Made by a program: the position numbers and the translations under genes | Source of the DNA: Methylophaga sp. | GTDB taxonomy: Bacteria > Pseudomonadota > Gammaproteobacteria > Nitrosococcales > Methylophagaceae | Direction of reading: 5' to 3' | DNA: 64,000 nt | Assembly: GCA_011053005.1 (NCBI GenBank) | Contig: DRHW01000016.1 | Span: 39,851-103,850, forward strand | Shown: positions 1-64,000 of the stretch, piece after piece | How the letters are laid out: each line of letters opens with the position of its first letter | Numbering within the stretch: position 1 is the stretch's first letter | Notes under the pieces: generated by a model | Seen by the model: only the letters and a program-made list of their open reading frames with translations | Databases searched by the model: none | What the model was told of the DNA's origin: nothing

Positions 1-1188
1 AAGGGCTAAAGTATTATTGTTAGCTGAGCTTCCTGTGGTATCAAAACCCAAAAAGCTTAACGAAGGAAAGGCGATACCAACCGCTAATGCTAGTGATAAT
101 TTAGTGGTCATGCCCCAAATACCGAAAAAAAGTCCACTACGTTGACCACCACCTTTTAAATTATCAATATCGATAACGTCAGCTTGAATTGATGCAGGCA
201 AAGCCATATCAATTCCCAAACTAAGGCCCGATAGAATGCAAATAATCAAAAATGCTGTCACATCGCCTTCGCCTAGAAAAGGCGCCCAGATAAAAATGGT
301 CACTGACCAGAGCATCGATACGCTCCAAATTCGGTGTTTACTAAAACGTTTCGATAACGCTAAACCAATGGGTAAACCTATCAAGCCACTTACAAAATAA
401 GCAGATAACAACATGCCGAATTGTTCGGGTGCGACTAGAACATAACTGACGAATAATAAAAATAAGGTCGCGGGTAATCCATTCGCAATACCATTCATTA
501 AGTAGGCAAATAACAAACGTTTAAATAAGTGGTTGTTATTTAATAATGATAGTCCCGCTCGAAAGCGAATAGGACGAGCACGAGAGGTAGTGGGTTTTTC
601 CTTAACATTAAACAAGCAAATGATAAGTGTGATGGGCAACATCAATACTAAAAATTGGGCAAGTAAACTTAATGCTTCTCCAGGTTTGTCACTGCTTAAT
701 CCCATGGCTAGTGGTAAGCCTGCTGCGATTAATGTTCCGATTAGCGTGCAGGTTTCTCTGCTTGCTGTAATGACACTACGCTGATCATAATCGGTTGATA
801 ATTCTGCACCCCACGCAGTGTAAGGTAAGGTGATTAAACTCCAAGCTAAATAGACTAAAATACTCCACGATAGTAACCACCATATACCAGCATCTTGCGG
901 CGGAATAAATAGCGCCCAAACTGCCAATAATAACAAAGGTGATGCAATAGCTATCAGCCATTTTCGCCTTGAGTGTACGGGCAACCAATCAGATAACATA
1001 CCAATTAATGGGTCTGAAATAACATCAGTAATGCGTGATATCAATAAGATACTGCCAACCAGTGTTAGCCCTAAGCCAAGTTGATCGGCATAAAACGTAG
1101 GTAAATAAATATAAAGCGGTAAGCCTAAGGCTGCCAAAGGCAATGCTGGCAAGCCATAAAACCAATACTGAATTTTTTTAGTTAACAT
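1..1188 (-). CDS. MFS transporter, GPH/melibiose-type cation symporter family (C-terminus lies beyond window start)
   Basis: Absent from the ORF track because it runs off the edge. My minus-strand translation from ATG 1188..1186 reads MLTKKIQYWFYGLPALPLAALGLPLYIYLPTFYADQLGL...SRITDVISDPLIGMLSDW...RRKW. It stays open for 396 codons down to position 1 and contains many hydrophobic helices. The ATG abuts the stop of the upstream gene (1189). Confidence 0.8.
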   Translation of the reverse strand, partial: MLTKKIQYWFYGLPALPLAALGLPLYIYLPTFYADQLGLGLTLVGSILLISRITDVISDPLIGMLSDWLPVHSRRKWLIAIASPLLLLAVWALFIPPQDAGIWWLLSWSILVYLAWSLITLPYTAWGAELSTDYDQRSVITASRETCTLIGTLIAAGLPLAMGLSSDKPGEALSLLAQFLVLMLPITLIICLFNVKEKPTTSRARPIRFRAGLSLLNNNHLFKRLLFAYLMNGIANGLPATLFLLFVSYVLVAPEQFGMLLSAYFVSGLIGLPIGLALSKRFSKHRIWSVSMLWSVTIFIWAPFLGEGDVTAFLIICILSGLSLGIDMALPASIQADVIDIDNLKGGGQRSGLFFGIWGMTTKLSLALAVGIAFPSLSFLGFDTTGSSANNNTLAL

Positions 1189-2406
1189 TTACAGCGGTTT
1201 CGACATGAGGTATTGATAAACACCTGTGTGTTCCGTGCGAAACCCTGCTTCACAATAAGATAAATAATAACGCCACATATTGATAAAACGCTGGTCGTAA
1301 CCTAAGGCTTCAACATGATGAACTACCTCATTAAAACGCTGATGCCAAATCTGTAATGTACGTTCGTAATCGTGACCATAATCGGTTGCTTTATTAATGA
1401 TTAAGCCTGCGCTGTCGGCATGCTCAGCAAATACTTCGGGAGAGGGGAGCATGCCACCAGGAAAAATATAAAGCTGTATGAAATCAACGTTTTGGCGGTA
1501 ATAGTCAAAGTTTTTATGATCAATGGTTATGACCTGTAATGCAACTTTGCCACCTGGTTTAAGCCTGGCATATAACATTTTGAAGTAACCCGGCCAATAG
1601 CGTTCACCTACCGCCTCGAACATTTCAATACTGACGATATGATCAAATTGATCGCTGAGGCTACGATAGTCTTGTAGCTTTAGTTCAACCAAATGACTTA
1701 AACCCGCATCGGAAATGCGTTTTTGTGCCCATGTTAATTGTTCCTGAGATAAGGTGATACCTGTTATGCGAAAGCCTCTTTCAGCAGCATATTCAGCAAA
1801 ACCGCCCCAACCACAGCCAACTTCGAGAATATGTTGTCCGGGTTTGGCATCTAATGAATCAAGCAGGTGTTGATATTTGCGAAGCTGCGCTTGCTCAAGG
1901 GGCTCATCTTTATTTAAAAAAACAGCGCTTGAGTAAGTCATAGTTGGATCTAACCACAGCTTATAAAAATCATTACCCAAGTCATAATGAGCTGAAATAT
2001 TACGCTTACTGCCTTGTTCACTATTGTGTCGAAAAGCGTGACGTAACCTGTTGAACCATTTTATTAAAAAATTAGATTGTAATGAGTGAAATAAACTTTC
2101 TAAGTTCAGTGCGCCCCAATAAAGTAGTGTTGATAAATCACTGGTTTCCCAATCACCATTCATATAGGATTCAGCAAATCCAAGCTCGCCATGACGGCTA
2201 AAACGTTTAATCATTTGCAGAGGATTATGAACTTCAATCTGCGCATCGGGACCCGATGTCTTTGCTTGCAAAACGTAAACTTCTTCACCTAATTTAATGT
2301 GTAACGTACCCACTTTACAGTTAGAAAGTAGTTTATATAACAACCTAACAGCGATCGGCGCATTTGAATTGGGTAACACCATTACTTCGGAGTTTTGATT
2401 AGCCAT
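1189..2406 (-). CDS. Cyclopropane-fatty-acyl-phospholipid synthase family SAM-dependent methyltransferase
   Basis: 405-aa ORF with the SAM-binding motif ILEVGCGWGGFAEYAA and a CMAS-family C-terminus (YYLSYCEAGF). A 25-nt overlap with the upstream DUF1365 gene suggests one operon. Confidence 0.88.
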   Translation of the reverse strand: MANQNSEVMVLPNSNAPIAVRLLYKLLSNCKVGTLHIKLGEEVYVLQAKTSGPDAQIEVHNPLQMIKRFSRHGELGFAESYMNGDWETSDLSTLLYWGALNLESLFHSLQSNFLIKWFNRLRHAFRHNSEQGSKRNISAHYDLGNDFYKLWLDPTMTYSSAVFLNKDEPLEQAQLRKYQHLLDSLDAKPGQHILEVGCGWGGFAEYAAERGFRITGITLSQEQLTWAQKRISDAGLSHLVELKLQDYRSLSDQFDHIVSIEMFEAVGERYWPGYFKMLYARLKPGGKVALQVITIDHKNFDYYRQNVDFIQLYIFPGGMLPSPEVFAEHADSAGLIINKATDYGHDYERTLQIWHQRFNEVVHHVEALGYDQRFINMWRYYLSYCEAGFRTEHTGVYQYLMSKPL

Positions 2407-3176
2407 TCGCTTTTTACCTCAGATTGATTTTTTTTATCATAAGAATGAAACTTGCCACCACGAAGCCAAATTTTTAACGCATGCCAATGAATCATCAGCA
2501 TAATTTTGAATGACATCAGAGGCATCATAAAAAATGCTCTGAGTAATCTACGGTTAGTCATTGGCTCGGTAACGGCTGTTTGTGATGCAACTAAATGCAA
2601 TGCCTTGTCTTGATATTCATTGATCAAAATACCAAGCGATGATGCTGATTTGGTAAATTTAAAATGATATTCCTGATTCATATTGATAAAGGGCGAAACA
2701 TGAAAACGCTTGTCAGATATACCCTGAACAGGCCACGTTAAGGCATGGCCATTTTGATGATGAATATAGTGATACAGTCCGCCAAACGTATTCCTAACTT
2801 CACTAATAATCGCAATCGTATCACCTGCTGTATCTTCACAATACCAAACAGAAATAGGGTTGAAACTGTAACCAAGTACGCGAGGAAAGCACAATAATTG
2901 AACACGACCAATATCGTTTAAACCGCTTTCTGCCAAAGTTTTTGCAAGCCATGAACGCCATGAAGCTTGATCACAAGCACCATGATCTTTAGTCTTTACA
3001 CTCAGCAAGTTAAAACGATTGAAACTAAACCATGTCAGGGCTTTAGCATCTTGTTCAACGCTATCAATATCAAGCAATAAACCAAAAACGTTATAGTTAA
3101 AACGATAACGCATTGGCATCATTCGTTGATGCATCACCTTCCCGAAGTAGAGTTGACTGCTCATGCATTTTCCCAT
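2382..3176 (-). CDS. DUF1365 family protein
   Basis: 264 aa. The N-terminus LYFGKVMHQRMMPMRYRFNYNVF matches my memory of the DUF1365 hallmark. It overlaps both neighbours. Confidence 0.75.
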   Translation of the reverse strand: MGKCMSSQLYFGKVMHQRMMPMRYRFNYNVFGLLLDIDSVEQDAKALTWFSFNRFNLLSVKTKDHGACDQASWRSWLAKTLAESGLNDIGRVQLLCFPRVLGYSFNPISVWYCEDTAGDTIAIISEVRNTFGGLYHYIHHQNGHALTWPVQGISDKRFHVSPFINMNQEYHFKFTKSASSLGILINEYQDKALHLVASQTAVTEPMTNRRLLRAFFMMPLMSFKIMLMIHWHALKIWLRGGKFHSYDKKNQSEVKSEWLIKTPK

Positions 3177-4498
3177 GGGATATCGATGCCAAAAGCTTTG
3201 GCAACCGATACGGCAGCTGTCAATGCATCTTCATGAAAACCATAACCAAAATAGCTGCCGGCATACCATGTATGTTGTCGACCTTGAAGACTGGCTAAAT
3301 GCTGTTGAGCCAACATTGCCTGATTATCAAAAACGGGATGCATATAGTGAATGCGTTTGATGACTTTAGCTGGATCGGGAGCGGTTATCGGATTCAAACT
3401 AACAAAATAATTGGAACTAGTATCCAGATGCTGCAAGGCATTCATCCAATAGCTTACCGATACCGCAGGTGTCAGATCGTCACTGTTATTAGCGAGATAA
3501 TTCCAACATGACCAGACTGGTTTAAGTTTAGGCATTAATCGTTCATCGGTATGTAGATAAGTATCATTTGCTTGATAACGAAATGCTGATAAATAACGCT
3601 GTTCATCGTGTGAAGCGTCAGCTAACAAGGCTAAAGCTTCGTCAGCATGTGTCGCAATAACGACTTCATCAAACGTCAGTTGTTGGCCATCTTCAAGTGT
3701 TAAAGTGACCGAATCCGTTGTTCTATCAACTTTTACTACGCCATTATTAATGATTTTTTCACCAGAATAATCATTTAATAGTTTAGCGACATAAGCTTGA
3801 CTACCACCCATTACAGTTCGCCATTGAGGGCGATCTTTTACATTCAGTAAGCCATGATTATCAAAAAACTGGGCAAAACTTCGAGCTGGAAATGAAGCCA
3901 TTTGACTGGGAGGACATGACCAAATAGCCGCTGCCATCGGTAATAAATAATCGTTTTGCATCGCTTTGCCGATGTTATTTAATGCTAGAAATTCACCTAA
4001 TGTGAGTTCAGGATCGGCGGTATCATCTTCAATCAGTGCTTTGGCTTGTCGATTAAATTTTAGAATGTCATAAACTAATTTTAAGAAGCGGGGTGATAAG
4101 ATGTTTTTTCGTTGGGCAAATAATGTATTGAGATCATTGCCTGCGTATTCCAAACCTGAATCTGCAATTGAAGCTGCAAACGTCATATTTGTAGTACGTG
4201 ATTGCACATCAAGCACCTTAAATAACCCCACTAAATTAGGATAATTAGGCTCGTTATAAACAATAAATCCTGTATCAACTGGCAGGAGTTTAGTTTTACC
4301 TTGTTCAGGTACCGACACGGTATTGGTATGTCCGCCAATATAACTATTTTTATCAATTAGCGTGACTTGATAACGTTTTGCTAAAAGCCAAGCACTCGCC
4401 ATACCAGCAATACCGGAGCCGATGACGGCAATTTTTTTATTCAAACGATTTACCCCAAAAGAAACGTGATGGTGAAAATTAGCTGTTAGACAATTCAT
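3161..4498 (-). CDS. NAD(P)/FAD-dependent oxidoreductase (amine-oxidase / desaturase-like)
   Basis: 445 aa with an N-terminal Rossmann fingerprint KIAVIGSGIAGMASAWLLAKRYQVTLIDK. First gene of the four-gene minus-strand operon. Confidence 0.85.
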   Translation of the reverse strand: MNCLTANFHHHVSFGVNRLNKKIAVIGSGIAGMASAWLLAKRYQVTLIDKNSYIGGHTNTVSVPEQGKTKLLPVDTGFIVYNEPNYPNLVGLFKVLDVQSRTTNMTFAASIADSGLEYAGNDLNTLFAQRKNILSPRFLKLVYDILKFNRQAKALIEDDTADPELTLGEFLALNNIGKAMQNDYLLPMAAAIWSCPPSQMASFPARSFAQFFDNHGLLNVKDRPQWRTVMGGSQAYVAKLLNDYSGEKIINNGVVKVDRTTDSVTLTLEDGQQLTFDEVVIATHADEALALLADASHDEQRYLSAFRYQANDTYLHTDERLMPKLKPVWSCWNYLANNSDDLTPAVSVSYWMNALQHLDTSSNYFVSLNPITAPDPAKVIKRIHYMHPVFDNQAMLAQQHLASLQGRQHTWYAGSYFGYGFHEDALTAAVSVAKAFGIDIPWENA

Positions 4499-4793
4499 TA
4501 AAATTTAGGCCCATAGCGCTTCAAAATTAATGTGGTTCACAAGTTTGACGAATCAATTGATCAATTGTTACAAAAAAATTATATCGGGGCATATAAAGGA
4601 AATTATGCAAACTGAGTCTAAACTAAAAGATTTATCTATTCTATAAGTTCAAATGAAAATAGTTTTTCGACATTAATGCTAGCTAAGTACTTATTTAGTG
4701 TAAGTTGCTTATTTTTGAGGGAATAAATTATCTGTTAGCTAAACAATATTCTTACGGGTGACATATATTTCGAATTTGCAGATAGTTTCATAA

Positions 4794-4814
4794 AAATTTA
4801 GCGTAAATTTAGCG
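4794..4814 (+). promoter_or_regulatory. Tandem direct repeat AAATTTAGCG-T-AAATTTAGCG (11-bp phase); candidate OmpR/KdpE-family response-regulator site
   Basis: Exact 10-mer at 4794..4803 and again at 4805..4814, about 57-77 bp upstream of the kinase ATG (4871). OmpR-family regulators typically bind direct repeats one helical turn apart. Confidence 0.35.
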
Positions 4815-4870
4815 ATCAAAAAGTTAAAAAATGATTACCATTACAACTCATTTAATATCGGTATCAACGT

Positions 4871-5914
4871 ATGAAAGTTATGGATAACGTGACCAAAAAT
4901 AAACTGTATTTATATGTTTTTGCAATATTAACCGTCACATTTTTTGCTGTTGTGGCTTATTTATTGTCACTCATTATCTTACCTAAAAGCGGTGTATTAC
5001 TTTTACTGTTATTAGCTGTCGTGATCGTTTCGATTTCATCTAACAAAATGGTGACGACACTAGCAGGCATTTTGTGTGTACTGATATTTAATTATTTTTT
5101 TACTACTCCCCTTTATTCATTTCATATGATTAATGGTGAAGATATCATTAACAGTATTTTTTTCATTCTTGTGGCTGTATCGACCAGTGAGTTTTCAATT
5201 CGTTACCGCAATAAAAGTGCGGAACTGAAGCAAGCCGAAATGCGTTCAAATATTTTGCTTTCTGTTTCCCATGATCTCAGAACACCTTTAGCTGGAATCA
5301 TTGGCTCTTTGAGTACATATAAAGAATATAAACCCCAAATCAGTTTACATGACCAACAACTACTCATTAATAGTGCTTTAGCAGAAAGTCATCGCTTGCA
5401 TGATTATGTTGAAAATTTGTTGCAGTTAACCCGATTAGAAAATGAAGATAATCATTTGGTGTTTCAGCATCAATCAATCTGGCCTGTCATTTTAAGAGTA
5501 GAAGCAAGATTTGCTGATAAAAGACTGATTGTTAGTAAAGGCAACACCTTAAAAACAGTTTCTATTCAAGAATCATTAATCGAACAAGCTATTTATAATA
5601 TTGTAGATAACGCATTGAAATATTCACCCAAACAAAACAAGGTATTTCTAGACGTTTCTTGCGACGATCTGCGGGTTTATGTGCGTGTTAAAGACTCTGG
5701 TGCGGGCATCCCTAAAGAAAAGCACTCACACATATTCGATCTTTTTTATTCGAGTCGCATTGGCGATTCAGGGCAGGGCGGCTCTGGAATTGGATTAACC
5801 GTTGTTAAAGGTATTGTTGATGTTCATCAAGGCAAAGTAAGCGTTATAGATAGTGAGCAAGGTTGCATCATTGAGCTTGTATTACCGTGTGATGATTTTA
5901 ATGAAAAAAACTAA
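4871..5914 (+). CDS. KdpD-like sensor histidine kinase lacking the N-terminal KdpD/Usp sensor domains
   Basis: 347 aa. The N-terminal multi-TM block contains FNYFFTTPLYSF (KdpD membrane domain, DUF4118). It also has the H-box SHDLRTPLAGI and the ATPase boxes DNALKYSP, DSGAGIP and GGSGIGL. Confidence 0.85.
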   Translation: MKVMDNVTKNKLYLYVFAILTVTFFAVVAYLLSLIILPKSGVLLLLLLAVVIVSISSNKMVTTLAGILCVLIFNYFFTTPLYSFHMINGEDIINSIFFILVAVSTSEFSIRYRNKSAELKQAEMRSNILLSVSHDLRTPLAGIIGSLSTYKEYKPQISLHDQQLLINSALAESHRLHDYVENLLQLTRLENEDNHLVFQHQSIWPVILRVEARFADKRLIVSKGNTLKTVSIQESLIEQAIYNIVDNALKYSPKQNKVFLDVSCDDLRVYVRVKDSGAGIPKEKHSHIFDLFYSSRIGDSGQGGSGIGLTVVKGIVDVHQGKVSVIDSEQGCIIELVLPCDDFNEKN

Positions 5915-6581
5915 AATCTTGCTTATTGATGATGAAGAACAAATTCATCAATTTATCTCTATTTCTTTAAAGGCTGAAGGATTTGATTATCTTGGTTGTA
6001 GGAATGCAAGTACAGGTTTTGAATCTTTCCAAAACAATAAGCCTGACCTCATTATATTAGACTTGGGTTTACCTGATAATGACGGCAGCTTGGTTTTAGC
6101 TCGAATAAGGAAAATCGGTAATATACCAATTCTCGTTTTAACGGCTAGAGATCAGTCGGCAGAAAAAGTAAAATTACTGAATGCAGGCGCTAATGATTAT
6201 TTAAGTAAACCTTTTGAGATTAAGGAGTTAATTGCTAGAGTTAAAGTGTTGTTAAGAGATATTAAATATGAAACTACACCGGCAGAATTACACTTTAATA
6301 ACTTAATTATTAAAACATTTGAGCCTTTAATATTTATCAATGATGTTGCCATTAGCCTAACCAAAAAAGAACATCAACTATTGCTGTTATTAGCGATGAG
6401 TCCCGGTCAATTAATACCTCAAACAAAAATTCTCGTAGATATATGGGGCCCATCTCATTGTGATGACACGCATTATTTACGTGTTTTAATCACGCATTTA
6501 AGAAAAAAACTAAAAGATGATGCGGATGATCCAGTTTATATAAAAACGGAGCCGGGCATCGGTTACCGCTTTATTTTTTAA
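5901..6581 (+). CDS. OmpR-family response regulator, KdpE-like
   Basis: The ORF track starts at 5853. I prefer ATG 5901 (MKKTKILLIDDEE...), which overlaps the kinase stop by 14 nt. Receiver motifs DLIILDLGLPD and DYLSKPF are present, with a winged-helix C-terminus ending GIGYRF. Confidence 0.88.
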   Translation: MKKTKILLIDDEEQIHQFISISLKAEGFDYLGCRNASTGFESFQNNKPDLIILDLGLPDNDGSLVLARIRKIGNIPILVLTARDQSAEKVKLLNAGANDYLSKPFEIKELIARVKVLLRDIKYETTPAELHFNNLIIKTFEPLIFINDVAISLTKKEHQLLLLLAMSPGQLIPQTKILVDIWGPSHCDDTHYLRVLITHLRKKLKDDADDPVYIKTEPGIGYRFIF

Positions 6582-6619
6582 TCTAAATACGTTTTGTTAT
6601 TTCTTTTTGGAGACCTTTA

Positions 6620-7273
6620 ATGGCACATTTTACCGTAATCGGCTTGGGTGGTTTTGGCATTGCAGCGTGTTTAGAGTTAATACATTTGGGTCATACCGTC
6701 ACGGGTATTGAAAGCGATGTAAAAGTGGCTGATAAATATGCCGATCAATTAACCCAAATTATTATATGTGACTGTACCGATGAGAATACGCTCAGAGAAG
6801 CCGGTATTATCAATAGTGATACTGTTTTAGTGGCAATAGGTACCGACATGCAATCAAGCATTCTGTGCACTTTATGTTTAAAAAATATTGGTGTTAAAGA
6901 AATATGGGTCAAAGCCAGTTCTAAATCACATCACACTATTATTTCCAAACTCGGCGTTTCTCGTATTATTCACCCAGAAGAAGAGATGGGAATACGCGTT
7001 GCCCAAGCGCTTAATTACCCAATGGTTAATGATTATCTGTCATTAGGCGATGGGCTTTATGTGGTTGAAATAGATATTAAAGAAAATTTGCATGGCTTTC
7101 CTATCGGCAAATTATTAGATAAAGCAAAAGAAACAATTGATCCTTTGCTAGTTAAAAGAGAAGGCCGAACGATCACTCAAATTGATATGACATTTCCATT
7201 AAATACATACGATAAACTTCTATTATGCGGCAAGCGTTCTGCTTTAAAACATATTGCTCCGTATTTGGTTTAA
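6620..7273 (+). CDS. ktrA: K+ uptake system peripheral NAD-binding subunit (KtrA/TrkA family)
   Basis: 217 aa with an N-terminal Rossmann motif VIGLGGFGIA and RCK domain length. A GGAG-type SD precedes the ATG. Confidence 0.85.
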   Translation: MAHFTVIGLGGFGIAACLELIHLGHTVTGIESDVKVADKYADQLTQIIICDCTDENTLREAGIINSDTVLVAIGTDMQSSILCTLCLKNIGVKEIWVKASSKSHHTIISKLGVSRIIHPEEEMGIRVAQALNYPMVNDYLSLGDGLYVVEIDIKENLHGFPIGKLLDKAKETIDPLLVKREGRTITQIDMTFPLNTYDKLLLCGKRSALKHIAPYLV

Positions 7274-7279
7274 CTGATT

Positions 7280-8644
7280 ATGATCAAGTGGCACCCATCA
7301 ACAACCAGCATCATAAGAAATACAAAACCACATCGAAAAATTAATGCTGCTCCGCCGGTTATTCTTGCTGGCAGTTTTATGTGTTTAATTATTATTGGTA
7401 CCTTTCTTTTGATGTTACCAAATTCAACTACGCATTCAATTACTTGGTGGCAGAGTTTATTTACTGCAACATCGGCTGTAACGGTGACGGGATTAGTTGT
7501 CGTTGATACTGGCACATCGTTCACATTATTTGGACAAACTGTTATTGCAATACTCATCCAGTGTGGTGGCATTGGATTAATGACATTTGCCGTTGTGACG
7601 TTGATTGCATTAGGTGGAAAAATAGGTTTTTTACAACAAGTCGTAGCAAAAGAAGCCTTTAATCAAACCGATGCATCGATGATTTTAAGTGTTGCTAAGT
7701 CGGTGTTACTTTTTTCTTTGATAATCGAAATTATAGGTTTTGTCATCCTATCGATTTATTGGCACGATAAACTTGGCTGGGCAGAAAGTTTTTATCATGG
7801 TTTTTTTTACACGATTAGCGCTTTTAATAACGCAGGCTTTGCTTTGTCATCTCAAAGCCTGTCTGATTATGTGAGCGATCCTGTGATAAACCTGACAATA
7901 ACGGGGCTTTTTATTTCAGGGGGATTAGGTTTTACTGTTTGGCGAGAAGTCATAAAATCAAAATCTTGGCATAAATTAAGTCCATATAGTAAGGCGATGA
8001 TCTCGGCGACCATCATCATTAATTTACTGGCTTTTATCGCTATTTATAGTATTGAATATAATAACCCGAATACCCTGCAACCGCTTTCACAAACAGGCAA
8101 GGTATTAGCTTCGTGGTTTCAAGCCGTCACAACAAGAACAGCCGGTTTTAATACCTTGCCAATAGAGCAGATGGAAGATGCAAGTACGGTGTTAATGTTG
8201 TTTCTTATGTTTGTCGGAGGAGGCTCTTTAAGTACTGCAAGTGGTATTAAAGTGATGACATTTGTTGTGTTGATGTTAGCTGCATATAGCTATTTAAGAA
8301 GAGATAAAGCGATTACCTTATACAACCGTGAAATAACACGAGAAACCGTAAAGAAGGCACTTGCATTGACCGTCATTTATGTTGCAACAACGTGGCTTGC
8401 CGTATTCTGTTTACTGCTCAGTGAAAAAGCACCTTTTATTGACGTTGTTTTTGAGGCCATTTCAGCATTCGGTACAGTAGGGCTTTCGAGAGGCTTAACG
8501 TCATCTCTTTCTGGAACGGGCGAAATTATTATCATCATTCTTATGTTTATGGGGCGATTAGGTCCTTTGACCTTAGCTTATTTCTTAGCAAGCCCAAGAA
8601 CCAAACGGCTAAGATATCCAGAAACACAAATAACCATCGGTTGA
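7280..8644 (+). CDS. ktrB: K+ transporter membrane subunit (KtrB/TrkH family)
   Basis: 454 aa, polytopic, with repeated pore-loop signatures (TVTGL, NNAGF, RTAGFN, GTVGLS) typical of the KtrB/TrkH four-MPM architecture. It starts 6 nt after ktrA. Confidence 0.88.
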   Translation: MIKWHPSTTSIIRNTKPHRKINAAPPVILAGSFMCLIIIGTFLLMLPNSTTHSITWWQSLFTATSAVTVTGLVVVDTGTSFTLFGQTVIAILIQCGGIGLMTFAVVTLIALGGKIGFLQQVVAKEAFNQTDASMILSVAKSVLLFSLIIEIIGFVILSIYWHDKLGWAESFYHGFFYTISAFNNAGFALSSQSLSDYVSDPVINLTITGLFISGGLGFTVWREVIKSKSWHKLSPYSKAMISATIIINLLAFIAIYSIEYNNPNTLQPLSQTGKVLASWFQAVTTRTAGFNTLPIEQMEDASTVLMLFLMFVGGGSLSTASGIKVMTFVVLMLAAYSYLRRDKAITLYNREITRETVKKALALTVIYVATTWLAVFCLLLSEKAPFIDVVFEAISAFGTVGLSRGLTSSLSGTGEIIIIILMFMGRLGPLTLAYFLASPRTKRLRYPETQITIG

Positions 8645-8654
8645 TTTGGTTTAT

Positions 8655-9188
8655 TTATTTTCCAGATGTCATGGATGACAACACGCCATCGCGTCTCACT
8701 AAACCATGGTAAAGCGCAGCGCCAATATGCATGAATAATATAAGAAAAAATAACGATGCAACATAACCATGGATCTCTCTAAAAAGAGAATACATTTTGA
8801 TATCAGCATGAATCAGTTGGGGCAGAGTTATCAAATTGAATAAACTGACTTCTCTACCATCAGCACTTTGCATTAACCAGCCTGAAATCGGCATCGCCAG
8901 CATCAGTGCATACAAACTGAAATGGGTGACATGAGCTGCAAATTTTTGCCATTTAGGTAGGTCATTAGGTAAAGGTGGGCTTTTAGAGATCAGTTTGTTG
9001 AACAGTCTCACAATCACTAATATCAGTGCGACGATACCAAAAGATTTATGAAGCTTAACTGCTTCCATTTGCCAAGTGTCCAAACTTTGTATCATCGATG
9101 AACCTAGACATAACATGGATATGATAATGAATGCCATAGCCCAGTGAAGTAACCGAGTGCTCAGAGAATGTCCGATACTTGTCATCAT
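8655..9188 (-). CDS. Cytochrome b561 family protein (CybB-like)
   Basis: 177 aa with four TM helices and conserved His residues (LLHWAMA, KLHKSFG, VTHFSLY, MHIGAALYH). A 4-nt overlap with the upstream catalase-like gene suggests one operon. Confidence 0.8.
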   Translation of the reverse strand: MMTSIGHSLSTRLLHWAMAFIIISMLCLGSSMIQSLDTWQMEAVKLHKSFGIVALILVIVRLFNKLISKSPPLPNDLPKWQKFAAHVTHFSLYALMLAMPISGWLMQSADGREVSLFNLITLPQLIHADIKMYSLFREIHGYVASLFFLILFMHIGAALYHGLVRRDGVLSSMTSGK

Positions 9189-10252
9189 TGTTCGTTCCCT
9201 ACTTGTGATCTAACAATTTCTTGAGTGCCTAGTAATACTTCTTTGGCACGTCGACGGAAAGACTCGGCGTAAGCAGCACCTCTAGCACGTAATATTGGAT
9301 CGGCAGTTGCTCTGATGCCATCAGGTAACACTAAGGGATCAAAGTTTTTGTCGGCACATTTTCCGTTTTGTTGAGCTTCCCAGCTTATTATATTCAGCGT
9401 GCCAGCAGTGACCTTTTCTCGTTCATCTGGCCATGGTATCGTTGGGTTATTTTCATCGTCTTGGGCATTAGCTAATGTAAATACCAAATCAAATTTGATG
9501 GTGTTATTTTTTAATATCTTGCTGAGTTGAATTTGCAATGCATCAGCTGAATCAACATCAAGTTTTGGCAAACTTTCTTTAGTGGCTTGAGGAACGGCAA
9601 CCCAGCGAACAGCCTGTTTATGGCCAGATTTGTCGATAAGATAAAAGGCATTAATGCTGTGATATTGTTCAGTAGCAAAGCTATTAGTTGGAACATAATT
9701 CGCTTTCCAATCATTAAATGCCTTACTTTCCGGGTGCTCTTTAAAAAAGGCTTTAATTTTTTCGGGATCTGGTTTTTTCGTTATTGGGTCGGGCGATAAA
9801 GCCTGTATTTGTTCGAAAAAATCATATGGATTTGTAACCGCCATTACCGGCGGCGTATTCATCGCAACTCGCCATTCTTGATTGGTATCATTATTTAATA
9901 CAAAGGCTAAGCTTCGAACAGGTGCTTTGAGATCGGGTGCCGTTGGATTACTGCCCGCTATAGAAAATCGACCTATAAAGGGTGAGATTCGCTTTTCAAA
10001 TAATGTAGCTGATGAGTATGAAGCAAGATTGCCATTGGACTCAAAGTCACCAAAGATACAGATTCCTTTTGCATGTGCTCTACGAAAGCCAGCATGTGTA
10101 TTATCACCTTGTTGTAAGTTAACAAATTGTTGTGCAGTTAGTTTTTGTGGAGAAAACTTGCCTGCTAGAAACAATATCGTAATTACAACAACCGTCATAA
10201 TAATAGTCAGTAATAATATTCTTGCTAGCTTAGAATTCTGAAATTTTTTCAT
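9185..10252 (-). CDS. Catalase-related (mini-catalase) haem protein with N-terminal membrane anchor
   Basis: 355 aa. It has the distal-His motif FRRAHAKGICIFG and a proximal Tyr region RARGAAYAESFRRR. The N-terminal hydrophobic segment is ILLLTIIMTVVVITILFLAG. It is much shorter than a monofunctional catalase. Confidence 0.75.
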   Translation of the reverse strand: MKKFQNSKLARILLLTIIMTVVVITILFLAGKFSPQKLTAQQFVNLQQGDNTHAGFRRAHAKGICIFGDFESNGNLASYSSATLFEKRISPFIGRFSIAGSNPTAPDLKAPVRSLAFVLNNDTNQEWRVAMNTPPVMAVTNPYDFFEQIQALSPDPITKKPDPEKIKAFFKEHPESKAFNDWKANYVPTNSFATEQYHSINAFYLIDKSGHKQAVRWVAVPQATKESLPKLDVDSADALQIQLSKILKNNTIKFDLVFTLANAQDDENNPTIPWPDEREKVTAGTLNIISWEAQQNGKCADKNFDPLVLPDGIRATADPILRARGAAYAESFRRRAKEVLLGTQEIVRSQVGNEQ

Positions 10253-10575
10253 TATTGTCTCCTGACTGATGATGTTTATATCTAGTCAGTTATAGAATGT
10301 GAATAAAGCAAAGTATTGCCAGTCTATTCGACTAGTGATGACAAATTACTGAAGTGTTGTTGCATTATATCTAGCTTAGACTTAGTGTGTTCAATTCAAA
10401 CTAATTAAATTATTCAACTATTAATTTTGGCGATATTTAATTATGATAGTTTGGTAATTTTTGGGTTTTATCTATCTTGTATTTTTAATATGAAACTAAT
10501 TGTAGTTTGAGCTATCTAAACTATCAATAATGTCATTATCGTCTTCAATATTTCGTAACAAAAAAAGGAAGAACA

Positions 10576-10998
10576 ATGAATATAGTTAAAAAATCACTCG
10601 CGGTTGCCACACTTGCCACATTATTTACCAGCAGTATTGTTTTTGCCAAAGATGTAACCGTTCAGGCAGAAAGTACTAAATTTGTGCCTCTGGTCGTTAA
10701 CATTGAACCGGGTGATACGGTTGATTGGACTAATATGGAGATACACAATGTTAACTTTATGTTTCAACCTGATGGCGCAGAAGATTTTAAGTCTGAAATA
10801 GGTCAAAATATCTCAAGGGTATTTACTAAAGAGGGTATTTATATCTATCAATGTGATCCACATATTGGTTTAGGTATGGGCGGCGCTGTTATTGTTGGTG
10901 AGCCTTCTAACCTTGATGCTCTTAAAGCAGCTAAACTTCAAGGCGGATTAGGCATGGTTGCTAAACGCGCGATTAAATCTGTTGAAAAGAAAAAATAA
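10576..10998 (+). CDS. Pseudoazurin (type-1 blue copper protein)
   Basis: 140 aa with a signal peptide. The candidate copper ligands are HNV...C-D-P-H-I-G-L-G-M, that is C-x2-H-x4-M. It also carries PGDTV and GAEDFKS motifs as in pseudoazurins. Confidence 0.85.
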   Translation: MNIVKKSLAVATLATLFTSSIVFAKDVTVQAESTKFVPLVVNIEPGDTVDWTNMEIHNVNFMFQPDGAEDFKSEIGQNISRVFTKEGIYIYQCDPHIGLGMGGAVIVGEPSNLDALKAAKLQGGLGMVAKRAIKSVEKKK

Positions 10999-11033
10999 TT
11001 ATTTGAACACTCACTGCTAGAAAATCATATTAA

Positions 11034-11070
11034 GCGCTGTCATGAACAACATGACAGCGCTTAATTTTTT
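11034..11070 (+). terminator. Rho-independent terminator after pseudoazurin
   Basis: GCGCTGTCATG-aacaa-CATGACAGCGC forms a perfect 11-bp stem, followed by TTAATTTTTT. Confidence 0.85.
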
Positions 11071-11116
11071 AGTGTTTACAGTCTTAACCCTTTATTGAAT
11101 CGCAAATAAAGTCTCA

Positions 11117-11788
11117 ATGATGAAAAATCTAATGACATTCGACATGTTTGAGCAAGATGGCGTCAACGCCGGTCAAGCTGAATGTTATGAACAAGATGTT
11201 CATGTACTTCGTGGATTCGCTTTGCCTTATGTGCAAGACCTTATGCAAGGTATAAATAAGCAAGTAAAAACGACCTCTCCTTTAAGAAAAATGACAACAC
11301 CAGGCGGTTATAGCATGTCGGTCGCAACCACAAGTTGTGGTCAAAGAGGCTGGATTACATCAGATACCGGATATCAATATGCTGATCGCGATCCCATTAC
11401 AAATCTGCCTTGGCCCGAGATGCCGAAAGCATTTATGTCACTTGCCCAATCGGCAGCCAATAAAGCTGGTTTTCTTAACTTCGTACCCGATAGCTGTTTG
11501 ATTAATGTATATCAAGCTGGTTCTAAAATGTCTTTGCATCAGGACAAAGATGAAGCGGATTTTTCAGCGCCCATCGTTTCTGTTTCATTAGGTATTTCGG
11601 CAACTTTTTTATTGGGTGGATTTGAGCGACAAGATAAATCATCACATATCGCCTTACATCATGGTGATGTAATGGTATGGGGCCGAGCTGATAGATTGCG
11701 TTTTCATGGTATTTTACCTGTCAAAGCAGCCTTACATTCCATTACGCAAGATTGCAGAATTAATCTCACATTTCGTAAAACTCAATAA
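11117..11788 (+). CDS. alkB: Fe(II)/2-oxoglutarate-dependent DNA/RNA alkylation-repair dioxygenase AlkB
   Basis: 223 aa, collinear with E. coli AlkB as I remember it (MTTPGGYSMSVATTSCG, INVYQAGSKMSLHQDKDE, PIVSVSLG, RLRFHGI, INLTFR). No ada gene is adjacent. Confidence 0.9.
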   Translation: MMKNLMTFDMFEQDGVNAGQAECYEQDVHVLRGFALPYVQDLMQGINKQVKTTSPLRKMTTPGGYSMSVATTSCGQRGWITSDTGYQYADRDPITNLPWPEMPKAFMSLAQSAANKAGFLNFVPDSCLINVYQAGSKMSLHQDKDEADFSAPIVSVSLGISATFLLGGFERQDKSSHIALHHGDVMVWGRADRLRFHGILPVKAALHSITQDCRINLTFRKTQ

Positions 11789-11939
11789 CGAAGATTAACT
11801 TCAAATTTGAAATTGATGTCGGCCTGTCAGGCCTGATTTCAGTAACACTGCCTCAATCAACGAATAAATCTGTAACCCCCCTCATTTTTTGCGCAAGCCA
11901 GTTTTCACTGCATTGTTAAATTGGGCTTTTATAGCTATT

Positions 11940-12055
11940 TTGTATGTTTTATTTGTCAATATTACCCATACGATTTAGCTGTTTATTCATAATTGTATGT
12001 TTGATTTGCATACAAAATAGTTCAGGAATAGCATCTACCTCAATATTGTATGTTT
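11940..12055 (+). promoter_or_regulatory. Three TTGTATGTTT boxes spaced exactly 53 bp apart (candidate MocR operator)
   Basis: The boxes lie at 11940..11949, 11993..12002 and 12046..12055. The middle box forms the inverted repeat TTGTATG-N9-CATACAA with 12009..12015. Confidence 0.4.
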
Positions 12056-12073
12056 ATTAGAGGCCGTTTATCG

Positions 12074-13459
12074 ATGTGGAACCCTAGAATTCAGCACGAT
12101 TCAAAACTAAAATACCTAGGTATTGTGGACGCGATAGAAAGTGATATTAAAAACCGTCTAGTTCGTCCCGGCGATAAGTTACCAGCACAGCGTGCCATTG
12201 CAGAACTATTACAGATTGATTTAACCACTGTTACGCGGGCATTGAATGAAGCGACTAAACGAGGATTAGTTGAAACATTACGTGGCAGTGGTAGTTTTAT
12301 TGCTCAAACGGCATTTTCACTTTACAACATCAGTAGTTTAATTGAAGGTAAAAATATTGATCTGAGCATGAATAACCCGCCGCATCCGAGCCTTATCAAT
12401 TTACAGGATGAAATCGTAAAAGGGCTGACTGAAATCCAAAAAAAGGGTCATTCATTTGATCATTTGAATTATCAAGAAACGGCGGGTAACCCAGCTGATA
12501 GGGAAGCTGGTGCTATGTGGTTAACACAGCGCATACCTGATATCACCAGCGATAAAGTGTTAATTTCTAGCGGTGCACACAGTGCATTATTTTCAATATT
12601 GAGTTATTTAAAACAAACACATCACGTTATTGCTGCACCTGCATTAACCTATCCCGGTTTACGGGCTATAGCTGATCATCTAGGTTTTGGTATTGTCAGT
12701 ATTACCATGGATGAGCAGGGCATCATTCCAGAGTCTTTTGAACAATGTTGTCAGAATCAACAACTAGATATTTTATATCTGATACCTAATATTGATAATC
12801 CTACCACTGCCACAATACCCATTACACGTCGTCAGCAACTCGTTGAAATAGCTGAAAAATATGATGTCATTATTATTGAAGACGATCCTTATTCGCCTTT
12901 TCAAGACGATTTATTAACATCGTTATATAGTCTTGCCTCGCAACGAACCTGGCACATTGCGACCTTATCAAAATGTGTATCGCCAGCACTGCGAGTTGCT
13001 TATATCGTCGCACCTGATTTAGAGCAAGCTTTATCGCTAACTGAAAAGATGCGAATCAGCAATCTAATGGCACCACCTCTAATGACTCTGCTTGCATCGC
13101 ATTGGATATTTAACGGTATGTTGCAACAAATTACCCATGCAATTAAATCTGAAAACAGACTGAGACATGACATTGCAACCGCTATTTTTAATAAGACACT
13201 TTTAACATCAAGTGCCGTTGGGCCACATATTTGGTTGGCATTACCTGCTAATTGGCGCGCCTTAGAATTTGCAGAACATGCTCATCGTTCTGGGATCTCG
13301 ATTGTGCCTTCTTCAGCATTTGTAACTGGCTCCAATAATACTCAGGCGGTACGGATTTCGTTAGGCGGCACTATAGACCGTCAATCGCTAACGGATGCTT
13401 TTAATGTTTTAGCAAGATTAATTCAACGCAAGACAATACGTAGTAAAGCGATTGTTTAA
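12074..13459 (+). CDS. MocR/GabR-type regulator (GntR wHTH fused to a PLP-dependent aminotransferase-like domain)
   Basis: N-terminal wHTH motifs (KLPAQRAIAELLQIDLTTVTRALNEATKRGLVETLRGSGSFIA) are followed by a roughly 350-aa fold-type-I domain (IIIEDDPYSPF, TLSKCVSP with the putative PLP Lys). The ORF track begins at 12050. ATG 12074 is preferred because the third operator box overlaps 12050. Confidence 0.85.
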   Translation: MWNPRIQHDSKLKYLGIVDAIESDIKNRLVRPGDKLPAQRAIAELLQIDLTTVTRALNEATKRGLVETLRGSGSFIAQTAFSLYNISSLIEGKNIDLSMNNPPHPSLINLQDEIVKGLTEIQKKGHSFDHLNYQETAGNPADREAGAMWLTQRIPDITSDKVLISSGAHSALFSILSYLKQTHHVIAAPALTYPGLRAIADHLGFGIVSITMDEQGIIPESFEQCCQNQQLDILYLIPNIDNPTTATIPITRRQQLVEIAEKYDVIIIEDDPYSPFQDDLLTSLYSLASQRTWHIATLSKCVSPALRVAYIVAPDLEQALSLTEKMRISNLMAPPLMTLLASHWIFNGMLQQITHAIKSENRLRHDIATAIFNKTLLTSSAVGPHIWLALPANWRALEFAEHAHRSGISIVPSSAFVTGSNNTQAVRISLGGTIDRQSLTDAFNVLARLIQRKTIRSKAIV

Positions 13460-13505
13460 AAACATCTCACCTGAAATGATTAGTAAAAATAGGATTGAAT
13501 AAATC

Positions 13506-14930
13506 GTGAAATACAAAACCTTAGATATACCGATTAAAGTTGAAATCTACGATGAGCTTTCCGAGTGGGAAGTAAATTTAGGATCAGAAAATAAGATCAC
13601 GGCCAGACGAATGTCAGGGCGATTTAGAAATTTAAAGTGGTTCGGCATGTCAGTTTGGTTATTTTACTTTTTAGTACCGTATCTACGATGGGATGGTTCG
13701 CAAGCTATTTTGTTTGATTTACCGAAACAAGAGTTTAATTTCTTCAATATTAGTCTTTATCCACAAGATATTTGGATGTTGTCATTAACCTTGCTTTTTT
13801 TAGCTATATTGTTGGCGGCGGTAACCAGTGTTGCTGGTAGAGTGTTTTGTGGCTACTTTTGTTTTCAAACAGTATGGACCGATATCTTCACGCTTATCGA
13901 AGGGAAGTTAGAAGGTAATACACCTCAAAAAGCACATGAATTTAAGATGTCAGCTTGGTCTGTTCCTAAAGTCAGCAAAAAACTGACTAAACATATAATT
14001 TGGATCGCGATTTCATGTTTAACAGGTATTACATTTTCAGCGTGGTTTATGGATGCTTATGAGTTATGGCATCAAGTTATCCATTTATCAGCACCTAAAC
14101 CTGTATGGATCGCACTGATTATTTTTGGCTTATTCACCTATTGGTTTGCTGGTTTTATGCGTGAGCAAGTCTGTTTTTGGTTATGTCCATACGCACGATT
14201 ACAAGGTGTAATGTACGATCAAGATACCGTATTACCCGCCTACGATGCAGAGCGTGGTGAACCTAGAGGCAAGTTAAATAAAAACCGTCAGCCTACTGAT
14301 ACGCAAGGTAGTTGTATTGATTGCAAAGTATGTGTTGCTGTTTGCCCTACGGGTATTGATATTCGAAAAGGGCAACAAGAGGGCTGCATAACCTGTGGTT
14401 TGTGTATTGATGCCTGCGATAGCATTATGGACAAAATAGAGCAACCGCGTGGCCTGATTAGATATGCGTCCTATAAAGAATTACTGCAGGGCGTAAATAC
14501 AACACCGTGGTATTTACGGGTTAGATTTATGTTGTACGCTGTAATTATGCTGGCATCTTTAGGGGGGATTACTTATGGGTTTACTCATCTTTCATCGACA
14601 GAGTTTAGTGTATTGCATGAACGTCAACCACTTTATGTTTTATTAAGTGATGGTGCTATTCAAAATAGATACACATTAAAATTATTGAATAAAACCAAAC
14701 AGGCTATGCAGGTACGTTATGAAGTGACAGGTTTATCATTTGCTGAAATGCCTGACTTACCGACAGCATTGACGATTGAACCAGGAAAGATGGCATCTAC
14801 TACGGCTTTTGTAAAAATAGCTGAAAAACATCTTACAGCCGGTTTGCAAGATATTACTTTTGTTGCCCACATTAGTAATGATAATGAACCATCACAGGTT
14901 GAGTACAATAGTGTGTTTATTGCACCTTAG
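13506..14930 (+). CDS. ccoG: Cytochrome c oxidase accessory protein CcoG/FixG (4Fe-4S ferredoxin, membrane)
   Basis: 474 aa with a GTG start. Motifs include GRFRNLKW, CGYFCFQ and CFWLCPYARLQ, plus two ferredoxin clusters CIDCKVCVAVCP and CITCGLCIDACD. Confidence 0.88.
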   Translation: MKYKTLDIPIKVEIYDELSEWEVNLGSENKITARRMSGRFRNLKWFGMSVWLFYFLVPYLRWDGSQAILFDLPKQEFNFFNISLYPQDIWMLSLTLLFLAILLAAVTSVAGRVFCGYFCFQTVWTDIFTLIEGKLEGNTPQKAHEFKMSAWSVPKVSKKLTKHIIWIAISCLTGITFSAWFMDAYELWHQVIHLSAPKPVWIALIIFGLFTYWFAGFMREQVCFWLCPYARLQGVMYDQDTVLPAYDAERGEPRGKLNKNRQPTDTQGSCIDCKVCVAVCPTGIDIRKGQQEGCITCGLCIDACDSIMDKIEQPRGLIRYASYKELLQGVNTTPWYLRVRFMLYAVIMLASLGGITYGFTHLSSTEFSVLHERQPLYVLLSDGAIQNRYTLKLLNKTKQAMQVRYEVTGLSFAEMPDLPTALTIEPGKMASTTAFVKIAEKHLTAGLQDITFVAHISNDNEPSQVEYNSVFIAP

Positions 14931-14983
14931 TTCGATACCATTAAGCCTTATGAAATAGGGCGCTAAACTAAAGATATAAAAAA

Positions 14984-15017
14984 GGCATCACGTTAGTCTC
15001 AACGTGATGCCTTTTTT
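14984..15017. terminator. Bidirectional rho-independent terminator (ccoG / RND operon 1)
   Basis: AAAAAA-GGCATCACGTT-agtctc-AACGTGATGCC-TTTTTT, lying between convergent genes. Confidence 0.85.
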
Positions 15018-15046
15018 GTGGCTAATAACTATCTAATGACGACTCG

Positions 15047-16495
15047 TTATTGAACTTCATCTTTGTTGCTTTGAGCTTTATTTTGATCAACTACCTGCCA
15101 TCCACCACCAAGCGCTTTATAGATAGCGATAAGATTTAAACCTGATGTTATTTCACTGCTTGCTAATGAATCTTCTGTTTCTAATAATGTGCGTTCAGCA
15201 TCTAATACATCTAAGAAATTATCATAACCGCGATCGAAACGTTCTTTCGCCATTTTGGCCGATTCTTGAGCTGAAGCCGCTGCTTTTTGAAGTTCTAAAC
15301 GACGATCTTCTTCATAAGAAAAATCGCTAATCGCTGTTTGCGTTTCTTGCAGTGCACCCAATACCGTTTTTTCATATCGAGCAAGCGCTGCTTGTGAACG
15401 TGCATCTGCCTGATCAATTTGAGCATACAATCTATCGCGATCAAATACTTGCCAGCTAATTGATGGACCAATTGCACCAGCAAGAGCAGAGGTACCAAAA
15501 GTACTCAGATTGGTAGAAATGAAACCTAATGAACCAATAATATTAACTGACGGAAATAAGTCAGCGACTGACAAATTATACTGAGACACAGTAGCAGCAA
15601 GCTGACGTTCAGCATAACGAATGTCAGGACGTCGTTTTAATAAGTCTTCTGTATTACCTACAGCAACCGTCACTGGCAAACTTGGCAATGGTTTTGACTC
15701 TGCTAATTGTGCACGTAAAGCATTTGGCACTTGACCTGTTAATACTGATAACGCATTAATTGCCGTCGTCACTTGTGCTTTAAGCGGCGGTATTGTTGCA
15801 CGGGTGGTGCGAAGCTGAGTTTCTGCACGCGATATATCCAATGCGCTAGAACTTCCAGCATCAAACATATTTTGAGTTAGTTTGAAGGTTTCGCCCTGGT
15901 TTTTAGCATTACGTTCAGCAATATCTAAACGATATTGGGCGCCTCTTAATTCAAAATAAGTACGTGCAACTTCTGCTGATACGGTGACATAAATTTGTTG
16001 TAAATCAGCCTCTACCGATTGTTCTAATGCTTGTTGAGCATCGATACGTGCTGATACACGACCGAATACATCAAGCTCCCATGACGCATCAAAACCTGCT
16101 TGATAATTATCAAATGTACGTTCAACAGGTTGGTTGGGCGAACGTTCTCTTGATGATAAATTACGGCTATAACCACCATTTGCATCGACTGTTGGATAAC
16201 GATCTGAATCTAATGCTCTAGAAATAGATCGTGCTTCAAGTAGATTGGCATAGGCAATTCGGACATCCAGATTGGTTTTTAATGATTGGTCAACTAATGC
16301 AACTAACTGTTTATCATCAAATTCATTCCACCATGCAGCAATCGGTTTTTGTTGTGACGCAAATTTATACATCTCATCATTTGTTAATGACGTTGCCTTT
16401 ACGGGTTCAGGTGTTTTCGGTTGAATATAGTCCCGAAAAGAGGCACATCCCGTCATTGATAAACTGATTAATGAAACTGCTATAACGGTTTTCAT
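15047..16495 (-). CDS. RND efflux outer-membrane factor lipoprotein (NodT/OprN-like)
   Basis: 482 aa with lipobox SLSMTGC. Two OMF repeats; the ending LIAIYKALGGGW is typical of the NodT family. Confidence 0.88.
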   Translation of the reverse strand: MKTVIAVSLISLSMTGCASFRDYIQPKTPEPVKATSLTNDEMYKFASQQKPIAAWWNEFDDKQLVALVDQSLKTNLDVRIAYANLLEARSISRALDSDRYPTVDANGGYSRNLSSRERSPNQPVERTFDNYQAGFDASWELDVFGRVSARIDAQQALEQSVEADLQQIYVTVSAEVARTYFELRGAQYRLDIAERNAKNQGETFKLTQNMFDAGSSSALDISRAETQLRTTRATIPPLKAQVTTAINALSVLTGQVPNALRAQLAESKPLPSLPVTVAVGNTEDLLKRRPDIRYAERQLAATVSQYNLSVADLFPSVNIIGSLGFISTNLSTFGTSALAGAIGPSISWQVFDRDRLYAQIDQADARSQAALARYEKTVLGALQETQTAISDFSYEEDRRLELQKAAASAQESAKMAKERFDRGYDNFLDVLDAERTLLETEDSLASSEITSGLNLIAIYKALGGGWQVVDQNKAQSNKDEVQ

Positions 16496-16497
16496 GT

Positions 16498-19400
16498 TTA
16501 TTTTTCCTCAACAGATACAGCTGTTGTTGCTGGTTTTTTTAGAAGTGATAGTTTTCTACAAAGTACATAAAATACCGGTGTAAAGATAAGGCCAAAGAAC
16601 GTTACCCCAAGCATACCAGAGAATACTGCAACACCGAGTGCTCGTCGCATTTCAGCGCCGGGACCTTCTGCTAATACCATCGGTAAAACACCTAAAATAA
16701 AGGCAAATGAGGTCATCAAAATAGGGCGTAATCGAAGCATTGCTGCTTGAACTGCTGCATCCCAAACTGATAAGCCTGATTTTTCTAAATCATTGGCAAA
16801 CTCAACAATCAAAATGGCATTTTTAGAGGCCAAACCTACCAGCACCACTAAGCCAATTTGCGTCAGGATATTATTATCCATACCGGCTATGTAGACCCCC
16901 GTGATCGCTGACAGCAAACACATGGGGACGATAAGTACGATAGACAATGGTAAAGTCCAACTTTCGTACTGCGCTGCTAATAATAAGAATACAAATACCA
17001 CGGCTAATAAGAATGCAATAACCGCTGTATCACCCGTTGAGCGTTGTTGATAAGCAATTTCTGTCCATTCATAACCAATGCCATCAGGCAATACTTTTTC
17101 TGCAAGTTTTTCCATTGCAAGTAAGGTTTCACCCGAGCTATAACCTGCCGCAGTTGAACCTGTTAAACCAGCAGCAGGGTAGAGGTTGTAATGCGGCACG
17201 CGTGATGGACCAGCCGTATCACGTACTGTTGCAAATGAACCAATTGGCACCATGTCGCCATTATTGCTTCGCACTTTGATACGAAGTGCATCATCAATGG
17301 TAAGACGATCTTCAGCTTCAGCTTGAGCCGTTACCCTAAAGGTTCTTCCCAAATAGTTAAAGTCATTAACAAATGCTGAACCAATAAATACTTCCATGGC
17401 TTCAAATACATTGCCGACAGGCACATCAAGTCGTTCTGCTTTATCACGATCAATATCTAAATAAATTTGTGGATTATTTGTATTGAAGAATGAAAACACA
17501 GAGGTTGCCGATGGAATATCAGGATTATTCGCAGCAGCAGCCATATCATTGGTGGCTTGCTCAAGCACATTTAAGCCACGGCCACCTTTATCTTGTATCA
17601 TCATTTTAAAACCACCAGCACTACCAATACCACGTACCGGAGGCGGCTCAAATATAACAATAGAAGCATTTTTGATTTTAGCAACTTCTGCACGCATTTC
17701 CTGCAAAATGTCTTTGTACTTAATGCCGTTTTCAATGCGACTGTCAAAAGAATCTAAAGGTGTAAAGATGGCGGCAGAATTAGATTGTACGGCACGTGTT
17801 GCACCTGAAAATCCGGTAAAGCCTACCGTCGTTTTTACCCCTTTTATTTTTAATATGTTGTGCGTTACTTCTTGCACGACTTTATCTGTTTCTGACAATG
17901 CAGCGCCTTCAGGAAGCGAGATAGAGACAATAAAGTAACCTTGATCCTGTGCAGGAATAAAGCCCATAGGTACACGATCAAATTGAAAAGCAGTCAAGGT
18001 CATCAAACCTGCATATACGATTAGCATAATGCTCAGCATTCTAATGATCTTACCTACAAACCAGCCATATCGAGTTGATAAACCATCTAGTCCTTTATTA
18101 AAAATGGAGAAGAATGCTCTAAGCGGTGATTTGTACCATTTAATAGGACGAGCATCCGCTTCATGGTCATGCTCTTTCATTAAAATAGCGGCCAAAGCGG
18201 GCGATAATGTCAGGGAGACAAACACTGAAATAATGGTCGCTACCGCTATAGTCAAACCGAATGCTTGGTAGAATTTTCCTGAAAGACCTTCGAGGAATAA
18301 TGTTGGTAAAAATACCGCCACCAATACTAGTCCCATGGCAATAAGTGCTGAGCCGACTTCATCCATCGTTTTTCGAGCGGCTTCTTTAGGTGTCATCCCT
18401 TTACGAAGATTTCGTTCCATATTTTCAACAATAACAATGGCATCATCGACCACGATACCTATCGCGAGCACCAGACCAAATAGGGTCAAGTTGTTTAATG
18501 AAAAGCCCATTGCAGACATGACCGCAAATGTACCAATCAATGAAACAGGAATTGCGATAATTGGAATGATTGCAGCGCGCCATGTTTGTAAAAACACTAA
18601 TATTACGATAACAACTAAAAATACCGCTTCATAAACCGTATGTTTAACCGCGGTTACTGATTGTTCGATAAATTCTGTTGGGTTATAACCAATTTCGTAT
18701 TTAAGACCAGGTGGAAAGTCTTTAGCAATATCTTGCATTTCAGCAATAATCGCTTTTGATGTTGATAAAGCATTTGAACCTGGACGTTGGTAAACAGGTA
18801 CAGCGACAGCAGGATACTCTCCTAGATAACCGCGAGTAACATAATCTTGTGCATCAAGTTCGATACGTGCGATATCTCTAAGGTGGACAATACCGCCATT
18901 TTCACCTCTTTTAACAATGACATTACCAAACTCTTCGGGCGATTTCAGTCGGCCTTGTGTTTGAATAGTGTATTCAAAGTAATTTTGTTTAGGCTGAGGT
19001 GAGCTGTTCAATGTACCACTAGCAACCTGAATATTTTGACCACGTAATGCGGTTAATACATCACCAGCAGCAATATCATAAGATTGTAATAAATCAGGTT
19101 TTAACCATACTCTCATCGCATATTCTGAAGCACCAAAAATACGGGCCTCACCCACACCTTCAATACGACGAATACGATCACGTACATTCAATACCGCATA
19201 GTTACCAATATGTGTTTGATCATAGGTACCGTCTGGCGAGAACATATTAACAACGAGCATTAAATCAGGAGAGTTTTTCTTGGTGGTGACACCTAATCTG
19301 CGAACATCTTCAGGTAACCTAGGCTCTGCAATTGCTACCCGGTTTTGAACCAGTACTTGCGCAGTATCTAAATCAGTACCTAATTTGAATGTAATCGTCA

Positions 19401-19674
19401 GCGTGGTACTACCGTCAGAGGTTGCTTGAGAGAACATATAAAGCATTCCCTCAACACCATTGATTTCTTGTTCTAATGGCGTAGACACAGTATTGGCAAC
19501 CGTTTCAGCTGTTGCACCAGGATATGTGGCCGTGACTTGGATAGTCGGTGGAGCAACTTGTGGATATTGCTCAACCGCTAGGCCTAAATAGGCGAGCGAG
19601 CCGATAATAACTAAGATTATCGACAGTACCGTTGCAAATATTGGCCTATCAATAAAGAATTTAGCGAAATTCAT
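16498..19674 (-). CDS. Multidrug RND permease (HAE1, MexF/BpeF-like)
   Basis: 1058 aa. The N-terminus MNFAKFFIDRPIFATVLSIILVIIG...PPTIQVTATYPGA closely resembles MexF-type pumps from memory. It has the 12-TM RND layout. Confidence 0.9.
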   Translation of the reverse strand: MNFAKFFIDRPIFATVLSIILVIIGSLAYLGLAVEQYPQVAPPTIQVTATYPGATAETVANTVSTPLEQEINGVEGMLYMFSQATSDGSTTLTITFKLGTDLDTAQVLVQNRVAIAEPRLPEDVRRLGVTTKKNSPDLMLVVNMFSPDGTYDQTHIGNYAVLNVRDRIRRIEGVGEARIFGASEYAMRVWLKPDLLQSYDIAAGDVLTALRGQNIQVASGTLNSSPQPKQNYFEYTIQTQGRLKSPEEFGNVIVKRGENGGIVHLRDIARIELDAQDYVTRGYLGEYPAVAVPVYQRPGSNALSTSKAIIAEMQDIAKDFPPGLKYEIGYNPTEFIEQSVTAVKHTVYEAVFLVVIVILVFLQTWRAAIIPIIAIPVSLIGTFAVMSAMGFSLNNLTLFGLVLAIGIVVDDAIVIVENMERNLRKGMTPKEAARKTMDEVGSALIAMGLVLVAVFLPTLFLEGLSGKFYQAFGLTIAVATIISVFVSLTLSPALAAILMKEHDHEADARPIKWYKSPLRAFFSIFNKGLDGLSTRYGWFVGKIIRMLSIMLIVYAGLMTLTAFQFDRVPMGFIPAQDQGYFIVSISLPEGAALSETDKVVQEVTHNILKIKGVKTTVGFTGFSGATRAVQSNSAAIFTPLDSFDSRIENGIKYKDILQEMRAEVAKIKNASIVIFEPPPVRGIGSAGGFKMMIQDKGGRGLNVLEQATNDMAAAANNPDIPSATSVFSFFNTNNPQIYLDIDRDKAERLDVPVGNVFEAMEVFIGSAFVNDFNYLGRTFRVTAQAEAEDRLTIDDALRIKVRSNNGDMVPIGSFATVRDTAGPSRVPHYNLYPAAGLTGSTAAGYSSGETLLAMEKLAEKVLPDGIGYEWTEIAYQQRSTGDTAVIAFLLAVVFVFLLLAAQYESWTLPLSIVLIVPMCLLSAITGVYIAGMDNNILTQIGLVVLVGLASKNAILIVEFANDLEKSGLSVWDAAVQAAMLRLRPILMTSFAFILGVLPMVLAEGPGAEMRRALGVAVFSGMLGVTFFGLIFTPVFYVLCRKLSLLKKPATTAVSVEEK

Positions 19675-19685
19675 TTATAACGTCC

Positions 19686-20855
19686 TTATTGTTGGTCAGT
19701 AGAAGGCTGATTGGTTTCTACTTGGTCAGATTTAACCAAAGTATCAATGTCCTTCCATACGATTGACGTGCTATTCGGCGTTACTTCTTGATCAGCACTG
19801 CGTATCCTTTGGATACCATTAATAACGACGCGTTCATCACCTGTTAGACCTTTCGATACAACGATTAAACCATTATCAAGAATTGTGCCTAGAGATACAT
19901 AAGCACGTTTAACTTTATTATCTTTATCAACGATATAGACAAACTTCTTATTCTGATCAGTATTGATTGAGCCTTCTGGCAATAAAATAGCTTGGTAATC
20001 AGAACGACCTATTAATCGTGCATTACCAAATAAACCCGGATAGATAAGTCCATCGTTATTTTCTACGATAGCGCGTGCTTGGATAGTACCTGTACCGCCA
20101 TCAACGATATTATCAACAAAATCCATTTTACCGGCATGATAATACTTATCTTCATCGAGCAATTTAATGTAAATAGCATTCGGCGCTGTATCACTGCTAG
20201 GGCGTTCACCTGAACGAGCAAGACGTAGATATTTTAATAATTGGCCTTGTGAACCTTCAAACCTAAAATGGATTGGATTGATACTCACGATGCGAGTCAG
20301 CATAGTGCTGTTTTCTTCGATCATATTACCCACGTCGACAAAGCTATCACTTATTTTGCCGTCAATCGGTGCCTTAACTTGGGTGAACCCTTTTTGTAAC
20401 TCAGCTTCATCCAATGCTGATTTTGAAATATTTAGCTCTTGGCTACGTCGTTCCAACTCTTCTACAGATACTGCACGCATATCACGTAATTTATTGGCCC
20501 GTTCATACTCACTCTTAGCCAGTGAATATTCAGCTTTGGCACGTTGTAATGCATATTCAAACGGGCGAGGATCGATTACAAAAAGGACATCGCCTTTTTT
20601 AACCAGTTGACCATCTTTAAATTTTTTCTCAACTAAATAACCAGTAACCCGAGCACGCATATCCACAGTATTAATTGCTTCAAATCGGCCTGTAAACTCA
20701 TCCCAATCAGTTAATTGGTGTTTGAGTGGCAGTGAAACATCAACTTCAGCAGGAGCCGGTGCTTGAACTGCAGCAGCCTCTGGAGGGGTATTTTCACCAC
20801 ACGCAACAAGTGATAATGACAAAGCTGAAATGATTGCCAAGGATACTATTTTCAT
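19686..20855 (-). CDS. RND periplasmic adaptor (MFP, MexE-like) lipoprotein
   Basis: 389 aa with lipobox LSLVACG, a lipoyl/hairpin signature (VKKGDVLFVIDPRPFE) and a coiled-coil region. Confidence 0.88.
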   Translation of the reverse strand: MKIVSLAIISALSLSLVACGENTPPEAAAVQAPAPAEVDVSLPLKHQLTDWDEFTGRFEAINTVDMRARVTGYLVEKKFKDGQLVKKGDVLFVIDPRPFEYALQRAKAEYSLAKSEYERANKLRDMRAVSVEELERRSQELNISKSALDEAELQKGFTQVKAPIDGKISDSFVDVGNMIEENSTMLTRIVSINPIHFRFEGSQGQLLKYLRLARSGERPSSDTAPNAIYIKLLDEDKYYHAGKMDFVDNIVDGGTGTIQARAIVENNDGLIYPGLFGNARLIGRSDYQAILLPEGSINTDQNKKFVYIVDKDNKVKRAYVSLGTILDNGLIVVSKGLTGDERVVINGIQRIRSADQEVTPNSTSIVWKDIDTLVKSDQVETNQPSTDQQ

Positions 20856-20898
20856 AATTAAATTCTCTTAAATACTGTGTTTATACTGCAACGGTGTT

Positions 20899-21945
20899 TT
20901 ATGCCGAAAGTGTCGCCATATCGATTACGAACCTATAACGGACATCTGATTTTTCCATACGTTCAAATGCTTCATTAATTTCATCCATACGAATCGTTTC
21001 GCACTCCGGTAAGATATTCATTCTTCCACAAAAATCGAGCATCTCTTGTGTTTCTTTGATGCCACCAATGAGTGAGCCAGCAAGCCGACGACGACCTAAA
21101 ATCATCGGCATGGTGTTCACTTCATCTACAGGACCAACCTGACCAACAAACACTAAAGTGCCATCTAGCACGAGCAATGGTGTGTAAGGATTTAGATCAT
21201 GTTTGACGGGGATAGTATCTATGATGAGATCAAAACTAGAGGCTGCTTGTGTCATTGTGTCTTTATCGGTAGATAACAAAAATTTATCAGCACCTAATGT
21301 TTTTGCATCTTCTTCTTTATTTTTAGAACGGCTGATGACGGTAACGTGAGCACCGAGACCAGCAGCCAATTTGATCGCCATATGACCCAAGCCACCCATA
21401 CCGATAATCGCAACACGACTACCGGGACCAACATTCCATGTTCTTAAAGGAGAATAAGTCGTAATTCCTGCACAAAGTAGCGGTGCTACACGTGATAAAT
21501 CCAGACCTTCTGGAATACTTAAGACAAATTCTTCTCGTGCCACTAAATGTTTAGAATAACCACCGTGAGTGATGTTGCCATCAATTCGATCGGGTGAGCC
21601 ATAAGTGAGTGTGTGACCTTGACTGCAATATTGTTCCAAATCATTATGACATTCATTACATTCTTGGCAACTATCCACCATGCAACCAACTGCAACGTGA
21701 TCACCGACTTTAAATCGGGTGACGTTATCACTGACATTAATGACGCGTCCGACTATTTCATGACCAGGAACAATTGGGTAACTAGACCAATTCCAGTCAT
21801 TACGTGCCATATGAAGATCAGAATGACACACACCACAATAGAGAATTTCCATTGCAACATCACTCTCACGAAGTGTGCGATGTTCAAATTTGAAAGGGGC
21901 AAGACGAGCGTCAGGAGACTGTGCAGCATAACCAATTGTTTTCAT
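20899..21945 (-). CDS. Zn-dependent NAD(P) alcohol/aldehyde dehydrogenase (cinnamyl-ADH / YahK-like)
   Basis: 348 aa with the catalytic Zn motif GVCHSDLH...GHEIVG, the structural Zn cysteines CQECNECHNDLEQYC and the Rossmann motif IIGMGGLGH. It lies 43 nt upstream of the MFP gene with no hairpin between them. Confidence 0.88.
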   Translation of the reverse strand: MKTIGYAAQSPDARLAPFKFEHRTLRESDVAMEILYCGVCHSDLHMARNDWNWSSYPIVPGHEIVGRVINVSDNVTRFKVGDHVAVGCMVDSCQECNECHNDLEQYCSQGHTLTYGSPDRIDGNITHGGYSKHLVAREEFVLSIPEGLDLSRVAPLLCAGITTYSPLRTWNVGPGSRVAIIGMGGLGHMAIKLAAGLGAHVTVISRSKNKEEDAKTLGADKFLLSTDKDTMTQAASSFDLIIDTIPVKHDLNPYTPLLVLDGTLVFVGQVGPVDEVNTMPMILGRRRLAGSLIGGIKETQEMLDFCGRMNILPECETIRMDEINEAFERMEKSDVRYRFVIDMATLSA

Positions 21946-22429
21946 GTGTCATCTCTAGAGAGTTAATGTGTATAAAGTGCTAGATATTCGAGTTTACGGA
22001 TTATTTACGTTTTTTTGCTGACAGTGAAGGACTCAGTAGCGTTTATCATATAACTGAGTCATTAAAATCATCATAATTGTTCATTTAAATAGGCAGTTTA
22101 AATGCAACTTTCTGCTCATTTTAGCTTAGCACTGGGTCGGTTAAGGTAAGGTTAAGAATATCAATTTATTAAGATATGTCATATTGTCAATGACAGAATT
22201 TTAGTGTGCAATTAATATAATGATGACTAGTCCCATTCAATACAAAATTATTTTGTATTAATTTAACAGTTAAAATATAAATTGATTAGGTGGCTAACCA
22301 TGAATGAACTTATGAATAGAATTCATTAATAAGTATTCTTAATCTAAAACTTAACTCATCTTTACCTCATTAAATAAAAATTTTATACTAAACTCATGAA
22401 ATTTCTTCATTAGTATAAGTAGGGTTTAT

Positions 22430-23323
22430 ATGCTTCGTGACAATCTTAATGATCTCGTCGGTTTTATAGCTGTTGCAAGAGAAGGCAGCTTTACCAAAGC
22501 GGCAGCAAAACTAGGCATTTCTCAATCGGCTTTGAGTCATGCAATTAGTGGGTTGGAGAAGAAATTAGGAATTCGTTTACTTGCTCGAAGTACGCGAAGC
22601 GTGTCAACAACAGAAGCGGGTGAACGCTTATTGGCCAAAATCGGTCCAAAACTCGATGAAATTGGTGAAGAACTATCAGTTATCGGCGAGTTAAGTGGCA
22701 GCCCTTCAGGCACAATCAGAATAAATGCCAGTGAACATCCTGCAAAAATGATCATATGGCCTAAGCTTATTGGCATACTTAAAGACTATCCGGATCTGAA
22801 CGTTGAAGTGACAATTGATCATAAATTGATTGATATCGTGGCTGAAAGATATGATCTAGGTGTTCGGCTAGGTGGGTCGTTACCGAAAGATATGATTGCG
22901 ATTCGAATTTCGCCTGATACTCAAATGGCTGTTGTTGGTACTAAACAATATTTCGATAAGGCTTCAATACCACTCACTCCAGATGATTTAAAAGCACATA
23001 ACTGTATTAATTACAGATTACCGACATCAGGTGGTATTTATTCATGGGAGTTTGAAAAAGATCAGATTGATTTTAGTGTTCGGTTGCGAGGCCAAATTAC
23101 ATTTAATAGTAGTTATTTAGCCATTGAGGCAGCGCTTGCAGGTTTAGGCGTTGCTTATCTTCCGCATGACATGGCGCAACAATATATTGATCAAGGTCTG
23201 CTTATTAGAGTCTTAGAAGATTGGTGTCCACCTTTTTCTGGATACCATATTTATTACCCAAACCGTCATCAGCCATCATCTGCTTTCACGACCATTGTTG
23301 AAGCACTTCGCTATAGAGAATAA
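22430..23323 (+). CDS. LysR-family transcriptional regulator
   Basis: 297 aa with an N-terminal HTH (FIAVAREGSFTKAAAKLGISQSALSHAISGLEKKLGIRLLAR). Divergent from the ADH-RND operon across 484 bp. Confidence 0.9.
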   Translation: MLRDNLNDLVGFIAVAREGSFTKAAAKLGISQSALSHAISGLEKKLGIRLLARSTRSVSTTEAGERLLAKIGPKLDEIGEELSVIGELSGSPSGTIRINASEHPAKMIIWPKLIGILKDYPDLNVEVTIDHKLIDIVAERYDLGVRLGGSLPKDMIAIRISPDTQMAVVGTKQYFDKASIPLTPDDLKAHNCINYRLPTSGGIYSWEFEKDQIDFSVRLRGQITFNSSYLAIEAALAGLGVAYLPHDMAQQYIDQGLLIRVLEDWCPPFSGYHIYYPNRHQPSSAFTTIVEALRYRE

Positions 23324-23442
23324 AGTCTGAGCACTGAGCTAGAATTTCGGAGTATGAATAAGGGATAACAGACAACGAGATTGACAAAGAAATTTAAATA
23401 TGTGGTACTTGAGCTGGACGTTTCTTTATAAGGAGATATGTC

Positions 23443-23826
23443 ATGAGTTGGCGAGTAGTACTCGATGAGCAAACGTATACCAATGATGAAATTGAGTCGA
23501 GATTAAAAACGGAACTCCCTCATTGGTATCTTGAAAATGGTTGGATACGACGTAAATATAAAACTAGCGGATGGAAAAGCACGTTAATGCTCGTGACAAC
23601 CGTAGGCCATTTAGCTGAGGCAGCATTTCATCACCCCGACATGGTCGTGTCTTATGCTTTTGTTATCGTTAAATTAACGAACCATGCAGCAAAAGGAATT
23701 ACGAATAAGGATTTTGAATTAGCGAAAAAAATAGAAGACGTCATCATGTGGCAACCAGGTAAAGAAGATGGGGCACTGGAAGGAACACCAAAAGAATCTC
23801 AGTTTAAATATATTAAATATGACTAA
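23443..23826 (+). CDS. Pterin-4a-carbinolamine dehydratase (PCD/DCoH)-like protein
   Basis: 127 aa with the core motif AEAAFHHPDMVVSYAFVIVKLTNHA. No phenylalanine hydroxylase gene is nearby. Confidence 0.7.
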   Translation: MSWRVVLDEQTYTNDEIESRLKTELPHWYLENGWIRRKYKTSGWKSTLMLVTTVGHLAEAAFHHPDMVVSYAFVIVKLTNHAAKGITNKDFELAKKIEDVIMWQPGKEDGALEGTPKESQFKYIKYD

Positions 23827-24015
23827 AATTGACCTGTGGCATTTTCATTATCATGTGGATATATATGTGCGAATCAATGTCAAATAGAACAATTATCATT
23901 AATCGTGCTTACTGAGCGCATGGTTGATCTATATTCAAGCCTTATGTAATCATCTGGCTTTGAAAATTATCTCGAATATCAATGAACAAAAAATTTATTA
24001 TTTTAGGAGCATGAC

Positions 24016-24312
24016 ATGCTGGTAACGTTTACAACAAAATCTTACGCTGACATCACTATGTTTGGTGATATTGCCGTGACTTTATTAAAAATGATGGGCC
24101 ATAGCGGAACAGTTCCAAGTGCTATTCTCGCTGACGATGTGCCAGAAGCGCTATCACGCTTGAAAAGTGCACTTGATGCTCAAGCAGAGCAGACGCCATC
24201 GCAACAAGGCAAAGATGATGAACCACCAGTCAGTGTGCATAATCGGGCTGTACCTTTAGTAGAATTACTCACAGCAGCGGCAAATGAAAAGTCCGATGTG
24301 ATGTGGAAATAA
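24016..24312 (+). CDS. DUF1840 domain protein
   Basis: 98 aa. The N-terminus MLVTFTTKSYADITMFGDIAVTLLKMMGHSG matches my memory of DUF1840. Confidence 0.6.
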   Translation: MLVTFTTKSYADITMFGDIAVTLLKMMGHSGTVPSAILADDVPEALSRLKSALDAQAEQTPSQQGKDDEPPVSVHNRAVPLVELLTAAANEKSDVMWK

Positions 24313-24336
24313 CAGACTGTAAAGATATGTAATTAT

Positions 24337-24360
24337 GATGAGTTGAGTGATCAACTCATC
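24337..24360 (+). terminator. Hairpin after the DUF1840 gene
   Basis: GATGAGTTGA-gtga-TCAACTCATC forms a perfect 10-bp stem. No clear U-tract follows. Confidence 0.5.
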
Positions 24361-24427
24361 AACAGCATGGCTGCGTTGCAATAAAAAACGAGCTCTATTC
24401 GCAATTAGCACTTTAAAAAGCGATTAC

Positions 24428-26218
24428 TCATAAGCTAAATACGCTTAATACACCACCCAAATTTGTCCAATTAGATAGGGCACGATAAGCGCCGACCGCG
24501 CCATCGCCATCGCCATCATTTGTAAAGCTTGGAATGGCCATACCAATACCTGCCCAGCCACCGACACCCGATAAGATAGAAATGTATTGTTTGTCTGCAT
24601 GCCAGTATGTATTAACATTACCGATAATGCCGGATGCGGTTTTAAATCGCCATAATTCACGACCAGTTTTAGCATCGACGGCTTTTATATAACCTTCCAA
24701 AGTACCGTAAAAAACAATATCAGAAGCGGTTGCTAATGCACCTGACCAGACGGAAAAACGCTCAGGATTCGACCAGACAATTTGACCAATTCGAGCATCC
24801 CAAGCAATGAATTTTCCTAAGTGTGTGCCATTGGGGGCTGGATACATATTTAAAGATGCACCAACATAAGCCTGTCCCGACACATAACCTACTTCAAAGG
24901 GTTCAGAATCCATGCATAAACGATTCATGGGCACATAATATAATCCTGTTCGAGGAGAATAAGCGGCAGGTTGTTGATTTTTTGAGCCCAAGGCAGCAGG
25001 ACAGATCCCCGTTGTAACCTCATCTTCACCATTATTATCGGGTGAATATTCGAGCACTCGTTCTGGATAACCGGTCTTCATATTAATACTGCTTGCCCAG
25101 TTCACCGAAGGATCAAATTTTTTCGCTAGTAGTAACTCCCCTGAGACTCTGTCCATGGTGTATGCAAAACCGTTACGATCAAAATGTACGGCTGTTTTAC
25201 GCATTTTGTCGTGTATTTTTTGGTCAGCCAAAATAATCTCATTGACACCGTCATAGTCCCACTCATCATGAGGCGTCATTTGATATATCCATTTGGCGAC
25301 ACCTGAATCTAAATCCCGACCAAATAACGACATTGACCATTTATTATCACCAGGGCGTTGAACAGGGTTCCAAGTCGAAGGATTGGCACTGCCATAGTAA
25401 AATAGGTTCAGATCAGGATCATAGGAAAACCAGCCCCAAGTTGCACCGCCTCCGATCTTCCATTGTTCACCTTGCCAGCTTTTTAACGATGAATCTTTTC
25501 CGATAGGTTTAAGCATTGATGTTGTTTTAGCGGGATCAACTAGCATTTCATTATCAGGTCCAGTGCTGTAAGCTCGCCACCGTTTTTCTCCATTTAAACC
25601 ATAGGCTTGTACGTAACCTCTAATACCAAATTCACTACCAGAAATACCTACTAATACTTTATCTTTCATTACAAAAGCAGCACCGGTACTGGTTGCACCA
25701 CGTTTTGCATCATCGCGCTTATCTGACCAAAGTAATTTGCCAGTGTTAATATCTAAAGCGACCAAGGTGGTATCTGCTTGGTTTAAAAATATTTTGCCAT
25801 CGGCATAAGCCAAGCCACGGTTCACATTATCGCAACACATAACAGGCACCACTTCTTCAGCACTTTGCATGGGCTTATATTGCCATTTGATTGCGCCATC
25901 GTTATTCAAATCAAGTGCAAATACAATGTTCGGAAAAGGTGTTTGCACATACATCACGTCATCAATGACGAGAGCATTACCTTCATGACCTCGTAATACA
26001 CCGGTTGAAAATGACCAAGCCATACTTAGGTTTGTGATATTGTCATGATTGATTTGTTTCAGTTCGCTGTATCGTTGATTATTATAGTTACCCGCTGGCA
26101 TAACCCAGTTTTCCGGATTTTTTTGCATATCAACAAGCTCATCTGTCGCAGCTAGAGTAGGCAAGCTATTTACTAATAGCATCAATGACAACATTTTTAG
26201 CTTTTTGGAATACTTCAT
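24428..26218 (-). CDS. xoxF: PQQ-dependent methanol/ethanol dehydrogenase, XoxF-type (lanthanide signature)
   Basis: 596 aa with a signal peptide and the vicinal disulfide [10 protein letters not shown]. Typical XoxF blocks are present ([44 protein letters not shown]). The motif [11 protein letters not shown] places D321 and D323 at 25250..25258. Confidence 0.85.
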
Positions 26219-26391
26219 CTACCTTCCGTATATTTTATAAAGTTGCTATATAAAGTTGAATTTTATATCTTTTTTATTTAAATAAGCAGGGTTGATAATT
26301 GTCTTATCAAATAATAAGGCATAAATCTATGCACGAGATTTTAGAACATTAAGCCGCGAACATCCATGATACCAACAGATTACTCACTTTA

Positions 26392-27117
26392 TTGACAATG
26401 TTCTGGTACGATCATTTCGTGAAAAAATTAAAACAATTACTTATTCGTTACTTACTGTTGCTTATGCTGGCTTTTGTGCTAGTAAGCCTCCTGATAGTTG
26501 TACCATTTCGATGGCTTAACCCACCTATTACGATGGTCATGATGGAGCGCTGGTTATATTCCGATAACGATCACTTTAAATTAAAGCAAACATGGTTGAG
26601 TTGGGATGCTATTCCAAAACATGCAGCACTTGCGGTTGTGACTTCGGAAGATCAATTATTCCCTTTACATAAAGGATTTGATGTTGATTCCATAATGAAA
26701 TCATTACGTGCATCAGATGAAGGCGGTCAATTACGTGGTGCAAGTACAATAAGCCAACAAGTTGCACGCAATGTTTATTTATGGACGGGTCGTAGTTGGC
26801 TACGTAAAGGTTTGGAGGCATGGTTTACCTTGTTGATTGAATTTACGTGGGGCAAACAACGGATTTTAGAAGTCTATCTAAACATCGCCGAATGGGGAGA
26901 GGGTGTCTTTGGCCTAGAAGCTGCGAGTCAATATCATTTCGGGCAATCAGCCAAGCGTTTAAGCCCAATGCAAGAAGCATTGTTAGCCTCTTGTTTACCG
27001 AGCCCAATACGGTTTGATCCAGCAAAACCATCAGCACATATTCGTGCAAGAGCTGAATGGAATCTCAAACAACAAAAACGTTTAGGTGGTGAGCGGTGGT
27101 TAAAACAAATGGATTAA
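26392..27117 (+). CDS. mtgA: Monofunctional peptidoglycan glycosyltransferase MtgA
   Basis: 241 aa with an N-terminal TM helix and GT51 motifs (SEDQLFPLHKGFD, GASTISQQVARN, RILEVYLNIAEWG). Start is TTG 26392 or ATG 26398. Confidence 0.88.
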   Translation: MTMFWYDHFVKKLKQLLIRYLLLLMLAFVLVSLLIVVPFRWLNPPITMVMMERWLYSDNDHFKLKQTWLSWDAIPKHAALAVVTSEDQLFPLHKGFDVDSIMKSLRASDEGGQLRGASTISQQVARNVYLWTGRSWLRKGLEAWFTLLIEFTWGKQRILEVYLNIAEWGEGVFGLEAASQYHFGQSAKRLSPMQEALLASCLPSPIRFDPAKPSAHIRARAEWNLKQQKRLGGERWLKQMD

Positions 27118-27204
27118 TGGTTTAGCTGAATTTGATAGAACCCGGCTAGTTGGGATGTATTTTAATTTCTAACACAATAATACGTGAAAATGGATGCTAA
27201 AAAA

Positions 27205-27237
27205 GCCGTAATGAATTTAATCATTACGGCTTTTTTT
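27205..27237. terminator. Bidirectional rho-independent terminator (mtgA / PEP-CTERM gene)
   Basis: AAAAA-GCCGTAATGA-atttaa-TCATTACGGC-TTTTTTT. Confidence 0.85.
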
Positions 27238-27239
27238 AC

Positions 27240-27767
27240 TTAAGCTAATACGTTTTTGGTATTACGACGAAAACCCATAAAGGCTAATAAGGCTGGTGCA
27301 AGTAAAAATATTGCAGCAGGAAGAGGGACTGCCGATATAGCTGATACATTTAAAGACATTCCGCCAGTATTATCTTTGTAATTGGTATCGCGGATGAAAA
27401 ATTTAACCGTTGCATCGGATAATAAAGTGAAAGTCGTGCTAATTGCATTGAGTAACGCTAATTCCGGAGTAGCATATCTACTAAGGTTACTAATAAAATT
27501 AACACCTGTCTCCGGTGTTTCAAAGGAGTAGCTATTAATCCAGCCTTTTGAACAGTTTTCTCCTGCACCATTACAGCCTGACGTTGCGCTCCAAGCATTC
27601 CATGATGTGAAAATGCCAGCAAATGGATTAACACTATAGGTGCCCGCCGTCAGAAATAATTCAACGGGATTGAGATTTGTATTGGTTTTTGCAGTGAGGT
27701 CAACAACTGCTGCATTGACTGTTATGGGGGCAATCAAAAACAGTCCTAACAAAATGATTTTCTTCAT
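27240..27767 (-). CDS. Secreted protein with C-terminal PEP-CTERM / VPLPA-CTERM-type sorting signal
   Basis: 175 aa with a signal peptide (MKKIILLGLFLIAPITVNA). The C-terminus AVPLPAAIFLLAPALLAFMGFRRNTK has the motif, TM helix and basic cluster expected of exosortase substrates. Confidence 0.7.
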   Translation of the reverse strand: MKKIILLGLFLIAPITVNAAVVDLTAKTNTNLNPVELFLTAGTYSVNPFAGIFTSWNAWSATSGCNGAGENCSKGWINSYSFETPETGVNFISNLSRYATPELALLNAISTTFTLLSDATVKFFIRDTNYKDNTGGMSLNVSAISAVPLPAAIFLLAPALLAFMGFRRNTKNVLA

Positions 27768-27903
27768 TGTCTAATCCTCAGGTTATATGTAACCCAGCTA
27801 TCTTTATTTAATAAACTTAAAGACCTGAAGCTTTCCGTAACTTGGTTCACACCAAGGTTGGCTTTTGTATATTCGTTATTAATGTCCAGCACTCATTAAA
27901 ATA

Positions 27904-27918
27904 GCATTAGATGTGCCA
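27904..27918 (-). promoter_or_regulatory. Candidate sigma54 (-24/-12) promoter for the PEP-CTERM gene
   Basis: The minus strand reads TGGCAC-ATCTA-ATGC, which fits GG-N10-GC with a perfect -24 TGGCAC. It lies about 135 nt upstream of ATG 27767. Confidence 0.5.
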
Positions 27919-28326
27919 AAAAAATAAATAGCATTAGCAATGCTTCTAAAGCGCCTATTTACCTGGCTTAAGCGGTATTGAATATAATTGTTTATTTATA
28001 AATCTATACATTTTCATGCACTTAGCTAGTGCGGAATCGTTTTTTTTGCTCTATTGCAGTGCTTATTAATTTGAATTTTTAACAGGTTTAAGTCTGTAAT
28101 CAGGCTAAGGATTGACCACTTTATAGGCTAAACTGACTAATTTTACTGAGGTTGAATTAGAATTGAGTTCAACTAGTTAAGCGATAGAATAGTGGTACTG
28201 AACTATTTGATTTTGTTATTATCAGCTACTTAGTTTGACGTTCTGTTAAATTAAACATAGTCAAGGGTATGAAAGGTGAAGCGCTTTCTTTGTCTTTGGA
28301 ATATTCTAAACAGAGAAACCATCTTT

Positions 28327-29793
28327 ATGACCATCTTTTTTATCTGTATTGCTATATTGATCCTTGGCTATAAATTTTATAGTCCTTTTGTTGAAAAACA
28401 AGCAGGTATTGACGCGACAACAATCACTCCGCAAGCTCGTTTCAATGACGGTGTCGATTATGTAGAAATTCATCCGGTTCGCGCTTTTCTCATACAGTTT
28501 TTGAATATTGCCGGTGTCGGCCCTATATTTGGCCCTATCTTGGGCGCGTTATATGGTCCTATAGCATTAGTGTGGATTGTACTTGGCAATGTTTTTGGCG
28601 GCGCTGTTCACGATTATTTTTCTGGCGTGATGAGTATTAAAGAAGATGGTAAAAGTCTGCCAGAAATTGCAGGGCATTATTACAACACAGTATTTAAAGG
28701 CTTCATGCTGATCTTTACCGCGATGTTGCTGTTTTTCGTTGGTGTCGTTTTTATCATGAGCCCAGCTGGATTATTAAGTAATTTAGACGCATTCAAAGGC
28801 ACATTTATGGCTAACAATACCTTTTGGGTGTTAGTTATTTTAGCTTATTATTTTTTAGCTACTTTGTTGCCGATCGATAAAATTATTACTAAGTTTTATC
28901 CTATCTTTGGTTTGTTAATGATCGTGATGACGACCATGATCGCCGTTGCATTATTAATAGAAGCTCCACATTTACCAGTAACAGGCGATTTTCTGGCTTA
29001 CTTCAGTGCAGACCATCATGCTCATGATTTATTAACGCCGAACCCTGATGGATTACCAACTTGGCCTTTATTATTTGTGACGATTACCTGTGGTGCAATA
29101 AGCGGTTTTCACTCGACACAAGCACCTATTATCGCGCGAACTTTAACCAATGAAAAATACGTCCGTCCCGTATATTACGGCGCAATGGTATGCGAAGGTA
29201 TCGTGGCCTGCGTTTGGGCGTTAGCTGGTATTGCTGCATTTCCTGAAGGTTATGCAGGATTAAAGGAGTTACTTGATCTCGGTGGTCCTGGATTGGTGGT
29301 CAACCATGTTGCAAACAGTTATTTAGGCGTATTAGGCGGCATTATGGCGATTATCGCGGTGGCAGTTTTTCCTATTACTTCGGGCGATACGGCATTTCGT
29401 TCATTACGCCTCACCATCGTTGATGCGTTCAATATTCCACAAAGTGTACGCAATCGTTTATTACTGGCATTACCTATTTTAACGATTGCATACTTTATGA
29501 CTAAGCTGGATTTTTCACTGATTTGGCGTTATTTCGCCTTCTCAAACATGCTGTTATCGACCAGTGTTTTATGGCTAGCTACTAAATATTTATTCGATCG
29601 TGGTAGTTTTCATTGGATTGTCAGTATTCCTGCTGTTATTACTACAGGTGTCACCATCTCTTATATTATGACGGCATCGATCGGCTTTAATTTGTCTTCA
29701 GATTTTGGACGACCTATTGGTGCGGCGGTCATATTTATTGGTTTGGTTTTACTCATTATTGTCAATAACAAGCATAAGATTTCTGCAGTCTAA
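28327..29793 (+). CDS. Carbon starvation protein CstA family transporter (short form)
   Basis: The ORF track begins at GTG 28276. ATG 28327 (MTIFFICIAILILGYKFYSPFVEKQ) matches the usual CstA N-terminus. Polytopic, with motifs FLNIAGVGPIFGPILGA and SGFHSTQAPIIART. Confidence 0.82.
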   Translation: MTIFFICIAILILGYKFYSPFVEKQAGIDATTITPQARFNDGVDYVEIHPVRAFLIQFLNIAGVGPIFGPILGALYGPIALVWIVLGNVFGGAVHDYFSGVMSIKEDGKSLPEIAGHYYNTVFKGFMLIFTAMLLFFVGVVFIMSPAGLLSNLDAFKGTFMANNTFWVLVILAYYFLATLLPIDKIITKFYPIFGLLMIVMTTMIAVALLIEAPHLPVTGDFLAYFSADHHAHDLLTPNPDGLPTWPLLFVTITCGAISGFHSTQAPIIARTLTNEKYVRPVYYGAMVCEGIVACVWALAGIAAFPEGYAGLKELLDLGGPGLVVNHVANSYLGVLGGIMAIIAVAVFPITSGDTAFRSLRLTIVDAFNIPQSVRNRLLLALPILTIAYFMTKLDFSLIWRYFAFSNMLLSTSVLWLATKYLFDRGSFHWIVSIPAVITTGVTISYIMTASIGFNLSSDFGRPIGAAVIFIGLVLLIIVNNKHKISAV

Positions 29794-29899
29794 TCTTTTG
29801 TTAATTAGTCCGTTAGCATCTAAATATACTGGTTTACAGTAAATGAAATGTTCGAAAAATAAATACTTCAAACTTAAGCGGATATGAACGTTATTTTGA

Positions 29900-29928
29900 T
29901 TGACTGTTTTATTGGCTTAGCTCACAAT
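29900..29928 (+). promoter_or_regulatory. Candidate sigma70 promoter for the small ORF-secDF unit
   Basis: TTGACT-N17-CACAAT. The -10 element ends 25 nt before ATG 29954. Confidence 0.3.
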
Positions 29929-29953
29929 CTGCGAACTTAATTGCGAGCCGTTC

Positions 29954-30349
29954 ATGAAATTTTATCTAACACAGCAGTTTGAACAACGTCATGCCACTAT
30001 CTGGCAGCTGTTTGTATTGTTGTTATTATTTAATAGTCTTGCCTTTACTGGTTGGGTAGACTCTCGCCATTTAAAAACGTCGAGCAATTCAAATGTTGTT
30101 GCTGATTTTAATCACACTACTTTCGCTAATCTTCGTGATAACTATCGCTCATTATTCAATGTTAAAAATCTTAGTGTTCCAAAGAGCAGTGATGGTGATT
30201 CACAACATCACTGGCTAGTTAGTTCTAATGATTTAAGCTTTCCTTTTTCAGCATTAATAAACGCTGAAAACTTCCATTATTTGACGTTATATATTATTGA
30301 TAATATCAAATATCAACTACACCTTACTCGCGCTCCACCACTGAAATAA
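29954..30349 (+). CDS. Hypothetical 131-aa protein; candidate secretion-monitoring ribosome-arrest peptide (C-terminal RAPP motif)
   Basis: I recognise no family. An N-terminal hydrophobic segment IWQLFVLLLLFNSLAFTGWV is present. The C-terminus is ...YQLHLTRAPPLK*, with R-A-P-P encoded at 30329..30340, two codons before the stop. It lies 57 nt upstream of secDF on the same strand. Confidence 0.5.
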   Translation: MKFYLTQQFEQRHATIWQLFVLLLLFNSLAFTGWVDSRHLKTSSNSNVVADFNHTTFANLRDNYRSLFNVKNLSVPKSSDGDSQHHWLVSSNDLSFPFSALINAENFHYLTLYIIDNIKYQLHLTRAPPLK

Positions 30350-30406
30350 TCCCTACCTAATAAGCTTTTATTTGTTTAACAACGAAGTTATCTTCGAGGA
30401 TTATTT
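30344..30406 (+). promoter_or_regulatory. Candidate SD-sequestering long-range stem (small-ORF stop region pairs with secDF RBS)
   Basis: AAATAATCC (30344..30352, spanning stop codon 30347..30349) is a perfect complement of GGATTATTT (30398..30406, the GAGGA SD and spacer just before ATG 30407). A nested local hairpin CGAAG-ttat-CTTCG lies at 30383..30396. Confidence 0.45.
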
Positions 30407-32926
30407 ATGCGTTCATTTTATTCGCGGGCTGTTCTATTCAGCTTGATTATTATCTTCGGGCTGCTGTGTGCATTGCCCAATGTATTACCACATTCAGCTA
30501 GCAAGGATCTGCCTAACTGGTTTACTGGAAATACTTTTTCTTTAGGTCTGGACTTAAGTGGCGGATCTCATTTGCTGATGCAGGTCGATACCGATGACTT
30601 AAATCTCAACGATCACCAGAAATTAGCCGACCAAATCACCGATGGTTTACGTGAGGAACGACTTTTTATTCAGCCAATTTCGGTTACTAAAAATAAGCTT
30701 GTTATCACGCCAAAAGATACCAAACGATTAGCTGATATCAAGAAATTTATTAGCGCTTTTATTGAGGATCCAAAAGGCGGTAGAGCGTTATTTTCAATAG
30801 ATGTTGAAGCCAACCAACTCACTATCACACCAACTAAAATACATAGTGAAAAACTAACGCAAGATGCGGTTGAGCATAGTTTAAAAGTAGTGCGTCAGCG
30901 TCTAAATGAAAGTGGTTTGGTTGATCCCACGATAACTAAACAAGGTGATGACGGCATTCTTATTCAATTGCCTGGAGTAGATGCTCCGAGCTATATACGA
31001 TCTCTACTGGGTACCACAGCAAAAATGACATTTCATTGGGCAGTCAATGATCAATCTTCAGGTGTTATCCGTGCTCAAGGTGTTACGGAAGGTGAAAATT
31101 ATTCTTTAGAAGAACGTGTTGCGCTTGAAGGGGAACATATAAAAGACGCGAATTTAGTCTTTAGTCACGAAAATGGACAGCCTGTTGTTAGTTTTGTACT
31201 CGATAAAGAAGGTGCTAGACGATTTGGCGAAATGACTAAAAAGAATATAGGTCGTCAATTAGCAATTGTACTGGATGATAAAGTCATCACAGCTCCTGTC
31301 ATTCGAAGTGTTATAGATGGCGGTCGTGGAGAAATTAGCGGTTCATTTACAGTTTCAGAAGCTAATGAACTCGCGTTATTACTACGAGCAGGAGCGTTGC
31401 CCGCACCTTTAAATGTAATAGAAGAACGGACTGTTGGCCCAGATTTAGGCAGTGATTCAATTTCAATGGGTATTACTACAGGCGTCATTGGTGCAATCTT
31501 AGTCTTACTCTTTATGTTAACGATTTACGGTAGCTGGGGATTAATTGCCAGTTTAAGTTTAGTGGTTAACATTGGTTTGATTTTTGGCGTATTGAGTCTC
31601 TTAGGTGCAACGCTTACATTGCCAGGTATTGCTGGAATAATTCTAAGTATTGGTATGGCTGTTGATGCCAATATTTTGATCAATGAACGTATTCGGGAAG
31701 AAACTCGACATGGTAAGAGTGCTTTTGCTGCGCTTGATGCAGGATTCAACCGAGCATATAGCACTATTTTGGATTCCAATATCACATCATTGATTGCTAT
31801 TAGTTTGTTATTTATGTTTGGTAGCGGGCCAGTTCGTGGTTTTGCTGTGGCAATGGCGATTGGTTTATTAACGTCGATGTTTACGTCTATTTCATTTACA
31901 CGATTGTTGATGGAATGGCGTGTTAAACATATGCCAAAACAATCTTTGCTTAATATTTCAGGTATTAAAGCTTTAGATCGAATTAGTAATAGCAAAATTG
32001 ACTTTATGCGTGGTCGTTTTATCGGAATTGCTGTATCGGCTATATTGTCATTAGCCTCGATTGGATTATTTTTTCAACCGGGTTTGAACTACGGCATCGA
32101 TTTTAGTGGAGGAAGTATTGTCGAAGTTAAGGCACCGAATACTAACGTCGAACAGGTTCGGAAAACCTTACAGTATAAAGGGCTTGGACAAGCCTCTATT
32201 CAAGAATTTGGTGAAAAAGACACTTATCTTATTCGTCTACCGATAGAAAATGCAGCCCAAGTTGCTAACGGTCAATCCACTCAAAACATTAAACAAGCTG
32301 TTCAATCCTTATCACCCGATGCAAGTTTTCCACGCGTTGAAATGGTGGGACCAAAGGTCAGTGGTGATTTTCATGATGCGACTATCTTAGTGATTGTTTT
32401 TGCTGGATTTGGTATGTTGGCCTATTTATGGGTGCGTTTTGAATATCATTTTGCCTTAGCTGCCACATTAACTATTGCGTTAGATTTGACCAAGACCATA
32501 GGCTTTTTTGTGCTGACAGGCGTCGAATTTAATCTGACGGCTGTGGCTGCTCTGTTAGCTTTAATCGGATATTCAGTTAATGACAAAGTGGTGGTATTTG
32601 ACCGCATTCGTGAAAACTTACGATTAACGCCCGATAAACCTATGTTGCAATTGCTTAATGAAAGTATTACTTCAACATTAACCAGAACCGTATTCACCTC
32701 AACAACGACGTTTTTAGCATTGATTCCAATGGCTGTTGCAGGCGGCAGTGCGGTGGTTAGTTTTGCCTTGCCGATGTTATTTGGCATTGTGATCGGTACC
32801 AGCTCATCAATATTTATTGCGGCACCAATAGTATTTTGGATGGGACAGCATCGCCAGCGTAGAGGTCTTTCACAATTAAGGCCGACAGCGGAAGAGATGA
32901 AAAAGAAGCTAGACGCTATTCTGTAG
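30407..32926 (+). CDS. secDF: Fused protein-export membrane protein SecD/SecF
   Basis: 839 aa. The SecD N-terminus and P1 domain (LGLDLSGGSHLLMQVD, LAIVLDDKVITAPVIRSVIDGG, LLLRAGALPAPL) are followed by six TM helices. The SecF part follows (INYGIDFSGGS, DKVVVFDRIRENL) with six more TM helices. Confidence 0.9.
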   Translation: MRSFYSRAVLFSLIIIFGLLCALPNVLPHSASKDLPNWFTGNTFSLGLDLSGGSHLLMQVDTDDLNLNDHQKLADQITDGLREERLFIQPISVTKNKLVITPKDTKRLADIKKFISAFIEDPKGGRALFSIDVEANQLTITPTKIHSEKLTQDAVEHSLKVVRQRLNESGLVDPTITKQGDDGILIQLPGVDAPSYIRSLLGTTAKMTFHWAVNDQSSGVIRAQGVTEGENYSLEERVALEGEHIKDANLVFSHENGQPVVSFVLDKEGARRFGEMTKKNIGRQLAIVLDDKVITAPVIRSVIDGGRGEISGSFTVSEANELALLLRAGALPAPLNVIEERTVGPDLGSDSISMGITTGVIGAILVLLFMLTIYGSWGLIASLSLVVNIGLIFGVLSLLGATLTLPGIAGIILSIGMAVDANILINERIREETRHGKSAFAALDAGFNRAYSTILDSNITSLIAISLLFMFGSGPVRGFAVAMAIGLLTSMFTSISFTRLLMEWRVKHMPKQSLLNISGIKALDRISNSKIDFMRGRFIGIAVSAILSLASIGLFFQPGLNYGIDFSGGSIVEVKAPNTNVEQVRKTLQYKGLGQASIQEFGEKDTYLIRLPIENAAQVANGQSTQNIKQAVQSLSPDASFPRVEMVGPKVSGDFHDATILVIVFAGFGMLAYLWVRFEYHFALAATLTIALDLTKTIGFFVLTGVEFNLTAVAALLALIGYSVNDKVVVFDRIRENLRLTPDKPMLQLLNESITSTLTRTVFTSTTTFLALIPMAVAGGSAVVSFALPMLFGIVIGTSSSIFIAAPIVFWMGQHRQRRGLSQLRPTAEEMKKKLDAIL

Positions 32927-33013
32927 CATATTTGATAATCATCATAACTAGTTAATAAATAGGGCCTAATGCTGACTTTTTCTACATTAGGCCCTTACCA
33001 ATGGATAAATAAT

Positions 33014-34069
33014 ATGACGTGGATAATGTTAGTTGCAGGATTAACTTTACTGATTGTGGGTGCAGAGCTATTGGTTAAGGGTGCTGCTCGATTAGCAACT
33101 AGTTTTGGTATTCCGGCATTGGTTATAGGTTTAACAGTTGTCGCTTTTGGTACGAGTGCACCTGAATTGGCCGTCAGTATAAAAGCCGCTTTTTCTGGGC
33201 AAGCAGAATTAGCAATAGCAAACGTGGTTGGCAGTAATATTTTTAATATTTTGTTTATCCTTGGGGTGGCAGCTTTAATAATGCCATTAGTCGTATCTAA
33301 GCAACTTATTCGACAAGATGTACCCATCATGATCGGTATTAGCATCCTTGCATTAGTTATGATTCAAGATGGTGTTATCGTCAAATTGGAAGCGTCTATT
33401 TTGTGTATAGGCGTCATTTTGTACACGTTTTTTTTATTTTACCAGGGTAAAAAAATCGGCGCAGAGAGCAGTAATACGACAGTTGAGATAGCAGCACCTG
33501 TCTGGTTAAATATAATTTTTATTGTCACAGGCTTAGCGTTACTTATTCTTGGTTCACGATGGTTAGTGGAGAGTGCGGTTAATATTGCGTCATCATTTGG
33601 GGTGAGTGAAGTGGTCATTGGTTTGACGATTGTTGCGGTGGGTACTTCGTTACCTGAAGTGGTGACATCTATCGTTGCTACGCTTAAAGGTGAGCGAGAT
33701 ATTGCCATTGGCAATGTAGTTGGCAGTAATATATTTAATATCTTGGCGGTATTAGGTATATCAGGATTGTTTTCACCGACGCCTTTGCTGGCAAGTGAGC
33801 AACTGATACACATCGATATTCCCGTAATGGTTGCTGTAGCTCTAATATGTTTACCGTTGTTTTTTATGGGTAGTACATTAAATAGATTTGAAGGTTTTTT
33901 ATTCTTAGTTATTTATATCGGTTACGTATGGTATACCGTGGCGATGGCACTATCACTACATTATTTACCACAATTGCAAATGGGGCTACTTTATGGGCTA
34001 GGGCCTTTAATTGGATTTTACGTGGGGTTATGTTTGTTTAAAGACCTGTTAAAGCGTCGATATTTATAG
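33014..34069 (+). CDS. Ca2+/Na+ (cation) antiporter, CaCA/YrbG family
   Basis: Two alpha-repeats are present: GTSAPELAVSI...GSNIFNILFILG and GTSLPEVVTSI...GSNIFNILAVLG. The ORF track starts at 32969. ATG 33014 (MTWIMLVAGL) fits the family N-terminus better. Confidence 0.85.
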   Translation: MTWIMLVAGLTLLIVGAELLVKGAARLATSFGIPALVIGLTVVAFGTSAPELAVSIKAAFSGQAELAIANVVGSNIFNILFILGVAALIMPLVVSKQLIRQDVPIMIGISILALVMIQDGVIVKLEASILCIGVILYTFFLFYQGKKIGAESSNTTVEIAAPVWLNIIFIVTGLALLILGSRWLVESAVNIASSFGVSEVVIGLTIVAVGTSLPEVVTSIVATLKGERDIAIGNVVGSNIFNILAVLGISGLFSPTPLLASEQLIHIDIPVMVAVALICLPLFFMGSTLNRFEGFLFLVIYIGYVWYTVAMALSLHYLPQLQMGLLYGLGPLIGFYVGLCLFKDLLKRRYL

Positions 34070-34214
34070 CTTAATATATGGTTTTTCTATGTTATTAAAA
34101 GAGTGAAATGGCATGTATGATTACCTTTTGCTTTTAGCAATCATGTTGTTTGATAGGTAAAATATGTTGGTTATGGGCTGTGATTTTATAGCCCATTATT
34201 CAATGAGATCTTTA

Positions 34215-34805
34215 TTAAGTAATCTTGTGCATTGCTTCAGTTAAAATAACATCCATCGCAATATCATGACTTTGTGGATAAATCGTTGCTAAGCGGGACA
34301 GCTCAAAGCCAAGCCCTATTATTATCGGTGACGTTTCAATTTCTGCAATCGTCCTATCATAATAACCGCCACCATAACCAAGCCTATAATCTGATTCATC
34401 AAAGCCAACTAAGGGAATTAATATTACCTCTGGAGTAAGAATAGTGCGTGATTGTGGTACCGGTATTTTCCATACGCCTGGGATCATCGGCGTTTCAGGT
34501 GTCCATTGTCTAAATTCTAATGGTGAATTTTCTTTAATAACAGCGGGCAACACTGCTTGCCAGCCCTGTTGTAATAGTTCTGAAATAAGTTCTCTACAAT
34601 CAATTTCACCTTTAAAAGGCCAATAAAAAGCAATAGTGCTTGGTTTCATATCTTTGAGGAAATGATGCAGTTTATCGATTATTTCTTGTTGCCAAATCTT
34701 ACGCTGATAACCACCAACAGCAATACGACTTTCTATTAATTGCTTACGTTGTTGGTGGCGCCAAGCTTCCATTTCCAACACGGTGTAGTTATCGGGCAAT
34801 GTCAT
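34215..34805 (-). CDS. 5-formyltetrahydrofolate cyclo-ligase
   Basis: 196 aa with motifs FKGEID, LIPLVGFD and RLGYGGGYYDRT. Confidence 0.85.
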   Translation of the reverse strand: MTLPDNYTVLEMEAWRHQQRKQLIESRIAVGGYQRKIWQQEIIDKLHHFLKDMKPSTIAFYWPFKGEIDCRELISELLQQGWQAVLPAVIKENSPLEFRQWTPETPMIPGVWKIPVPQSRTILTPEVILIPLVGFDESDYRLGYGGGYYDRTIAEIETSPIIIGLGFELSRLATIYPQSHDIAMDVILTEAMHKIT

Positions 34806-34884
34806 TTTAAATACCAGTAATATTTAATAATCTATGATGTGGATGTATGAATAATATTAGGATAACTTATTTTTATGAACATTT

Positions 34885-34932
34885 AAAATCCACCATTTCT
34901 TGGCGATGAAGAAATGATGGATTTTGTTTTTT
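34885..34932. terminator. Strong hairpin between ccoQ-like gene and cyclo-ligase gene
   Basis: AAAATCCACCATTTCTT-ggcgatg-AAGAAATGATGGATTTT has one mismatch. An A-run and a T-run flank it (GTTTTTT on the plus strand). Confidence 0.65.
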
Positions 34933-34974
34933 ACTAAAACGCTTAATAATAAATTTAAGCTTGGTTATGACTGA

Positions 34975-35220
34975 CTAAGCATCAAAGTGTTGATAATTTA
35001 ACGGATTTTTGGCTTGATGATTGAGTAAGCGTTTTTCAGCAGCGGTATCATCATTTAATGGAATTAGGCTTTGCTGTTCAAAATAAACTTTATTCTCACT
35101 TCTTAATACCCAATTAATAATCAGAAATAAGCCAAAAATAACGACCAAGCTAACGACACTATTTAGCCAGCGTTCATCGGGTTGCAAAGCGATTAAAGTC
35201 AAAATAGTGTTTAAGATCAT
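34975..35220 (-). CDS. CcoQ/FixQ-like small membrane protein
   Basis: 81 aa with a single TM helix (VVSLVVIFGLFLIINWVL). The helix is followed by RSENKVYFEQQSLIPLNDD, which matches the FixQ pattern (TM, basic residues, F-E-x-A/S-x-x-P-L-x-D-D). It starts 5 nt after the ccoN stop and has no CxxCH. Confidence 0.6.
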   Translation of the reverse strand: MILNTILTLIALQPDERWLNSVVSLVVIFGLFLIINWVLRSENKVYFEQQSLIPLNDDTAAEKRLLNHQAKNPLNYQHFDA

Positions 35221-35225
35221 ATTGA

Positions 35226-36644
35226 TTATTCCGTAACGGCGATGGTTGATTGATGTGATGTCGCTATAGCACGTCGAATAGTCATCGTGACATTAACTAG
35301 CATGACACAAGCACCACAGAAGAAAATGAAGCCGCCTGCAGCACGAATAGCGTAATAGGGATGCATTTGAGCAACAGATTCAACAAAGGTATACGTTAAA
35401 TTACCGTAATCATCATAAGCGCGCCACATCAAACCTTGCATGATGCCTGAGACCCACATTGCAGTGATATAGACCGCAGTACCTGTCGTAGCCATCCAAA
35501 AATGAGCATTCACCATTTTTACAGAGAACATCTTGGTATCCCATAATTTTTCGACCATGTGATAAATAGCACCAATCGATATCATGGCTACCCAACCTAA
35601 AGCACCCGCATGTACATGACCAATCGTCCAATCAGTGTAATGTGATAGAGCATTGACTGTTTTAGATGCCATAACAGGGCCCTCGAATGTTGACATTGCA
35701 TAGAACGCTATTGCCACGATCAAGAATCGTAAAATATAATCGGTACGCAATTTATCCCAAGCACCGCTCAGCGTAAATAGTCCGTTAATGGCCCCACCCC
35801 ATGAAGGAATGATCATCGCTAATGAAATAGCAGCACCTAAGGAGCCTGTCCAATCTGGTAAAGCGGTGTATTGAAGATGATGCGCTCCCAACCAGACATA
35901 ACCAAAGGTTAATGCCCAAAAATGAATAACAGATAACCGGTAGGAATAAACGGGGCGATTTGCTTGTTTAGGCACGAAGTAATACATAATCCCTAAGAAG
36001 CCCGCAGTAAGATAAAAACCAATGGCATTATGGCCCCACCACCATTGGATCATTGCATCTTGAACGCCCGCATAAATTGAGTAGGACTTCATAATCTCAA
36101 CAGGCAGCACGAGACTATTAATGACATGTAAATAGGTAAACATGATCATCATTGCCAGAAAAAACCAGTTGGCAACGTAGATATGCGAAACTTTTCGAGT
36201 ACTTATCGTCATCATAAAATTGAAACTATATGCTAGCCATACAACGGCTAGCACAATATCTAGCGGCCACTCTAATTCAGCGTATTCTTTGCCTTGAGTA
36301 AATCCTAAGGGCAGAGTGATCATTCCGCCTATTACATAAAGATTCCATCCCCAAAATGTAAACCATGCAAGCTTATCGCTCCATAATTTGACGCCACAGG
36401 TTCGTTGGACAATGTAATAAGCCGTCGCCATCAACACTGAGCCACCAAATCCATAAATAACGGTATTGGTATGAACGGGTCTCAATCGACCAAAACTAAT
36501 ATATGGACTATCAAAATTTAAAAATGGCCAGGCAAGCTCTGATGCGATGTAAACACCAACAGCAGTACCAATAACAAGGTAAATACATGCCATTACCGAA
36601 AACCACTTAGTGATCTCGGTATTGTATTTAATCGTCGTTTCCAT
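35226..36644 (-). CDS. ccoN: cbb3-type cytochrome c oxidase subunit I (CcoN), orphan copy
   Basis: 472 aa, near-collinear with CcoN proteins ([104 protein letters not shown]). The haem and CuB His ligands are present. Confidence 0.9.
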
Positions 36645-36857
36645 AAGGATTTATCCCTCTATTACTTAAGTGTTTTTTCTTTATTCGCAAGAGATAAACG
36701 TGTTACCTAGACGGCTTGATTACGCTCACGTGTTAAAGATAAAAACGTGTTTAATAAGAATTAACTGGCAATTTATGACTCAAAACAACGTATTATGAGA
36801 GATCCCTTATGAGGTGTATAATGAATATTAATTGAATTTAATAGCAAAATAATTGAT

Positions 36858-37697
36858 ATGAATATTAATTTAGCCAGTACATTTCTAGAAATTGTAAGAG
36901 CAGGTAGTTTTATTGCTGCAGCAGAAAAATTGTATGTCACACAAACGACAGTCACGGCGCGCATTCATACATTAGAAAAACAGGTCGGTTGCAAATTATT
37001 TGTTAGAAATCGATCAGGTGCTAGCTTAACCCCTGATGGCCAAAAGTTTATTGAACACGCAACTAAAATGGTACAGCTTTGGGAAGCTGCCAAGCGAGAC
37101 CTGCCTTTACCTGATGGTACTGAACAGGTTCTTAATATTGGTGCGGAAATTAGCTTATGGAGCCCATTAATGTTGCAGTGGCTCTCCGAACTCAATCAGT
37201 CTGGAAGTCAATTAGCCATTAGAACGGAGATTGGTGAACGACATACTTTGATCAAGAAACTAGAGCATGGTGTATTAGATGCTATTGTGATTCATCAACC
37301 TGAATACTGGCCTGGTGTTCAAGTTGAGCAGTTATTAGAAGAAAAACTGATTATGGTCAGTGCTCGCCAATCAGCAGAGCCTTATATTTACATCGATTGG
37401 GGAGAGCATTTTCAAAAACAACATGATGCTGCATTACCTGACCTTGCCAGAGCAAAGATGACTTTCAATTTAGGTCCACTCGCATTGCAGTACCTACTAG
37501 GAAATGGCGGCAGTGGTTATTTCAGAACACGCGTTGTCGAGCAGCATATTAAATCAGGTTTATTGGATCATAATACTGATTATCCCGAGTTCACATTTCC
37601 AGTTTATGTGATGTATAGAAAGCAAGATAAAAAGCGCTATGAAAAAGAAATTAAATCATTATTTGATGCTTGCCAAATAGAGTATGTATGGTCGTAA
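36858..37697 (+). CDS. LysR-family transcriptional regulator
   Basis: 279 aa with the HTH FLEIVRAGSFIAAAEKLYVTQTTVTARIHTLEKQVGCKLFVR. Divergent from ccoN. Confidence 0.88.
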   Translation: MNINLASTFLEIVRAGSFIAAAEKLYVTQTTVTARIHTLEKQVGCKLFVRNRSGASLTPDGQKFIEHATKMVQLWEAAKRDLPLPDGTEQVLNIGAEISLWSPLMLQWLSELNQSGSQLAIRTEIGERHTLIKKLEHGVLDAIVIHQPEYWPGVQVEQLLEEKLIMVSARQSAEPYIYIDWGEHFQKQHDAALPDLARAKMTFNLGPLALQYLLGNGGSGYFRTRVVEQHIKSGLLDHNTDYPEFTFPVYVMYRKQDKKRYEKEIKSLFDACQIEYVWS

Positions 37698-37772
37698 AAC
37701 GACGTCATTATGTTTATTATTGAACTCTATTTAACTTAAAACAATATAAAGAAATTAGTTTTAAGTGAATGA

Positions 37773-37800
37773 ATAGGTGGCAGTTTATCCCACCACCTAT
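37773..37800. terminator. Hairpin between convergent lysR and hmp
   Basis: ATAGGTGG-12 nt-CCACCTAT (8-bp stem). Confidence 0.45.
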
Positions 37801-37815
37801 CTCGATCATTATCGA

Positions 37816-39006
37816 TTAAATATCGTCATGAGGTCCAAATGTTTCGTAGTGAATACGATCTGAATCCACACCTAATTCACGCAGCTGTAACTTAATAAAG
37901 CGCATAAAGTCAGTTGGTCCACAAATATAAAAGTGACCATCATTGAAAGGAAGTTCAGCATAAATAGTGTTGAGGTCCATTAAGCCAGTTAAGCTTCTTT
38001 CATCGGTTACTTTTTCTTCGCTGTACCAATAAAAATTATTCACATCAGCATAAGTTGAGGACAATGTTTCAACACGTTGTTGAAATGAATGTTGCTGGCT
38101 ATTTCTACAGGCATGTAAAAACAAAATAGGTTGTTCAATCCCTTTATCAACCATCGTTTCTAACATCGCCATCATTGGTGTAATACCAACTCCAGCAGAA
38201 ATTAATACGGTCGGTTTATCGGTATGTTCAAGATAAAATGCTCCGGCAGGTGGCATCAATTCAACCGTATCACCAACATTTAAATGGTCATGCAGATGAT
38301 TAGAAACCATGCCTAATTCTGGAAATAGTTCTTTTTTGACGCTGATACGGTAGCTATTAGGATTATATTTATCTGATATAGAATATTGTCTTATTTCAAT
38401 ATTCTGGGCATTTTTAGGTTTCACGCTGACGGCAATATATTGACCGGGTGCATAGTCTCGTACTTGACCACCATCAACAGGCACAAAAGTAAAATTAGTG
38501 ACTAACTCAGATTCGACTACTTTTTCTTTCACTTTGAATACTCGTGGACCGCTCCATCCGCCGACTTGGTCGGCAGACGCTTGATACAGATCTCGTTCAC
38601 GGCCGATTAATATATTGGCAAGTAATCCATAAGCCTCAATCCATGCATCAGCAACTTCATTTGTAAAATCGTTGGGCGCCATTTCACGCAGTGTTTCAAT
38701 CAGATGATGTCCAATGATTTGATATTGATCTGGCTGGATATTCAAGCTGGTGTGTTTTTGAGCTACTCGCTCAACTAAACTGCTCAATACACCTAAATTA
38801 TCAATATTTGTAGCATAAGCAGCAACGGCGCTGAATAAAGCAAATTGCTGACGACCAGTAGCTTGATTCGTTAAGTTGAAAATATCTTTCATTTCAGGAT
38901 TATGTGAAAACAATCGTTTGTAAAAATGATCGGTAACTTCAACACCTGCATTTTCGAGAAGAGGAATGGTACTTTTTACTATATCTATCGTTTTTGTAGA
39001 TAACAT
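37816..39006 (-). CDS. hmp: Flavohaemoglobin / nitric oxide dioxygenase Hmp
   Basis: 396 aa. The globin N-terminus is MLSTKTIDIVKSTIPLLENAGVEVTDHFYKRLFSHNPEMKDIFN. The FAD/NAD reductase half carries RQYSIS, GVGITPMMAML and YICGP. Confidence 0.92.
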   Translation of the reverse strand: MLSTKTIDIVKSTIPLLENAGVEVTDHFYKRLFSHNPEMKDIFNLTNQATGRQQFALFSAVAAYATNIDNLGVLSSLVERVAQKHTSLNIQPDQYQIIGHHLIETLREMAPNDFTNEVADAWIEAYGLLANILIGRERDLYQASADQVGGWSGPRVFKVKEKVVESELVTNFTFVPVDGGQVRDYAPGQYIAVSVKPKNAQNIEIRQYSISDKYNPNSYRISVKKELFPELGMVSNHLHDHLNVGDTVELMPPAGAFYLEHTDKPTVLISAGVGITPMMAMLETMVDKGIEQPILFLHACRNSQQHSFQQRVETLSSTYADVNNFYWYSEEKVTDERSLTGLMDLNTIYAELPFNDGHFYICGPTDFMRFIKLQLRELGVDSDRIHYETFGPHDDI

Positions 39007-39056
39007 GGATAACTCCTAGTTTATTTGTCGTTAGATGGTTGGTTGTAACTCACTAA

Positions 39057-40247
39057 TTAACCTAAACGTCCATCTAGACGTGGTTTGTAGAGAATTGGAA
39101 AATAAAAATAAATAAATATCATGAAGCTCGTAATCCATAGTCCACCACTTATCATGATAAAAAATAATGGATCTGAACTCTGTGGAGCCAGCATTCTTAT
39201 GATTCCTGCTAGAAAAATGAAAGCAAAGCTAATCGACATGGTTTTATTAGGTTTCAAGGGTCTGCCGGTGTGGCCTAATGACACGCGAGACATCATCGAT
39301 AAAATCATGTCTGCTATCGCAGTAATGGCCACAATATGCAAAATATCTACAAAGGCTATGGTATTTGTTAAGTCGCTTATTCCAAGAAGTATTAGTCCGA
39401 TCGCCATGCCTAAATAAGCAAGATGTAATGACCATAGAAGACTCATTGTCCAGATCAATTTATGATGCCAACTATAAAGGAGTACGAGGTGGAACAATCC
39501 CGCAAGCAGTAGTAACCAGCCAGCCTTAAAGGGTATTTCTGTTAGCCCGCTTACAATAAAACTGGCCGTAGCTAAAATAGTAGTCAACAGTACTAGTAGG
39601 TTAAAGTAGGGCGGTAGCCAACCACTTTTGTTATTACAGGCCGTATTAGTGAAAAACGGAATAACGCGTCCACCTACAATGCTAATTAATATCGTAAACA
39701 GTAAAACCATACTCTGACTGAGATGATTAGCCAGTTGATAGTGTTGATTATGAGTGGCAAACAGAATCAAAATATTGATGGTCATCATAGACAGCAACAA
39801 TGCAATCAAAGGTGCGTTACGTTTATTACCTGACAAAATGATTTGCCGTGAAAAACTAATAATGCTACCTAACCACCATAAACTTTGAGCAATTATCAAT
39901 ATCGACCATGCCAATGAAGAGTCGTTAATAAAGGGGGCGAGTCTGGCGATTAACCATGTTAAACACAATATTGCTAGCGGTCTGCCTGATAACCCAGCAA
40001 TACCTGTCCAGTTTTGACCTGCTGTCATTAAAAATCCCGTGGCAACGACTGCACCAAAGCCAAATAACATTTCATGGGCATGCCAAATCGTCATTGGCAT
40101 TATGTGCTGCGGTTGCCATTGCGTTGTAAGCATAAATAACCACAACACAACACTGATAACAGCCCAACAAGCACCAAGTAAAAAACTAGGGCGAAATGCT
40201 AAAGCCATAACAGGCTGATGAGCTAATGAGAACATTCGTTTCTTCAT
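39057..40247 (-). CDS. nnrS: NnrS family haem-copper membrane protein (NO stress)
   Basis: 396 aa, about 12 TM helices, with the typical NnrS start (FRPSFLLGA, WHAHEMLFGF) and conserved His residues. It lies 50 nt upstream of hmp. Confidence 0.82.
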   Translation of the reverse strand: MKKRMFSLAHQPVMALAFRPSFLLGACWAVISVVLWLFMLTTQWQPQHIMPMTIWHAHEMLFGFGAVVATGFLMTAGQNWTGIAGLSGRPLAILCLTWLIARLAPFINDSSLAWSILIIAQSLWWLGSIISFSRQIILSGNKRNAPLIALLLSMMTINILILFATHNQHYQLANHLSQSMVLLFTILISIVGGRVIPFFTNTACNNKSGWLPPYFNLLVLLTTILATASFIVSGLTEIPFKAGWLLLLAGLFHLVLLYSWHHKLIWTMSLLWSLHLAYLGMAIGLILLGISDLTNTIAFVDILHIVAITAIADMILSMMSRVSLGHTGRPLKPNKTMSISFAFIFLAGIIRMLAPQSSDPLFFIMISGGLWITSFMIFIYFYFPILYKPRLDGRLG

Positions 40248-40279
40248 GGTCTTTATCCACTATTGTTTCCATGAGTAGA

Positions 40280-40294
40280 GCAGAACATATGCCA
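40280..40294 (-). promoter_or_regulatory. sigma54 (-24/-12) promoter of nnrS-hmp
   Basis: The minus strand reads TGGCAT-ATGTT-CTGC, which fits GG-N10-GC. The -12 element lies about 33 nt upstream of the nnrS ATG (40247). Confidence 0.65.
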
Positions 40295-40348
40295 ATATAA
40301 ATATAGTATATTTATCAGTGCCTTAGGGTTTTATATGTATTTTTATAT

Positions 40349-40403
40349 GTCATTATGACACATATAAAAATATGTCAATTTGTCATAAATGTGTTAATTT
40401 GAC
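40349..40403. promoter_or_regulatory. NorR enhancer: three GT-N7-AC type boxes
   Basis: GTCATTATGAC at 40349..40359 is a perfect box. GTCAATTTGTC at 40374..40384 has one arm imperfect. GTTAATTTGAC at 40393..40403 fits the pattern. All lie upstream of the sigma54 promoter in the norR / nnrS intergenic region. Confidence 0.6.
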
Positions 40404-40435
40404 CTATAAATAATCTAACTATGGTGACTGACTTT

Positions 40436-42016
40436 ATGAGCCTTTTCGATTCCAATTTATTGATAGAAGTCGCGCTGGATTTAGCTAATAGTATTAATAA
40501 TGATGATCGGTTTGATCGCTTATTGGATTCTATTCGAAAAGCGATCGAATGCGATGCAGTCGTATTGCTTGGTTTACATGCTAATGTACTGACGCCCTTA
40601 GCAACACAGGGCGTTTCAACCGAAGTACAGGGCAGACGATTTATCGTAGATGAACATCCACGGCTTAAATTAATTTGTGAATCAACTATGCCTATGACGT
40701 TTCCTGAACCTTGTGATTTACCCGATCCTTATGATGGTTTATTACTTGCCGTGGCAGGTGATTTGCCTGTTCATTCTTGTATGGGCCTGCCACTTTATTC
40801 CGACTATAAATTGATTGGTGTGGTCACTATCGATAGTTTGGAAGCTCAAGCCTTTAAGAATATCAGCAGAAAAACCCTTGAACTGATTGCCGCCTTATCA
40901 TCAGCCACTTTAAAAACAGCATTAGAATTCAAAAAGTTAGAGATAAGTGCTCAGCATGCACATGAGCTTGTACAAGAGTTGACAGAGGAAGCCTTGTTAA
41001 AAGATGGTGGTGAGTTAATAGGTCAAAGCAACGCAATGCTGGCACTAAAAAACGAAATCCAACTGGTTGCAAGCTCAGACTATACCGTTTTAATTATGGG
41101 CGAAACCGGTGTCGGCAAAGAGTTAGTCGCTCGAAAAGTGCATCAAATGTCACGTCTTAAAGATAAATATTTAGTGCATATCAATTGTGCATCTTTAACT
41201 GAAACCTTAGCTGAAGCAGAACTATTTGGTCATACCAAAGGCGCATTTACCGGCGCCGAAAAATCAAGGGCAGGTAAGTTTCAGTTGGCAAATGGCGGTA
41301 GTATCTTTCTTGATGAAGTTGGCGAACTGCCATTATCGATCCAAAGTAAATTATTACGTGTATTACAAAGTGGCGAAATTCAGCCGGTTGGCCAAGATCA
41401 TGTTGAACACGTTAATGTCAGAATCATCGCTGCTACTAACCGAGATTTAGAAGAAGAGGTGAGAATGGGACGATTTAGAGCCGATTTATATCACCGCCTT
41501 TCCGTTTATCCTTTAAAAGTACCAAGATTAAATCAGCGTGGTAATGATATTTTATTACTCACGGGCTGTTTTTTAGAAAAGACTAGCAGGAAATTAGGTA
41601 TAAGACAGCTTAAACTCTCTAAAGAAGCCGAGACGGCTTTAGTTGATTATCCATGGCCAGGTAATGTTCGTGAACTGGAACATGTGATTAGTAGAGCATC
41701 ACTTAAAGCAAAATCAAAGGGTGATAAAAATGGCATTATTTCACTTGATAAACACGATTTAGAATTGGCGGATAACACTGCTAACGATGCACTTTCTGAC
41801 GAAAATTCTGCACAGGTAATCATCAAAGATAAGATACAAATCGTTGATTTGAATGAATCAACACAGGCATTTCAACGTCAATGTATCGTGCATGCTGTTG
41901 AGCAAGCAAAAGGTAATTGGAGCGAAGCCGCGCGTAATGTGAATATCGATCGAGCTAACTTAATCCGTTTGGCAAAGCGATTGGGTATTTCAGTTAAAAA
42001 AACCGTACATACTTAA
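40436..42016 (+). CDS. norR: NO-responsive sigma54-dependent activator NorR (GAF-AAA+-HTH)
   Basis: The N-terminus is collinear with E. coli NorR as I recall it (DRFDRLLDSIRKAIECDAVVLL, GRRFIVDEHPRLK, LPDPYDGLL). It also has the Walker A motif GETGVGKE, the GAFTGA loop and a C-terminal HTH. The ORF track starts at 40421; ATG 40436 (MSLFDSNLL) is preferred. Confidence 0.9.
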   Translation: MSLFDSNLLIEVALDLANSINNDDRFDRLLDSIRKAIECDAVVLLGLHANVLTPLATQGVSTEVQGRRFIVDEHPRLKLICESTMPMTFPEPCDLPDPYDGLLLAVAGDLPVHSCMGLPLYSDYKLIGVVTIDSLEAQAFKNISRKTLELIAALSSATLKTALEFKKLEISAQHAHELVQELTEEALLKDGGELIGQSNAMLALKNEIQLVASSDYTVLIMGETGVGKELVARKVHQMSRLKDKYLVHINCASLTETLAEAELFGHTKGAFTGAEKSRAGKFQLANGGSIFLDEVGELPLSIQSKLLRVLQSGEIQPVGQDHVEHVNVRIIAATNRDLEEEVRMGRFRADLYHRLSVYPLKVPRLNQRGNDILLLTGCFLEKTSRKLGIRQLKLSKEAETALVDYPWPGNVRELEHVISRASLKAKSKGDKNGIISLDKHDLELADNTANDALSDENSAQVIIKDKIQIVDLNESTQAFQRQCIVHAVEQAKGNWSEAARNVNIDRANLIRLAKRLGISVKKTVHT

Positions 42017-42104
42017 TTTATTTTCTATATTAATCATAACCTTAAATGCTATCGCTATTAAGTTATGTTTGAGTTATTGATAAAGGTATGCGATAGTTCG
42101 CGCC

Positions 42105-42422
42105 ATGAAATCACCTTTTCTCATTTTATTTCTTATCCTAAACTTGCTGGCCATTAACTTGGCATCAGCCAGCTTTAGTTATACTGAGAAAGAAGCTGAA
42201 TCACATAGTCTTTCTGCTCAACATGATCATTCCATGGAAAATCATAACGACCATGACGAGTCTAAATGTACTCATTTTTGTCATATTTCTTCGCATATGG
42301 TTGGGCTGGTTAGCCAAATAATAACGCCTGCATTTAATCGCGATTCAGTTTCATACTTGGCGTTCAAAAAACAGTTCGACTCATTTATTCAGACACCGCC
42401 ATCCGAACCACCTAAAGCCTGA
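42105..42422 (+). CDS. Small secreted His/Cys-rich protein upstream of heavy-metal RND genes (possible metal-binding accessory)
   Basis: 105 aa with a signal peptide (LAINLASA). The mature part begins with SHSLSAQHDHSMENHNDHDESKCTHFCHISSHM. I recognise no family. Confidence 0.45.
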   Translation: MKSPFLILFLILNLLAINLASASFSYTEKEAESHSLSAQHDHSMENHNDHDESKCTHFCHISSHMVGLVSQIITPAFNRDSVSYLAFKKQFDSFIQTPPSEPPKA

Positions 42423-42494
42423 GCTACTACAAAAACACGTTGTTGTGACTTATTCACACTGCGTACTTGTTTTTAAATTTTTCAGGAAATATCC

Positions 42495-43685
42495 ATGAAT
42501 GTTTTAACTTCTCGGCAGCTTGCTGTACGAGCATCTTTATTGGCGGTCACGTTAATAATAAATAGTATTTCATCAATCACATTAGCTGATACATCTGATA
42601 CGTCGCACCACACTAAAAGTAACGGCGTGCAAAACCAGCAAGACTCTGCTGATGATGAACATCAAGCAGGTGTCATCCGCTTAACCGCTGAACAAATAAC
42701 AATGGCTGGTATTATTGTTCAACCTTTGCAATTATAGTCTATTCAATCCTCTATTAACGCTCCCGGTGAAGTTGCATTTAATAGTTATAAAACAGCCGTT
42801 ATTAGTCCTAGAATCACCGCCCAGTTGATTAAACAACACGTGGTATTAGGTCAGTCTGTTAAAAAAGGCGACGTGATTGTGACTTTATCTAGCGTAGCAA
42901 TGGCCGAGGCCCAAGCAAAAGTATTAATCACTTATCTAGATTGGACACGTATTCAAAGTTTGGGTAAAAAAATCATCTCCGAACAGCGCTATTTAGAAGC
43001 CCAAATTGATTGGGAGTTAGCTAAGGCTAAAGCAATAGCCTATGGCATGACCTTAAGCCAGATAAATAAGTTGGTGAAAAGTAATCAGTTTTCTCAAGCC
43101 AATGGTCTGTTCGATTTAGTTGCACTGATTGATGGCACAATCTTAAAAGAAGATCATCTAGTCGGTCAGCAAATTGAACCCGGTCAAACGGTTAATGTGA
43201 TCACTGATGAATCAAATATGTGGACCATTGCTAATGTGCCACCAGATGTAGCTCGTCAAATCAATGTAGGTAATAAAGCCAGTGTACTGTGGGACGGCAA
43301 AAGCTATCCGGCAGTGGTATCGCAAATTTATCATAACCTTGATGAATTGACGCGTACCTCACGGATTCGTCTCGATGTGGCAAATACTGAAGATACTTTG
43401 CATCCCGGTTTATTTGTCGATACTCAAATTGATACCTCTAATCAAACTAAAGCTTTACTCGTTCCCGAATCTGCTGTGCTAAGAAGCTCCGATGGCGACT
43501 GGCAAGTATTTGTCGAACAAGATCAAGTGGGTGAATTTAAAGGTGTTGAAATCGACGTTGTCGATATTCGTAATGGACAGGCCATTATTACAGGCTTAGA
43601 TGTGGGTACTGCGGTCGTTGTTGAAGGTGCTTTTTTCGTGCAATCAGAGTTGGCGAAAAGCGGCTTTGAAATTCACAACCATTAA
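42495..43685 (+). pseudogene. Heavy-metal RND adaptor (CusB/CzcB family) interrupted by a single in-frame TAG
   Basis: ORFs 42495..42737 and 42825..43685 share one frame. I translated the stretch between them as S I Q S S I N A P G E V A F N S Y K T A V I S P R I T A Q and found no other stop. It supplies the expected MFP beta-strand/lipoyl entry. The only stop is TAG at 42735..42737. Confidence 0.65.
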
Positions 43686-43697
43686 AGAGAGTTTGCC

Positions 43698-46600
43698 ATG
43701 TTGAATAAACTGATAGAAATATCAGTCCGCAGTCGCTTATTAGTTGTGTTGGCTTTAATTGGCACACTATTCGGTGCAGGATTGATATTACCCAAACTTA
43801 ATCTTGATGCATTTCCTGACGTGTCAAATGTTCAAGTTTCAATTAACACTGTTGCTGAAGGTCTAGCGTCGGAAGAAGTAGAGCAACTCATTACTTTTCC
43901 CATTGAAGCGGTGATGTATAGCTTGCCTGATGTTGAAGAGGTACGTTCAATATCTAAAACCGGCTTATCAATGGTCACCGTTGTTTTCAAAGAAGGTACC
44001 GATATATATTTTGCTAGGCAGTTGGTATTTGAACGTTTGCAAGCGGCAAAAGAAGAAGTACCCAATGGCATTGGCACACCAGAAATGGGGCCTAACACCT
44101 CTGGTTTAAGCATGGTGTACCAATATATTCTGCGTGCCGAAGATCCAGAAAAATACGACATTATGACTTTGCGTAGTCTTAATGATTGGGTGGTTAAATT
44201 ATTGTTAATGCCCGTAGATGGCGTGACTGAAATTTTGTCTTTTGGTGGCGAAGTACGTCAATATCAAGTTCAGGTTGATCCTAAAAAACTCTTGGCTTAT
44301 GACATCAACATTAGCGATATATCGGCAGCCATTGAAGCGGGCAATCATAATGCCGGTGGTTGGTATATGCAGCGAGGTCAAGAACAGCTTGTCATTCGTG
44401 GTGTAGGTTGGTTACGTTCAAATGAAGATGGCTTGCGTGATATTGGCAATATTCCCTTAAAACAAGATGATGGCATTGTTGTGCATGTTAATGATGTTGC
44501 AAAAGTGGAATATGGCGGTGAAATTCGTCAAGGTGCAGTGAGTTTGTCTCGTCGTGATGCACAAGGAAATACTGAATCGTTAGGTGAAGTGATGACCGGC
44601 GTGGTGTTGAAACGCATGGGCGCCAATACTAAATTAACGATTGATGGCATTAAATCGCGGTTGCCTTTAATACAGCAAGCGCTGCCTGACGGTGTATTTA
44701 TTGATCCGGTATATGATCAATCGAATTTAGTTGAACAAGCCGTCGCAACCGTCAGCAAAGCATTGTTAGAAGCTTTTATACTTATCATCGTTATCTTGCT
44801 GATTTTCTTGATGAATATACGTGCGACTTTGTTGGTGTTATTATCCGTTCCTCTTTCCATTGGTCTTGCTTTAATGGTGATGGCCTATTGGGGAATATCA
44901 GCTAATTTGATGTCTTTAGGTGGTTTAGCGATTGCCATTGGCATGATGGTTGATGGCTCGGTGGTGATGATGGAGCATATTTTTAGCCGTCTAACGCAGC
45001 CCGAACAACACGCTAACAATAAACAAATAGCACAGAAGGATCTTGTTCAAAATCCTTCTGCGATGCCTTTACGAATTATGGATGCAGCTAAAGAAGTCGG
45101 GCGGCCCGTATTTTTTGCAGTGATGATCATTACTATTGTATTTGCACCGTTATTTGCTTTGGAAGGTGTGGAAGGTAAATTATTCCAACCGATGGCGATA
45201 TCCATTGTTTTAGCAATGTTGGCATCGTTATTTGTTGCTTTAATGGTTGTGCCTGCGATGGCGACCTATTTATTTCGTAAAGAGGTCAAAGAAAAACACA
45301 ATTTCATCTTTTCGCCTATAGAAAAAGGCTATCGTCGATTGCTTAGCTTTTCATTAGTACATAAATTTTCGTTAGTGATTGCGGCTGTAGGATTACTTTT
45401 AGGTTCTTTATATTTAATACCATTATTGGGAACCGAGTTTGTGCCAGAACTAGAAGAGGGCACGATTAATGTTCGCGTGACGCTCGCACCATCATCTAGT
45501 TTGGATGCTTCTTTGCAAGTAGCGGATAAAATGGAAGCTATTTTAATGACCTTTCCTGAGGTTAACTATGCAACGAGTCGTATTGGGCGAGCTGAAATTG
45601 GCGGTGATCCAGAACCGGTTTCTAATATCGAAATTTATGTTGGAATGAAGCCTGTTCATCAATGGACCAGTGCACAAAATCGCACGCAATTACAGGCACT
45701 AATGCAAGAAAAAATGTCGGTGATGCCAGGTTTGTTGTTTTCATTTTCACAACCTATTGCCACTCGCGTTGATGAATTATTATCGGGTACCAAGGCGCAG
45801 TTAGCGATTAAATTATTTGGACCTGATCTCAACACATTGGCAGAAAAGGGCAGTGAAATAGAAACACTAGTCAAATCAATTGATGGCAGCGTCGGCATTG
45901 CATTAGAACCTATCGAAGGCGAAGCACAATTAGTGATTCGTCCTGATCGTGACAAATTATCTCGTCATGGTATTCCTATGGCGCAGGTGATGAGTTTAGT
46001 TGGTGAAGCGATTGGTGGCCAAAATGCAGGTCAAGTGATTAATGGTAATGAGCGCTACGATATTTATGTTCGTCTTGCTCAGCAATATCGTAATGATATT
46101 CAAGCCATTAAAGCGTTAACTTTACAGTCTGCTACAGGCGCTTGGGTAAGGTTAGGGGATGTTGCAAAGGTAGCAATTGAATCTGGACCACCACAAATAA
46201 GACGAGATGATGTACAACGTCGCGTGGTGATTCAAGCTAATGTCACGGGCCGAGATATGGGCAGTTATGTTGCTGAAATTAATCAACGAATCGAAAGTGA
46301 TATTGATTTACCAGCGGGTTATTCAGTAGTTTATGGCGGTCAGTTTGAAAATCAACAACGAGCTCAAGCACGATTAATGATCGTAGTACCCCTGTCTTTA
46401 GGCTTAATCTTTTTATTACTTTATTTTGCCTTTAATTCAATCGGTCAAGCTTTATTGATTATGTTGAATGTGCCACTGGCGTTAATTGGTGGCATCGCTG
46501 CATTATATGTATCAAATCAATATTTATCGGTGCCTAGCTCAATTGGCTTTATCGCCTTATTTGGCGTGGCGGTATTGAATGGGGTGGTGATGGTTAATGC

Positions 46601-46865
46601 TATCAATCAACGCTTAGAAGGCGGACTTGATATGAAGCTAGCGGTGTTTGAAGGCGCTTTATCACGGTTACGTCCAGTATTAATGACGGCGTCGATTGCC
46701 GCTTTAGGACTTATTCCGATGTTATTAGCAACGGGGATTGGTTCTGAAATTCAACGACCATTAGCGACGGTTGTTGTAGGTGGTTTGGTTAGTGCTACTT
46801 TGTTGACCTTATTTATCGTGCCTGTTTTGTATGCGACTTTTTCAAAACGAAAGTACGTTAATTAA
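43698..46865 (+). CDS. Heavy-metal efflux RND permease, CusA/CzcA family (TM4 motif of the monovalent Cu/Ag type)
   Basis: 1055 aa with a typical HME N-terminus (LIEISVRSRLLVV...DAFPDVSNVQV). The TM4 sequence AIAIGMMVDGSVVMMEH (44928..44975) fits A-x5... D-x6-E as in CusA, rather than the D-F-G...D-G-A...E-N of CzcA. Confidence 0.85.
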   Translation: MLNKLIEISVRSRLLVVLALIGTLFGAGLILPKLNLDAFPDVSNVQVSINTVAEGLASEEVEQLITFPIEAVMYSLPDVEEVRSISKTGLSMVTVVFKEGTDIYFARQLVFERLQAAKEEVPNGIGTPEMGPNTSGLSMVYQYILRAEDPEKYDIMTLRSLNDWVVKLLLMPVDGVTEILSFGGEVRQYQVQVDPKKLLAYDINISDISAAIEAGNHNAGGWYMQRGQEQLVIRGVGWLRSNEDGLRDIGNIPLKQDDGIVVHVNDVAKVEYGGEIRQGAVSLSRRDAQGNTESLGEVMTGVVLKRMGANTKLTIDGIKSRLPLIQQALPDGVFIDPVYDQSNLVEQAVATVSKALLEAFILIIVILLIFLMNIRATLLVLLSVPLSIGLALMVMAYWGISANLMSLGGLAIAIGMMVDGSVVMMEHIFSRLTQPEQHANNKQIAQKDLVQNPSAMPLRIMDAAKEVGRPVFFAVMIITIVFAPLFALEGVEGKLFQPMAISIVLAMLASLFVALMVVPAMATYLFRKEVKEKHNFIFSPIEKGYRRLLSFSLVHKFSLVIAAVGLLLGSLYLIPLLGTEFVPELEEGTINVRVTLAPSSSLDASLQVADKMEAILMTFPEVNYATSRIGRAEIGGDPEPVSNIEIYVGMKPVHQWTSAQNRTQLQALMQEKMSVMPGLLFSFSQPIATRVDELLSGTKAQLAIKLFGPDLNTLAEKGSEIETLVKSIDGSVGIALEPIEGEAQLVIRPDRDKLSRHGIPMAQVMSLVGEAIGGQNAGQVINGNERYDIYVRLAQQYRNDIQAIKALTLQSATGAWVRLGDVAKVAIESGPPQIRRDDVQRRVVIQANVTGRDMGSYVAEINQRIESDIDLPAGYSVVYGGQFENQQRAQARLMIVVPLSLGLIFLLLYFAFNSIGQALLIMLNVPLALIGGIAALYVSNQYLSVPSSIGFIALFGVAVLNGVVMVNAINQRLEGGLDMKLAVFEGALSRLRPVLMTASIAALGLIPMLLATGIGSEIQRPLATVVVGGLVSATLLTLFIVPVLYATFSKRKYVN

Positions 46866-46878
46866 TATGAGTAAATAT

Positions 46879-46905
46879 CCCCGTTTCGTATCCTACGAAA
46901 TGGGG
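46879..46905. terminator. Hairpin between convergent cusA-like gene and RND operon 3
   Basis: CCCCGTTTCGTA-tcc-TACGAAATGGGG has one G-U pair and AT-rich flanks. Confidence 0.55.
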
Positions 46906-46986
46906 AAATATTAAACTGATCACAATTAGTTAGAAATCCTGAAAATATATCTCAGAAGTTTATATTACAACTTTTAATTATTCTGT

Positions 46987-48360
46987 TCATTCAGCTGGTT
47001 TGGGTTCTTCGACGGTCACTTTTTGACCCGCACCCAATGCTATTTGTAATGTTGCCCACGCTTTCGCCATATCATTAATTGCAGAAGCTGAAGATATTCG
47101 GGCTGATGCGGTTGAGCGATCAGTATCTAAAAGTTCTAATAGTGTAATGGCACCAGCACGATAATTCTCTTGGGCAAGGGTAAAAGCTTGGGTATAAAAC
47201 TCAGCTGCTTCATTAAATGCAATAGATCGCTGACGTTGTTGAGCAAGATTAGATTGAGCAACCTGCACATCTTCAACCGCAGATAGAATGGCTGAACGCC
47301 AATTGATTTCTGATTGTTTAGCTAAGGATTCTGCCTCATCACGGTTAGCGGATAATAAACCACGATTTAAAATTGGCAATACAATGCTTGGGCCAAACGA
47401 CCATGAACTGGTGCCAGCTGTTTCTGACAAAGTGCCAGAAAGTGCGATTGATGGATAAAGTTGTGCTTCGGCAACACCTACATTAGCGACAGCCGCTGCG
47501 AGCATGGCTTCTGCACTTCGAATATCCGGACGGTTATGCAATAAATCAGCAGGAATACCGACATCAATCGGTGCTGGTGTACCAAGTTGAGTCACATTAT
47601 TTTGCATCTGATCAAAAATCGGCTGAGCAGGTTCATCAAGTAAGGTACTAATTGCAAAAACATTGGCATTATAGAGTGCGACATATTCTGGCAACACAGC
47701 TTGAGCCGTCGATAATAATGCTTTAGTTAAGGCTAAGTCATAACTGGTTGTTGCACCAAAATCGAATTGTTTTTGAGTGATCTTAACGGTTTCTTCTCGG
47801 GCTTTAATATTTTCATTAGTGAACTCAATCGCTCGTTGATAAAAACGTGCATCGGAATACGTCGTAATAATTTGTGCAAGCCAAGCAAGACGAACGGTTT
47901 CAACATCTGCTTGTGCTGAAGCAAGTGAGGCCGCAGCACTTTCTTGCCCACGTTGAATTCCGCCAAATAAATCGATAACAAAACTAGCATCTAAGCCGAC
48001 CGTTAAACCCGATGTTGTCGATATTTCACTATTGCCACGCTTATTTACAGTTGCCGATGCACTACCATCTAATGCTGAATTAAGACCTGTTTTACGCACA
48101 TTAGCTTGCGCTTGGTCGATCCTTTCCATTGCCGCTTGCAGATCTAAATTTTGATTTAAACCACGTGAAATAAGACCTATTAACAAAGGATCCTGATACG
48201 TTCGCCACCATTGCTGTTGCTGATTTTCTACGCCAATTGTATTGGCATTGCCACCGACATATTGCGTTTCGAGTGATACGTCAGGCGTACTGTAATCAGG
48301 GCCAACTGCACAACCTGCAAGTAATAAACAGACACATAAACTTATTTGTTTCCGTTTCAT
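46987..48360 (-). CDS. RND efflux outer-membrane factor lipoprotein (NodT family)
   Basis: 457 aa with lipobox LLLAGCA, the PDY motif after the Cys and two OMF repeats. Confidence 0.88.
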   Translation of the reverse strand: MKRKQISLCVCLLLAGCAVGPDYSTPDVSLETQYVGGNANTIGVENQQQQWWRTYQDPLLIGLISRGLNQNLDLQAAMERIDQAQANVRKTGLNSALDGSASATVNKRGNSEISTTSGLTVGLDASFVIDLFGGIQRGQESAAASLASAQADVETVRLAWLAQIITTYSDARFYQRAIEFTNENIKAREETVKITQKQFDFGATTSYDLALTKALLSTAQAVLPEYVALYNANVFAISTLLDEPAQPIFDQMQNNVTQLGTPAPIDVGIPADLLHNRPDIRSAEAMLAAAVANVGVAEAQLYPSIALSGTLSETAGTSSWSFGPSIVLPILNRGLLSANRDEAESLAKQSEINWRSAILSAVEDVQVAQSNLAQQRQRSIAFNEAAEFYTQAFTLAQENYRAGAITLLELLDTDRSTASARISSASAINDMAKAWATLQIALGAGQKVTVEEPKPAE

Positions 48361-51300
48361 GGTGAAACTTCCTTAGTTTGAACTTCATTTGTCTCTTTGT
48401 TTCGTAAGCCAAACAATTGTAAAACACCTATATAAAGCACTGGCACCATTAAAATACCAAATAATGTCGAAAAGATTATCCCGCCGAGCATACCGGTTCC
48501 GATAGAGTGTTGAGCGTTGGCACCAGCACCATTGGCTAATACTAATGGCAAAATACCAAAGCCAAAGGCAAAGGTTGTCATCAGAATAGGGCGTAAGCGT
48601 TGTTGGGCTGCCTTAAGAATGGCATCGACAGCACTCATACCTCCGATGCGTAAGGTTTCAGCAAATTCAATGATTAAAATGGCATTTCGTGCCGCGAGTC
48701 CTATTGTGGTTAATAACCCCACTTTGAAGTAAATATCGTTTGATTGATCAAAAAACCATGTTGCTAACAACGCACCTAAAATACTCACGGGCACCGATAA
48801 CAGCACGGCAATAGGCACCGTCCAGCTTTCATACAATGCAGCAAGACACAAAAATACGATGATCAGTGACAATGAATATAACAAGGGTTCTTGGTCACCA
48901 GATAAACGTTCTTGATACGATAAACCAGTCCAAGCCGTACCATAATTTCCGTCCATTTCTGAGACCATTTCATCCATTGCATCCATCGCGGCGCCTGAAC
49001 TAATACCTACATTGGCGGCACCTGAAAGCTCTATCGCTCGCGTTCCACCATATCGCGCTAACGTAGGCGATATCTGTTCCCATTTACGGGTGACAAATGC
49101 CGCTAAAGGTACCATTTCTTGACCCTCATTAACCGCATACCATTCATCAATATCTTCGGGTTGCATACGCCATTTTGCATCACCTTGCACAATAACTCGG
49201 CGTAAATCACCGCTTAAGGTGAAGTCATTAACATAACGGCTGGCAAAAATTGTCGATAACATCGAGTTCACACTAGAAAGACTGATGCCAAATGATTTTG
49301 CTTTTTGCTGATCAATATCCAGTCTTAATGAGGCGACCGTTTCATTATCATTACCACGCAGGTTTACAACACGTTGATCTTTAGTCGCCACATCCACTAA
49401 CTCATCGGCCGCTTCATAAAGTGCATCGGTGCCATTACCTGATTGATCAACGAGATACATTGTAAAATCAGATGAACTACCCAAGCCTTGTATTGCCGGT
49501 GGTTGGATAAAGAAAATTTGACCTAAACGTGTGTTGAAAAAATGCTTATTGGCTCTATTAGCTAAATCTTCAACCGACAAACCTTCACGCTGTTCGTAAT
49601 CTTTTAGCCTAGAGAACAACATAGCTGTATTTTGCCCAGCACCACCAAAACTAAAACCAATAGCGGCAAATACTGAACTCACTGATGCTTTTTCATCGTT
49701 TAATAAAAATTGTTCAATTTTTTCGACAGCATCGAGCGTTTGTGCGGTTGTTGAACCATCAGGAAGCTTGACCATTGTCATCATCATTCCCTGATCTTCT
49801 GTTGGCAGGAATGAAGAAGGAACATGGCTATATGTCCACCAAACAGCAACGCCAATCAATCCAACAACAATAAACATACGAAAAGGGCGGCGTACAAATC
49901 TGGTTGTTGTATTCGTATATTTTTGGTTCACATTACCTAATAAATTGTTAAACCAACGAAGCGGTGCAATTCTCGTTTCAGCATGAGCAGGTTTGAGTAA
50001 TTGAACACACATTGTCGGCGTTAATACTAAGGCAACAAATAACGACAACACCATGGCGCTAATAATCGTGATAGAAAATTGTTGGAAGATGATGTCGGTA
50101 GAGCCACCCAAAAAAGCCATCGGTAAAAATACGACAGATAAAACAACCACGATACCAATTAGTGCACTAGATATTTCTTTCATACTTTTTTCTGTCGCTT
50201 CGAGCGGGCTCAGTCCTTCTTCTTCCATCACCCGTTCGACGTTTTCTACTACTACAATCGCATCGTCCACCAATAAACCAATCGCTAATACTAAGGCAAA
50301 CATTGATAGCGTATTAATCGACATATCAAATGCATAAAGCACGGCAAATGTCCCTAACAATACGACTGGCACAGCAATGGTAGGAATAATCGTCGCACGC
50401 CAGCTTTGTAAGAAGATAAAGATAATAATAAATACGAGTGCTACCGCTTCTCCTAGCGTGTGATAAACCTGATTAATCGATTTCTCAACAAACGGCGATG
50501 TATCATAAGGATAAGTGACTGTTACGCCTTTTGGCAGCGTACTTGCTAAATCATTTATCGTTTTTTTGACACGTTTTGCCGTTTCAACGGCATTCGCACC
50601 ATTGGCTAAATTAACCCCAAAACCTGCGGCTGCTTTACCGTTATAGCGACTAGATAATTGAGCATCTTGTTCGGCCAGTTCAATTCTGGCCACATCAGCC
50701 AAATAAACGGTTGAACCATCGGTATTGGTTTTTAATAAAATACGTTCAAAGTCTTCAATAGAAGAAAGCTGCGATTGGGCACTTAATGGAAAGGTGACCT
50801 GTTGACCTTCAACGACGGGCTGATTTCCTAAAGAACCTACAGTTACATTGGTATTTTGTTCTGCAACAGCACTGGTTACATCATCAGCAGATAATTGATA
50901 TTGGAAAAGGCTAGAAGGGTTAAGCCAAATACGCATGGCGTAACGTGTGCCAAAACTGTTAATCGAACCTACGCCTTCTAAACGTTGGATAGGATCTTCT
51001 AATGTTGTGCCTAGAATGTCACCCAATTGAACAGAACTATATTGATCATCTTCAGAAATTAAAGCGCCCACCATCAAAATAGACGAAGTTGAACGGGTAA
51101 CTCTGACACCTTGATTCGTTACTGCTGTCGGCAACTTTGATTGGACAAGTTGAAGTTTATTTTGAACTTGAACTTGTGCCATATCAGGGTTAACGCTGTC
51201 ATCGAATACCAAGGAAAGACTTGATGAGCCTTCCGAAGAGCTTGATGTCATGTAGGTCAAACCATCCAGCCCAGTCATACCATCTTCAATGATAGTAGTC

Positions 51301-51482
51301 ACCGAGTTTTCAATCGTTTGAGCTGAAGCGCCGGTGTAAGTCGCTGAAATACGAACGGTTGTCGGGGCGATGTTTGGATACTGAGAAATGGGTAAATCGT
51401 ATAAACTAAATAAACCAGCGAGCATCACTATGATAGCCAATACCCATGCGAATACGGGACGATGAATAAAGAAGGAAGCCAT
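48357..51482 (-). CDS. Multidrug RND permease (HAE1, AcrB/MexB-like)
   Basis: 1041 aa. The N-terminus is MASFFIHRPVFAWVLAIIVMLAGLFSLYDLPISQYPNIAPTTVRISATYTGASAQ. A 4-nt overlap links it to the OMF gene. Confidence 0.9.
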   Translation of the reverse strand: MASFFIHRPVFAWVLAIIVMLAGLFSLYDLPISQYPNIAPTTVRISATYTGASAQTIENSVTTIIEDGMTGLDGLTYMTSSSSEGSSSLSLVFDDSVNPDMAQVQVQNKLQLVQSKLPTAVTNQGVRVTRSTSSILMVGALISEDDQYSSVQLGDILGTTLEDPIQRLEGVGSINSFGTRYAMRIWLNPSSLFQYQLSADDVTSAVAEQNTNVTVGSLGNQPVVEGQQVTFPLSAQSQLSSIEDFERILLKTNTDGSTVYLADVARIELAEQDAQLSSRYNGKAAAGFGVNLANGANAVETAKRVKKTINDLASTLPKGVTVTYPYDTSPFVEKSINQVYHTLGEAVALVFIIIFIFLQSWRATIIPTIAVPVVLLGTFAVLYAFDMSINTLSMFALVLAIGLLVDDAIVVVENVERVMEEEGLSPLEATEKSMKEISSALIGIVVVLSVVFLPMAFLGGSTDIIFQQFSITIISAMVLSLFVALVLTPTMCVQLLKPAHAETRIAPLRWFNNLLGNVNQKYTNTTTRFVRRPFRMFIVVGLIGVAVWWTYSHVPSSFLPTEDQGMMMTMVKLPDGSTTAQTLDAVEKIEQFLLNDEKASVSSVFAAIGFSFGGAGQNTAMLFSRLKDYEQREGLSVEDLANRANKHFFNTRLGQIFFIQPPAIQGLGSSSDFTMYLVDQSGNGTDALYEAADELVDVATKDQRVVNLRGNDNETVASLRLDIDQQKAKSFGISLSSVNSMLSTIFASRYVNDFTLSGDLRRVIVQGDAKWRMQPEDIDEWYAVNEGQEMVPLAAFVTRKWEQISPTLARYGGTRAIELSGAANVGISSGAAMDAMDEMVSEMDGNYGTAWTGLSYQERLSGDQEPLLYSLSLIIVFLCLAALYESWTVPIAVLLSVPVSILGALLATWFFDQSNDIYFKVGLLTTIGLAARNAILIIEFAETLRIGGMSAVDAILKAAQQRLRPILMTTFAFGFGILPLVLANGAGANAQHSIGTGMLGGIIFSTLFGILMVPVLYIGVLQLFGLRNKETNEVQTKEVSP

Positions 51483-51485
51483 TAT

Positions 51486-52751
51486 TTATTGTCCTTTTTT
51501 TGATTGGCTAGCTGTATCTTTTACTAAGCCGTTATCATCGATAGTGGCGTCAATCGGTTTAACTTTAGTGCCTGAAGTGACGGTTTTAAGTCCATCAACA
51601 ATTATCTTTTGACCTTCGGTAATTCCCTCAATCACTATCCAATTATTTTTCCAAGTACCTGAATCTTTGAATGATATTTGTTCGGCGCTGCCATCATCTC
51701 CTACAATAAAGGCCGATAGTTGACCGGTATATTGTCTTTTAGCGGCACGTTGTGGGACCAAAAATGCTTGAATATCGCCAATTTCAACATCACCACGTAA
51801 AAACATGCCGGGTAAGATTTTTCTATCTGGATTATCAAATCTGAATCGCATCGGCACGGTGCCGGTTGTTGTTGAAACAATGCTGCCAGGCACTAAAAGC
51901 GTACCGGTTGTTTCATAAATCTCAGCATTTTCAAGCGTTAAGGTCGCTTTTATTTTTTCGTTTACAGTGAGTGTGCCCGCTTTAATTTGACTACGAACGG
52001 ATAAAATATTTGCGCTTGGCACCAACATATCGACATCAATAGGATCAAGTCGAGTTACAACGGTGAGTGCATCACTTTGACCGCTGACGACAAGATCCCC
52101 CACTGAAACAGCCGCTACATCTGTCACACCATTAATAGGACTTTTAATCGTTGTCCATGACAGCTGTGTTTTTGAATAATTGAGAGCAGCTTTAGATGCA
52201 CCAAGCGTAGCGTGAGCATTATCTAATGTTGCTTTTGCTTGTTCTACATCGGCCACCGTAAAACCTGAGCCTTTAAGATTGAACGCACGTTTGTAAGTCG
52301 CATTGGCGACGTTTAGATTGGCTTTTGCAGTAGATACACTCGCTTCATCAGCGGCAACTTGAGCTAAATAGATAGCATCATCAAGTTGGAATAATGGATC
52401 GCCTTCAGCGACGACTTTGCCTTCTTTATATAGGATAGTTTGAATAACACCATTAACACGAGGACGAATATTAACTTGCTGATAAGCAACCGCACGACCA
52501 GGAATTGTAGAAATGCGGGGGACTGTCTGTTTAGCCATTGAAACTACACCAACTTCCATCGGCGGCATTTGCGGTTTAGCAGTTGCTGGATCGCCTTCAG
52601 CGGCATAAAGCAGGTTGGGCACCAATACAGTAACAATCAATCCTAAAAGCGACATCACTATAGCAATGTGTTTATGCTCTACTCTTATATTAGTTAAATA
52701 GGTTGGTCTCGTTAACGTCGGTGTTGTCGCTAAGCTGATTAAATTAAACAT
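51486..52751 (-). CDS. RND periplasmic adaptor (MFP)
   Basis: 421-aa ORF. The true start may be the internal Met before the anchor MSLLGLIVTVLV (about 52655). Lipoyl motif VAEGDPLFQLDD and a coiled-coil region are present. Confidence 0.82.
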   Translation of the reverse strand: MFNLISLATTPTLTRPTYLTNIRVEHKHIAIVMSLLGLIVTVLVPNLLYAAEGDPATAKPQMPPMEVGVVSMAKQTVPRISTIPGRAVAYQQVNIRPRVNGVIQTILYKEGKVVAEGDPLFQLDDAIYLAQVAADEASVSTAKANLNVANATYKRAFNLKGSGFTVADVEQAKATLDNAHATLGASKAALNYSKTQLSWTTIKSPINGVTDVAAVSVGDLVVSGQSDALTVVTRLDPIDVDMLVPSANILSVRSQIKAGTLTVNEKIKATLTLENAEIYETTGTLLVPGSIVSTTTGTVPMRFRFDNPDRKILPGMFLRGDVEIGDIQAFLVPQRAAKRQYTGQLSAFIVGDDGSAEQISFKDSGTWKNNWIVIEGITEGQKIIVDGLKTVTSGTKVKPIDATIDDNGLVKDTASQSKKGQ

Positions 52752-53236
52752 GAAGATTAGTTCTCAAGCGTATTAAAAAAGGGGGCCAACTGAATTTATT
52801 TAAATAACAGTATTACGAAGTACCTAAGGGCTGAACATTGAATAGCATACCCGTCGAATAATACAGGGTAATGAACGCAGGATATATTACATAGCTGCAT
52901 TTAAATTCTGATACAGCAGCCCTAAAATAATAATGGAAATGTTATTTTAATAATAAATTAATGAGGGTTAAGTATCGGTTAAAAAGAACCGTTATATTTA
53001 ATCACACTCGGATTATTATTTTAATAAATTACATCACAGAAATACTGTTGCTTAGTTCTTTTTTGAGCGCTGCAATGTCAATAAAATAGTTCATATAATT
53101 CAGCGTTAAGCTCACGATCTTTGCGTAAACAATGCTTCAACGTTATCAATATTAAACGTGAATCAATTAAGTATTGTTTGAGCTATGGCATAATCTATCA
53201 CTTTTTAAATTCAGCTCGCTTGGGAAATGTTCATCG

Positions 53237-54214
53237 ATGATAGGTAAAATTTCAGCAACGCTTTGTTTATGGTTAGGTATAGAGAGCAATAAAACGAGTC
53301 ACAATGAAAAAATCATATCAGCGATTGGTGCAACAATAGGTATCAGCTTAACTGTCGCTATTAGCTCAATCACTTTACACACGACATTGTTAAGTCCTGC
53401 CAGTGTGTTGATTATCGCGTCACTTGGGGCATCGGCTGTCTTATTATTTGCAGTACCACATGGTGCCTTATCTCAACCTTGGCCTGTAGTGGGCGGCCAT
53501 CTCGTTTCAGCGTTTATCGGGGTGACGTGTCATAAATATCTACCGGAAACAGCGATTTCAGCGGGTTTGGCAGTAGGACTCGCAGTAGGTGCGATGTATT
53601 ATTTACGGTGTATTCATCCTCCTGGTGGTGCTACAGCATTGACTGCTGTTATAGGTGGCCCTGATATTTTTAATCTTGGTTATGACTATTTGCTTTCGCC
53701 TTTGCTTATTAATGTCTTAGTGTTGGTTGCGGTGGCTGTTTTGTTTAATTCGCTTTTTGCATGGCGTCGATATCCCGCACATTTAAATGCCAAACATTTT
53801 CAATCTTTGCCTCATCCCGTACATGCAGATGATGATATTAGCTTAACAACCGAAGACTTTAATGCTGCGATACAAGGTATTGATTCATTTGTAGATATTA
53901 CCGAAGAAGGGCTGACAGAATTACTGGAGCTGGCAAAGCAACATGCTGAAACTCAAATAGAACATCCTAGTATCGTGAAAACAGGGCACTATTATAGTAA
54001 TGGCAAAATCGGTCATTTATGGAGTATTAGACAGATCATTGATGGCGATGACCAACATAGAACAAGTAATGATTTAATTATTTATAAAACAGTGGCTGGA
54101 TATGAGTCTTATAGTACTGGATCATGCGAACGAGAAGCCTTTCGTTTATGGGCAAGGTTTGAAGTGATTGAAGAAAATGATCTGTGGATTAAAGCAAAAA
54201 ATATAACATCATAA
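53237..54214 (+). CDS. HPP family membrane protein with uncharacterised C-terminal soluble domain
   Basis: The HPP signature CIHPPGGATALTAV sits in a four-TM block. About 130 C-terminal residues have no motif I recognise. The ORF track starts at TTG 53174; ATG 53237 is preferred. Confidence 0.7.
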   Translation: MIGKISATLCLWLGIESNKTSHNEKIISAIGATIGISLTVAISSITLHTTLLSPASVLIIASLGASAVLLFAVPHGALSQPWPVVGGHLVSAFIGVTCHKYLPETAISAGLAVGLAVGAMYYLRCIHPPGGATALTAVIGGPDIFNLGYDYLLSPLLINVLVLVAVAVLFNSLFAWRRYPAHLNAKHFQSLPHPVHADDDISLTTEDFNAAIQGIDSFVDITEEGLTELLELAKQHAETQIEHPSIVKTGHYYSNGKIGHLWSIRQIIDGDDQHRTSNDLIIYKTVAGYESYSTGSCEREAFRLWARFEVIEENDLWIKAKNITS

Positions 54215-54230
54215 TTTAAGGTCAAACACG

Positions 54231-54869
54231 ATGAAACTACTTTTAGTCGGTGCAACAGGATTGGTCGGCAGCCATGTATTAAAACTTGCCTTGAATGATC
54301 AACGTATCAGCCGTGTCGTGGTGTTGAGTCGCAGTGCAATCACTAAGATTGAAACAGATCCCAAACTCGATATTATTCAAGTTGATTTTGATGATTTACC
54401 TTCATCAGCAGAGTGGTGGCAGGTTGATTCAGTAATCTGCACGTTAGGCACGACGATGCGTAAAGCAAAAACAAAAACACAATTCAGACGTGTCGATTAC
54501 GATTATCCACTTGCTGTTGCCACGATTGCTAAGCAGCAGGGCGCATCATCGTTTGTTTTAAACTCGTCAATGGGGGCGAATCCTTCATCCCGACTTTTTT
54601 ACAACCAAGTTAAAGGTGACATTGAAGCGGCAATAACGAAGATCAATTATCAATCACTGACTATCCTAAGACCGGGTTTGATTGAAGGTCAGAGAAATGA
54701 AAAACGGCTTGGTGAGCAGATAATGATTAATTTTCTAAAAGTTTTCAGTGGTCTCTTGCCAAAATCAATGCAACCCAATCTTGCTCAAAATATTGCCCAA
54801 CAGATGATTGAAGCGGCTATCGAACAAAAAAAGGGCATAACATTTATTCGTTCTAAGCAGTTAATCTAA
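54231..54869 (+). CDS. NAD(P)H-binding atypical SDR-like oxidoreductase
   Basis: 212 aa with the N-terminal motif LLVGATGLVGSHVL. Confidence 0.7.
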   Translation: MKLLLVGATGLVGSHVLKLALNDQRISRVVVLSRSAITKIETDPKLDIIQVDFDDLPSSAEWWQVDSVICTLGTTMRKAKTKTQFRRVDYDYPLAVATIAKQQGASSFVLNSSMGANPSSRLFYNQVKGDIEAAITKINYQSLTILRPGLIEGQRNEKRLGEQIMINFLKVFSGLLPKSMQPNLAQNIAQQMIEAAIEQKKGITFIRSKQLI

Positions 54870-54919
54870 AACGAATAAACATAAGACTTTAATCTGCCCG
54901 TTAGTACCTTTGATTAACA

Positions 54920-54952
54920 AACATTAGCCTTGATTGAATCAAAGCTAATGTT
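54920..54952. terminator. Long hairpin between convergent genes
   Basis: AACATTAGCCTTGATT-g-AATCAAAGCTAATGTT forms a near-perfect stem of about 15 bp with one mismatch. Confidence 0.6.
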
Positions 54953-54976
54953 CATTTAAATAATCACCTTAACAGT

Positions 54977-56386
54977 CTAAGGCGTTGTTTCAACGGGTGT
55001 AATAGGCGCAGGTGTTTGTGGCATAGCCGATATGTCTGGTGCAATACCCATAGCTTTGAATATGTTGACCGTAGCTTGCAATTCTGCTGTTTTAGCTTGG
55101 TACAACGTATCATTAGCACTAAACAAACTACGCTGTGATGTTAGCAAATTAATAAAATCTGTATCACCACTGTCATAACGCAATTTGGCCAATTCATATA
55201 ATTGCTCGTTATTTTTCAGCTCTTGTTGGCGAACGGACAAGAGTTGTTGCTGATAAGCATATTCACTTAAGGTTTCTAGCGTTTCTTGCATCGCTTGTAG
55301 TACGACTTGGCGATAGTTGAATTGTGCAATGCTGAGATCTGATTGTGCAGCATCAATTTGATTACTAATTCTACCGGCATCAAATATCGGCATTGCCAAT
55401 GAACCTAACAAAGAACTACTCCATTCGGTCCCACTTAAAATATCTTGTAAACCCAAGCCAGCACTGAGATTAAGGGTAGGCCAGCGTTTTGCTTTTTCTT
55501 GGTATAGCGCTGCTTCATTAACGCGTAACATGGCATCAGCAAGCTGAATATCTGGCCGTGTTTCGAGTAATTGTGCAGGCTGAACTAGGCTGACGACGGG
55601 TAATTTTAAGCTATCAAAATCGCCGGTTAACTCGCCAACACGTAAGCTTTCACGACCAAGAATAACGGCTAAAGTATGTTCACTACTCACTAACGCACGT
55701 TGCATACTGAGCAATTGTGCTTGCGCTGTCAGCCATGTACTACGTTGTTGATTCAACTCAACGCCGGATGCACTACCTGCTTCAAAACGCCATCGAATAA
55801 CATCAAGCAACTCTTTACTTGCTTTCAGATTTTTTTCAGCAATACGCACGCGGTCATGTAAGGCCAAATAATCAAAGTAGCTTTGTGCTAACGAGGCTTG
55901 TAATTGCAATCTTAGGCTTTGATATTCCTGCTGTTGAGCAACAACGCTAAATTCAGCGGCATATTCAGCAGCATCTCGGCTGCCCCATAAATCAACCTCA
56001 TAAGCGGCATTAAACCCAAGATTATTACTCTTTGTTGTTTGACCATTTTGCATATCATTATTAGCACGATCACTGAGTTGCAAATCTAATGACGGCAAGT
56101 TGGCAGCACGTTGTTGACCTAGTAGGGCGCGTGATTTAGTAACGCGTTCTCTTGCCGAGGCTAAATCAAAACTATTTTGGGATAACTCATCCATCAGATG
56201 ATTTAAGTCTTGTGATCCATAAAGCATCCACCAATTTGTTTGTGGCTGGGCTGCAAATGGTAAATTAGCCGTATCAACAAGTTCTGGTGTTTGTACTGTT
56301 GGTGTAGTTAAAAAAGGTTGATAAGCGCAAGCGCTCAAACTGATGATGGCAAACAAGCTTAGCCAGCGTTGGGGCGTATGCTGCAT
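54977..56386 (-). CDS. Efflux outer-membrane factor lipoprotein (NodT family), partner of MacAB
   Basis: 469 aa with lipobox ISLSACA and two OMF repeats. It begins immediately after the macB stop. Confidence 0.85.
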   Translation of the reverse strand: MQHTPQRWLSLFAIISLSACAYQPFLTTPTVQTPELVDTANLPFAAQPQTNWWMLYGSQDLNHLMDELSQNSFDLASARERVTKSRALLGQQRAANLPSLDLQLSDRANNDMQNGQTTKSNNLGFNAAYEVDLWGSRDAAEYAAEFSVVAQQQEYQSLRLQLQASLAQSYFDYLALHDRVRIAEKNLKASKELLDVIRWRFEAGSASGVELNQQRSTWLTAQAQLLSMQRALVSSEHTLAVILGRESLRVGELTGDFDSLKLPVVSLVQPAQLLETRPDIQLADAMLRVNEAALYQEKAKRWPTLNLSAGLGLQDILSGTEWSSSLLGSLAMPIFDAGRISNQIDAAQSDLSIAQFNYRQVVLQAMQETLETLSEYAYQQQLLSVRQQELKNNEQLYELAKLRYDSGDTDFINLLTSQRSLFSANDTLYQAKTAELQATVNIFKAMGIAPDISAMPQTPAPITPVETTP

Positions 56387-58447
56387 TTATTCCTCCGAAA
56401 GAGCTGTAATAGGGTTAAGTGATGCGGCTTTACGTGCCGGTGCATAACCAAAGATCCAGCCCACTAATAATGAAGTAGAAAAAGCCAACACAGGGGGAGT
56501 CAAAGAAAAAGCCACGGCAACATTCAATGCTTTTAAACCTAATAAAACAATCAAACCTAACGCCACGCCCATCGCGCCACCAATAATACAGACGAGTAGT
56601 GCTTCAATAGCAAATTGACGCAAAATATCGCTAGGCTTAGCACCCGTAGCTATACGAAGACCAATTTCACGACGTCGTTCAGATACGTTAACTAACATAA
56701 TATTCATCACACCAATGCCGCCCACCAACAAGGATATAGCGGCAACGGCGCCTAATAAAACGGTTAGAGTATCTTGGGTTTCTGTGACTGCTTCAACTAG
56801 CGATGCTGTATTACGTACTCGAAAATCTTCGACGCCATGCCGTTCTTTTAATAACTGCGTTATTTGAGCTTCAACTTGTCCAAGTAATGAGGTGTCGGTG
56901 ACCTTAACGGTGATAATTGACAAATATTCACTGCCAAAGAATTTTAATTGGGCTGTACTCATCGGCACATAGACTTCATCATCCATATCACGTCCGCCGG
57001 CACTGGCTCCTTTGGGTTTAAGCACACCAATAATTTGATAAGGCGTGCTGTTCATCAATACTTGTTTACCAATAGGATTATCGCCATCCGGAAATAATGC
57101 TTCAGCAACCGTTGATCCCATGACCATCACTGAAGCAAAACTTTGAATATCTGCTTCATCAATAAATACGCCTTGTGATAAATGCCAGTCACGCATCGGG
57201 AAGTAGGGCGGTGTCACGCCACGGATCCGTCCGCTATAATCATAAGCACCTTGTCTAAAAGTAGATCGTGATTCTCGTTCAGGTGCGATCAAATCAACAC
57301 CATGTACAGCGGCGATGGCTTCAGCATCTGCCATACTTAAGGTCGCAATATCGCCACTAGAACGAATATTTCGACCACCAGGACTGACTTGTAATAAATT
57401 GGTTCCCATCGCACTAATGCGATCCAGTACTTGTTGTTTGCCACCATCACCAATCGCCATCATGCTTACTACAGCAGCGACACCAATGATAATACCGAGT
57501 AGTGTCAATAAGGTACGAAATAGGTTGGCACGTAAGGAGGTAACCGCTAGGTAAAGTGAGGTGAAAATACCAATACGATCGAATGTTTCGAGCTTAAAAG
57601 AATGTTGAGACAGTGTAGTTTCTGACTGATTATTATCATTTTTGTTGCTATGGCCCGAATCTGAAATGATTTCGCCATCTTTCATATGCACAATACGATC
57701 AGCATGGCGAGCGACTTCTGGATCATGTGTAATCAACACAACTGTCGTGCCATTATCGCGGTTTAATTGTTTCAATAAGGCTAATACTTGCTGACCACTA
57801 ACAGAATCAAGTGCACCTGTTGGCTCATCTGCCAAAATAACATCGGCGCCGTTAATTAAGGCACGAGCGATAGAAACACGTTGCTGTTGTCCGCCAGATA
57901 GTTCGGAAGGCTTATGATGCTCACGACCTTCTAAACCAAGCTGATGTAACAATTCTTGAGATCGGGTTTGTCTTTGTGCTTTTGGCATATGACTATAAAC
58001 AGAAGGCATCGCTACATTTTCTGCTGCTGTCTGATTATTTAATAATTGATAGCGCTGGAATACAAAGCCAAAGGTCTTCAAACGCAAACTTGATAATTCA
58101 TCGGTACTCAACTTGCTCACATCATGTCCGGCCACTTTATACGTGCCAGATGTCGGCGTATCAAGACAGCCTAGAATATTCATTAAGGTCGATTTACCCG
58201 ATCCAGACTGCCCCATAATCGCAATCAGTTCGCCCCGTTGAACAGACAAAGACACATTATTCATTGCCCGTACTTCATTCGAGCCGCTGTGAAAGGCTCG
58301 ACAGACGGCATCAAGTGCTAATAAAGGTTGCTCACTTTGATCTTCAGTGTTCTGGAAATGCTGTGATGGATTGCTAGCTTTAGAATCCACGGCGTTGAGA
58401 TCCAAGTAATGAATTCGCTTTATTACCATTACGCGTTTGATCACCAA
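56387..58447 (-). CDS. macB: MacB-type ABC efflux pump (N-terminal ATPase fused to FtsX-like permease)
   Basis: Walker A GQSGSGKST, signature LSGGQQQRV and Walker B ILADEPTGALD are followed by a periplasmic domain and four TM helices. The start is uncertain: TTG 58447, ATG 58429 or GTG 58390. The ORF overlaps the macA end (58380). Confidence 0.88.
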   Translation of the reverse strand: MVIKRVMVIKRIHYLDLNAVDSKASNPSQHFQNTEDQSEQPLLALDAVCRAFHSGSNEVRAMNNVSLSVQRGELIAIMGQSGSGKSTLMNILGCLDTPTSGTYKVAGHDVSKLSTDELSSLRLKTFGFVFQRYQLLNNQTAAENVAMPSVYSHMPKAQRQTRSQELLHQLGLEGREHHKPSELSGGQQQRVSIARALINGADVILADEPTGALDSVSGQQVLALLKQLNRDNGTTVVLITHDPEVARHADRIVHMKDGEIISDSGHSNKNDNNQSETTLSQHSFKLETFDRIGIFTSLYLAVTSLRANLFRTLLTLLGIIIGVAAVVSMMAIGDGGKQQVLDRISAMGTNLLQVSPGGRNIRSSGDIATLSMADAEAIAAVHGVDLIAPERESRSTFRQGAYDYSGRIRGVTPPYFPMRDWHLSQGVFIDEADIQSFASVMVMGSTVAEALFPDGDNPIGKQVLMNSTPYQIIGVLKPKGASAGGRDMDDEVYVPMSTAQLKFFGSEYLSIITVKVTDTSLLGQVEAQITQLLKERHGVEDFRVRNTASLVEAVTETQDTLTVLLGAVAAISLLVGGIGVMNIMLVNVSERRREIGLRIATGAKPSDILRQFAIEALLVCIIGGAMGVALGLIVLLGLKALNVAVAFSLTPPVLAFSTSLLVGWIFGYAPARKAASLNPITALSEE

Positions 58448-59516
58448 TCACGACCGAATCATTTTCAGCCAAACCAGACAGTATTTGCACATGAGTACGA
58501 TTGCGTACACCGGTTTCAACGTTCACTCTTTCAAGTTTAGTGCCGTTTTTCTTAACGACTTTATTGTCTTTACCATTAGAACGCACCGCACCTAAAGGTA
58601 TAATTAATGCGTCTTCAGCGCTATCGCGTATAAAAAAGACTTGCGTGGTCATTGCATCCATTAATTGATTATCAGCATTATCAATATCGATAAGCGCTTG
58701 ATACAGCACGACATCGTTAACAATAGAGGGGGTTGGTAATACCTGACGAACAGTTGAATACCAGCGTCTTTCACCACCACCAAAGGTTTTGAAATAAACG
58801 ACCATCCCTTTATTTAAACGATTAACATCGGCTTCAGATACTTCGGCCCGAAGTGTCAGCACACTTAAATCAGCAATTTTTAATAATAAGGGCGCGTTTT
58901 GATTTGCATTTAAGGTTTGACCTTCACGTACTGAAATACTGACTACTGTGCCACCAATCGGGGCATAGATTTTGGCATAACCTAATGTCGCCATATCGCC
59001 ATCAAGCGATGCACTATCTGCTTTAATTTGAGATTGCATAGCGCGAATCTTGGCACGCAATATTTTCTCGTTTGCCACACTTTCAGCCAATGTGTCATCA
59101 CTCACCGCATTTTTATCGCGTAAGTTTTTATTACGTTTAGCACGTAGTGCAGCCAGCTCAAGTTCTGCTTCTAATTGTTGTAATTCAGCGCGATTGCCTT
59201 CTAAACTTGCTTCAGAATTTTGCACTTTAGTTTCAAATACCGTGGCATCAATTTCCATCAGTAATTGACCCGCTTCAACTAGTTGACCTTCTTCAACATA
59301 GATCTTTTCCAGCTGCCCAGATACTTGTGCGCCTACTTCAACGTATTTCTTAGGCTCTAACGTACCGGTTGCTGCAATATAGTTTTCAATATCACCACGC
59401 TTGACTTGTTCAGTCAGAAAAACAGGCTTATCCGGTTCATCCTTGTAAAAATAATAGCCCGCATAAGCCGCAGCAGCAACCAAGATAAAGATAAATATCT
59501 TTTTTAAAAACAACAT
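58380..59516 (-). CDS. macA: MacA-type periplasmic adaptor
   Basis: 378 aa with an N-terminal anchor, the motif VKRGDIENYIAATGTLEP, the lipoyl motif VEAGQLLMEID and a long coiled coil. Confidence 0.88.
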   Translation of the reverse strand: MLFLKKIFIFILVAAAAYAGYYFYKDEPDKPVFLTEQVKRGDIENYIAATGTLEPKKYVEVGAQVSGQLEKIYVEEGQLVEAGQLLMEIDATVFETKVQNSEASLEGNRAELQQLEAELELAALRAKRNKNLRDKNAVSDDTLAESVANEKILRAKIRAMQSQIKADSASLDGDMATLGYAKIYAPIGGTVVSISVREGQTLNANQNAPLLLKIADLSVLTLRAEVSEADVNRLNKGMVVYFKTFGGGERRWYSTVRQVLPTPSIVNDVVLYQALIDIDNADNQLMDAMTTQVFFIRDSAEDALIIPLGAVRSNGKDNKVVKKNGTKLERVNVETGVRNRTHVQILSGLAENDSVVIGDQTRNGNKANSLLGSQRRGF

Positions 59517-59753
59517 GAAATGAACAACCTTATATTTTTTTCATCGACTTCATTCTAAAGCGAATTATGATCGTTAAAGAAGTCAATATTGTGCGTATAT
59601 TCAGACTGCGATGATTGTTAGCAGCCACAATGAGTCTTAAGCATTGCATACTATATCGTATTAACAATGATTCGCCGTAGCTTTAAAAACAAAGTGTATT
59701 GCTCCCCATTTATTCATGGGCACAATCGAAAGGATAGTGTTAATGACGACAGG

Positions 59754-60968
59754 TTAAGACTCGGTTAATGGTTGAGAATTCGCCCAACGATCAACTTGAT
59801 TTCGTTTACGCTTTTTGATGATGAAACTGACCAAGCCAGAAAAGACCATCACCGTGCCAAGCAGGCTTAAAAGTAGCTGCAACACAACATAATAGGCAGG
59901 TAAGTCATGGCCAGTATGAAGTGCTTTAAGTATTGAAAAGACTTTTGCGCCTAACGATAAATCAGCATGCAGGCTGGTATTGACTAATACAGAACCTTGT
60001 TTATCTATACTCACACGACTACCAGCAAGGCCTAACCAATCACCAGGAGCATGAAACTGAAATGTTAATATTTGCTCAGATAGCTTTTCAACTGTGTTTC
60101 TTTTGCTATCGGTCACAGATTTAAAATTAGTTTGCGAACGTGTTGTTTTATTATTTGGAGCCTCTCGATTTTCAGCAGCTTTTCTAGGGGGACGAGGGTA
60201 ACGGATCTGCTGCAAAACAGCACCCGCTGGCATTTGTGCATAAGCCATTTCTAACCATGCTTGCCAATGACTATCCAATGATACGGTTTGTTTTGCTTCT
60301 GATTTAGCGCTTTCTACACCTAATAACTGTTCGGTAAATGTTCGGTAAGTAATTGATGCACCTGTAATTGCAAACAATAAAATAGCCAATAATACGACAA
60401 CGCCGCCGGTCATATGATTGTAATAAAAATGTTTACGTTTACGTCCGCGAGGCACGAGATCCTTGGCCTTAAAACTTTTGCGTACCGGCCACCATAACCA
60501 CAAGCCGAGTAAGCTGATCAGCGTTGCAATCAGCCCCACCCATGCCGCGTAATGTTTACCTTCAACACCCCATAAACCTTCACGGCCTAATAAATAATTG
60601 CGGTGTAATTGTAAGTTTGTTTTGAAAAAACTATTTTCTCTATCTTTTGCATGCTGTTCATCTTCAATATCGTTGAGAGCATAGGTCCAGCTTTCACCTC
60701 GCGCCTCTACACGATAATAAGGTGTATCAAAACTAGGCATAACAATCGAACGAATACCTTTTTTACCTTCAGTGATCACTGCTAAGACGTCGGCATTTTC
60801 AGCTAAGGTAGTAGGGCGATATTGATAGTCGCTATTTTCAATACTGATGTCCACACGTTTAAGCAACTCTTCAACCGAAGAAATAGCACCTGTAACAAAG
60901 GTAATGACAAATAATATGCCCAAAGGAAACCCCAGCCAACGATGCAGGGTACTAAGAAATTTTTTCAT
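59754..60968 (-). CDS. PepSY-associated TM helix protein (PiuB-like iron-regulated membrane protein)
   Basis: 404 aa. The N-terminus LHRWLGFPLGILFVITFVTGA, the internal HRNYLLG and the C-terminal LHTGH motifs are typical of PepSY_TM proteins. Confidence 0.78.
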   Translation of the reverse strand: MKKFLSTLHRWLGFPLGILFVITFVTGAISSVEELLKRVDISIENSDYQYRPTTLAENADVLAVITEGKKGIRSIVMPSFDTPYYRVEARGESWTYALNDIEDEQHAKDRENSFFKTNLQLHRNYLLGREGLWGVEGKHYAAWVGLIATLISLLGLWLWWPVRKSFKAKDLVPRGRKRKHFYYNHMTGGVVVLLAILLFAITGASITYRTFTEQLLGVESAKSEAKQTVSLDSHWQAWLEMAYAQMPAGAVLQQIRYPRPPRKAAENREAPNNKTTRSQTNFKSVTDSKRNTVEKLSEQILTFQFHAPGDWLGLAGSRVSIDKQGSVLVNTSLHADLSLGAKVFSILKALHTGHDLPAYYVVLQLLLSLLGTVMVFSGLVSFIIKKRKRNQVDRWANSQPLTES

Positions 60969-61211
60969 GTGATTGTTCTCTGTTCACGCTAGTGATGCTA
61001 ACTAATATGCATTGGTAACCATGTAACTGCCATGGGAATAGGGAAATTATCCTTTAAATACTTGTAAGTGTAAACACAAATAAGAATGCTTTGCATTTAG
61101 ATTGGTTTATTGCTATATTCTCTTCCGATTTTAAGATAACTGGGCAGCGTATAACCGTCTGAGGCCAATGCTTAAATACCATATTTAATAAAATAGAATT
61201 AGGAACTTTAA

Positions 61212-63416
61212 ATGAATAACAATAAACGCTCAGTACGGTCTGATTTTAGTCGTAGTGCATTGGCCTTAGCGCTTTCTGCCGCATTGCCCGTGGCGATTGC
61301 TCACGCAGAAGAAGCCGTTAACTTACCTAAGGTTCAAGTTTCAGGGGAAGCGCTAGATGGTTATAAGGTAGAGGAATCAACCTCAATCAAATATGTTAAA
61401 CCACTATTAGATACGGCTAAGACGATTACGGTTATTCCGCAAGCGTTAATGAAAGATCGTAATGTTGATAGCTTGAGTGATGCGCTACGCAACGTTCCAG
61501 GTATATCAATGGCGGCAGGTGAAGGTGGTACACCATCGGGTGATCAAATGTCGATCCGTGGTTTTGATTCTCGTAATAACATTATGATCGATAATATTCG
61601 TGATATCGCAGGTTACTCACGCGATACCTATAATGTTGAATCAATTGAAGTTGCAAAAGGTCCGGGTTCAGCAGTTTATGGTCGTGGTTCTGCAGGTGGC
61701 AGCATCAACTTACAAACTAAAACTGCCAAGTTAGATGATTTTAACGATATCAATTTCCGTCTGGGTAGTGAAGATGATTATCGAACTGTTTTCGATACCA
61801 ACCATATTTTAGGTGACACTACTGCAATACGACTTAACCTTCTTACTACAGATGGTGATGTTGCTGGACGTGACAAAGTCGAAAATTCAAATGACGCCAT
61901 CGCATTATCGTTTGCGACAGGTATTGATACGGCTACACGTTTCACGCTTAATGCAGACTATCAAAAACAAGATAATCAGCCAGATTATGGTATCCCTTGG
62001 GTAGCGAATGGTGGAAATCTTGCTCCATCATTGCTTCCATATGAAGGTGGTACACCTAATGTTAATTTCAGTAACTATTATGGCAATGTACATCGTGACT
62101 TTGAAGATATCGATTCAAAATCACTCACAGCTATGCTTGAACAAGACATCAGTGATTCAACAACCTTACGTGTAACGGGTCGTATTGGTGCTGCGGATCG
62201 TGAATCAGTAACGACGGCACCGCGTCTGGTGAATGGCACCACGAATATGCGTTTAAACGATGTAAAAACACGCGATACAAAAGATTCACTTAAATTGTTG
62301 CAATTTGATTTAATTGGTAAATACCAAACAGGTAGCATCACGCATGATGTAGTGACAGGTATCGAAATTGCCGAAGAAAAATTTGAACGTTGGAATTATG
62401 ATGCAGTAGTGACAGATAATCTTCTTACACAAACTACAAATTTATATAACCCAAATTCTAATCTTGCCTTCACCGGACAGTATGCTCGCACAGATAAAAG
62501 TCAAGAAGCGACGGGGGATACAAAGGCAATATACGCATTTGATACATTGACCTTGAATGAACAATGGCAGGTTTCATTAGGCCTTCGTTACGATGTCTTT
62601 GACACTGAGTATTATTACAATCTTGACGGTAGTGATGCTACGTTACCAACATCGGCAAAAGCAGATAAAAAAGATGAGAACTTGAGCTGGAATACAGGTG
62701 TTGTCTATAAACCAGTTGAAAACGGTAGTATTTATGCAGCGGTAGGCACTTCATTTACACCCGCAGCAGAAGATTTAACTGCATCGACAAGGGGTAATCA
62801 AGCTAGTCTTGATCCAGAGAAAACAATCAGTTACGAAGTCGGCACTAAATGGGAATTGTTTGATAGTCGCTTATTTACCAGTGCTGCCTTGTTCCGTACT
62901 GAAAAAACAAATGCCTTATCTAACGATCCGTTTTCAACCGATGCTAATGACAGGATCTTAGATGGTGAAGAACGTGTACAAGGGATCGAGTTAAGTGCCG
63001 CTGGTAAAATAACGGATCAGTTCACATTGACGGCTGCTTATACTTATCAAGATAGTGAAGTTATTAAAGCCACTGGTACTAATAGAGGAAACCTTGAAGG
63101 TAACGAACTAGCTCGTACACCTAAAAACTCTGCAAGTGTTTGGGGTCGTTATGATTTCACCAATAAATTAGCTGCTGGTTTAGGCGCACAATATGTTGGC
63201 GAACGTTACAACAGCTCTGATATTACGGGCCGTGAAAAAGCAGAAAGCTTCACAATTTGGGATGCGATGGTATCGTACAGAATCGACGAGCAGTGGGCAT
63301 TACAGCTTAATGGCGGTAACTTGTTTAATAAGAAATACATTAATCAAGTTGGTGGTGGGCATGCGATACCTGGTGAAGGTCGCTATGTATCACTGAATAC
63401 AAGCTTCTCTTTCTAA
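61212..63416 (+). CDS. TonB-dependent siderophore receptor
   Basis: 734 aa with a signal peptide and plug motifs (ITVIPQALM, LSDALRNVPGI, IRGFDSRNNIMIDNIRD, IEVAKGPGSAVYGRGSAGGSIN). The beta-barrel ends ...SLNTSFSF. Confidence 0.9.
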   Translation: MNNNKRSVRSDFSRSALALALSAALPVAIAHAEEAVNLPKVQVSGEALDGYKVEESTSIKYVKPLLDTAKTITVIPQALMKDRNVDSLSDALRNVPGISMAAGEGGTPSGDQMSIRGFDSRNNIMIDNIRDIAGYSRDTYNVESIEVAKGPGSAVYGRGSAGGSINLQTKTAKLDDFNDINFRLGSEDDYRTVFDTNHILGDTTAIRLNLLTTDGDVAGRDKVENSNDAIALSFATGIDTATRFTLNADYQKQDNQPDYGIPWVANGGNLAPSLLPYEGGTPNVNFSNYYGNVHRDFEDIDSKSLTAMLEQDISDSTTLRVTGRIGAADRESVTTAPRLVNGTTNMRLNDVKTRDTKDSLKLLQFDLIGKYQTGSITHDVVTGIEIAEEKFERWNYDAVVTDNLLTQTTNLYNPNSNLAFTGQYARTDKSQEATGDTKAIYAFDTLTLNEQWQVSLGLRYDVFDTEYYYNLDGSDATLPTSAKADKKDENLSWNTGVVYKPVENGSIYAAVGTSFTPAAEDLTASTRGNQASLDPEKTISYEVGTKWELFDSRLFTSAALFRTEKTNALSNDPFSTDANDRILDGEERVQGIELSAAGKITDQFTLTAAYTYQDSEVIKATGTNRGNLEGNELARTPKNSASVWGRYDFTNKLAAGLGAQYVGERYNSSDITGREKAESFTIWDAMVSYRIDEQWALQLNGGNLFNKKYINQVGGGHAIPGEGRYVSLNTSFSF

Positions 63417-63461
63417 AGCGTATATCTGATTGATACAAGGACGTATCACAACAGTATAATT

Positions 63462-63493
63462 GTAAGCCGAGCTCATGCTCGGTTTACTTTTTT
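63462..63493 (+). terminator. Rho-independent terminator after the receptor gene
   Basis: GTAAGCCGAGC-tcat-GCTCGGTTTAC has one G-U pair and is followed by TTTTTT. Confidence 0.8.
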
Positions 63494-63541
63494 ATAACGA
63501 CTCTGATTTTACATTTTTACATTTACAGCGAGAAAATAACC

Positions 63542-64000
63542 GTGTTAGTTAAAATTCATCAGGTACTGACCAAAGAACAAGTACAACAAGCAAAAAATAT
63601 TCTGCTTGATGCCGATTGGGCTGATGGTAATGTTACTGCGGGATATCAATCTGCTAAAGCAAAAAATAATCTCCAGTTGTTAGAAGGCACAGAGGTCGCC
63701 AATCAGTTAGGCGATATGATTTTGGCTGCATTAGCTAAAAGTAATCAATTCATGTCCGCTGCGTTGCCTTTAAAAATCTTCCCACCCTTATTTAATTGTT
63801 ACCAAGGTGGCGGCAGCTTTGGCGTACATGTAGATAATGCCATTCGGCAAGTGCCCGGCACCCCAGTCAAAGTACGCACTGATCTATCAATGACCTTGTT
63901 TTTATCCGAACCAGAAGAATATGAAGGTGGCGAACTGATTATTGAAGATACCTATGGCTCTCAAACCGTTAAATTAGCTGCTGGCGATATGATTTTGTAT
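63542..64000 (+). CDS. piuC: Fe(II)/2-oxoglutarate-dependent PKHD-type hydroxylase (PiuC/YbiX), 3' end beyond window
   Basis: Not in the ORF track. My translation from GTG 63542 reads [46 protein letters not shown]...[10 protein letters not shown]...[11 protein letters not shown]. It stays open to the window end and has the H-x-D iron motif. Confidence 0.8.

Follow-up and report, generated by a model that had tools for sequence, protein, structure and literature searches.

The leader ORF that directly precedes the fused secDF gene in a Methylophaga sp. contig is likely a RAPP-type translation-arrest peptide that controls secDF within a uORF-secDF unit. The argument is built on the anatomy of this ORF, its conservation among related secDF loci, selection that acts on the RAPP motif at the level of the peptide, and the covariation of an RNA helix that covers the secDF Shine-Dalgarno (SD) sequence. 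Throughout, "the window" denotes the whole stretch of DNA that was analyzed (64,000 nucleotides; G+C content, 39.5%), and its coordinates are used below; the features given with coordinates lie on the + strand.

Results

The leader ORF carries a predicted export signal and ends in RAPP

The candidate arrest peptide, or monitoring substrate, is encoded at 29954 to 30349 and is 131 aa long. As the initial annotation had noted, it belongs to no known family: neither Pfam nor NCBIfam gave a match for the ORF, and no Rfam family matched the surrounding region (29700-30600). The same note had called the ORF previously unannotated, which holds for its function and not for the gene itself, as an identical protein is on deposit as [quoted passage not shown], called as a gene with no function assigned. 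Comparison with close relatives gave dN/dS values of 0.20 to 0.33 for the leader ORF and 0.05 to 0.07 for secDF, figures that are approximate because dS is close to saturation. Values in this range indicate that the ORF is translated and constrained, though fast-evolving.

Residues 16 to 35 (IWQLFVLLLLFNSLAFTGWV; 29999 to 30058) form the predicted hydrophobic N-terminal export signal, in agreement with the export or anchor segment described initially. The best 15-residue window of the segment has a mean Kyte-Doolittle value of 2.12, with K2 and R12 before it and S-L-A|F after it. The signal was assessed by hydropathy and the -3/-1 rule only; applied by eye, that rule places a likely signal-peptidase cleavage site at S28-L29-A30|F31, and the NSLAF sequence around this candidate site is kept throughout clade A of Methylophaga. 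At the other end of the peptide, the R126-A127-P128-P129 core (30329 to 30340; codons CGC GCT CCA CCA) is followed by CTG AAA TAA, that is, Leu, Lys and the UAA stop, so that the motif stands two codons before the stop, exactly where it had been reported. When the window was searched in six frames for RAPP, RGPP, RAGP or RAPG in ORFs of at least 60 aa, this RAPP was the sole instance; as the C-terminal motif also recurs at related loci (see below), chance does not account for the pattern. From the comparison of orthologues we predict an extended arrest region, Y120-Q-L-H-L-T-R-A-P-P129, at 30311 to 30340.

The proposed regulated gene is the fused secDF at 30407 to 32926, which encodes 839 aa. 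Its product matched the Pfam families SecD_SecF_C, SecDF_P1_head, SecD_1st and Sec_GG and scored 893 bits against NCBIfam NF009583 (cut-off, 721), which confirms the identity of the gene. The 57-nt same-strand gap that had been claimed between the leader ORF stop (ending at 30349) and the secDF ATG (30407) is correct as well. No second secD or secF was found within the 64-kb window. Directly 3' of secDF lies a Na+/Ca2+ exchanger gene, here and in 8 related loci; in 4 Marinobacter loci the exchanger gene is instead upstream of the uORF, and the linkage is not universal. A consensus scan predicted a sigma-70-like promoter for the uORF-secDF unit at 29900 to 29928, consisting of TTGACT (29900-29905), a 17-nt spacer and CACAAT (29923-29928). 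Both hexamers are unchanged in 7/7 clade-A Methylophaga loci, while the flanks farther upstream differ. Because this promoter-like site directly upstream is invariant in clade A, the uORF and secDF probably form a transcription unit of their own, with promoter activity presumed from the hexamers.

The uORF and its C-terminal motif are conserved upstream of secDF

A scan with the SecDF protein, taking one genome per species, yielded 77 loci. SecDF identity was 82 to 87% in clade-A Methylophaga (M. muralis, M. pinxianii and several MAGs), 60 to 71% in further Methylophaga lineages, and 52 to 69% in Marinobacter, Idiomarina/Pseudidiomarina, Halopseudomonas, Pseudohongiella, Cellvibrionaceae, Marinimicrobium, Nitrincola and others, with Marinobacter, Idiomarina and Halopseudomonas at 60 to 69%. 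The remaining 8 loci, at 35 to 43%, were deltaproteobacterial or alphaproteobacterial; these have a yajC-like ORF upstream instead, recognized by eye from its FYFLLIRPQQKK-type (LLIRPQQKK-type) motif. Two gammaproteobacterial loci with too little upstream sequence were left out, leaving 67, or 68 with the window.

A co-oriented ORF, with a median length of 129 aa, lies upstream of the fused secDF in all 67 gammaproteobacterial loci. The C-terminal motif of the 68 uORFs (window included) is RAPP in 57, RGPP in 5 and RAAP in 6, which makes 62/68 with RAPP or RGPP, and exactly two residues follow the motif in 52/68. A hydrophobic N-terminal segment (mean Kyte-Doolittle of at least 2.0) is present in 62/68. 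The hydrophobic window ends a median of 93 residues ahead of the third motif residue, which is the presumed P-site residue, and this spacing ranges from 85 to 101 except in one outlier (L058) whose start codon is probably mis-set; in the window, the end of the best hydrophobic window lies 95 residues from P128. Each of the codons for Arg (6), Ala (4) and Pro (4) occurs in the motif at one locus or another, and selection therefore acts at the level of the peptide rather than the RNA. Within Methylophaga, RAPP is found in at least nine species-level genomes (L001-L006, L063, L034 and L067); P0002, a relative at 64% identity that ends in PTRAPPHQ, keeps it as well.

Some features outside the motif are shared too. 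Among 65 distinct orthologues, an aromatic residue stands at position -6 from the Arg in 40 and a Pro at -3 in 41; the window peptide fits at -6, with Tyr, but departs at -3, where it has His and those 41 relatives have Pro. The mature region shares GF(V/I) after the signal and a D.D...W motif, the Trp of which lies 39 to 41 residues before the P-site residue in the 21/65 peptides that have it, a distance that corresponds roughly to the tunnel exit. The initial annotation had expected the N-terminal segment and the C-terminus to be kept while the middle drifts. The ORF (67/67 loci), the signal (62/68 at the threshold) and the C-terminal motif are indeed kept. The drift of the middle, however, is seen only between orders; in the close Methylophaga clade the expectation fails, since the peptide is conserved throughout (64 to 91% mean column identity per 10-column block over alignment columns 11 to 140). 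Across three GTDB orders the uORF design is held in common although overall sequence similarity is almost gone.

A wider family of uORFs may be recognizable from synteny

Direct searches with the leader peptide reached only its closest relatives. A word-index search returned two proteins, the peptide itself and P0002, and among 1.84 billion cluster representatives a HMMER profile search hit two clusters only (131 and 132 aa), both Methylophaga-like. Comparison of syntenic uORFs reached farther: clade-A peptides are weakly and colinearly similar to the uORFs of Idiomarina, Marinobacter and Halopseudomonas, with 23 to 36% identity over 85 to 115 residues and a top score of 42 bits. The window's own ORF matched no syntenic uORF outside clade A at E<=0.01; it enters the wider uORF group through its clade-A relatives, and the resulting group has 40 members. 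In profile-profile comparison, this group was linked with a probability of 94% to the RAAP clade and of 97% to a Nitrincola group.

We tentatively suggest that these uORFs, in Methylophaga, Marinobacter, Idiomarina, Halopseudomonas, Nitrincola and others, could be members of one broad, fast-evolving gammaproteobacterial family that has not yet been treated as one. Such a family would be marked by a ruler of about 93 residues, by a two-codon tail with a stop-anchored anti-SD sequence at the edge of the stalled ribosome, and by the Trp 39 to 41 residues from the P site. If this grouping is right, parts of the peptide outside RAPP would share in sensing or release.

A sister Methylophaga clade has R-A-A-P in place of RAPP, and its peptide ends in ...YFLPEPRAAPQA. 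In mutagenesis of ApdA and ApdP, substitutions at the third motif position abolish arrest, except Gly in ApdP. Because published substitutions at this position have that effect, RAAP would be one of two things: a functional arrest core of a new type, or a naturally occurring variant that has lost arrest while retaining the RNA switch.

A covarying helix covers the secDF Shine-Dalgarno sequence

The secDF SD sequence, GAGGA (30396-30400), and its spacer extend to 30406, immediately before the AUG. Both the MFE and the centroid folds of 30300-30430 pair 30344-30352 with 30398-30406. The 5' arm of this predicted SD-masking helix, AAAUAAUCC, consists of the codon for K131, the stop codon UAA and the bases UCC, and the 3' arm, GGAUUAUUU, comprises the last three bases of GAGGA and the spacer up to the AUG. 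Relative to the first nucleotide of the P-site codon, the 5' arm in the window runs from +9 to +17 nt. Two small inner hairpins are predicted in the intergenic loop (30361 to 30396), namely 30361-30365 with 30374-30378 and CGAAG (30383-30387) with CUUCG (30392-30396). The second of these is seen again in clade-A loci, and the inner region is variable in length and sequence in other lineages.

Taken singly, the window duplex is weak and A/U-rich (-9.4 kcal/mol; z, -1.7), and the whole folded region has a z of -1.83, with 7 of 200 shuffles folding equally well. The pairing is nonetheless widespread. In 62 distinct loci, the duplex formed by the 30 nt from the P-site codon with the SD/AUG region has a median dG of -14.3 kcal/mol, and, with a single exception, its 5' arm begins within +0 to +11 nt of the P-site codon. 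Covariation was examined in an alignment of the 26 loci that have the two-codon tail. There, a 12-bp helix has 84% of its cells paired, vs 33 to 54% when the partner is slid by 1 to 3 columns; six of the 12 pairs show compensatory changes, and the covariation score was reached by none of 500 shuffles. Double-sided changes include the replacement of UAAUCC/GGAUUA by UAACUC/GAGUUA or by UGAUCC/GGAUCA. We regard such changes as stronger evidence than the percentage of paired cells, which is biased upward because the structure was derived from these same sequences.

Two other RNA structures were considered and rejected. Transcription attenuation is contradicted by a scan that showed just a 5-bp hairpin followed by AGGATTATTT, and no U-tract follows the helix in GC-richer relatives. 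An outer helix in the MFE fold, which pairs the R-A codons (30327-30332) with secDF codons 6 to 8 (30423-30428), is unsupported across loci: its duplex has a median of -10.3 vs -7.8 for shuffles (SD 3.3), which is not clearly better.

The initial annotation had proposed a new gammaproteobacterial RAPP arrest peptide that controls secDF. The conserved motif and the covarying helix give computational support to the arrest reading, whereas the kind of peptide is not new, being that of the RQH family (PMC10987492).

Proposed mechanism

By analogy with tested relatives, we infer that the ribosome stalls within the motif, that export releases the stall and that secDF is induced as long as the stall lasts. 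The predicted stall position puts Pro128 (30335-30337) at the P site and Pro129 (30338-30340) at the A site, because toeprints of RQH-family members place the third motif residue in the P site (PMC10987492) and because the mechanism of RAPP arrest has been solved structurally for ApdA and ApdP by cryo-EM (Morici et al. 2024, PMC10951233). [quoted passage not shown] RAPP by itself is insufficient for arrest.

In toeprinting, a ribosome protects about 15 to 17 nt downstream of the first P-site base. A ribosome stalled at the predicted position would therefore occupy 30344-30352, which otherwise pair with the SD and spacer of secDF at 30398-30406; the secDF ribosome-binding site would stay open and SecDF would be made. 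When export is efficient, the signal sequence of the paused chain would engage the Sec machinery, and about 95 residues between the hydrophobic segment and the P-site residue would put the signal well outside the ribosome at the stall. Translocation would then pull on the nascent chain and relieve the arrest, the ribosome would terminate three codons on, the helix would re-form, and translation of secDF would drop. A terminating ribosome would also open the helix transiently, and some secDF expression would therefore be expected from plain translation of the uORF, without arrest. Feedback on export is the simplest loop of this kind, because secDF encodes part of the Sec machinery and the peptide bears a signal of the Sec type.

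Discussion

The stop codon of the uORF lies inside the 5' arm of the helix, so that termination alone must open it. This fits ordinary translational coupling, in which any ribosome that reaches the stop briefly melts the SD-masking helix, no arrest is programmed and RAPP is kept for some other reason. In Alteromonas, moreover, the arrest-defective P127A mutant keeps residual expression that is lost when an early stop codon is introduced (Fujiwara et al. 2024, PMC10987492). Yet coupling leaves unexplained why R-A/G-P-P is invariant across orders despite a full turnover of synonymous codons, why the motif so often stands two codons before the stop, and why an export signal is retained with a constant spacing of about 93 aa. 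RAPP and RGPP also rank among the most avoided tetrapeptides in bacterial proteomes (PMC12992588), and the homologous Alteromonas design requires arrest for full induction (PMC10987492). We therefore think it quite unlikely that coupling is the whole explanation. Much of the same evidence bears on the idea of an ordinary small secreted protein that is co-transcribed with secDF and whose RAPP and SD pairing have no regulatory meaning. The whole protein, and not just its ends, is moderately conserved in the close Methylophaga clade (64 to 91%), and the window's own helix is weak, as this idea would allow; but the ORF, motif, tail length and spacing are retained in 67/67 loci over three GTDB orders in which similarity is almost lost, the helix covaries, and the Alteromonas switch, which has been proven by experiment, has an identical design (PMC10987492). 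A merely secreted protein is, to our mind, highly improbable.

Arrest could also be real and yet sense something other than general Sec flux, such as Na+ or the proton-motive force, as in VemP-SecDF2, or a periplasmic ligand or metal, as in the RAPP peptide CruR. VemP-secDF2 of Vibrio responds to Na+-dependent SecDF1 activity (PMC11470409). RAPP uORFs also occur before non-Sec genes and can respond to copper (PMC12992588), and the mature region here carries the conserved GF(V/I)... and D.D...W elements, with the Trp at its set distance from the P site, none of which a mere spacer would need. The Na+/Ca2+ exchanger gene that adjoins secDF or the uORF in some loci would suit an ion-linked signal, but this linkage is not universal. 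Searches of Pfam and NCBIfam recognized no ligand-binding domain in the peptide, the regulated gene is itself a Sec component and the peptide carries a Sec-type signal. On balance we find a signal other than general Sec flux unlikely, and a coupling of the leader peptide to the proton- or sodium-motive force is speculation.

If the leader ORF is an arrest peptide that responds to export, a likely function is at hand for a "hypothetical protein" that no protein-family library recognizes, and the RAPP-type secDF switch would extend to Methylophaga, in the order Nitrosococcales. The SD-masking helix, with a duplex in about 60 loci and with covariation, adds comparative support to the published model. 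A rule for annotation also emerges, by which such leaders can be told from their sequence: these uORFs are about 130 aa long, contain a signal peptide, carry R-A/G-P-P two codons ahead of the stop and have an anti-SD sequence at the stop codon itself. The finding itself opens no new question; new insight into how arrest is set and released could come from the sister clade with RAAP and from the spacing, fixed at 93 residues.

Comparison with known systems

The closest published frame is the survey by Fujiwara et al. (2024; Nat Commun 15:2711, PMC10987492), who screened 30,175 GTDB genomes for short uORFs of secA, secDF and yidC in which a localization signal and a conserved C-terminus are separated by more than 30 residues. 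The RAPP-like ones, found before secA and secDF, were named the RQH family. There are 19 order-level groups in it, of which 11 precede secDF, and the uDF_RQH uORFs number 416, with orphans in addition (PMC10987492). Each candidate tested from upstream of a sec gene or yidC, among them 11 uORFs of the RQH family, caused B. subtilis ribosomes to stall, and many did so with E. coli ribosomes too (PMC10987492). Arrest at RAPP and RGPP is robust and refractory to EF-P, and the motifs are depleted from proteomes (Fujiwara et al. 2025, PMC12992588).

Set against the definition of uDF_RQH, the window ORF is a short ORF of unknown function directly upstream of secDF on the same strand. It has an N-terminal signal or transmembrane segment by hydropathy, which is crude vs the SignalP and DeepTMHMM predictions of the authors. 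A conserved C-terminal motif of the (R/Q/H)-(A/G)-P-P-like kind is present, and the spacer, for which more than 30 residues are asked, measures 95. At least three motif-bearing uORFs from the same order, distinct from ApdA, ApdP, SecM and ApcA, define a group; here at least nine come from Methylophaga, which belongs to neither the Actinobacteria nor the Alphaproteobacteria. The fold and the covariation further point to an SD-masking helix that overlaps the footprint of the stalled ribosome. On all computable published criteria, then, the window ORF qualifies from its sequence as a predicted member of uDF_RQH. It might already be in the published RQH list, as Methylophaga species are in the genome set of that study and its motif search would catch RAPP uORFs (PMC10987492).

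The nearest experimental counterpart is the uDF_RQH_Enterobacterales peptide of Alteromonas naphthalenivorans. Its 131-aa product (R125GPP) arrests translation in vitro and in vivo and induces secDF2 5.6-fold above P127A; the arrest opens an SD-masking "stem-loop 2", and mutations in the stem bypass the need for arrest (PMC10987492). Both are gammaproteobacterial 131-aa uORFs with an N-terminal localization signal directly before secDF (a second copy in Alteromonas), and the core, R-G-P-P at 125-128 there and R-A-P-P at 126-129 here, is followed in both by a short tail and UAA. In both, the codons that immediately follow the motif contain the 5' arm of the SD-masking stem; the topology is the same, as judged for Alteromonas from the mutated stem bases in the primers. 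The Alteromonas tail, however, has three residues vs two in the window, and the C-terminal contexts are unrelated (...FYWKGISNRGPPSSL, read from the primers and followed by UAA, vs ...IKYQLHLTRAPPLK). The only Alteromonadaceae locus obtained (L056) falls outside the window's cluster. The hosts belong to different orders, Nitrosococcales for the window and, in GTDB, Enterobacterales for Alteromonas.

ApdP of Sinorhizobium medicae and ApdA of Actinobacteria likewise have a RAPP core near the C-terminus and an N-terminal signal and lie upstream of secDF, there secDF2 (Sakiyama et al. 2021, PMC7897499; Morici et al. 2024, PMC10951233). Unlike the window ORF, they come from other classes or phyla, and the profile search of 1.84 billion representatives detected no sequence similarity to them; their names are moreover reserved for the actinobacterial and alphaproteobacterial groups (Fujiwara et al. 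2024, PMC10987492).

VemP of Vibrio alginolyticus is also encoded by a secreted-substrate gene before SecDF (a second copy there) in a marine gammaproteobacterium. Vibrio secD2 and secF2 are separate genes. The arrest sequence of VemP is not RAPP-like, there is no sequence similarity, and the spacer from signal to arrest has a median of 133 vs about 93 in the window's group. When VemP arrests, the ribosome-binding site downstream becomes accessible, and export ends the arrest (PMC10987492, PMC11470409).

SecM of E. coli is again a secreted arrest peptide, on which the stalled ribosome opens the SD-masking helix of a downstream sec gene, as proposed for the window, and its R-A-G-P core adopts the same conformation at the peptidyl-transferase center as RAPP (PMC12992588). 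It differs in that it regulates secA, in its motif (FxxxxWIxxxxGIRAGP vs YQLHLTRAPP in the window) and in the lack of sequence similarity. The window ORF is thus not ApdA, ApdP, VemP or SecM; we take it to be a new example of a known switch, and not a new mechanism.

The leader ORF before secDF is confined to the gammaproteobacterial lineage

We inspected the ORF upstream of fused secDF at eight deltaproteobacterial and alphaproteobacterial loci whose SecDF proteins show 35-43% identity (L064, L065, L066, L070, L071, L075, L076, and L077). The upstream ORF (uORF) encoding the candidate RAPP arrest peptide was absent before fused secDF at all eight, and a yajC-like ORF, recognized by eye (...FYFLLIRPQQKK...), occupied its place, indicating that the arrest-peptide leader is confined to the gammaproteobacterial secDF lineage.

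Gene neighborhood of the uORF-secDF unit

In the window, a co-oriented gene of the Na+/Ca2+ exchanger family (PF01699; 32969-34069, + strand) starts 42 nt past secDF. The exchanger gene likewise directly follows secDF in the close Methylophaga loci L001-L005 and L063 and in L011 and L034, and it lies upstream of the uORF in the Marinobacter loci L019, L021, L023, and L033. This adjacency may hint at a link of this SecDF copy to cation gradients. Upstream of the uORF, the window carries a gene for the carbon-starvation protein CstA (28276-29793, + strand), which the neighborhood comparison did not find within 3 kb at any related locus and which is non-syntenic; the conserved block starts only at the promoter, at 29900. 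Elsewhere in the window, a 175-aa ORF on the minus strand (27240-27767) with an N-terminal signal-like segment gave no Pfam match at E<=0.01, and its C-terminus, ...VPLPAAIFLLAPALLAFMGFRRNTKNVLA, looks like a PEP-CTERM-type sorting tail.

A possible outer RNA pairing and the spacing within the leader peptide

The minimum free energy structure pairs CUCGCG at 30327-30332, within the Thr125, Arg126, and Ala127 codons, with CGCGGG at 30423-30428, within secDF codons 6-8, enclosing the entire intergenic region. Comparable outer pairings occur in several related loci; across loci, their duplex energy was not clearly better than that of shuffled controls. At the peptide level, the hydrophobic signal and the arrest site were separated by a near-constant number of residues over three orders (median 93, range 85-101; window uORF and L001-L074 uORFs), and the Trp of the D.D...W motif, where this motif occurs, lies 39-41 residues ahead of the predicted P-site residue (W87 in the window uORF). 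By comparison with a published overview, in which secDF uORFs have long, variable spacers, the spacing in this uORF lineage looks unusually constrained.

A RAAP variant in a sister Methylophaga clade

In a sister Methylophaga clade, with SecDF proteins 66-71% identical to that of the window, the orthologous uORF ends in ...YFLPEPRAAPQA*, so that its core is R-A-A-P and not RAPP (L007, 2936-2947; likewise L008, L009, L010, L029, and L062). RAAP is kept in all six genomes with varying synonymous codons (GCC/GCA, CCT), and the clade retains the helix masking the Shine-Dalgarno sequence, moved onto the Pro and Gln codons. In published saturation mutagenesis, arrest was lost when the third-position Pro of ApdA was replaced, and replacements of the corresponding Pro in ApdP abolished arrest with Gly as the sole exception. 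Our literature search found no paper tying RAAP to translation arrest. RAAP is either a decayed core or a candidate new arrest core resembling the RAGP of SecM, the arrest peptide encoded before secA.

Follow-up and report, generated by a model that had tools for sequence, protein, structure and literature searches.

The window, by which we mean the whole 64,000-nucleotide stretch of DNA analyzed, comes from a Methylophaga-like gammaproteobacterium and carries a fused secDF gene that is preceded, 57 nt upstream on the same strand, by a small open reading frame (uORF) whose stop-codon region is complementary to the secDF Shine-Dalgarno (SD) sequence. This raises the question of whether the pairing controls secDF translation and what part the uORF plays in it. 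We consider it quite likely that the stem serves as the RNA component of a translational switch on secDF, with the uORF encoding the arrest peptide, a monitoring substrate of the RAPP-like class that is targeted to the membrane. The elements of the locus are as follows, in window positions.

29954..30349, + strand: uORF from the ORF list, a candidate Sec-monitoring arrest peptide of 131 aa with the C terminus HLTRAPPLK-stop.
30344..30352, + strand: 5' arm of the stem, AAATAATCC, comprising the last sense codon AAA, the stop UAA, and then UCC.
30361..30378, + strand: weak AU-rich hairpin UAAGC...GUUUA in the stem loop, present in the MFE structure.
30383..30396, + strand: local hairpin CGAAG-UUAU-CUUCG inside the stem loop, abutting the 3' arm (probability, 0.96).
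30396..30400, + strand: secDF SD GAGGA, located by an anti-SD duplex scan, with a 6-nt spacer to AUG.
30398..30406, + strand: 3' arm of the stem, GGATTATTT (GGAUUAUUU as RNA), comprising the SD GGA and the entire spacer to AUG.
30407..32926, + strand: fused secDF (839 aa), the putatively regulated gene, with Pfam SecD_SecF_C, SecDF_P1_head, SecD_1st, and Sec_GG.

We confirmed that AAATAATCC, which begins with the Lys codon (30344..30346) and the TAA (30347..30349) of the uORF, is the exact reverse complement of GGATTATTT, as originally predicted; an inverted-repeat finder returned the two as a 9-nt pair with 100% complementarity, and GGA 30398..30400 is the 3' portion of the GAGGA SD. Folding of 30320..30420, which had been suggested as a check, gave -16.8 kcal/mol (z = -2.87; 1 of 200 shuffles was as stable), and the 9-bp stem was present in the MFE structure and the centroid of both this segment and 30280..30460, with the SD paired. 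The expected occlusion of the secDF RBS by a 9/9 stem was borne out with pair probabilities of 0.94 to 0.97 in contexts of 101 to 321 nt, the probability being only 0.27 in the global fold of the whole 647-nt uORF-secDF 5' region. Besides, the energy needed to open the RBS was 11.1 kcal/mol, versus 6.2 in shuffles. The hairpin at 30383..30396 had been regarded as a competitor of the stem. It exists, but the competition does not hold: the two structures have no nucleotide in common and are cooperative, the hairpin being nested in every fold and reinforcing the occlusion, since it ends on G 30396, with which the SD begins. The AU-rich hairpin at 30361..30378 is probably incidental.

Because 7 of the 9 stem pairs are A-U in a window of 39.5% GC, and the cores of both arms are constrained for other reasons, the complementarity might be a coincidence between an independently constrained stop codon and SD/spacer, with no structural function. 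This explanation is disfavoured, and we hold it to be very improbable. At 0.12% of window positions, a given 9-mer finds its perfect reverse complement in the 75 nt that precede it, and 1 of the 52 ATG starts of long ORFs, which we take to be that of secDF, has such a stem over -15..-1. Furthermore, dinucleotide shuffles of 30341..30391 yielded such a stem in 0.145% of cases, or 0.021% if the arm had to adjoin the arrest site. Comparative evidence against coincidence is given below.

The uORF itself ends in the codons CGC GCT CCA CCA CTG AAA TAA (R-A-P-P-L-K-stop), and the features that bear on its candidate function are the following.

29993..30049, + strand: codons for residues 14-32 (ATIWQLFVLLLLFNSLAFT), the hydrophobic segment near the N terminus, which presumably acts as a targeting signal of the signal-anchor or TM type.
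30329..30340, + strand: codons of the RAPP arrest motif (CGC GCT CCA CCA), from the sequence.
30335..30337 and 30338..30340, + strand: predicted P-site codon (Pro128) and A-site codon (Pro129), respectively, after published RAPP-like toeprints (PMC10987492).

The placement of 30335..30340 in the P and A sites, proposed in the original prediction, agrees with these toeprints, in which the third motif residue occupies the P site. The targeting signal was called on the Kyte-Doolittle hydropathy scale only, with a 19-residue maximum of 1.76, and the residues QRH, which include basic ones, precede the segment. Between the hydrophobic segment and the arrest residue lie 96 aa, above the class criterion of >30 residues. 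Four sequence features of the RAPP-like (RQH) class were thus found at this locus, namely, a sec-adjacent ORF, an N-terminal segment, an R/Q/H-A/G-P-P-like motif, and the spacer. The uORF protein is identical to a marine sediment metagenome entry named hypothetical protein. Pfam, which includes a SecM family, gave no family for it at an E value of ≤0.01. Only three sequence relatives were detectable, each ending in RAPP-x-x, and an exhaustive HMMER search of 1.84 billion representatives returned only two, both Methylophaga-type uORFs. We therefore rejected the uORF as a sequence homolog of SecM, VemP, ApdA, or ApdP, since neither Pfam nor HMMER gave such a match, and the host is gammaproteobacterial, not a member of the Actinobacteria or Alphaproteobacteria in which ApdA and ApdP occur. 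The secDF gene has orthologs of 60 to 87% identity in Methylophaga, Marinobacter, Idiomarina, Halopseudomonas, Cellvibrionaceae, and others. We assume it to be a secondary, inducible paralog; a second secD or secF was not found within the 64-kb window.

From these features, we propose the following cycle. In free mRNA, the SD would be buried, its first G in the hairpin at 30383..30396 and the GGA with the spacer in the 9-bp stem. When Arg-Ala-Pro reaches the P site with Pro-tRNA in the A site, peptide bond formation would fail, and the window peptide would presumably stall the ribosome. The mRNA channel of the stalled ribosome would then cover part of the 5' arm, the stem would be blocked, and 30S subunits could load on the secDF SD. 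Active Sec/YidC would engage the N-terminal hydrophobic segment, and the pulling would end the arrest, a release to which that segment and the spacer length point; thereafter, three further codons would be read, translation would terminate, and the stem would return. Through such a cycle of arrest and release, secDF output would rise as export capacity drops.

The footprint of a stalled ribosome extends to +15/+16 in toeprints. Counted from the first P-site nucleotide, the 5' arm lies at +10..+18, and 6 to 7 of its 9 nt would be inside the footprint, which had been expected to take in the arm. The stalled ribosome had also been expected to free the SD, and the predictions bear this out only in part. 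Holding the stalled footprint single-stranded lowered the opening energy from 11.1 to 7.9 kcal/mol, a relief matched by 0 of 25 shuffles, and folding just the RNA 3' of the ribosome lowered it to 7.7 kcal/mol. When the 5' arm was removed, the SD was partly freed only, since the local hairpin stays, and AGGAU can then weakly pair with GUUCU at 30432..30436. Our modelling thus predicts an SD that is more accessible under stall, not fully free. Across loci, the RBS opening energy was 10.3 kcal/mol, versus 7.9 in shuffles, and the stalled footprint cut it by a mean of 3.5 kcal/mol, versus 0.38 in shuffles (p ~1e-11), whereas a mock stall 30 nt upstream cut it by just 0.25 kcal/mol. Of the features of SD-sequestering stems of the SecM-secA, VemP-secDF2, and uDF_RQH-secDF2 type, the locus shows a predicted stable stem that takes in the SD, an arm within footprint reach, and a pairing whose core is conserved in relatives, with compensatory changes.

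Plain translational coupling, in which a ribosome terminating on the uORF at 30347..30349 opens the stem with no regulated arrest or export sensing, had been named as the alternative explanation. The terminating-ribosome footprint did open the stem equally, leaving 7.7 kcal/mol in the window against 7.9 for the stalled one and similar values across loci, and from this equal relief, thermodynamics is unable to show that arrest, not ordinary transit, is regulated. Since termination gives the same relief, however, coupling is better read as the switch at its basal level than as an alternative structure. In an Alteromonas homolog, an arrest-defective mutant was expressed above a premature-stop mutant, so that transit alone contributes, while the arrest-defective mutation P127A lowered secDF2'-lacZ expression 5.6-fold, which counts against plain coupling (PMC10987492). 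Coupling also leaves unexplained why the RAPP/RGPP motif is invariant across 68 loci, why an N-terminal hydrophobic segment is conserved, why the spacer keeps within the narrow range of 84 to 99 aa in most loci, and why 27 loci use the arrest codons as their anti-SD arm. A tetrapeptide of the RAPP/RGPP type is reported to be strongly avoided in proteomes (PMC12992588). We therefore consider coupling without regulated arrest to be an unlikely account of the locus and retain the arrest-dependent switch.

We compared gammaproteobacterial loci with a fused secDF and sufficient upstream sequence (n = 67). All 67 had an upstream uORF of approximately 125 to 135 aa with a C-terminal RAPP, RGPP, or RAAP; one of these motifs stood 12 residues or fewer from the C terminus in 68 of 68 motif-bearing loci, and in 52 of them the stop was exactly two codons past the motif. 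The RAAP sub-clade might mark either a switch that has decayed or a functional variant of the motif that is new. Most of 65 homologous uORFs carry the N-terminal hydrophobic segment at residues ~15 to 37, with a median distance of 90 aa to the arrest site; at nine loci, the strongest hydrophobic window is closer to the C terminus. The SD zone pairs mainly with -5..+21 around the arrest P site in 63 of 64 unique loci. Among the 63, the partner is the stop region (stop plus UCC, like the window) in 35, the arrest codons in 27, and mixed in 1. The pairing mass of the SD zone on -5..+21 was 0.68, versus 0.19 in shuffles (Wilcoxon p = 4e-12), such p-values overstating independence because the loci are phylogenetically related. 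As judged from these sequences, SD masking by arrest-adjacent sequence appears to be nearly universal in the gammaproteobacterial uORF-secDF cassette.

At the level of individual positions, 31 of the 49 loci with RAPP-x-x-stop have the core UAAUCC, and GAGGA or GAGG is kept upstream of ATG in orthologs. Much of this core-arm conservation is expected anyway, because a stop codon and an SD constrain the two arms. In a gapless alignment of the 49 loci, which were not chosen for structure, 67.5% of the cells pair in register, versus 31 to 51% with the partner slid, and alignment pair 18-63 occurs as GC (15), UA (7), AU (5), and CG (1). Covariation of the whole structure was modest, its score being reached by 60 of 500 shuffles. 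A search for covariation of the two arms had been suggested as a check: with full-length segments of 18 loci, RNAalifold returned only this SD-masking stem, in which 4 of the 7 consensus pairs had changed on both sides. Compensatory variants include UGAUCC:GGAUCA (L062), UAACCC:GGGUUA (L033), and UAACUC:GAGUUA (L026 and L040), and in L016 the pairing UAAUCCUC:GAGGAUUG is retained despite a 1-nt insertion that puts the UAA out of frame. Besides, conservation extends to the noncoding UCC that follows the stop and to the AUUA spacer, whereas the loop region is unalignable among relatives. These compensatory changes and this pattern of conservation, together with other clades that reach the same architecture with different sequences, argue against the chance complementarity considered above. 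The uORF-secDF architecture is conserved, and compensatory changes occur, across orders.

The hairpin abutting the SD occupies the same position in 22 of 64 loci with differing sequences (CGAC/GUCG, CGAAAAG/CUUUUCG, and CGCACG/CGUGCG). In the window, a consensus scan scores 30383..30396 as terminator-like, with 5 pairs, 3 of them G-C, and a U-rich tail; hence, the hairpin followed by AGGAUUAUUU might act as a weak intrinsic terminator, the long-range stem modulating transcription attenuation. The supposed tail, however, is the secDF SD and spacer, so that termination there would never give secDF mRNA. Moreover, GC-rich relatives have the hairpin and the stem but no U tract (e.g., GAGGAUUACCCAUG), and in the conserved pairing the partner is the SD throughout. 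We rejected 30383..30396 as an intrinsic terminator or attenuator, a weak 5-bp candidate whose U tail is missing in GC-rich orthologs, and attenuation seems to us highly implausible. SD unmasking by a stalled ribosome at the window locus is supported by the comparative evidence and by the published behaviour of the class. The complementarity, the predicted fold, its rarity by chance, the conservation of the architecture across orders, the overlap with the expected footprint, and the uORF features of a monitoring substrate were all established computationally.

This assigns a proposed function to a "hypothetical protein" and an intergenic region of a marine methylotroph-like genome: a SecDF export-motor paralog is predicted to be under feedback control, sensed by a sacrificial nascent chain as it is translocated. 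The mechanism has so far been tested in one homolog, and near-universal masking, despite divergence of the uORF and the loop beyond recognition, supports its generality. Natural compensatory variants (UGA:UCA and C-G swaps) could guide mutagenesis. We also suggest, tentatively and with more doubt than conviction, an undescribed RNA module in which the uORF stop codon, fixed at +13..+15 from the arrest P site (RAPP-x-x-stop), and UCC(UC) form the anti-SD strand (UAAUCC:GGAUUA), often stacked on a hairpin that abuts the SD; this module, or a variant with the arrest codons as the anti-SD strand, would be under selection across at least three orders. If true, the family as a whole would offer comparative evidence that RAPP arrest unmasks the SD, unobtainable for ApdA/ApdP in a 2021 study, and the very short tail after the arrest site would seem adjusted to give 30S subunits time to load while a ribosome dwells there but not while one is in transit. 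To specialists in arrest peptides, the locus adds little surprise.

A RAPP-like uORF upstream of secDF with an SD-masking stem is not new as a kind, as RAPP-like ("RQH") arrest-peptide uORFs upstream of secDF were published by Fujiwara et al. (2024, Nat Commun 15:2711; PMC10987492), and the window locus is a well-conserved, previously uncharacterised case of the switch described in related bacteria. The nearest counterpart is uDF_RQH_Enterobacterales-secDF2 of Alteromonas naphthalenivorans, also a marine gammaproteobacterium, whose uORF of ~130 aa has a localisation signal at its N terminus, carries R-(A/G)-P-P a few codons before the stop, and lies directly upstream of secDF, with a predicted SD-masking stem disrupted by the stalled ribosome. 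There, the stem mutations Sm1 and Sm2 restore secDF2'-lacZ expression, so that the stem masks the secDF2 SD (PMC10987492). It differs in having RGPP plus three residues, whereas the window has RAPP plus two, and in a uORF sequence with no detectable similarity to that of the window; furthermore, its arrest-dependent induction and the relief by stem mutations were shown experimentally, whereas for the window both are predictions. SecM-secA of E. coli, the founding example, likewise has a signal peptide, a C-terminal arrest sequence ending in RAGP, which is RAPP-like, and an SD-sequestering stem opened by the stalled ribosome, with release by translocation (PMC10987492), but the regulated gene is secA and the motif is longer (FxxxxWIxxxxGIRAGP).

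VemP of Vibrio alginolyticus is an arrest peptide, secreted or targeted to the membrane, that is encoded upstream of a secondary SecDF; its arrest disrupts an mRNA stem so that the RBS is exposed, and Sec activity releases it (PMC7897499 and PMC11470409). Unlike the window uORF, it has no RAPP motif but a longer, different arrest sequence, which is compacted in the exit tunnel (Su et al. 2017); its target is described as secD2-secF2 (PMC11470409), not a single fused secDF, and it shares no sequence similarity with the window uORF. For RAPP, a peptidyl-transferase-centre (PTC) mechanism of stalling was described by Morici et al. (2024; PMC10951233). ApdA of Actinobacteria and ApdP of Alphaproteobacteria are also small signal or TM proteins upstream of a secondary secDF with RAPP near the C terminus, and they stall with the third motif residue in the P site (PMC7897499 and PMC10951233); they belong to other phyla or classes, and homology to the window uORF is not detectable. 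For ApcA, ApdA, and ApdP, structure prediction gave no SD-sequestering hairpins (Sakiyama et al. 2021; PMC7897499), whereas in the gammaproteobacterial cassette, the predicted SD-masking stem is nearly universal.

The 131-aa open reading frame upstream of the fused secDF gene (here called the uORF) ends in CGC GCT CCA CCA CTG AAA TAA, that is, R-A-P-P-L-K-stop. The following features were identified around this 3' end.

Features of the secDF region in the window
28276..29793: CstA-family carbon-starvation transporter, upstream flanking gene
29954..30349: uORF, 131 aa
30344..30352, + strand: 5' arm of the stem, AAATAATCC, made up of the Lys and stop codons followed by three noncoding bases
30383..30396, + strand: local hairpin CGAAG-UUAU-CUUCG, within the loop of the 9-bp stem
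30398..30406, + strand: 3' arm of the stem, GGATTATTT, comprising GGA of the GAGGA Shine-Dalgarno (SD) sequence and the entire spacer to ATG 30407
ATG at 30407, + strand: fused SecDF, 839 aa (Pfam SecD_SecF_C, SecDF_P1_head, SecD_1st, and Sec_GG)
32969..34069: Na+/Ca2+ exchanger-family protein, downstream flanking gene, 42 nt past secDF

The original prediction held that the two arms are complementary at nine of nine positions, and we confirmed this, since GGATTATTT is the exact reverse complement of AAATAATCC. The 9-bp stem was present in both the minimum-free-energy (MFE) and centroid structures given by RNAfold for 30320..30420 (-16.8 kcal/mol; z = -2.87; 1 of 200 shuffles equally stable), as well as in those for 30280..30460. 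Its pair probability was 0.94 to 0.97 in contexts of 101 to 321 nt and fell to 0.27 in a 647-nt global fold. Positions where a 9-mer has a perfect complement in the 75 nt upstream make up 0.12% of the window (39.5% GC), and 1 of its 52 long-ORF starts, presumably that of secDF, has one. Dinucleotide shuffles of the intergenic region yielded such a stem in 0.145% of cases, and in 0.021% with an arm adjoining the arrest site.

The local hairpin had been proposed to compete with the stem. It is instead nested in the stem loop, where both coexist (hairpin probability, 0.96), and because the SD begins with the last G of the hairpin, the hairpin adds to SD occlusion. There is a weak consensus match for a terminator or attenuator at this hairpin, but the U-rich tail is missing from the GC-rich orthologs, making such a function very hard to credit. 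A scan of 29000..31500 against Rfam (E ≤ 1) matched no family, and the promoter scan found 5 promoter-like sites against 3.6 ± 1.9 expected, a chance level that indicates no internal secDF promoter. Besides, an extra 4-bp helix can form between GCGC at 30330..30333, within the RAPP codons for Arg and Ala, and GCGU at 30409..30412, which is the G of AUG plus secDF codon 2 (probability of 0.87 in the 101-nt context versus 0.16 to 0.31 in larger ones). This helix would bury the start codon as well and would be opened by a stalled ribosome; similar pairings occur at two orthologous loci, L005 and L007.

Toeprinting has placed the third motif residue of RAPP-like peptides in the P-site (PMC10987492), and the proposed assignment of Pro128 (30335..30337) to the P-site and Pro129 to the A-site is consistent with these toeprints. 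Counted from the first nucleotide of this predicted P-site codon, the 5' arm lies at +10..+18. A bacterial ribosome covers the mRNA to about +15/+16, and thus 6 to 7 of the 9 nt of the 5' arm would be within the footprint. We modeled the stall by forcing -12..+15 to be single stranded and computed the energy of opening the ribosome-binding site (RBS; -14..+3).

RBS opening energy in the window (kcal/mol)
Free mRNA: 11.1
Stalled ribosome: 7.9
Mock stall placed 30 nt farther upstream: 11.1
With the spacer shuffled: 6.2

The stall-dependent drop seen in the window was not equaled in any of 25 shuffles, and when only RNA 3' of the ribosome was folded, the value went from 11.1 to 7.7 kcal/mol. Across the 64 unique orthologous loci, the stall lowered the opening energy by a mean of 3.5 kcal/mol, versus 0.25 kcal/mol for a footprint 30 nt upstream and 0.38 kcal/mol with shuffled spacers (p ~1e-11), and the RBS cost more to open in free mRNA than in shuffles (10.3 versus 7.9 kcal/mol). 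The residual cost is due to the local hairpin and to weak pairing of AGGAU (30397..30401) with GUUCU at 30432..30436, and this latter pairing implies that the SD is not fully exposed in the modeled stalled state. The idea that a stalled ribosome frees the SD agrees with the fall to 7.7 to 7.9 kcal/mol, but the predicted exposure is incomplete. The GUUCU strand corresponds to secDF codons 9 and 10 and is predicted to pair with AGGAU when the 5' arm is removed.

Two intermediate results were set aside. An accessibility metric based on an SD of 4 nt and a footprint ending at +16 was replaced by mapping of partner positions and by RBS opening energies; it was confusing for the window because the C's pairing with the SD GG lie at +17/+18, beyond the cutoff, and the first SD G is in the hairpin. 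Pairing of the SD with UCC at 30273..30275 in the stalled state was rejected as implausible, as it arises from upstream mRNA pairing across the ribosome.

Simple translational coupling had been named as the alternative, and a terminating ribosome indeed gave the same relief of RBS opening energy (7.7 kcal/mol), so that coupling represents the basal state of the same switch rather than a separate one; the two are separable only by kinetics or mutation. Coupling alone, with no regulated arrest, fits these energetics, but it does not account for the conservation of the RAPP motif, for the N-terminal targeting segment, or for the spacer, and we consider it rather improbable. SD unmasking by arrest is the mechanism that we regard as likely at this secDF.

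SecDF itself is well conserved. We scanned one genome per species, which returned 77 SecDF loci. The nearest orthologs are from Methylophaga spp. (82 to 87% identity), and most others, at 60 to 71%, are from further Methylophaga, Marinobacter, Halopseudomonas, Idiomarina, Pseudohongiella, Nitrincola, Marinimicrobium, and Cellvibrionaceae; an Alteromonadaceae metagenome-assembled genome (MAG) shows 52%, and a few delta- and alphaproteobacterial outliers show 35 to 43%. A uORF occupies the same position at all 67 gammaproteobacterial loci with enough upstream DNA, ending mostly in RAPP and otherwise in RGPP or RAAP, whereas yajC takes its place at 6 of 8 outlier loci. The deltaproteobacterial loci L065, L066, L071, L076, L077, and L078 (35 to 39% identity) carry a yajC-like gene (...EIAPKVRVKISRGS...) upstream and no RAPP uORF, implying that, among the loci retrieved, the cassette is specific to the gammaproteobacterial SecDF lineage. 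A tblastn search with SecDF found no second secD or secF in the 64-kb window; the secDF present there is presumably a secondary paralog.

The pairing is conserved along with the cassette. In the nearest Methylophaga clade, AUAAUCC/GGAUUAU is kept while the loop diverges, and loci of this clade with a tail one codon longer keep UAAUCC/GGAUUA, which is weak evidence by itself because the stop codon and SD are conserved anyway. More can be learned from the distant loci. Every locus was folded as a segment spanning its arrest site to codon 4 of secDF. The SD zone paired mainly within -5..+21 at 63 of 64 unique loci, with a mean pairing mass there of 0.68 versus 0.19 when all sequence 5' of the SD was shuffled (p = 4e-12). 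Its partner in most loci is +13..+21, the stop codon plus UCC(UC) (consensus, UAAUCCUC : GAGGAUUA); by type, 35 loci use the stop region, as in the window, 27 use arrest or A-site codons (e.g., CCUCAAG, CCUCG, and GCUCCACC), 1 is of mixed type, and in 1 the partner lies elsewhere.

When all 49 unique RAPP-x-x-stop loci, which were not chosen by structure, were aligned without gaps, 67.5% of cells were paired in register versus 31 to 51% with the partner slid by 1 to 3 columns, a level matched by 8 of 500 shuffles. Pair 18-63 of this alignment is GC in 15 loci, UA in 7, AU in 5, and CG in 1. RNAalifold, given a separate MAFFT alignment of the full-length segments of 18 loci of several orders, gave the stem as the only consensus structure. 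Covariation of the arms, which the original prediction led one to expect, was found in part: both-sided changes occur at 4 of 7 stem pairs in the 18-locus set, but the overall score in the 49-locus alignment was unremarkable (reached by 60 of 500 shuffles). Natural compensatory variants include UGAUCC:GGAUCA (L062), UAACCC:GGGUUA (L033), and UAACUC:GAGUUA (L026 and L040), and G-U intermediates are present that have UAG stops or GGGUUA arms. Chance complementarity is contradicted by the shuffles, the conservation, and these compensatory changes alike, and we give it almost no weight.

Several further observations concern individual loci. At L016 (Idiomarina sp. MAG, 2914-2940), a 1-nt insertion relative to L015 shifts the conserved UAA out of frame, and the ORF consequently reads on to RAPPIGVILR-stop, while a UAAUCCUC:GAGGAUUG stem is preserved at +15..+21. 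Either the variant is genuine and the RNA element is maintained irrespective of its role as a stop codon, or the MAG contains an assembly error. Hairpins that adjoin or overlap the first SD nucleotide with their 3' strand occur at 22 of 64 loci (the window and 21 others) with differing stems (CGAAG/CUUCG, CGAC/GUCG, CGAAAAG/CUUUUCG, UGCUUUC/GAAAGCA, and CGCACG/CGUGCG), and they may stack coaxially on the long-range stem. UCUUCGAGGAUUAC is common to Methylophaga, a Pseudohongiellaceae MAG, and Marinobacter.

The stop codon follows the motif by exactly two codons at 52 of 68 loci, window included (49 of 64 unique loci). This RAPP-x-x-stop arrangement puts the stop codon at +13..+15, the 3' edge of the stalled ribosome (x-x-stop at 30341..30349 in the window, with equivalent positions in L002 to L075). 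The short fixed tail looks selected, and the arrest motif alone leaves it unexplained.

A hypothetical protein found in a marine sediment metagenome has the same sequence as the uORF product. A word-index search found one relative (64% identity; C terminus, TRAPPHQ), which keeps AATAATCC after RAPPHQ on a 764-bp contig that stops 5' of the SD, leaving the stem outside. Exhaustive HMMER search of 1.84 billion representatives found two, and RAPP-x-x is the C terminus of all relatives detected. At the orthologous loci, uORFs are typically 125 to 135 aa long (median, 129; range, 105 to 168), and most carry a hydrophobic segment at about residues 15 to 37, preceded by basic residues and separated from the arrest residue by 84 to 99 residues (96 in the window). 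In nine uORFs (L023, L043, L048, L051, L053, L055, L059, L073, and L075), the strongest hydrophobic window is not N-terminal but at residues ~60 to 123, only 19 to 28 residues before the arrest site, which suggests that some family members carry a second hydrophobic segment.

The Methylophaga subclade L008, L009, L010, L011, L030, and L063 (SecDF 66 to 71% identical to that of the window) has uORFs whose C termini, located just 5' of position 3001 in each locus, read ...YFLPEPRAAPQA-stop, where the third motif residue is Ala instead of Pro. In the tested Alteromonas peptide, the corresponding substitution, P127A (RGPP to RGAP), abolished arrest (PMC10987492). The RAAP motif, the N-terminal hydrophobic segment, and the SD-masking stem are all conserved in this subclade, and the SD partner is CCUCAAG at +2..+10. 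RAAP represents either a new variant that functions or a switch in decay; the body text of PMC12992588 does not contain "RAAP" as a whole word.

RAPP arrest peptides upstream of secDF2 were described in 2021 as ApdA and ApdP, from Actinobacteria and Alphaproteobacteria (PMC7897499), and RAPP stalling has been ascribed to short-circuited peptidyl-transferase activity of the ribosome (PMC10951233). A RAPP-like "RQH family" spanning nine phyla and including 11 order-level groups located upstream of secDF was cataloged in 2024 (PMC10987492), and the underlying motif search of 30,000 genomes would probably have picked up the Methylophaga uORFs. The uORF agrees in position, motif, hydrophobic segment, and spacer with all four bioinformatic criteria that Fujiwara et al. 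(2024) applied to Sec/YidC monitoring substrates (PMC10987492). With no Pfam match and a different taxon of origin, it does not count as a sequence homolog of SecM, VemP, ApdA, or ApdP. The peptide probably stalls ribosomes, and Sec activity would release the arrest. The first reading of the stem is supported with corrections, and the element is best filed as an uncharacterized member of the known RAPP-like arrest-peptide/SD-unmasking class regulating secDF.

The RAPP-x-x-stop spacing, the stop codon within the anti-SD strand, and the two strand placements were not found stated in the cited papers, and neither was the contrast between the SD-masking stem of the gammaproteobacterial cassette and the 2021 study, in which no SD-sequestering hairpins were predicted for ApcA, ApdA, and ApdP (PMC7897499). 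These comparative regularities and the RAAP subclade most deserve follow-up. The closest tested counterpart is the member from Alteromonas naphthalenivorans (RGPP, 131 aa), in which the secDF2 SD is partly hidden by a predicted stem-loop, and in which expression of a secDF2'-lacZ reporter fell 5.6-fold with the arrest-defective P127A change and was restored when two or three of the stem's G-C pairs were broken (PMC10987492); as far as prediction goes, the window element would work alike.
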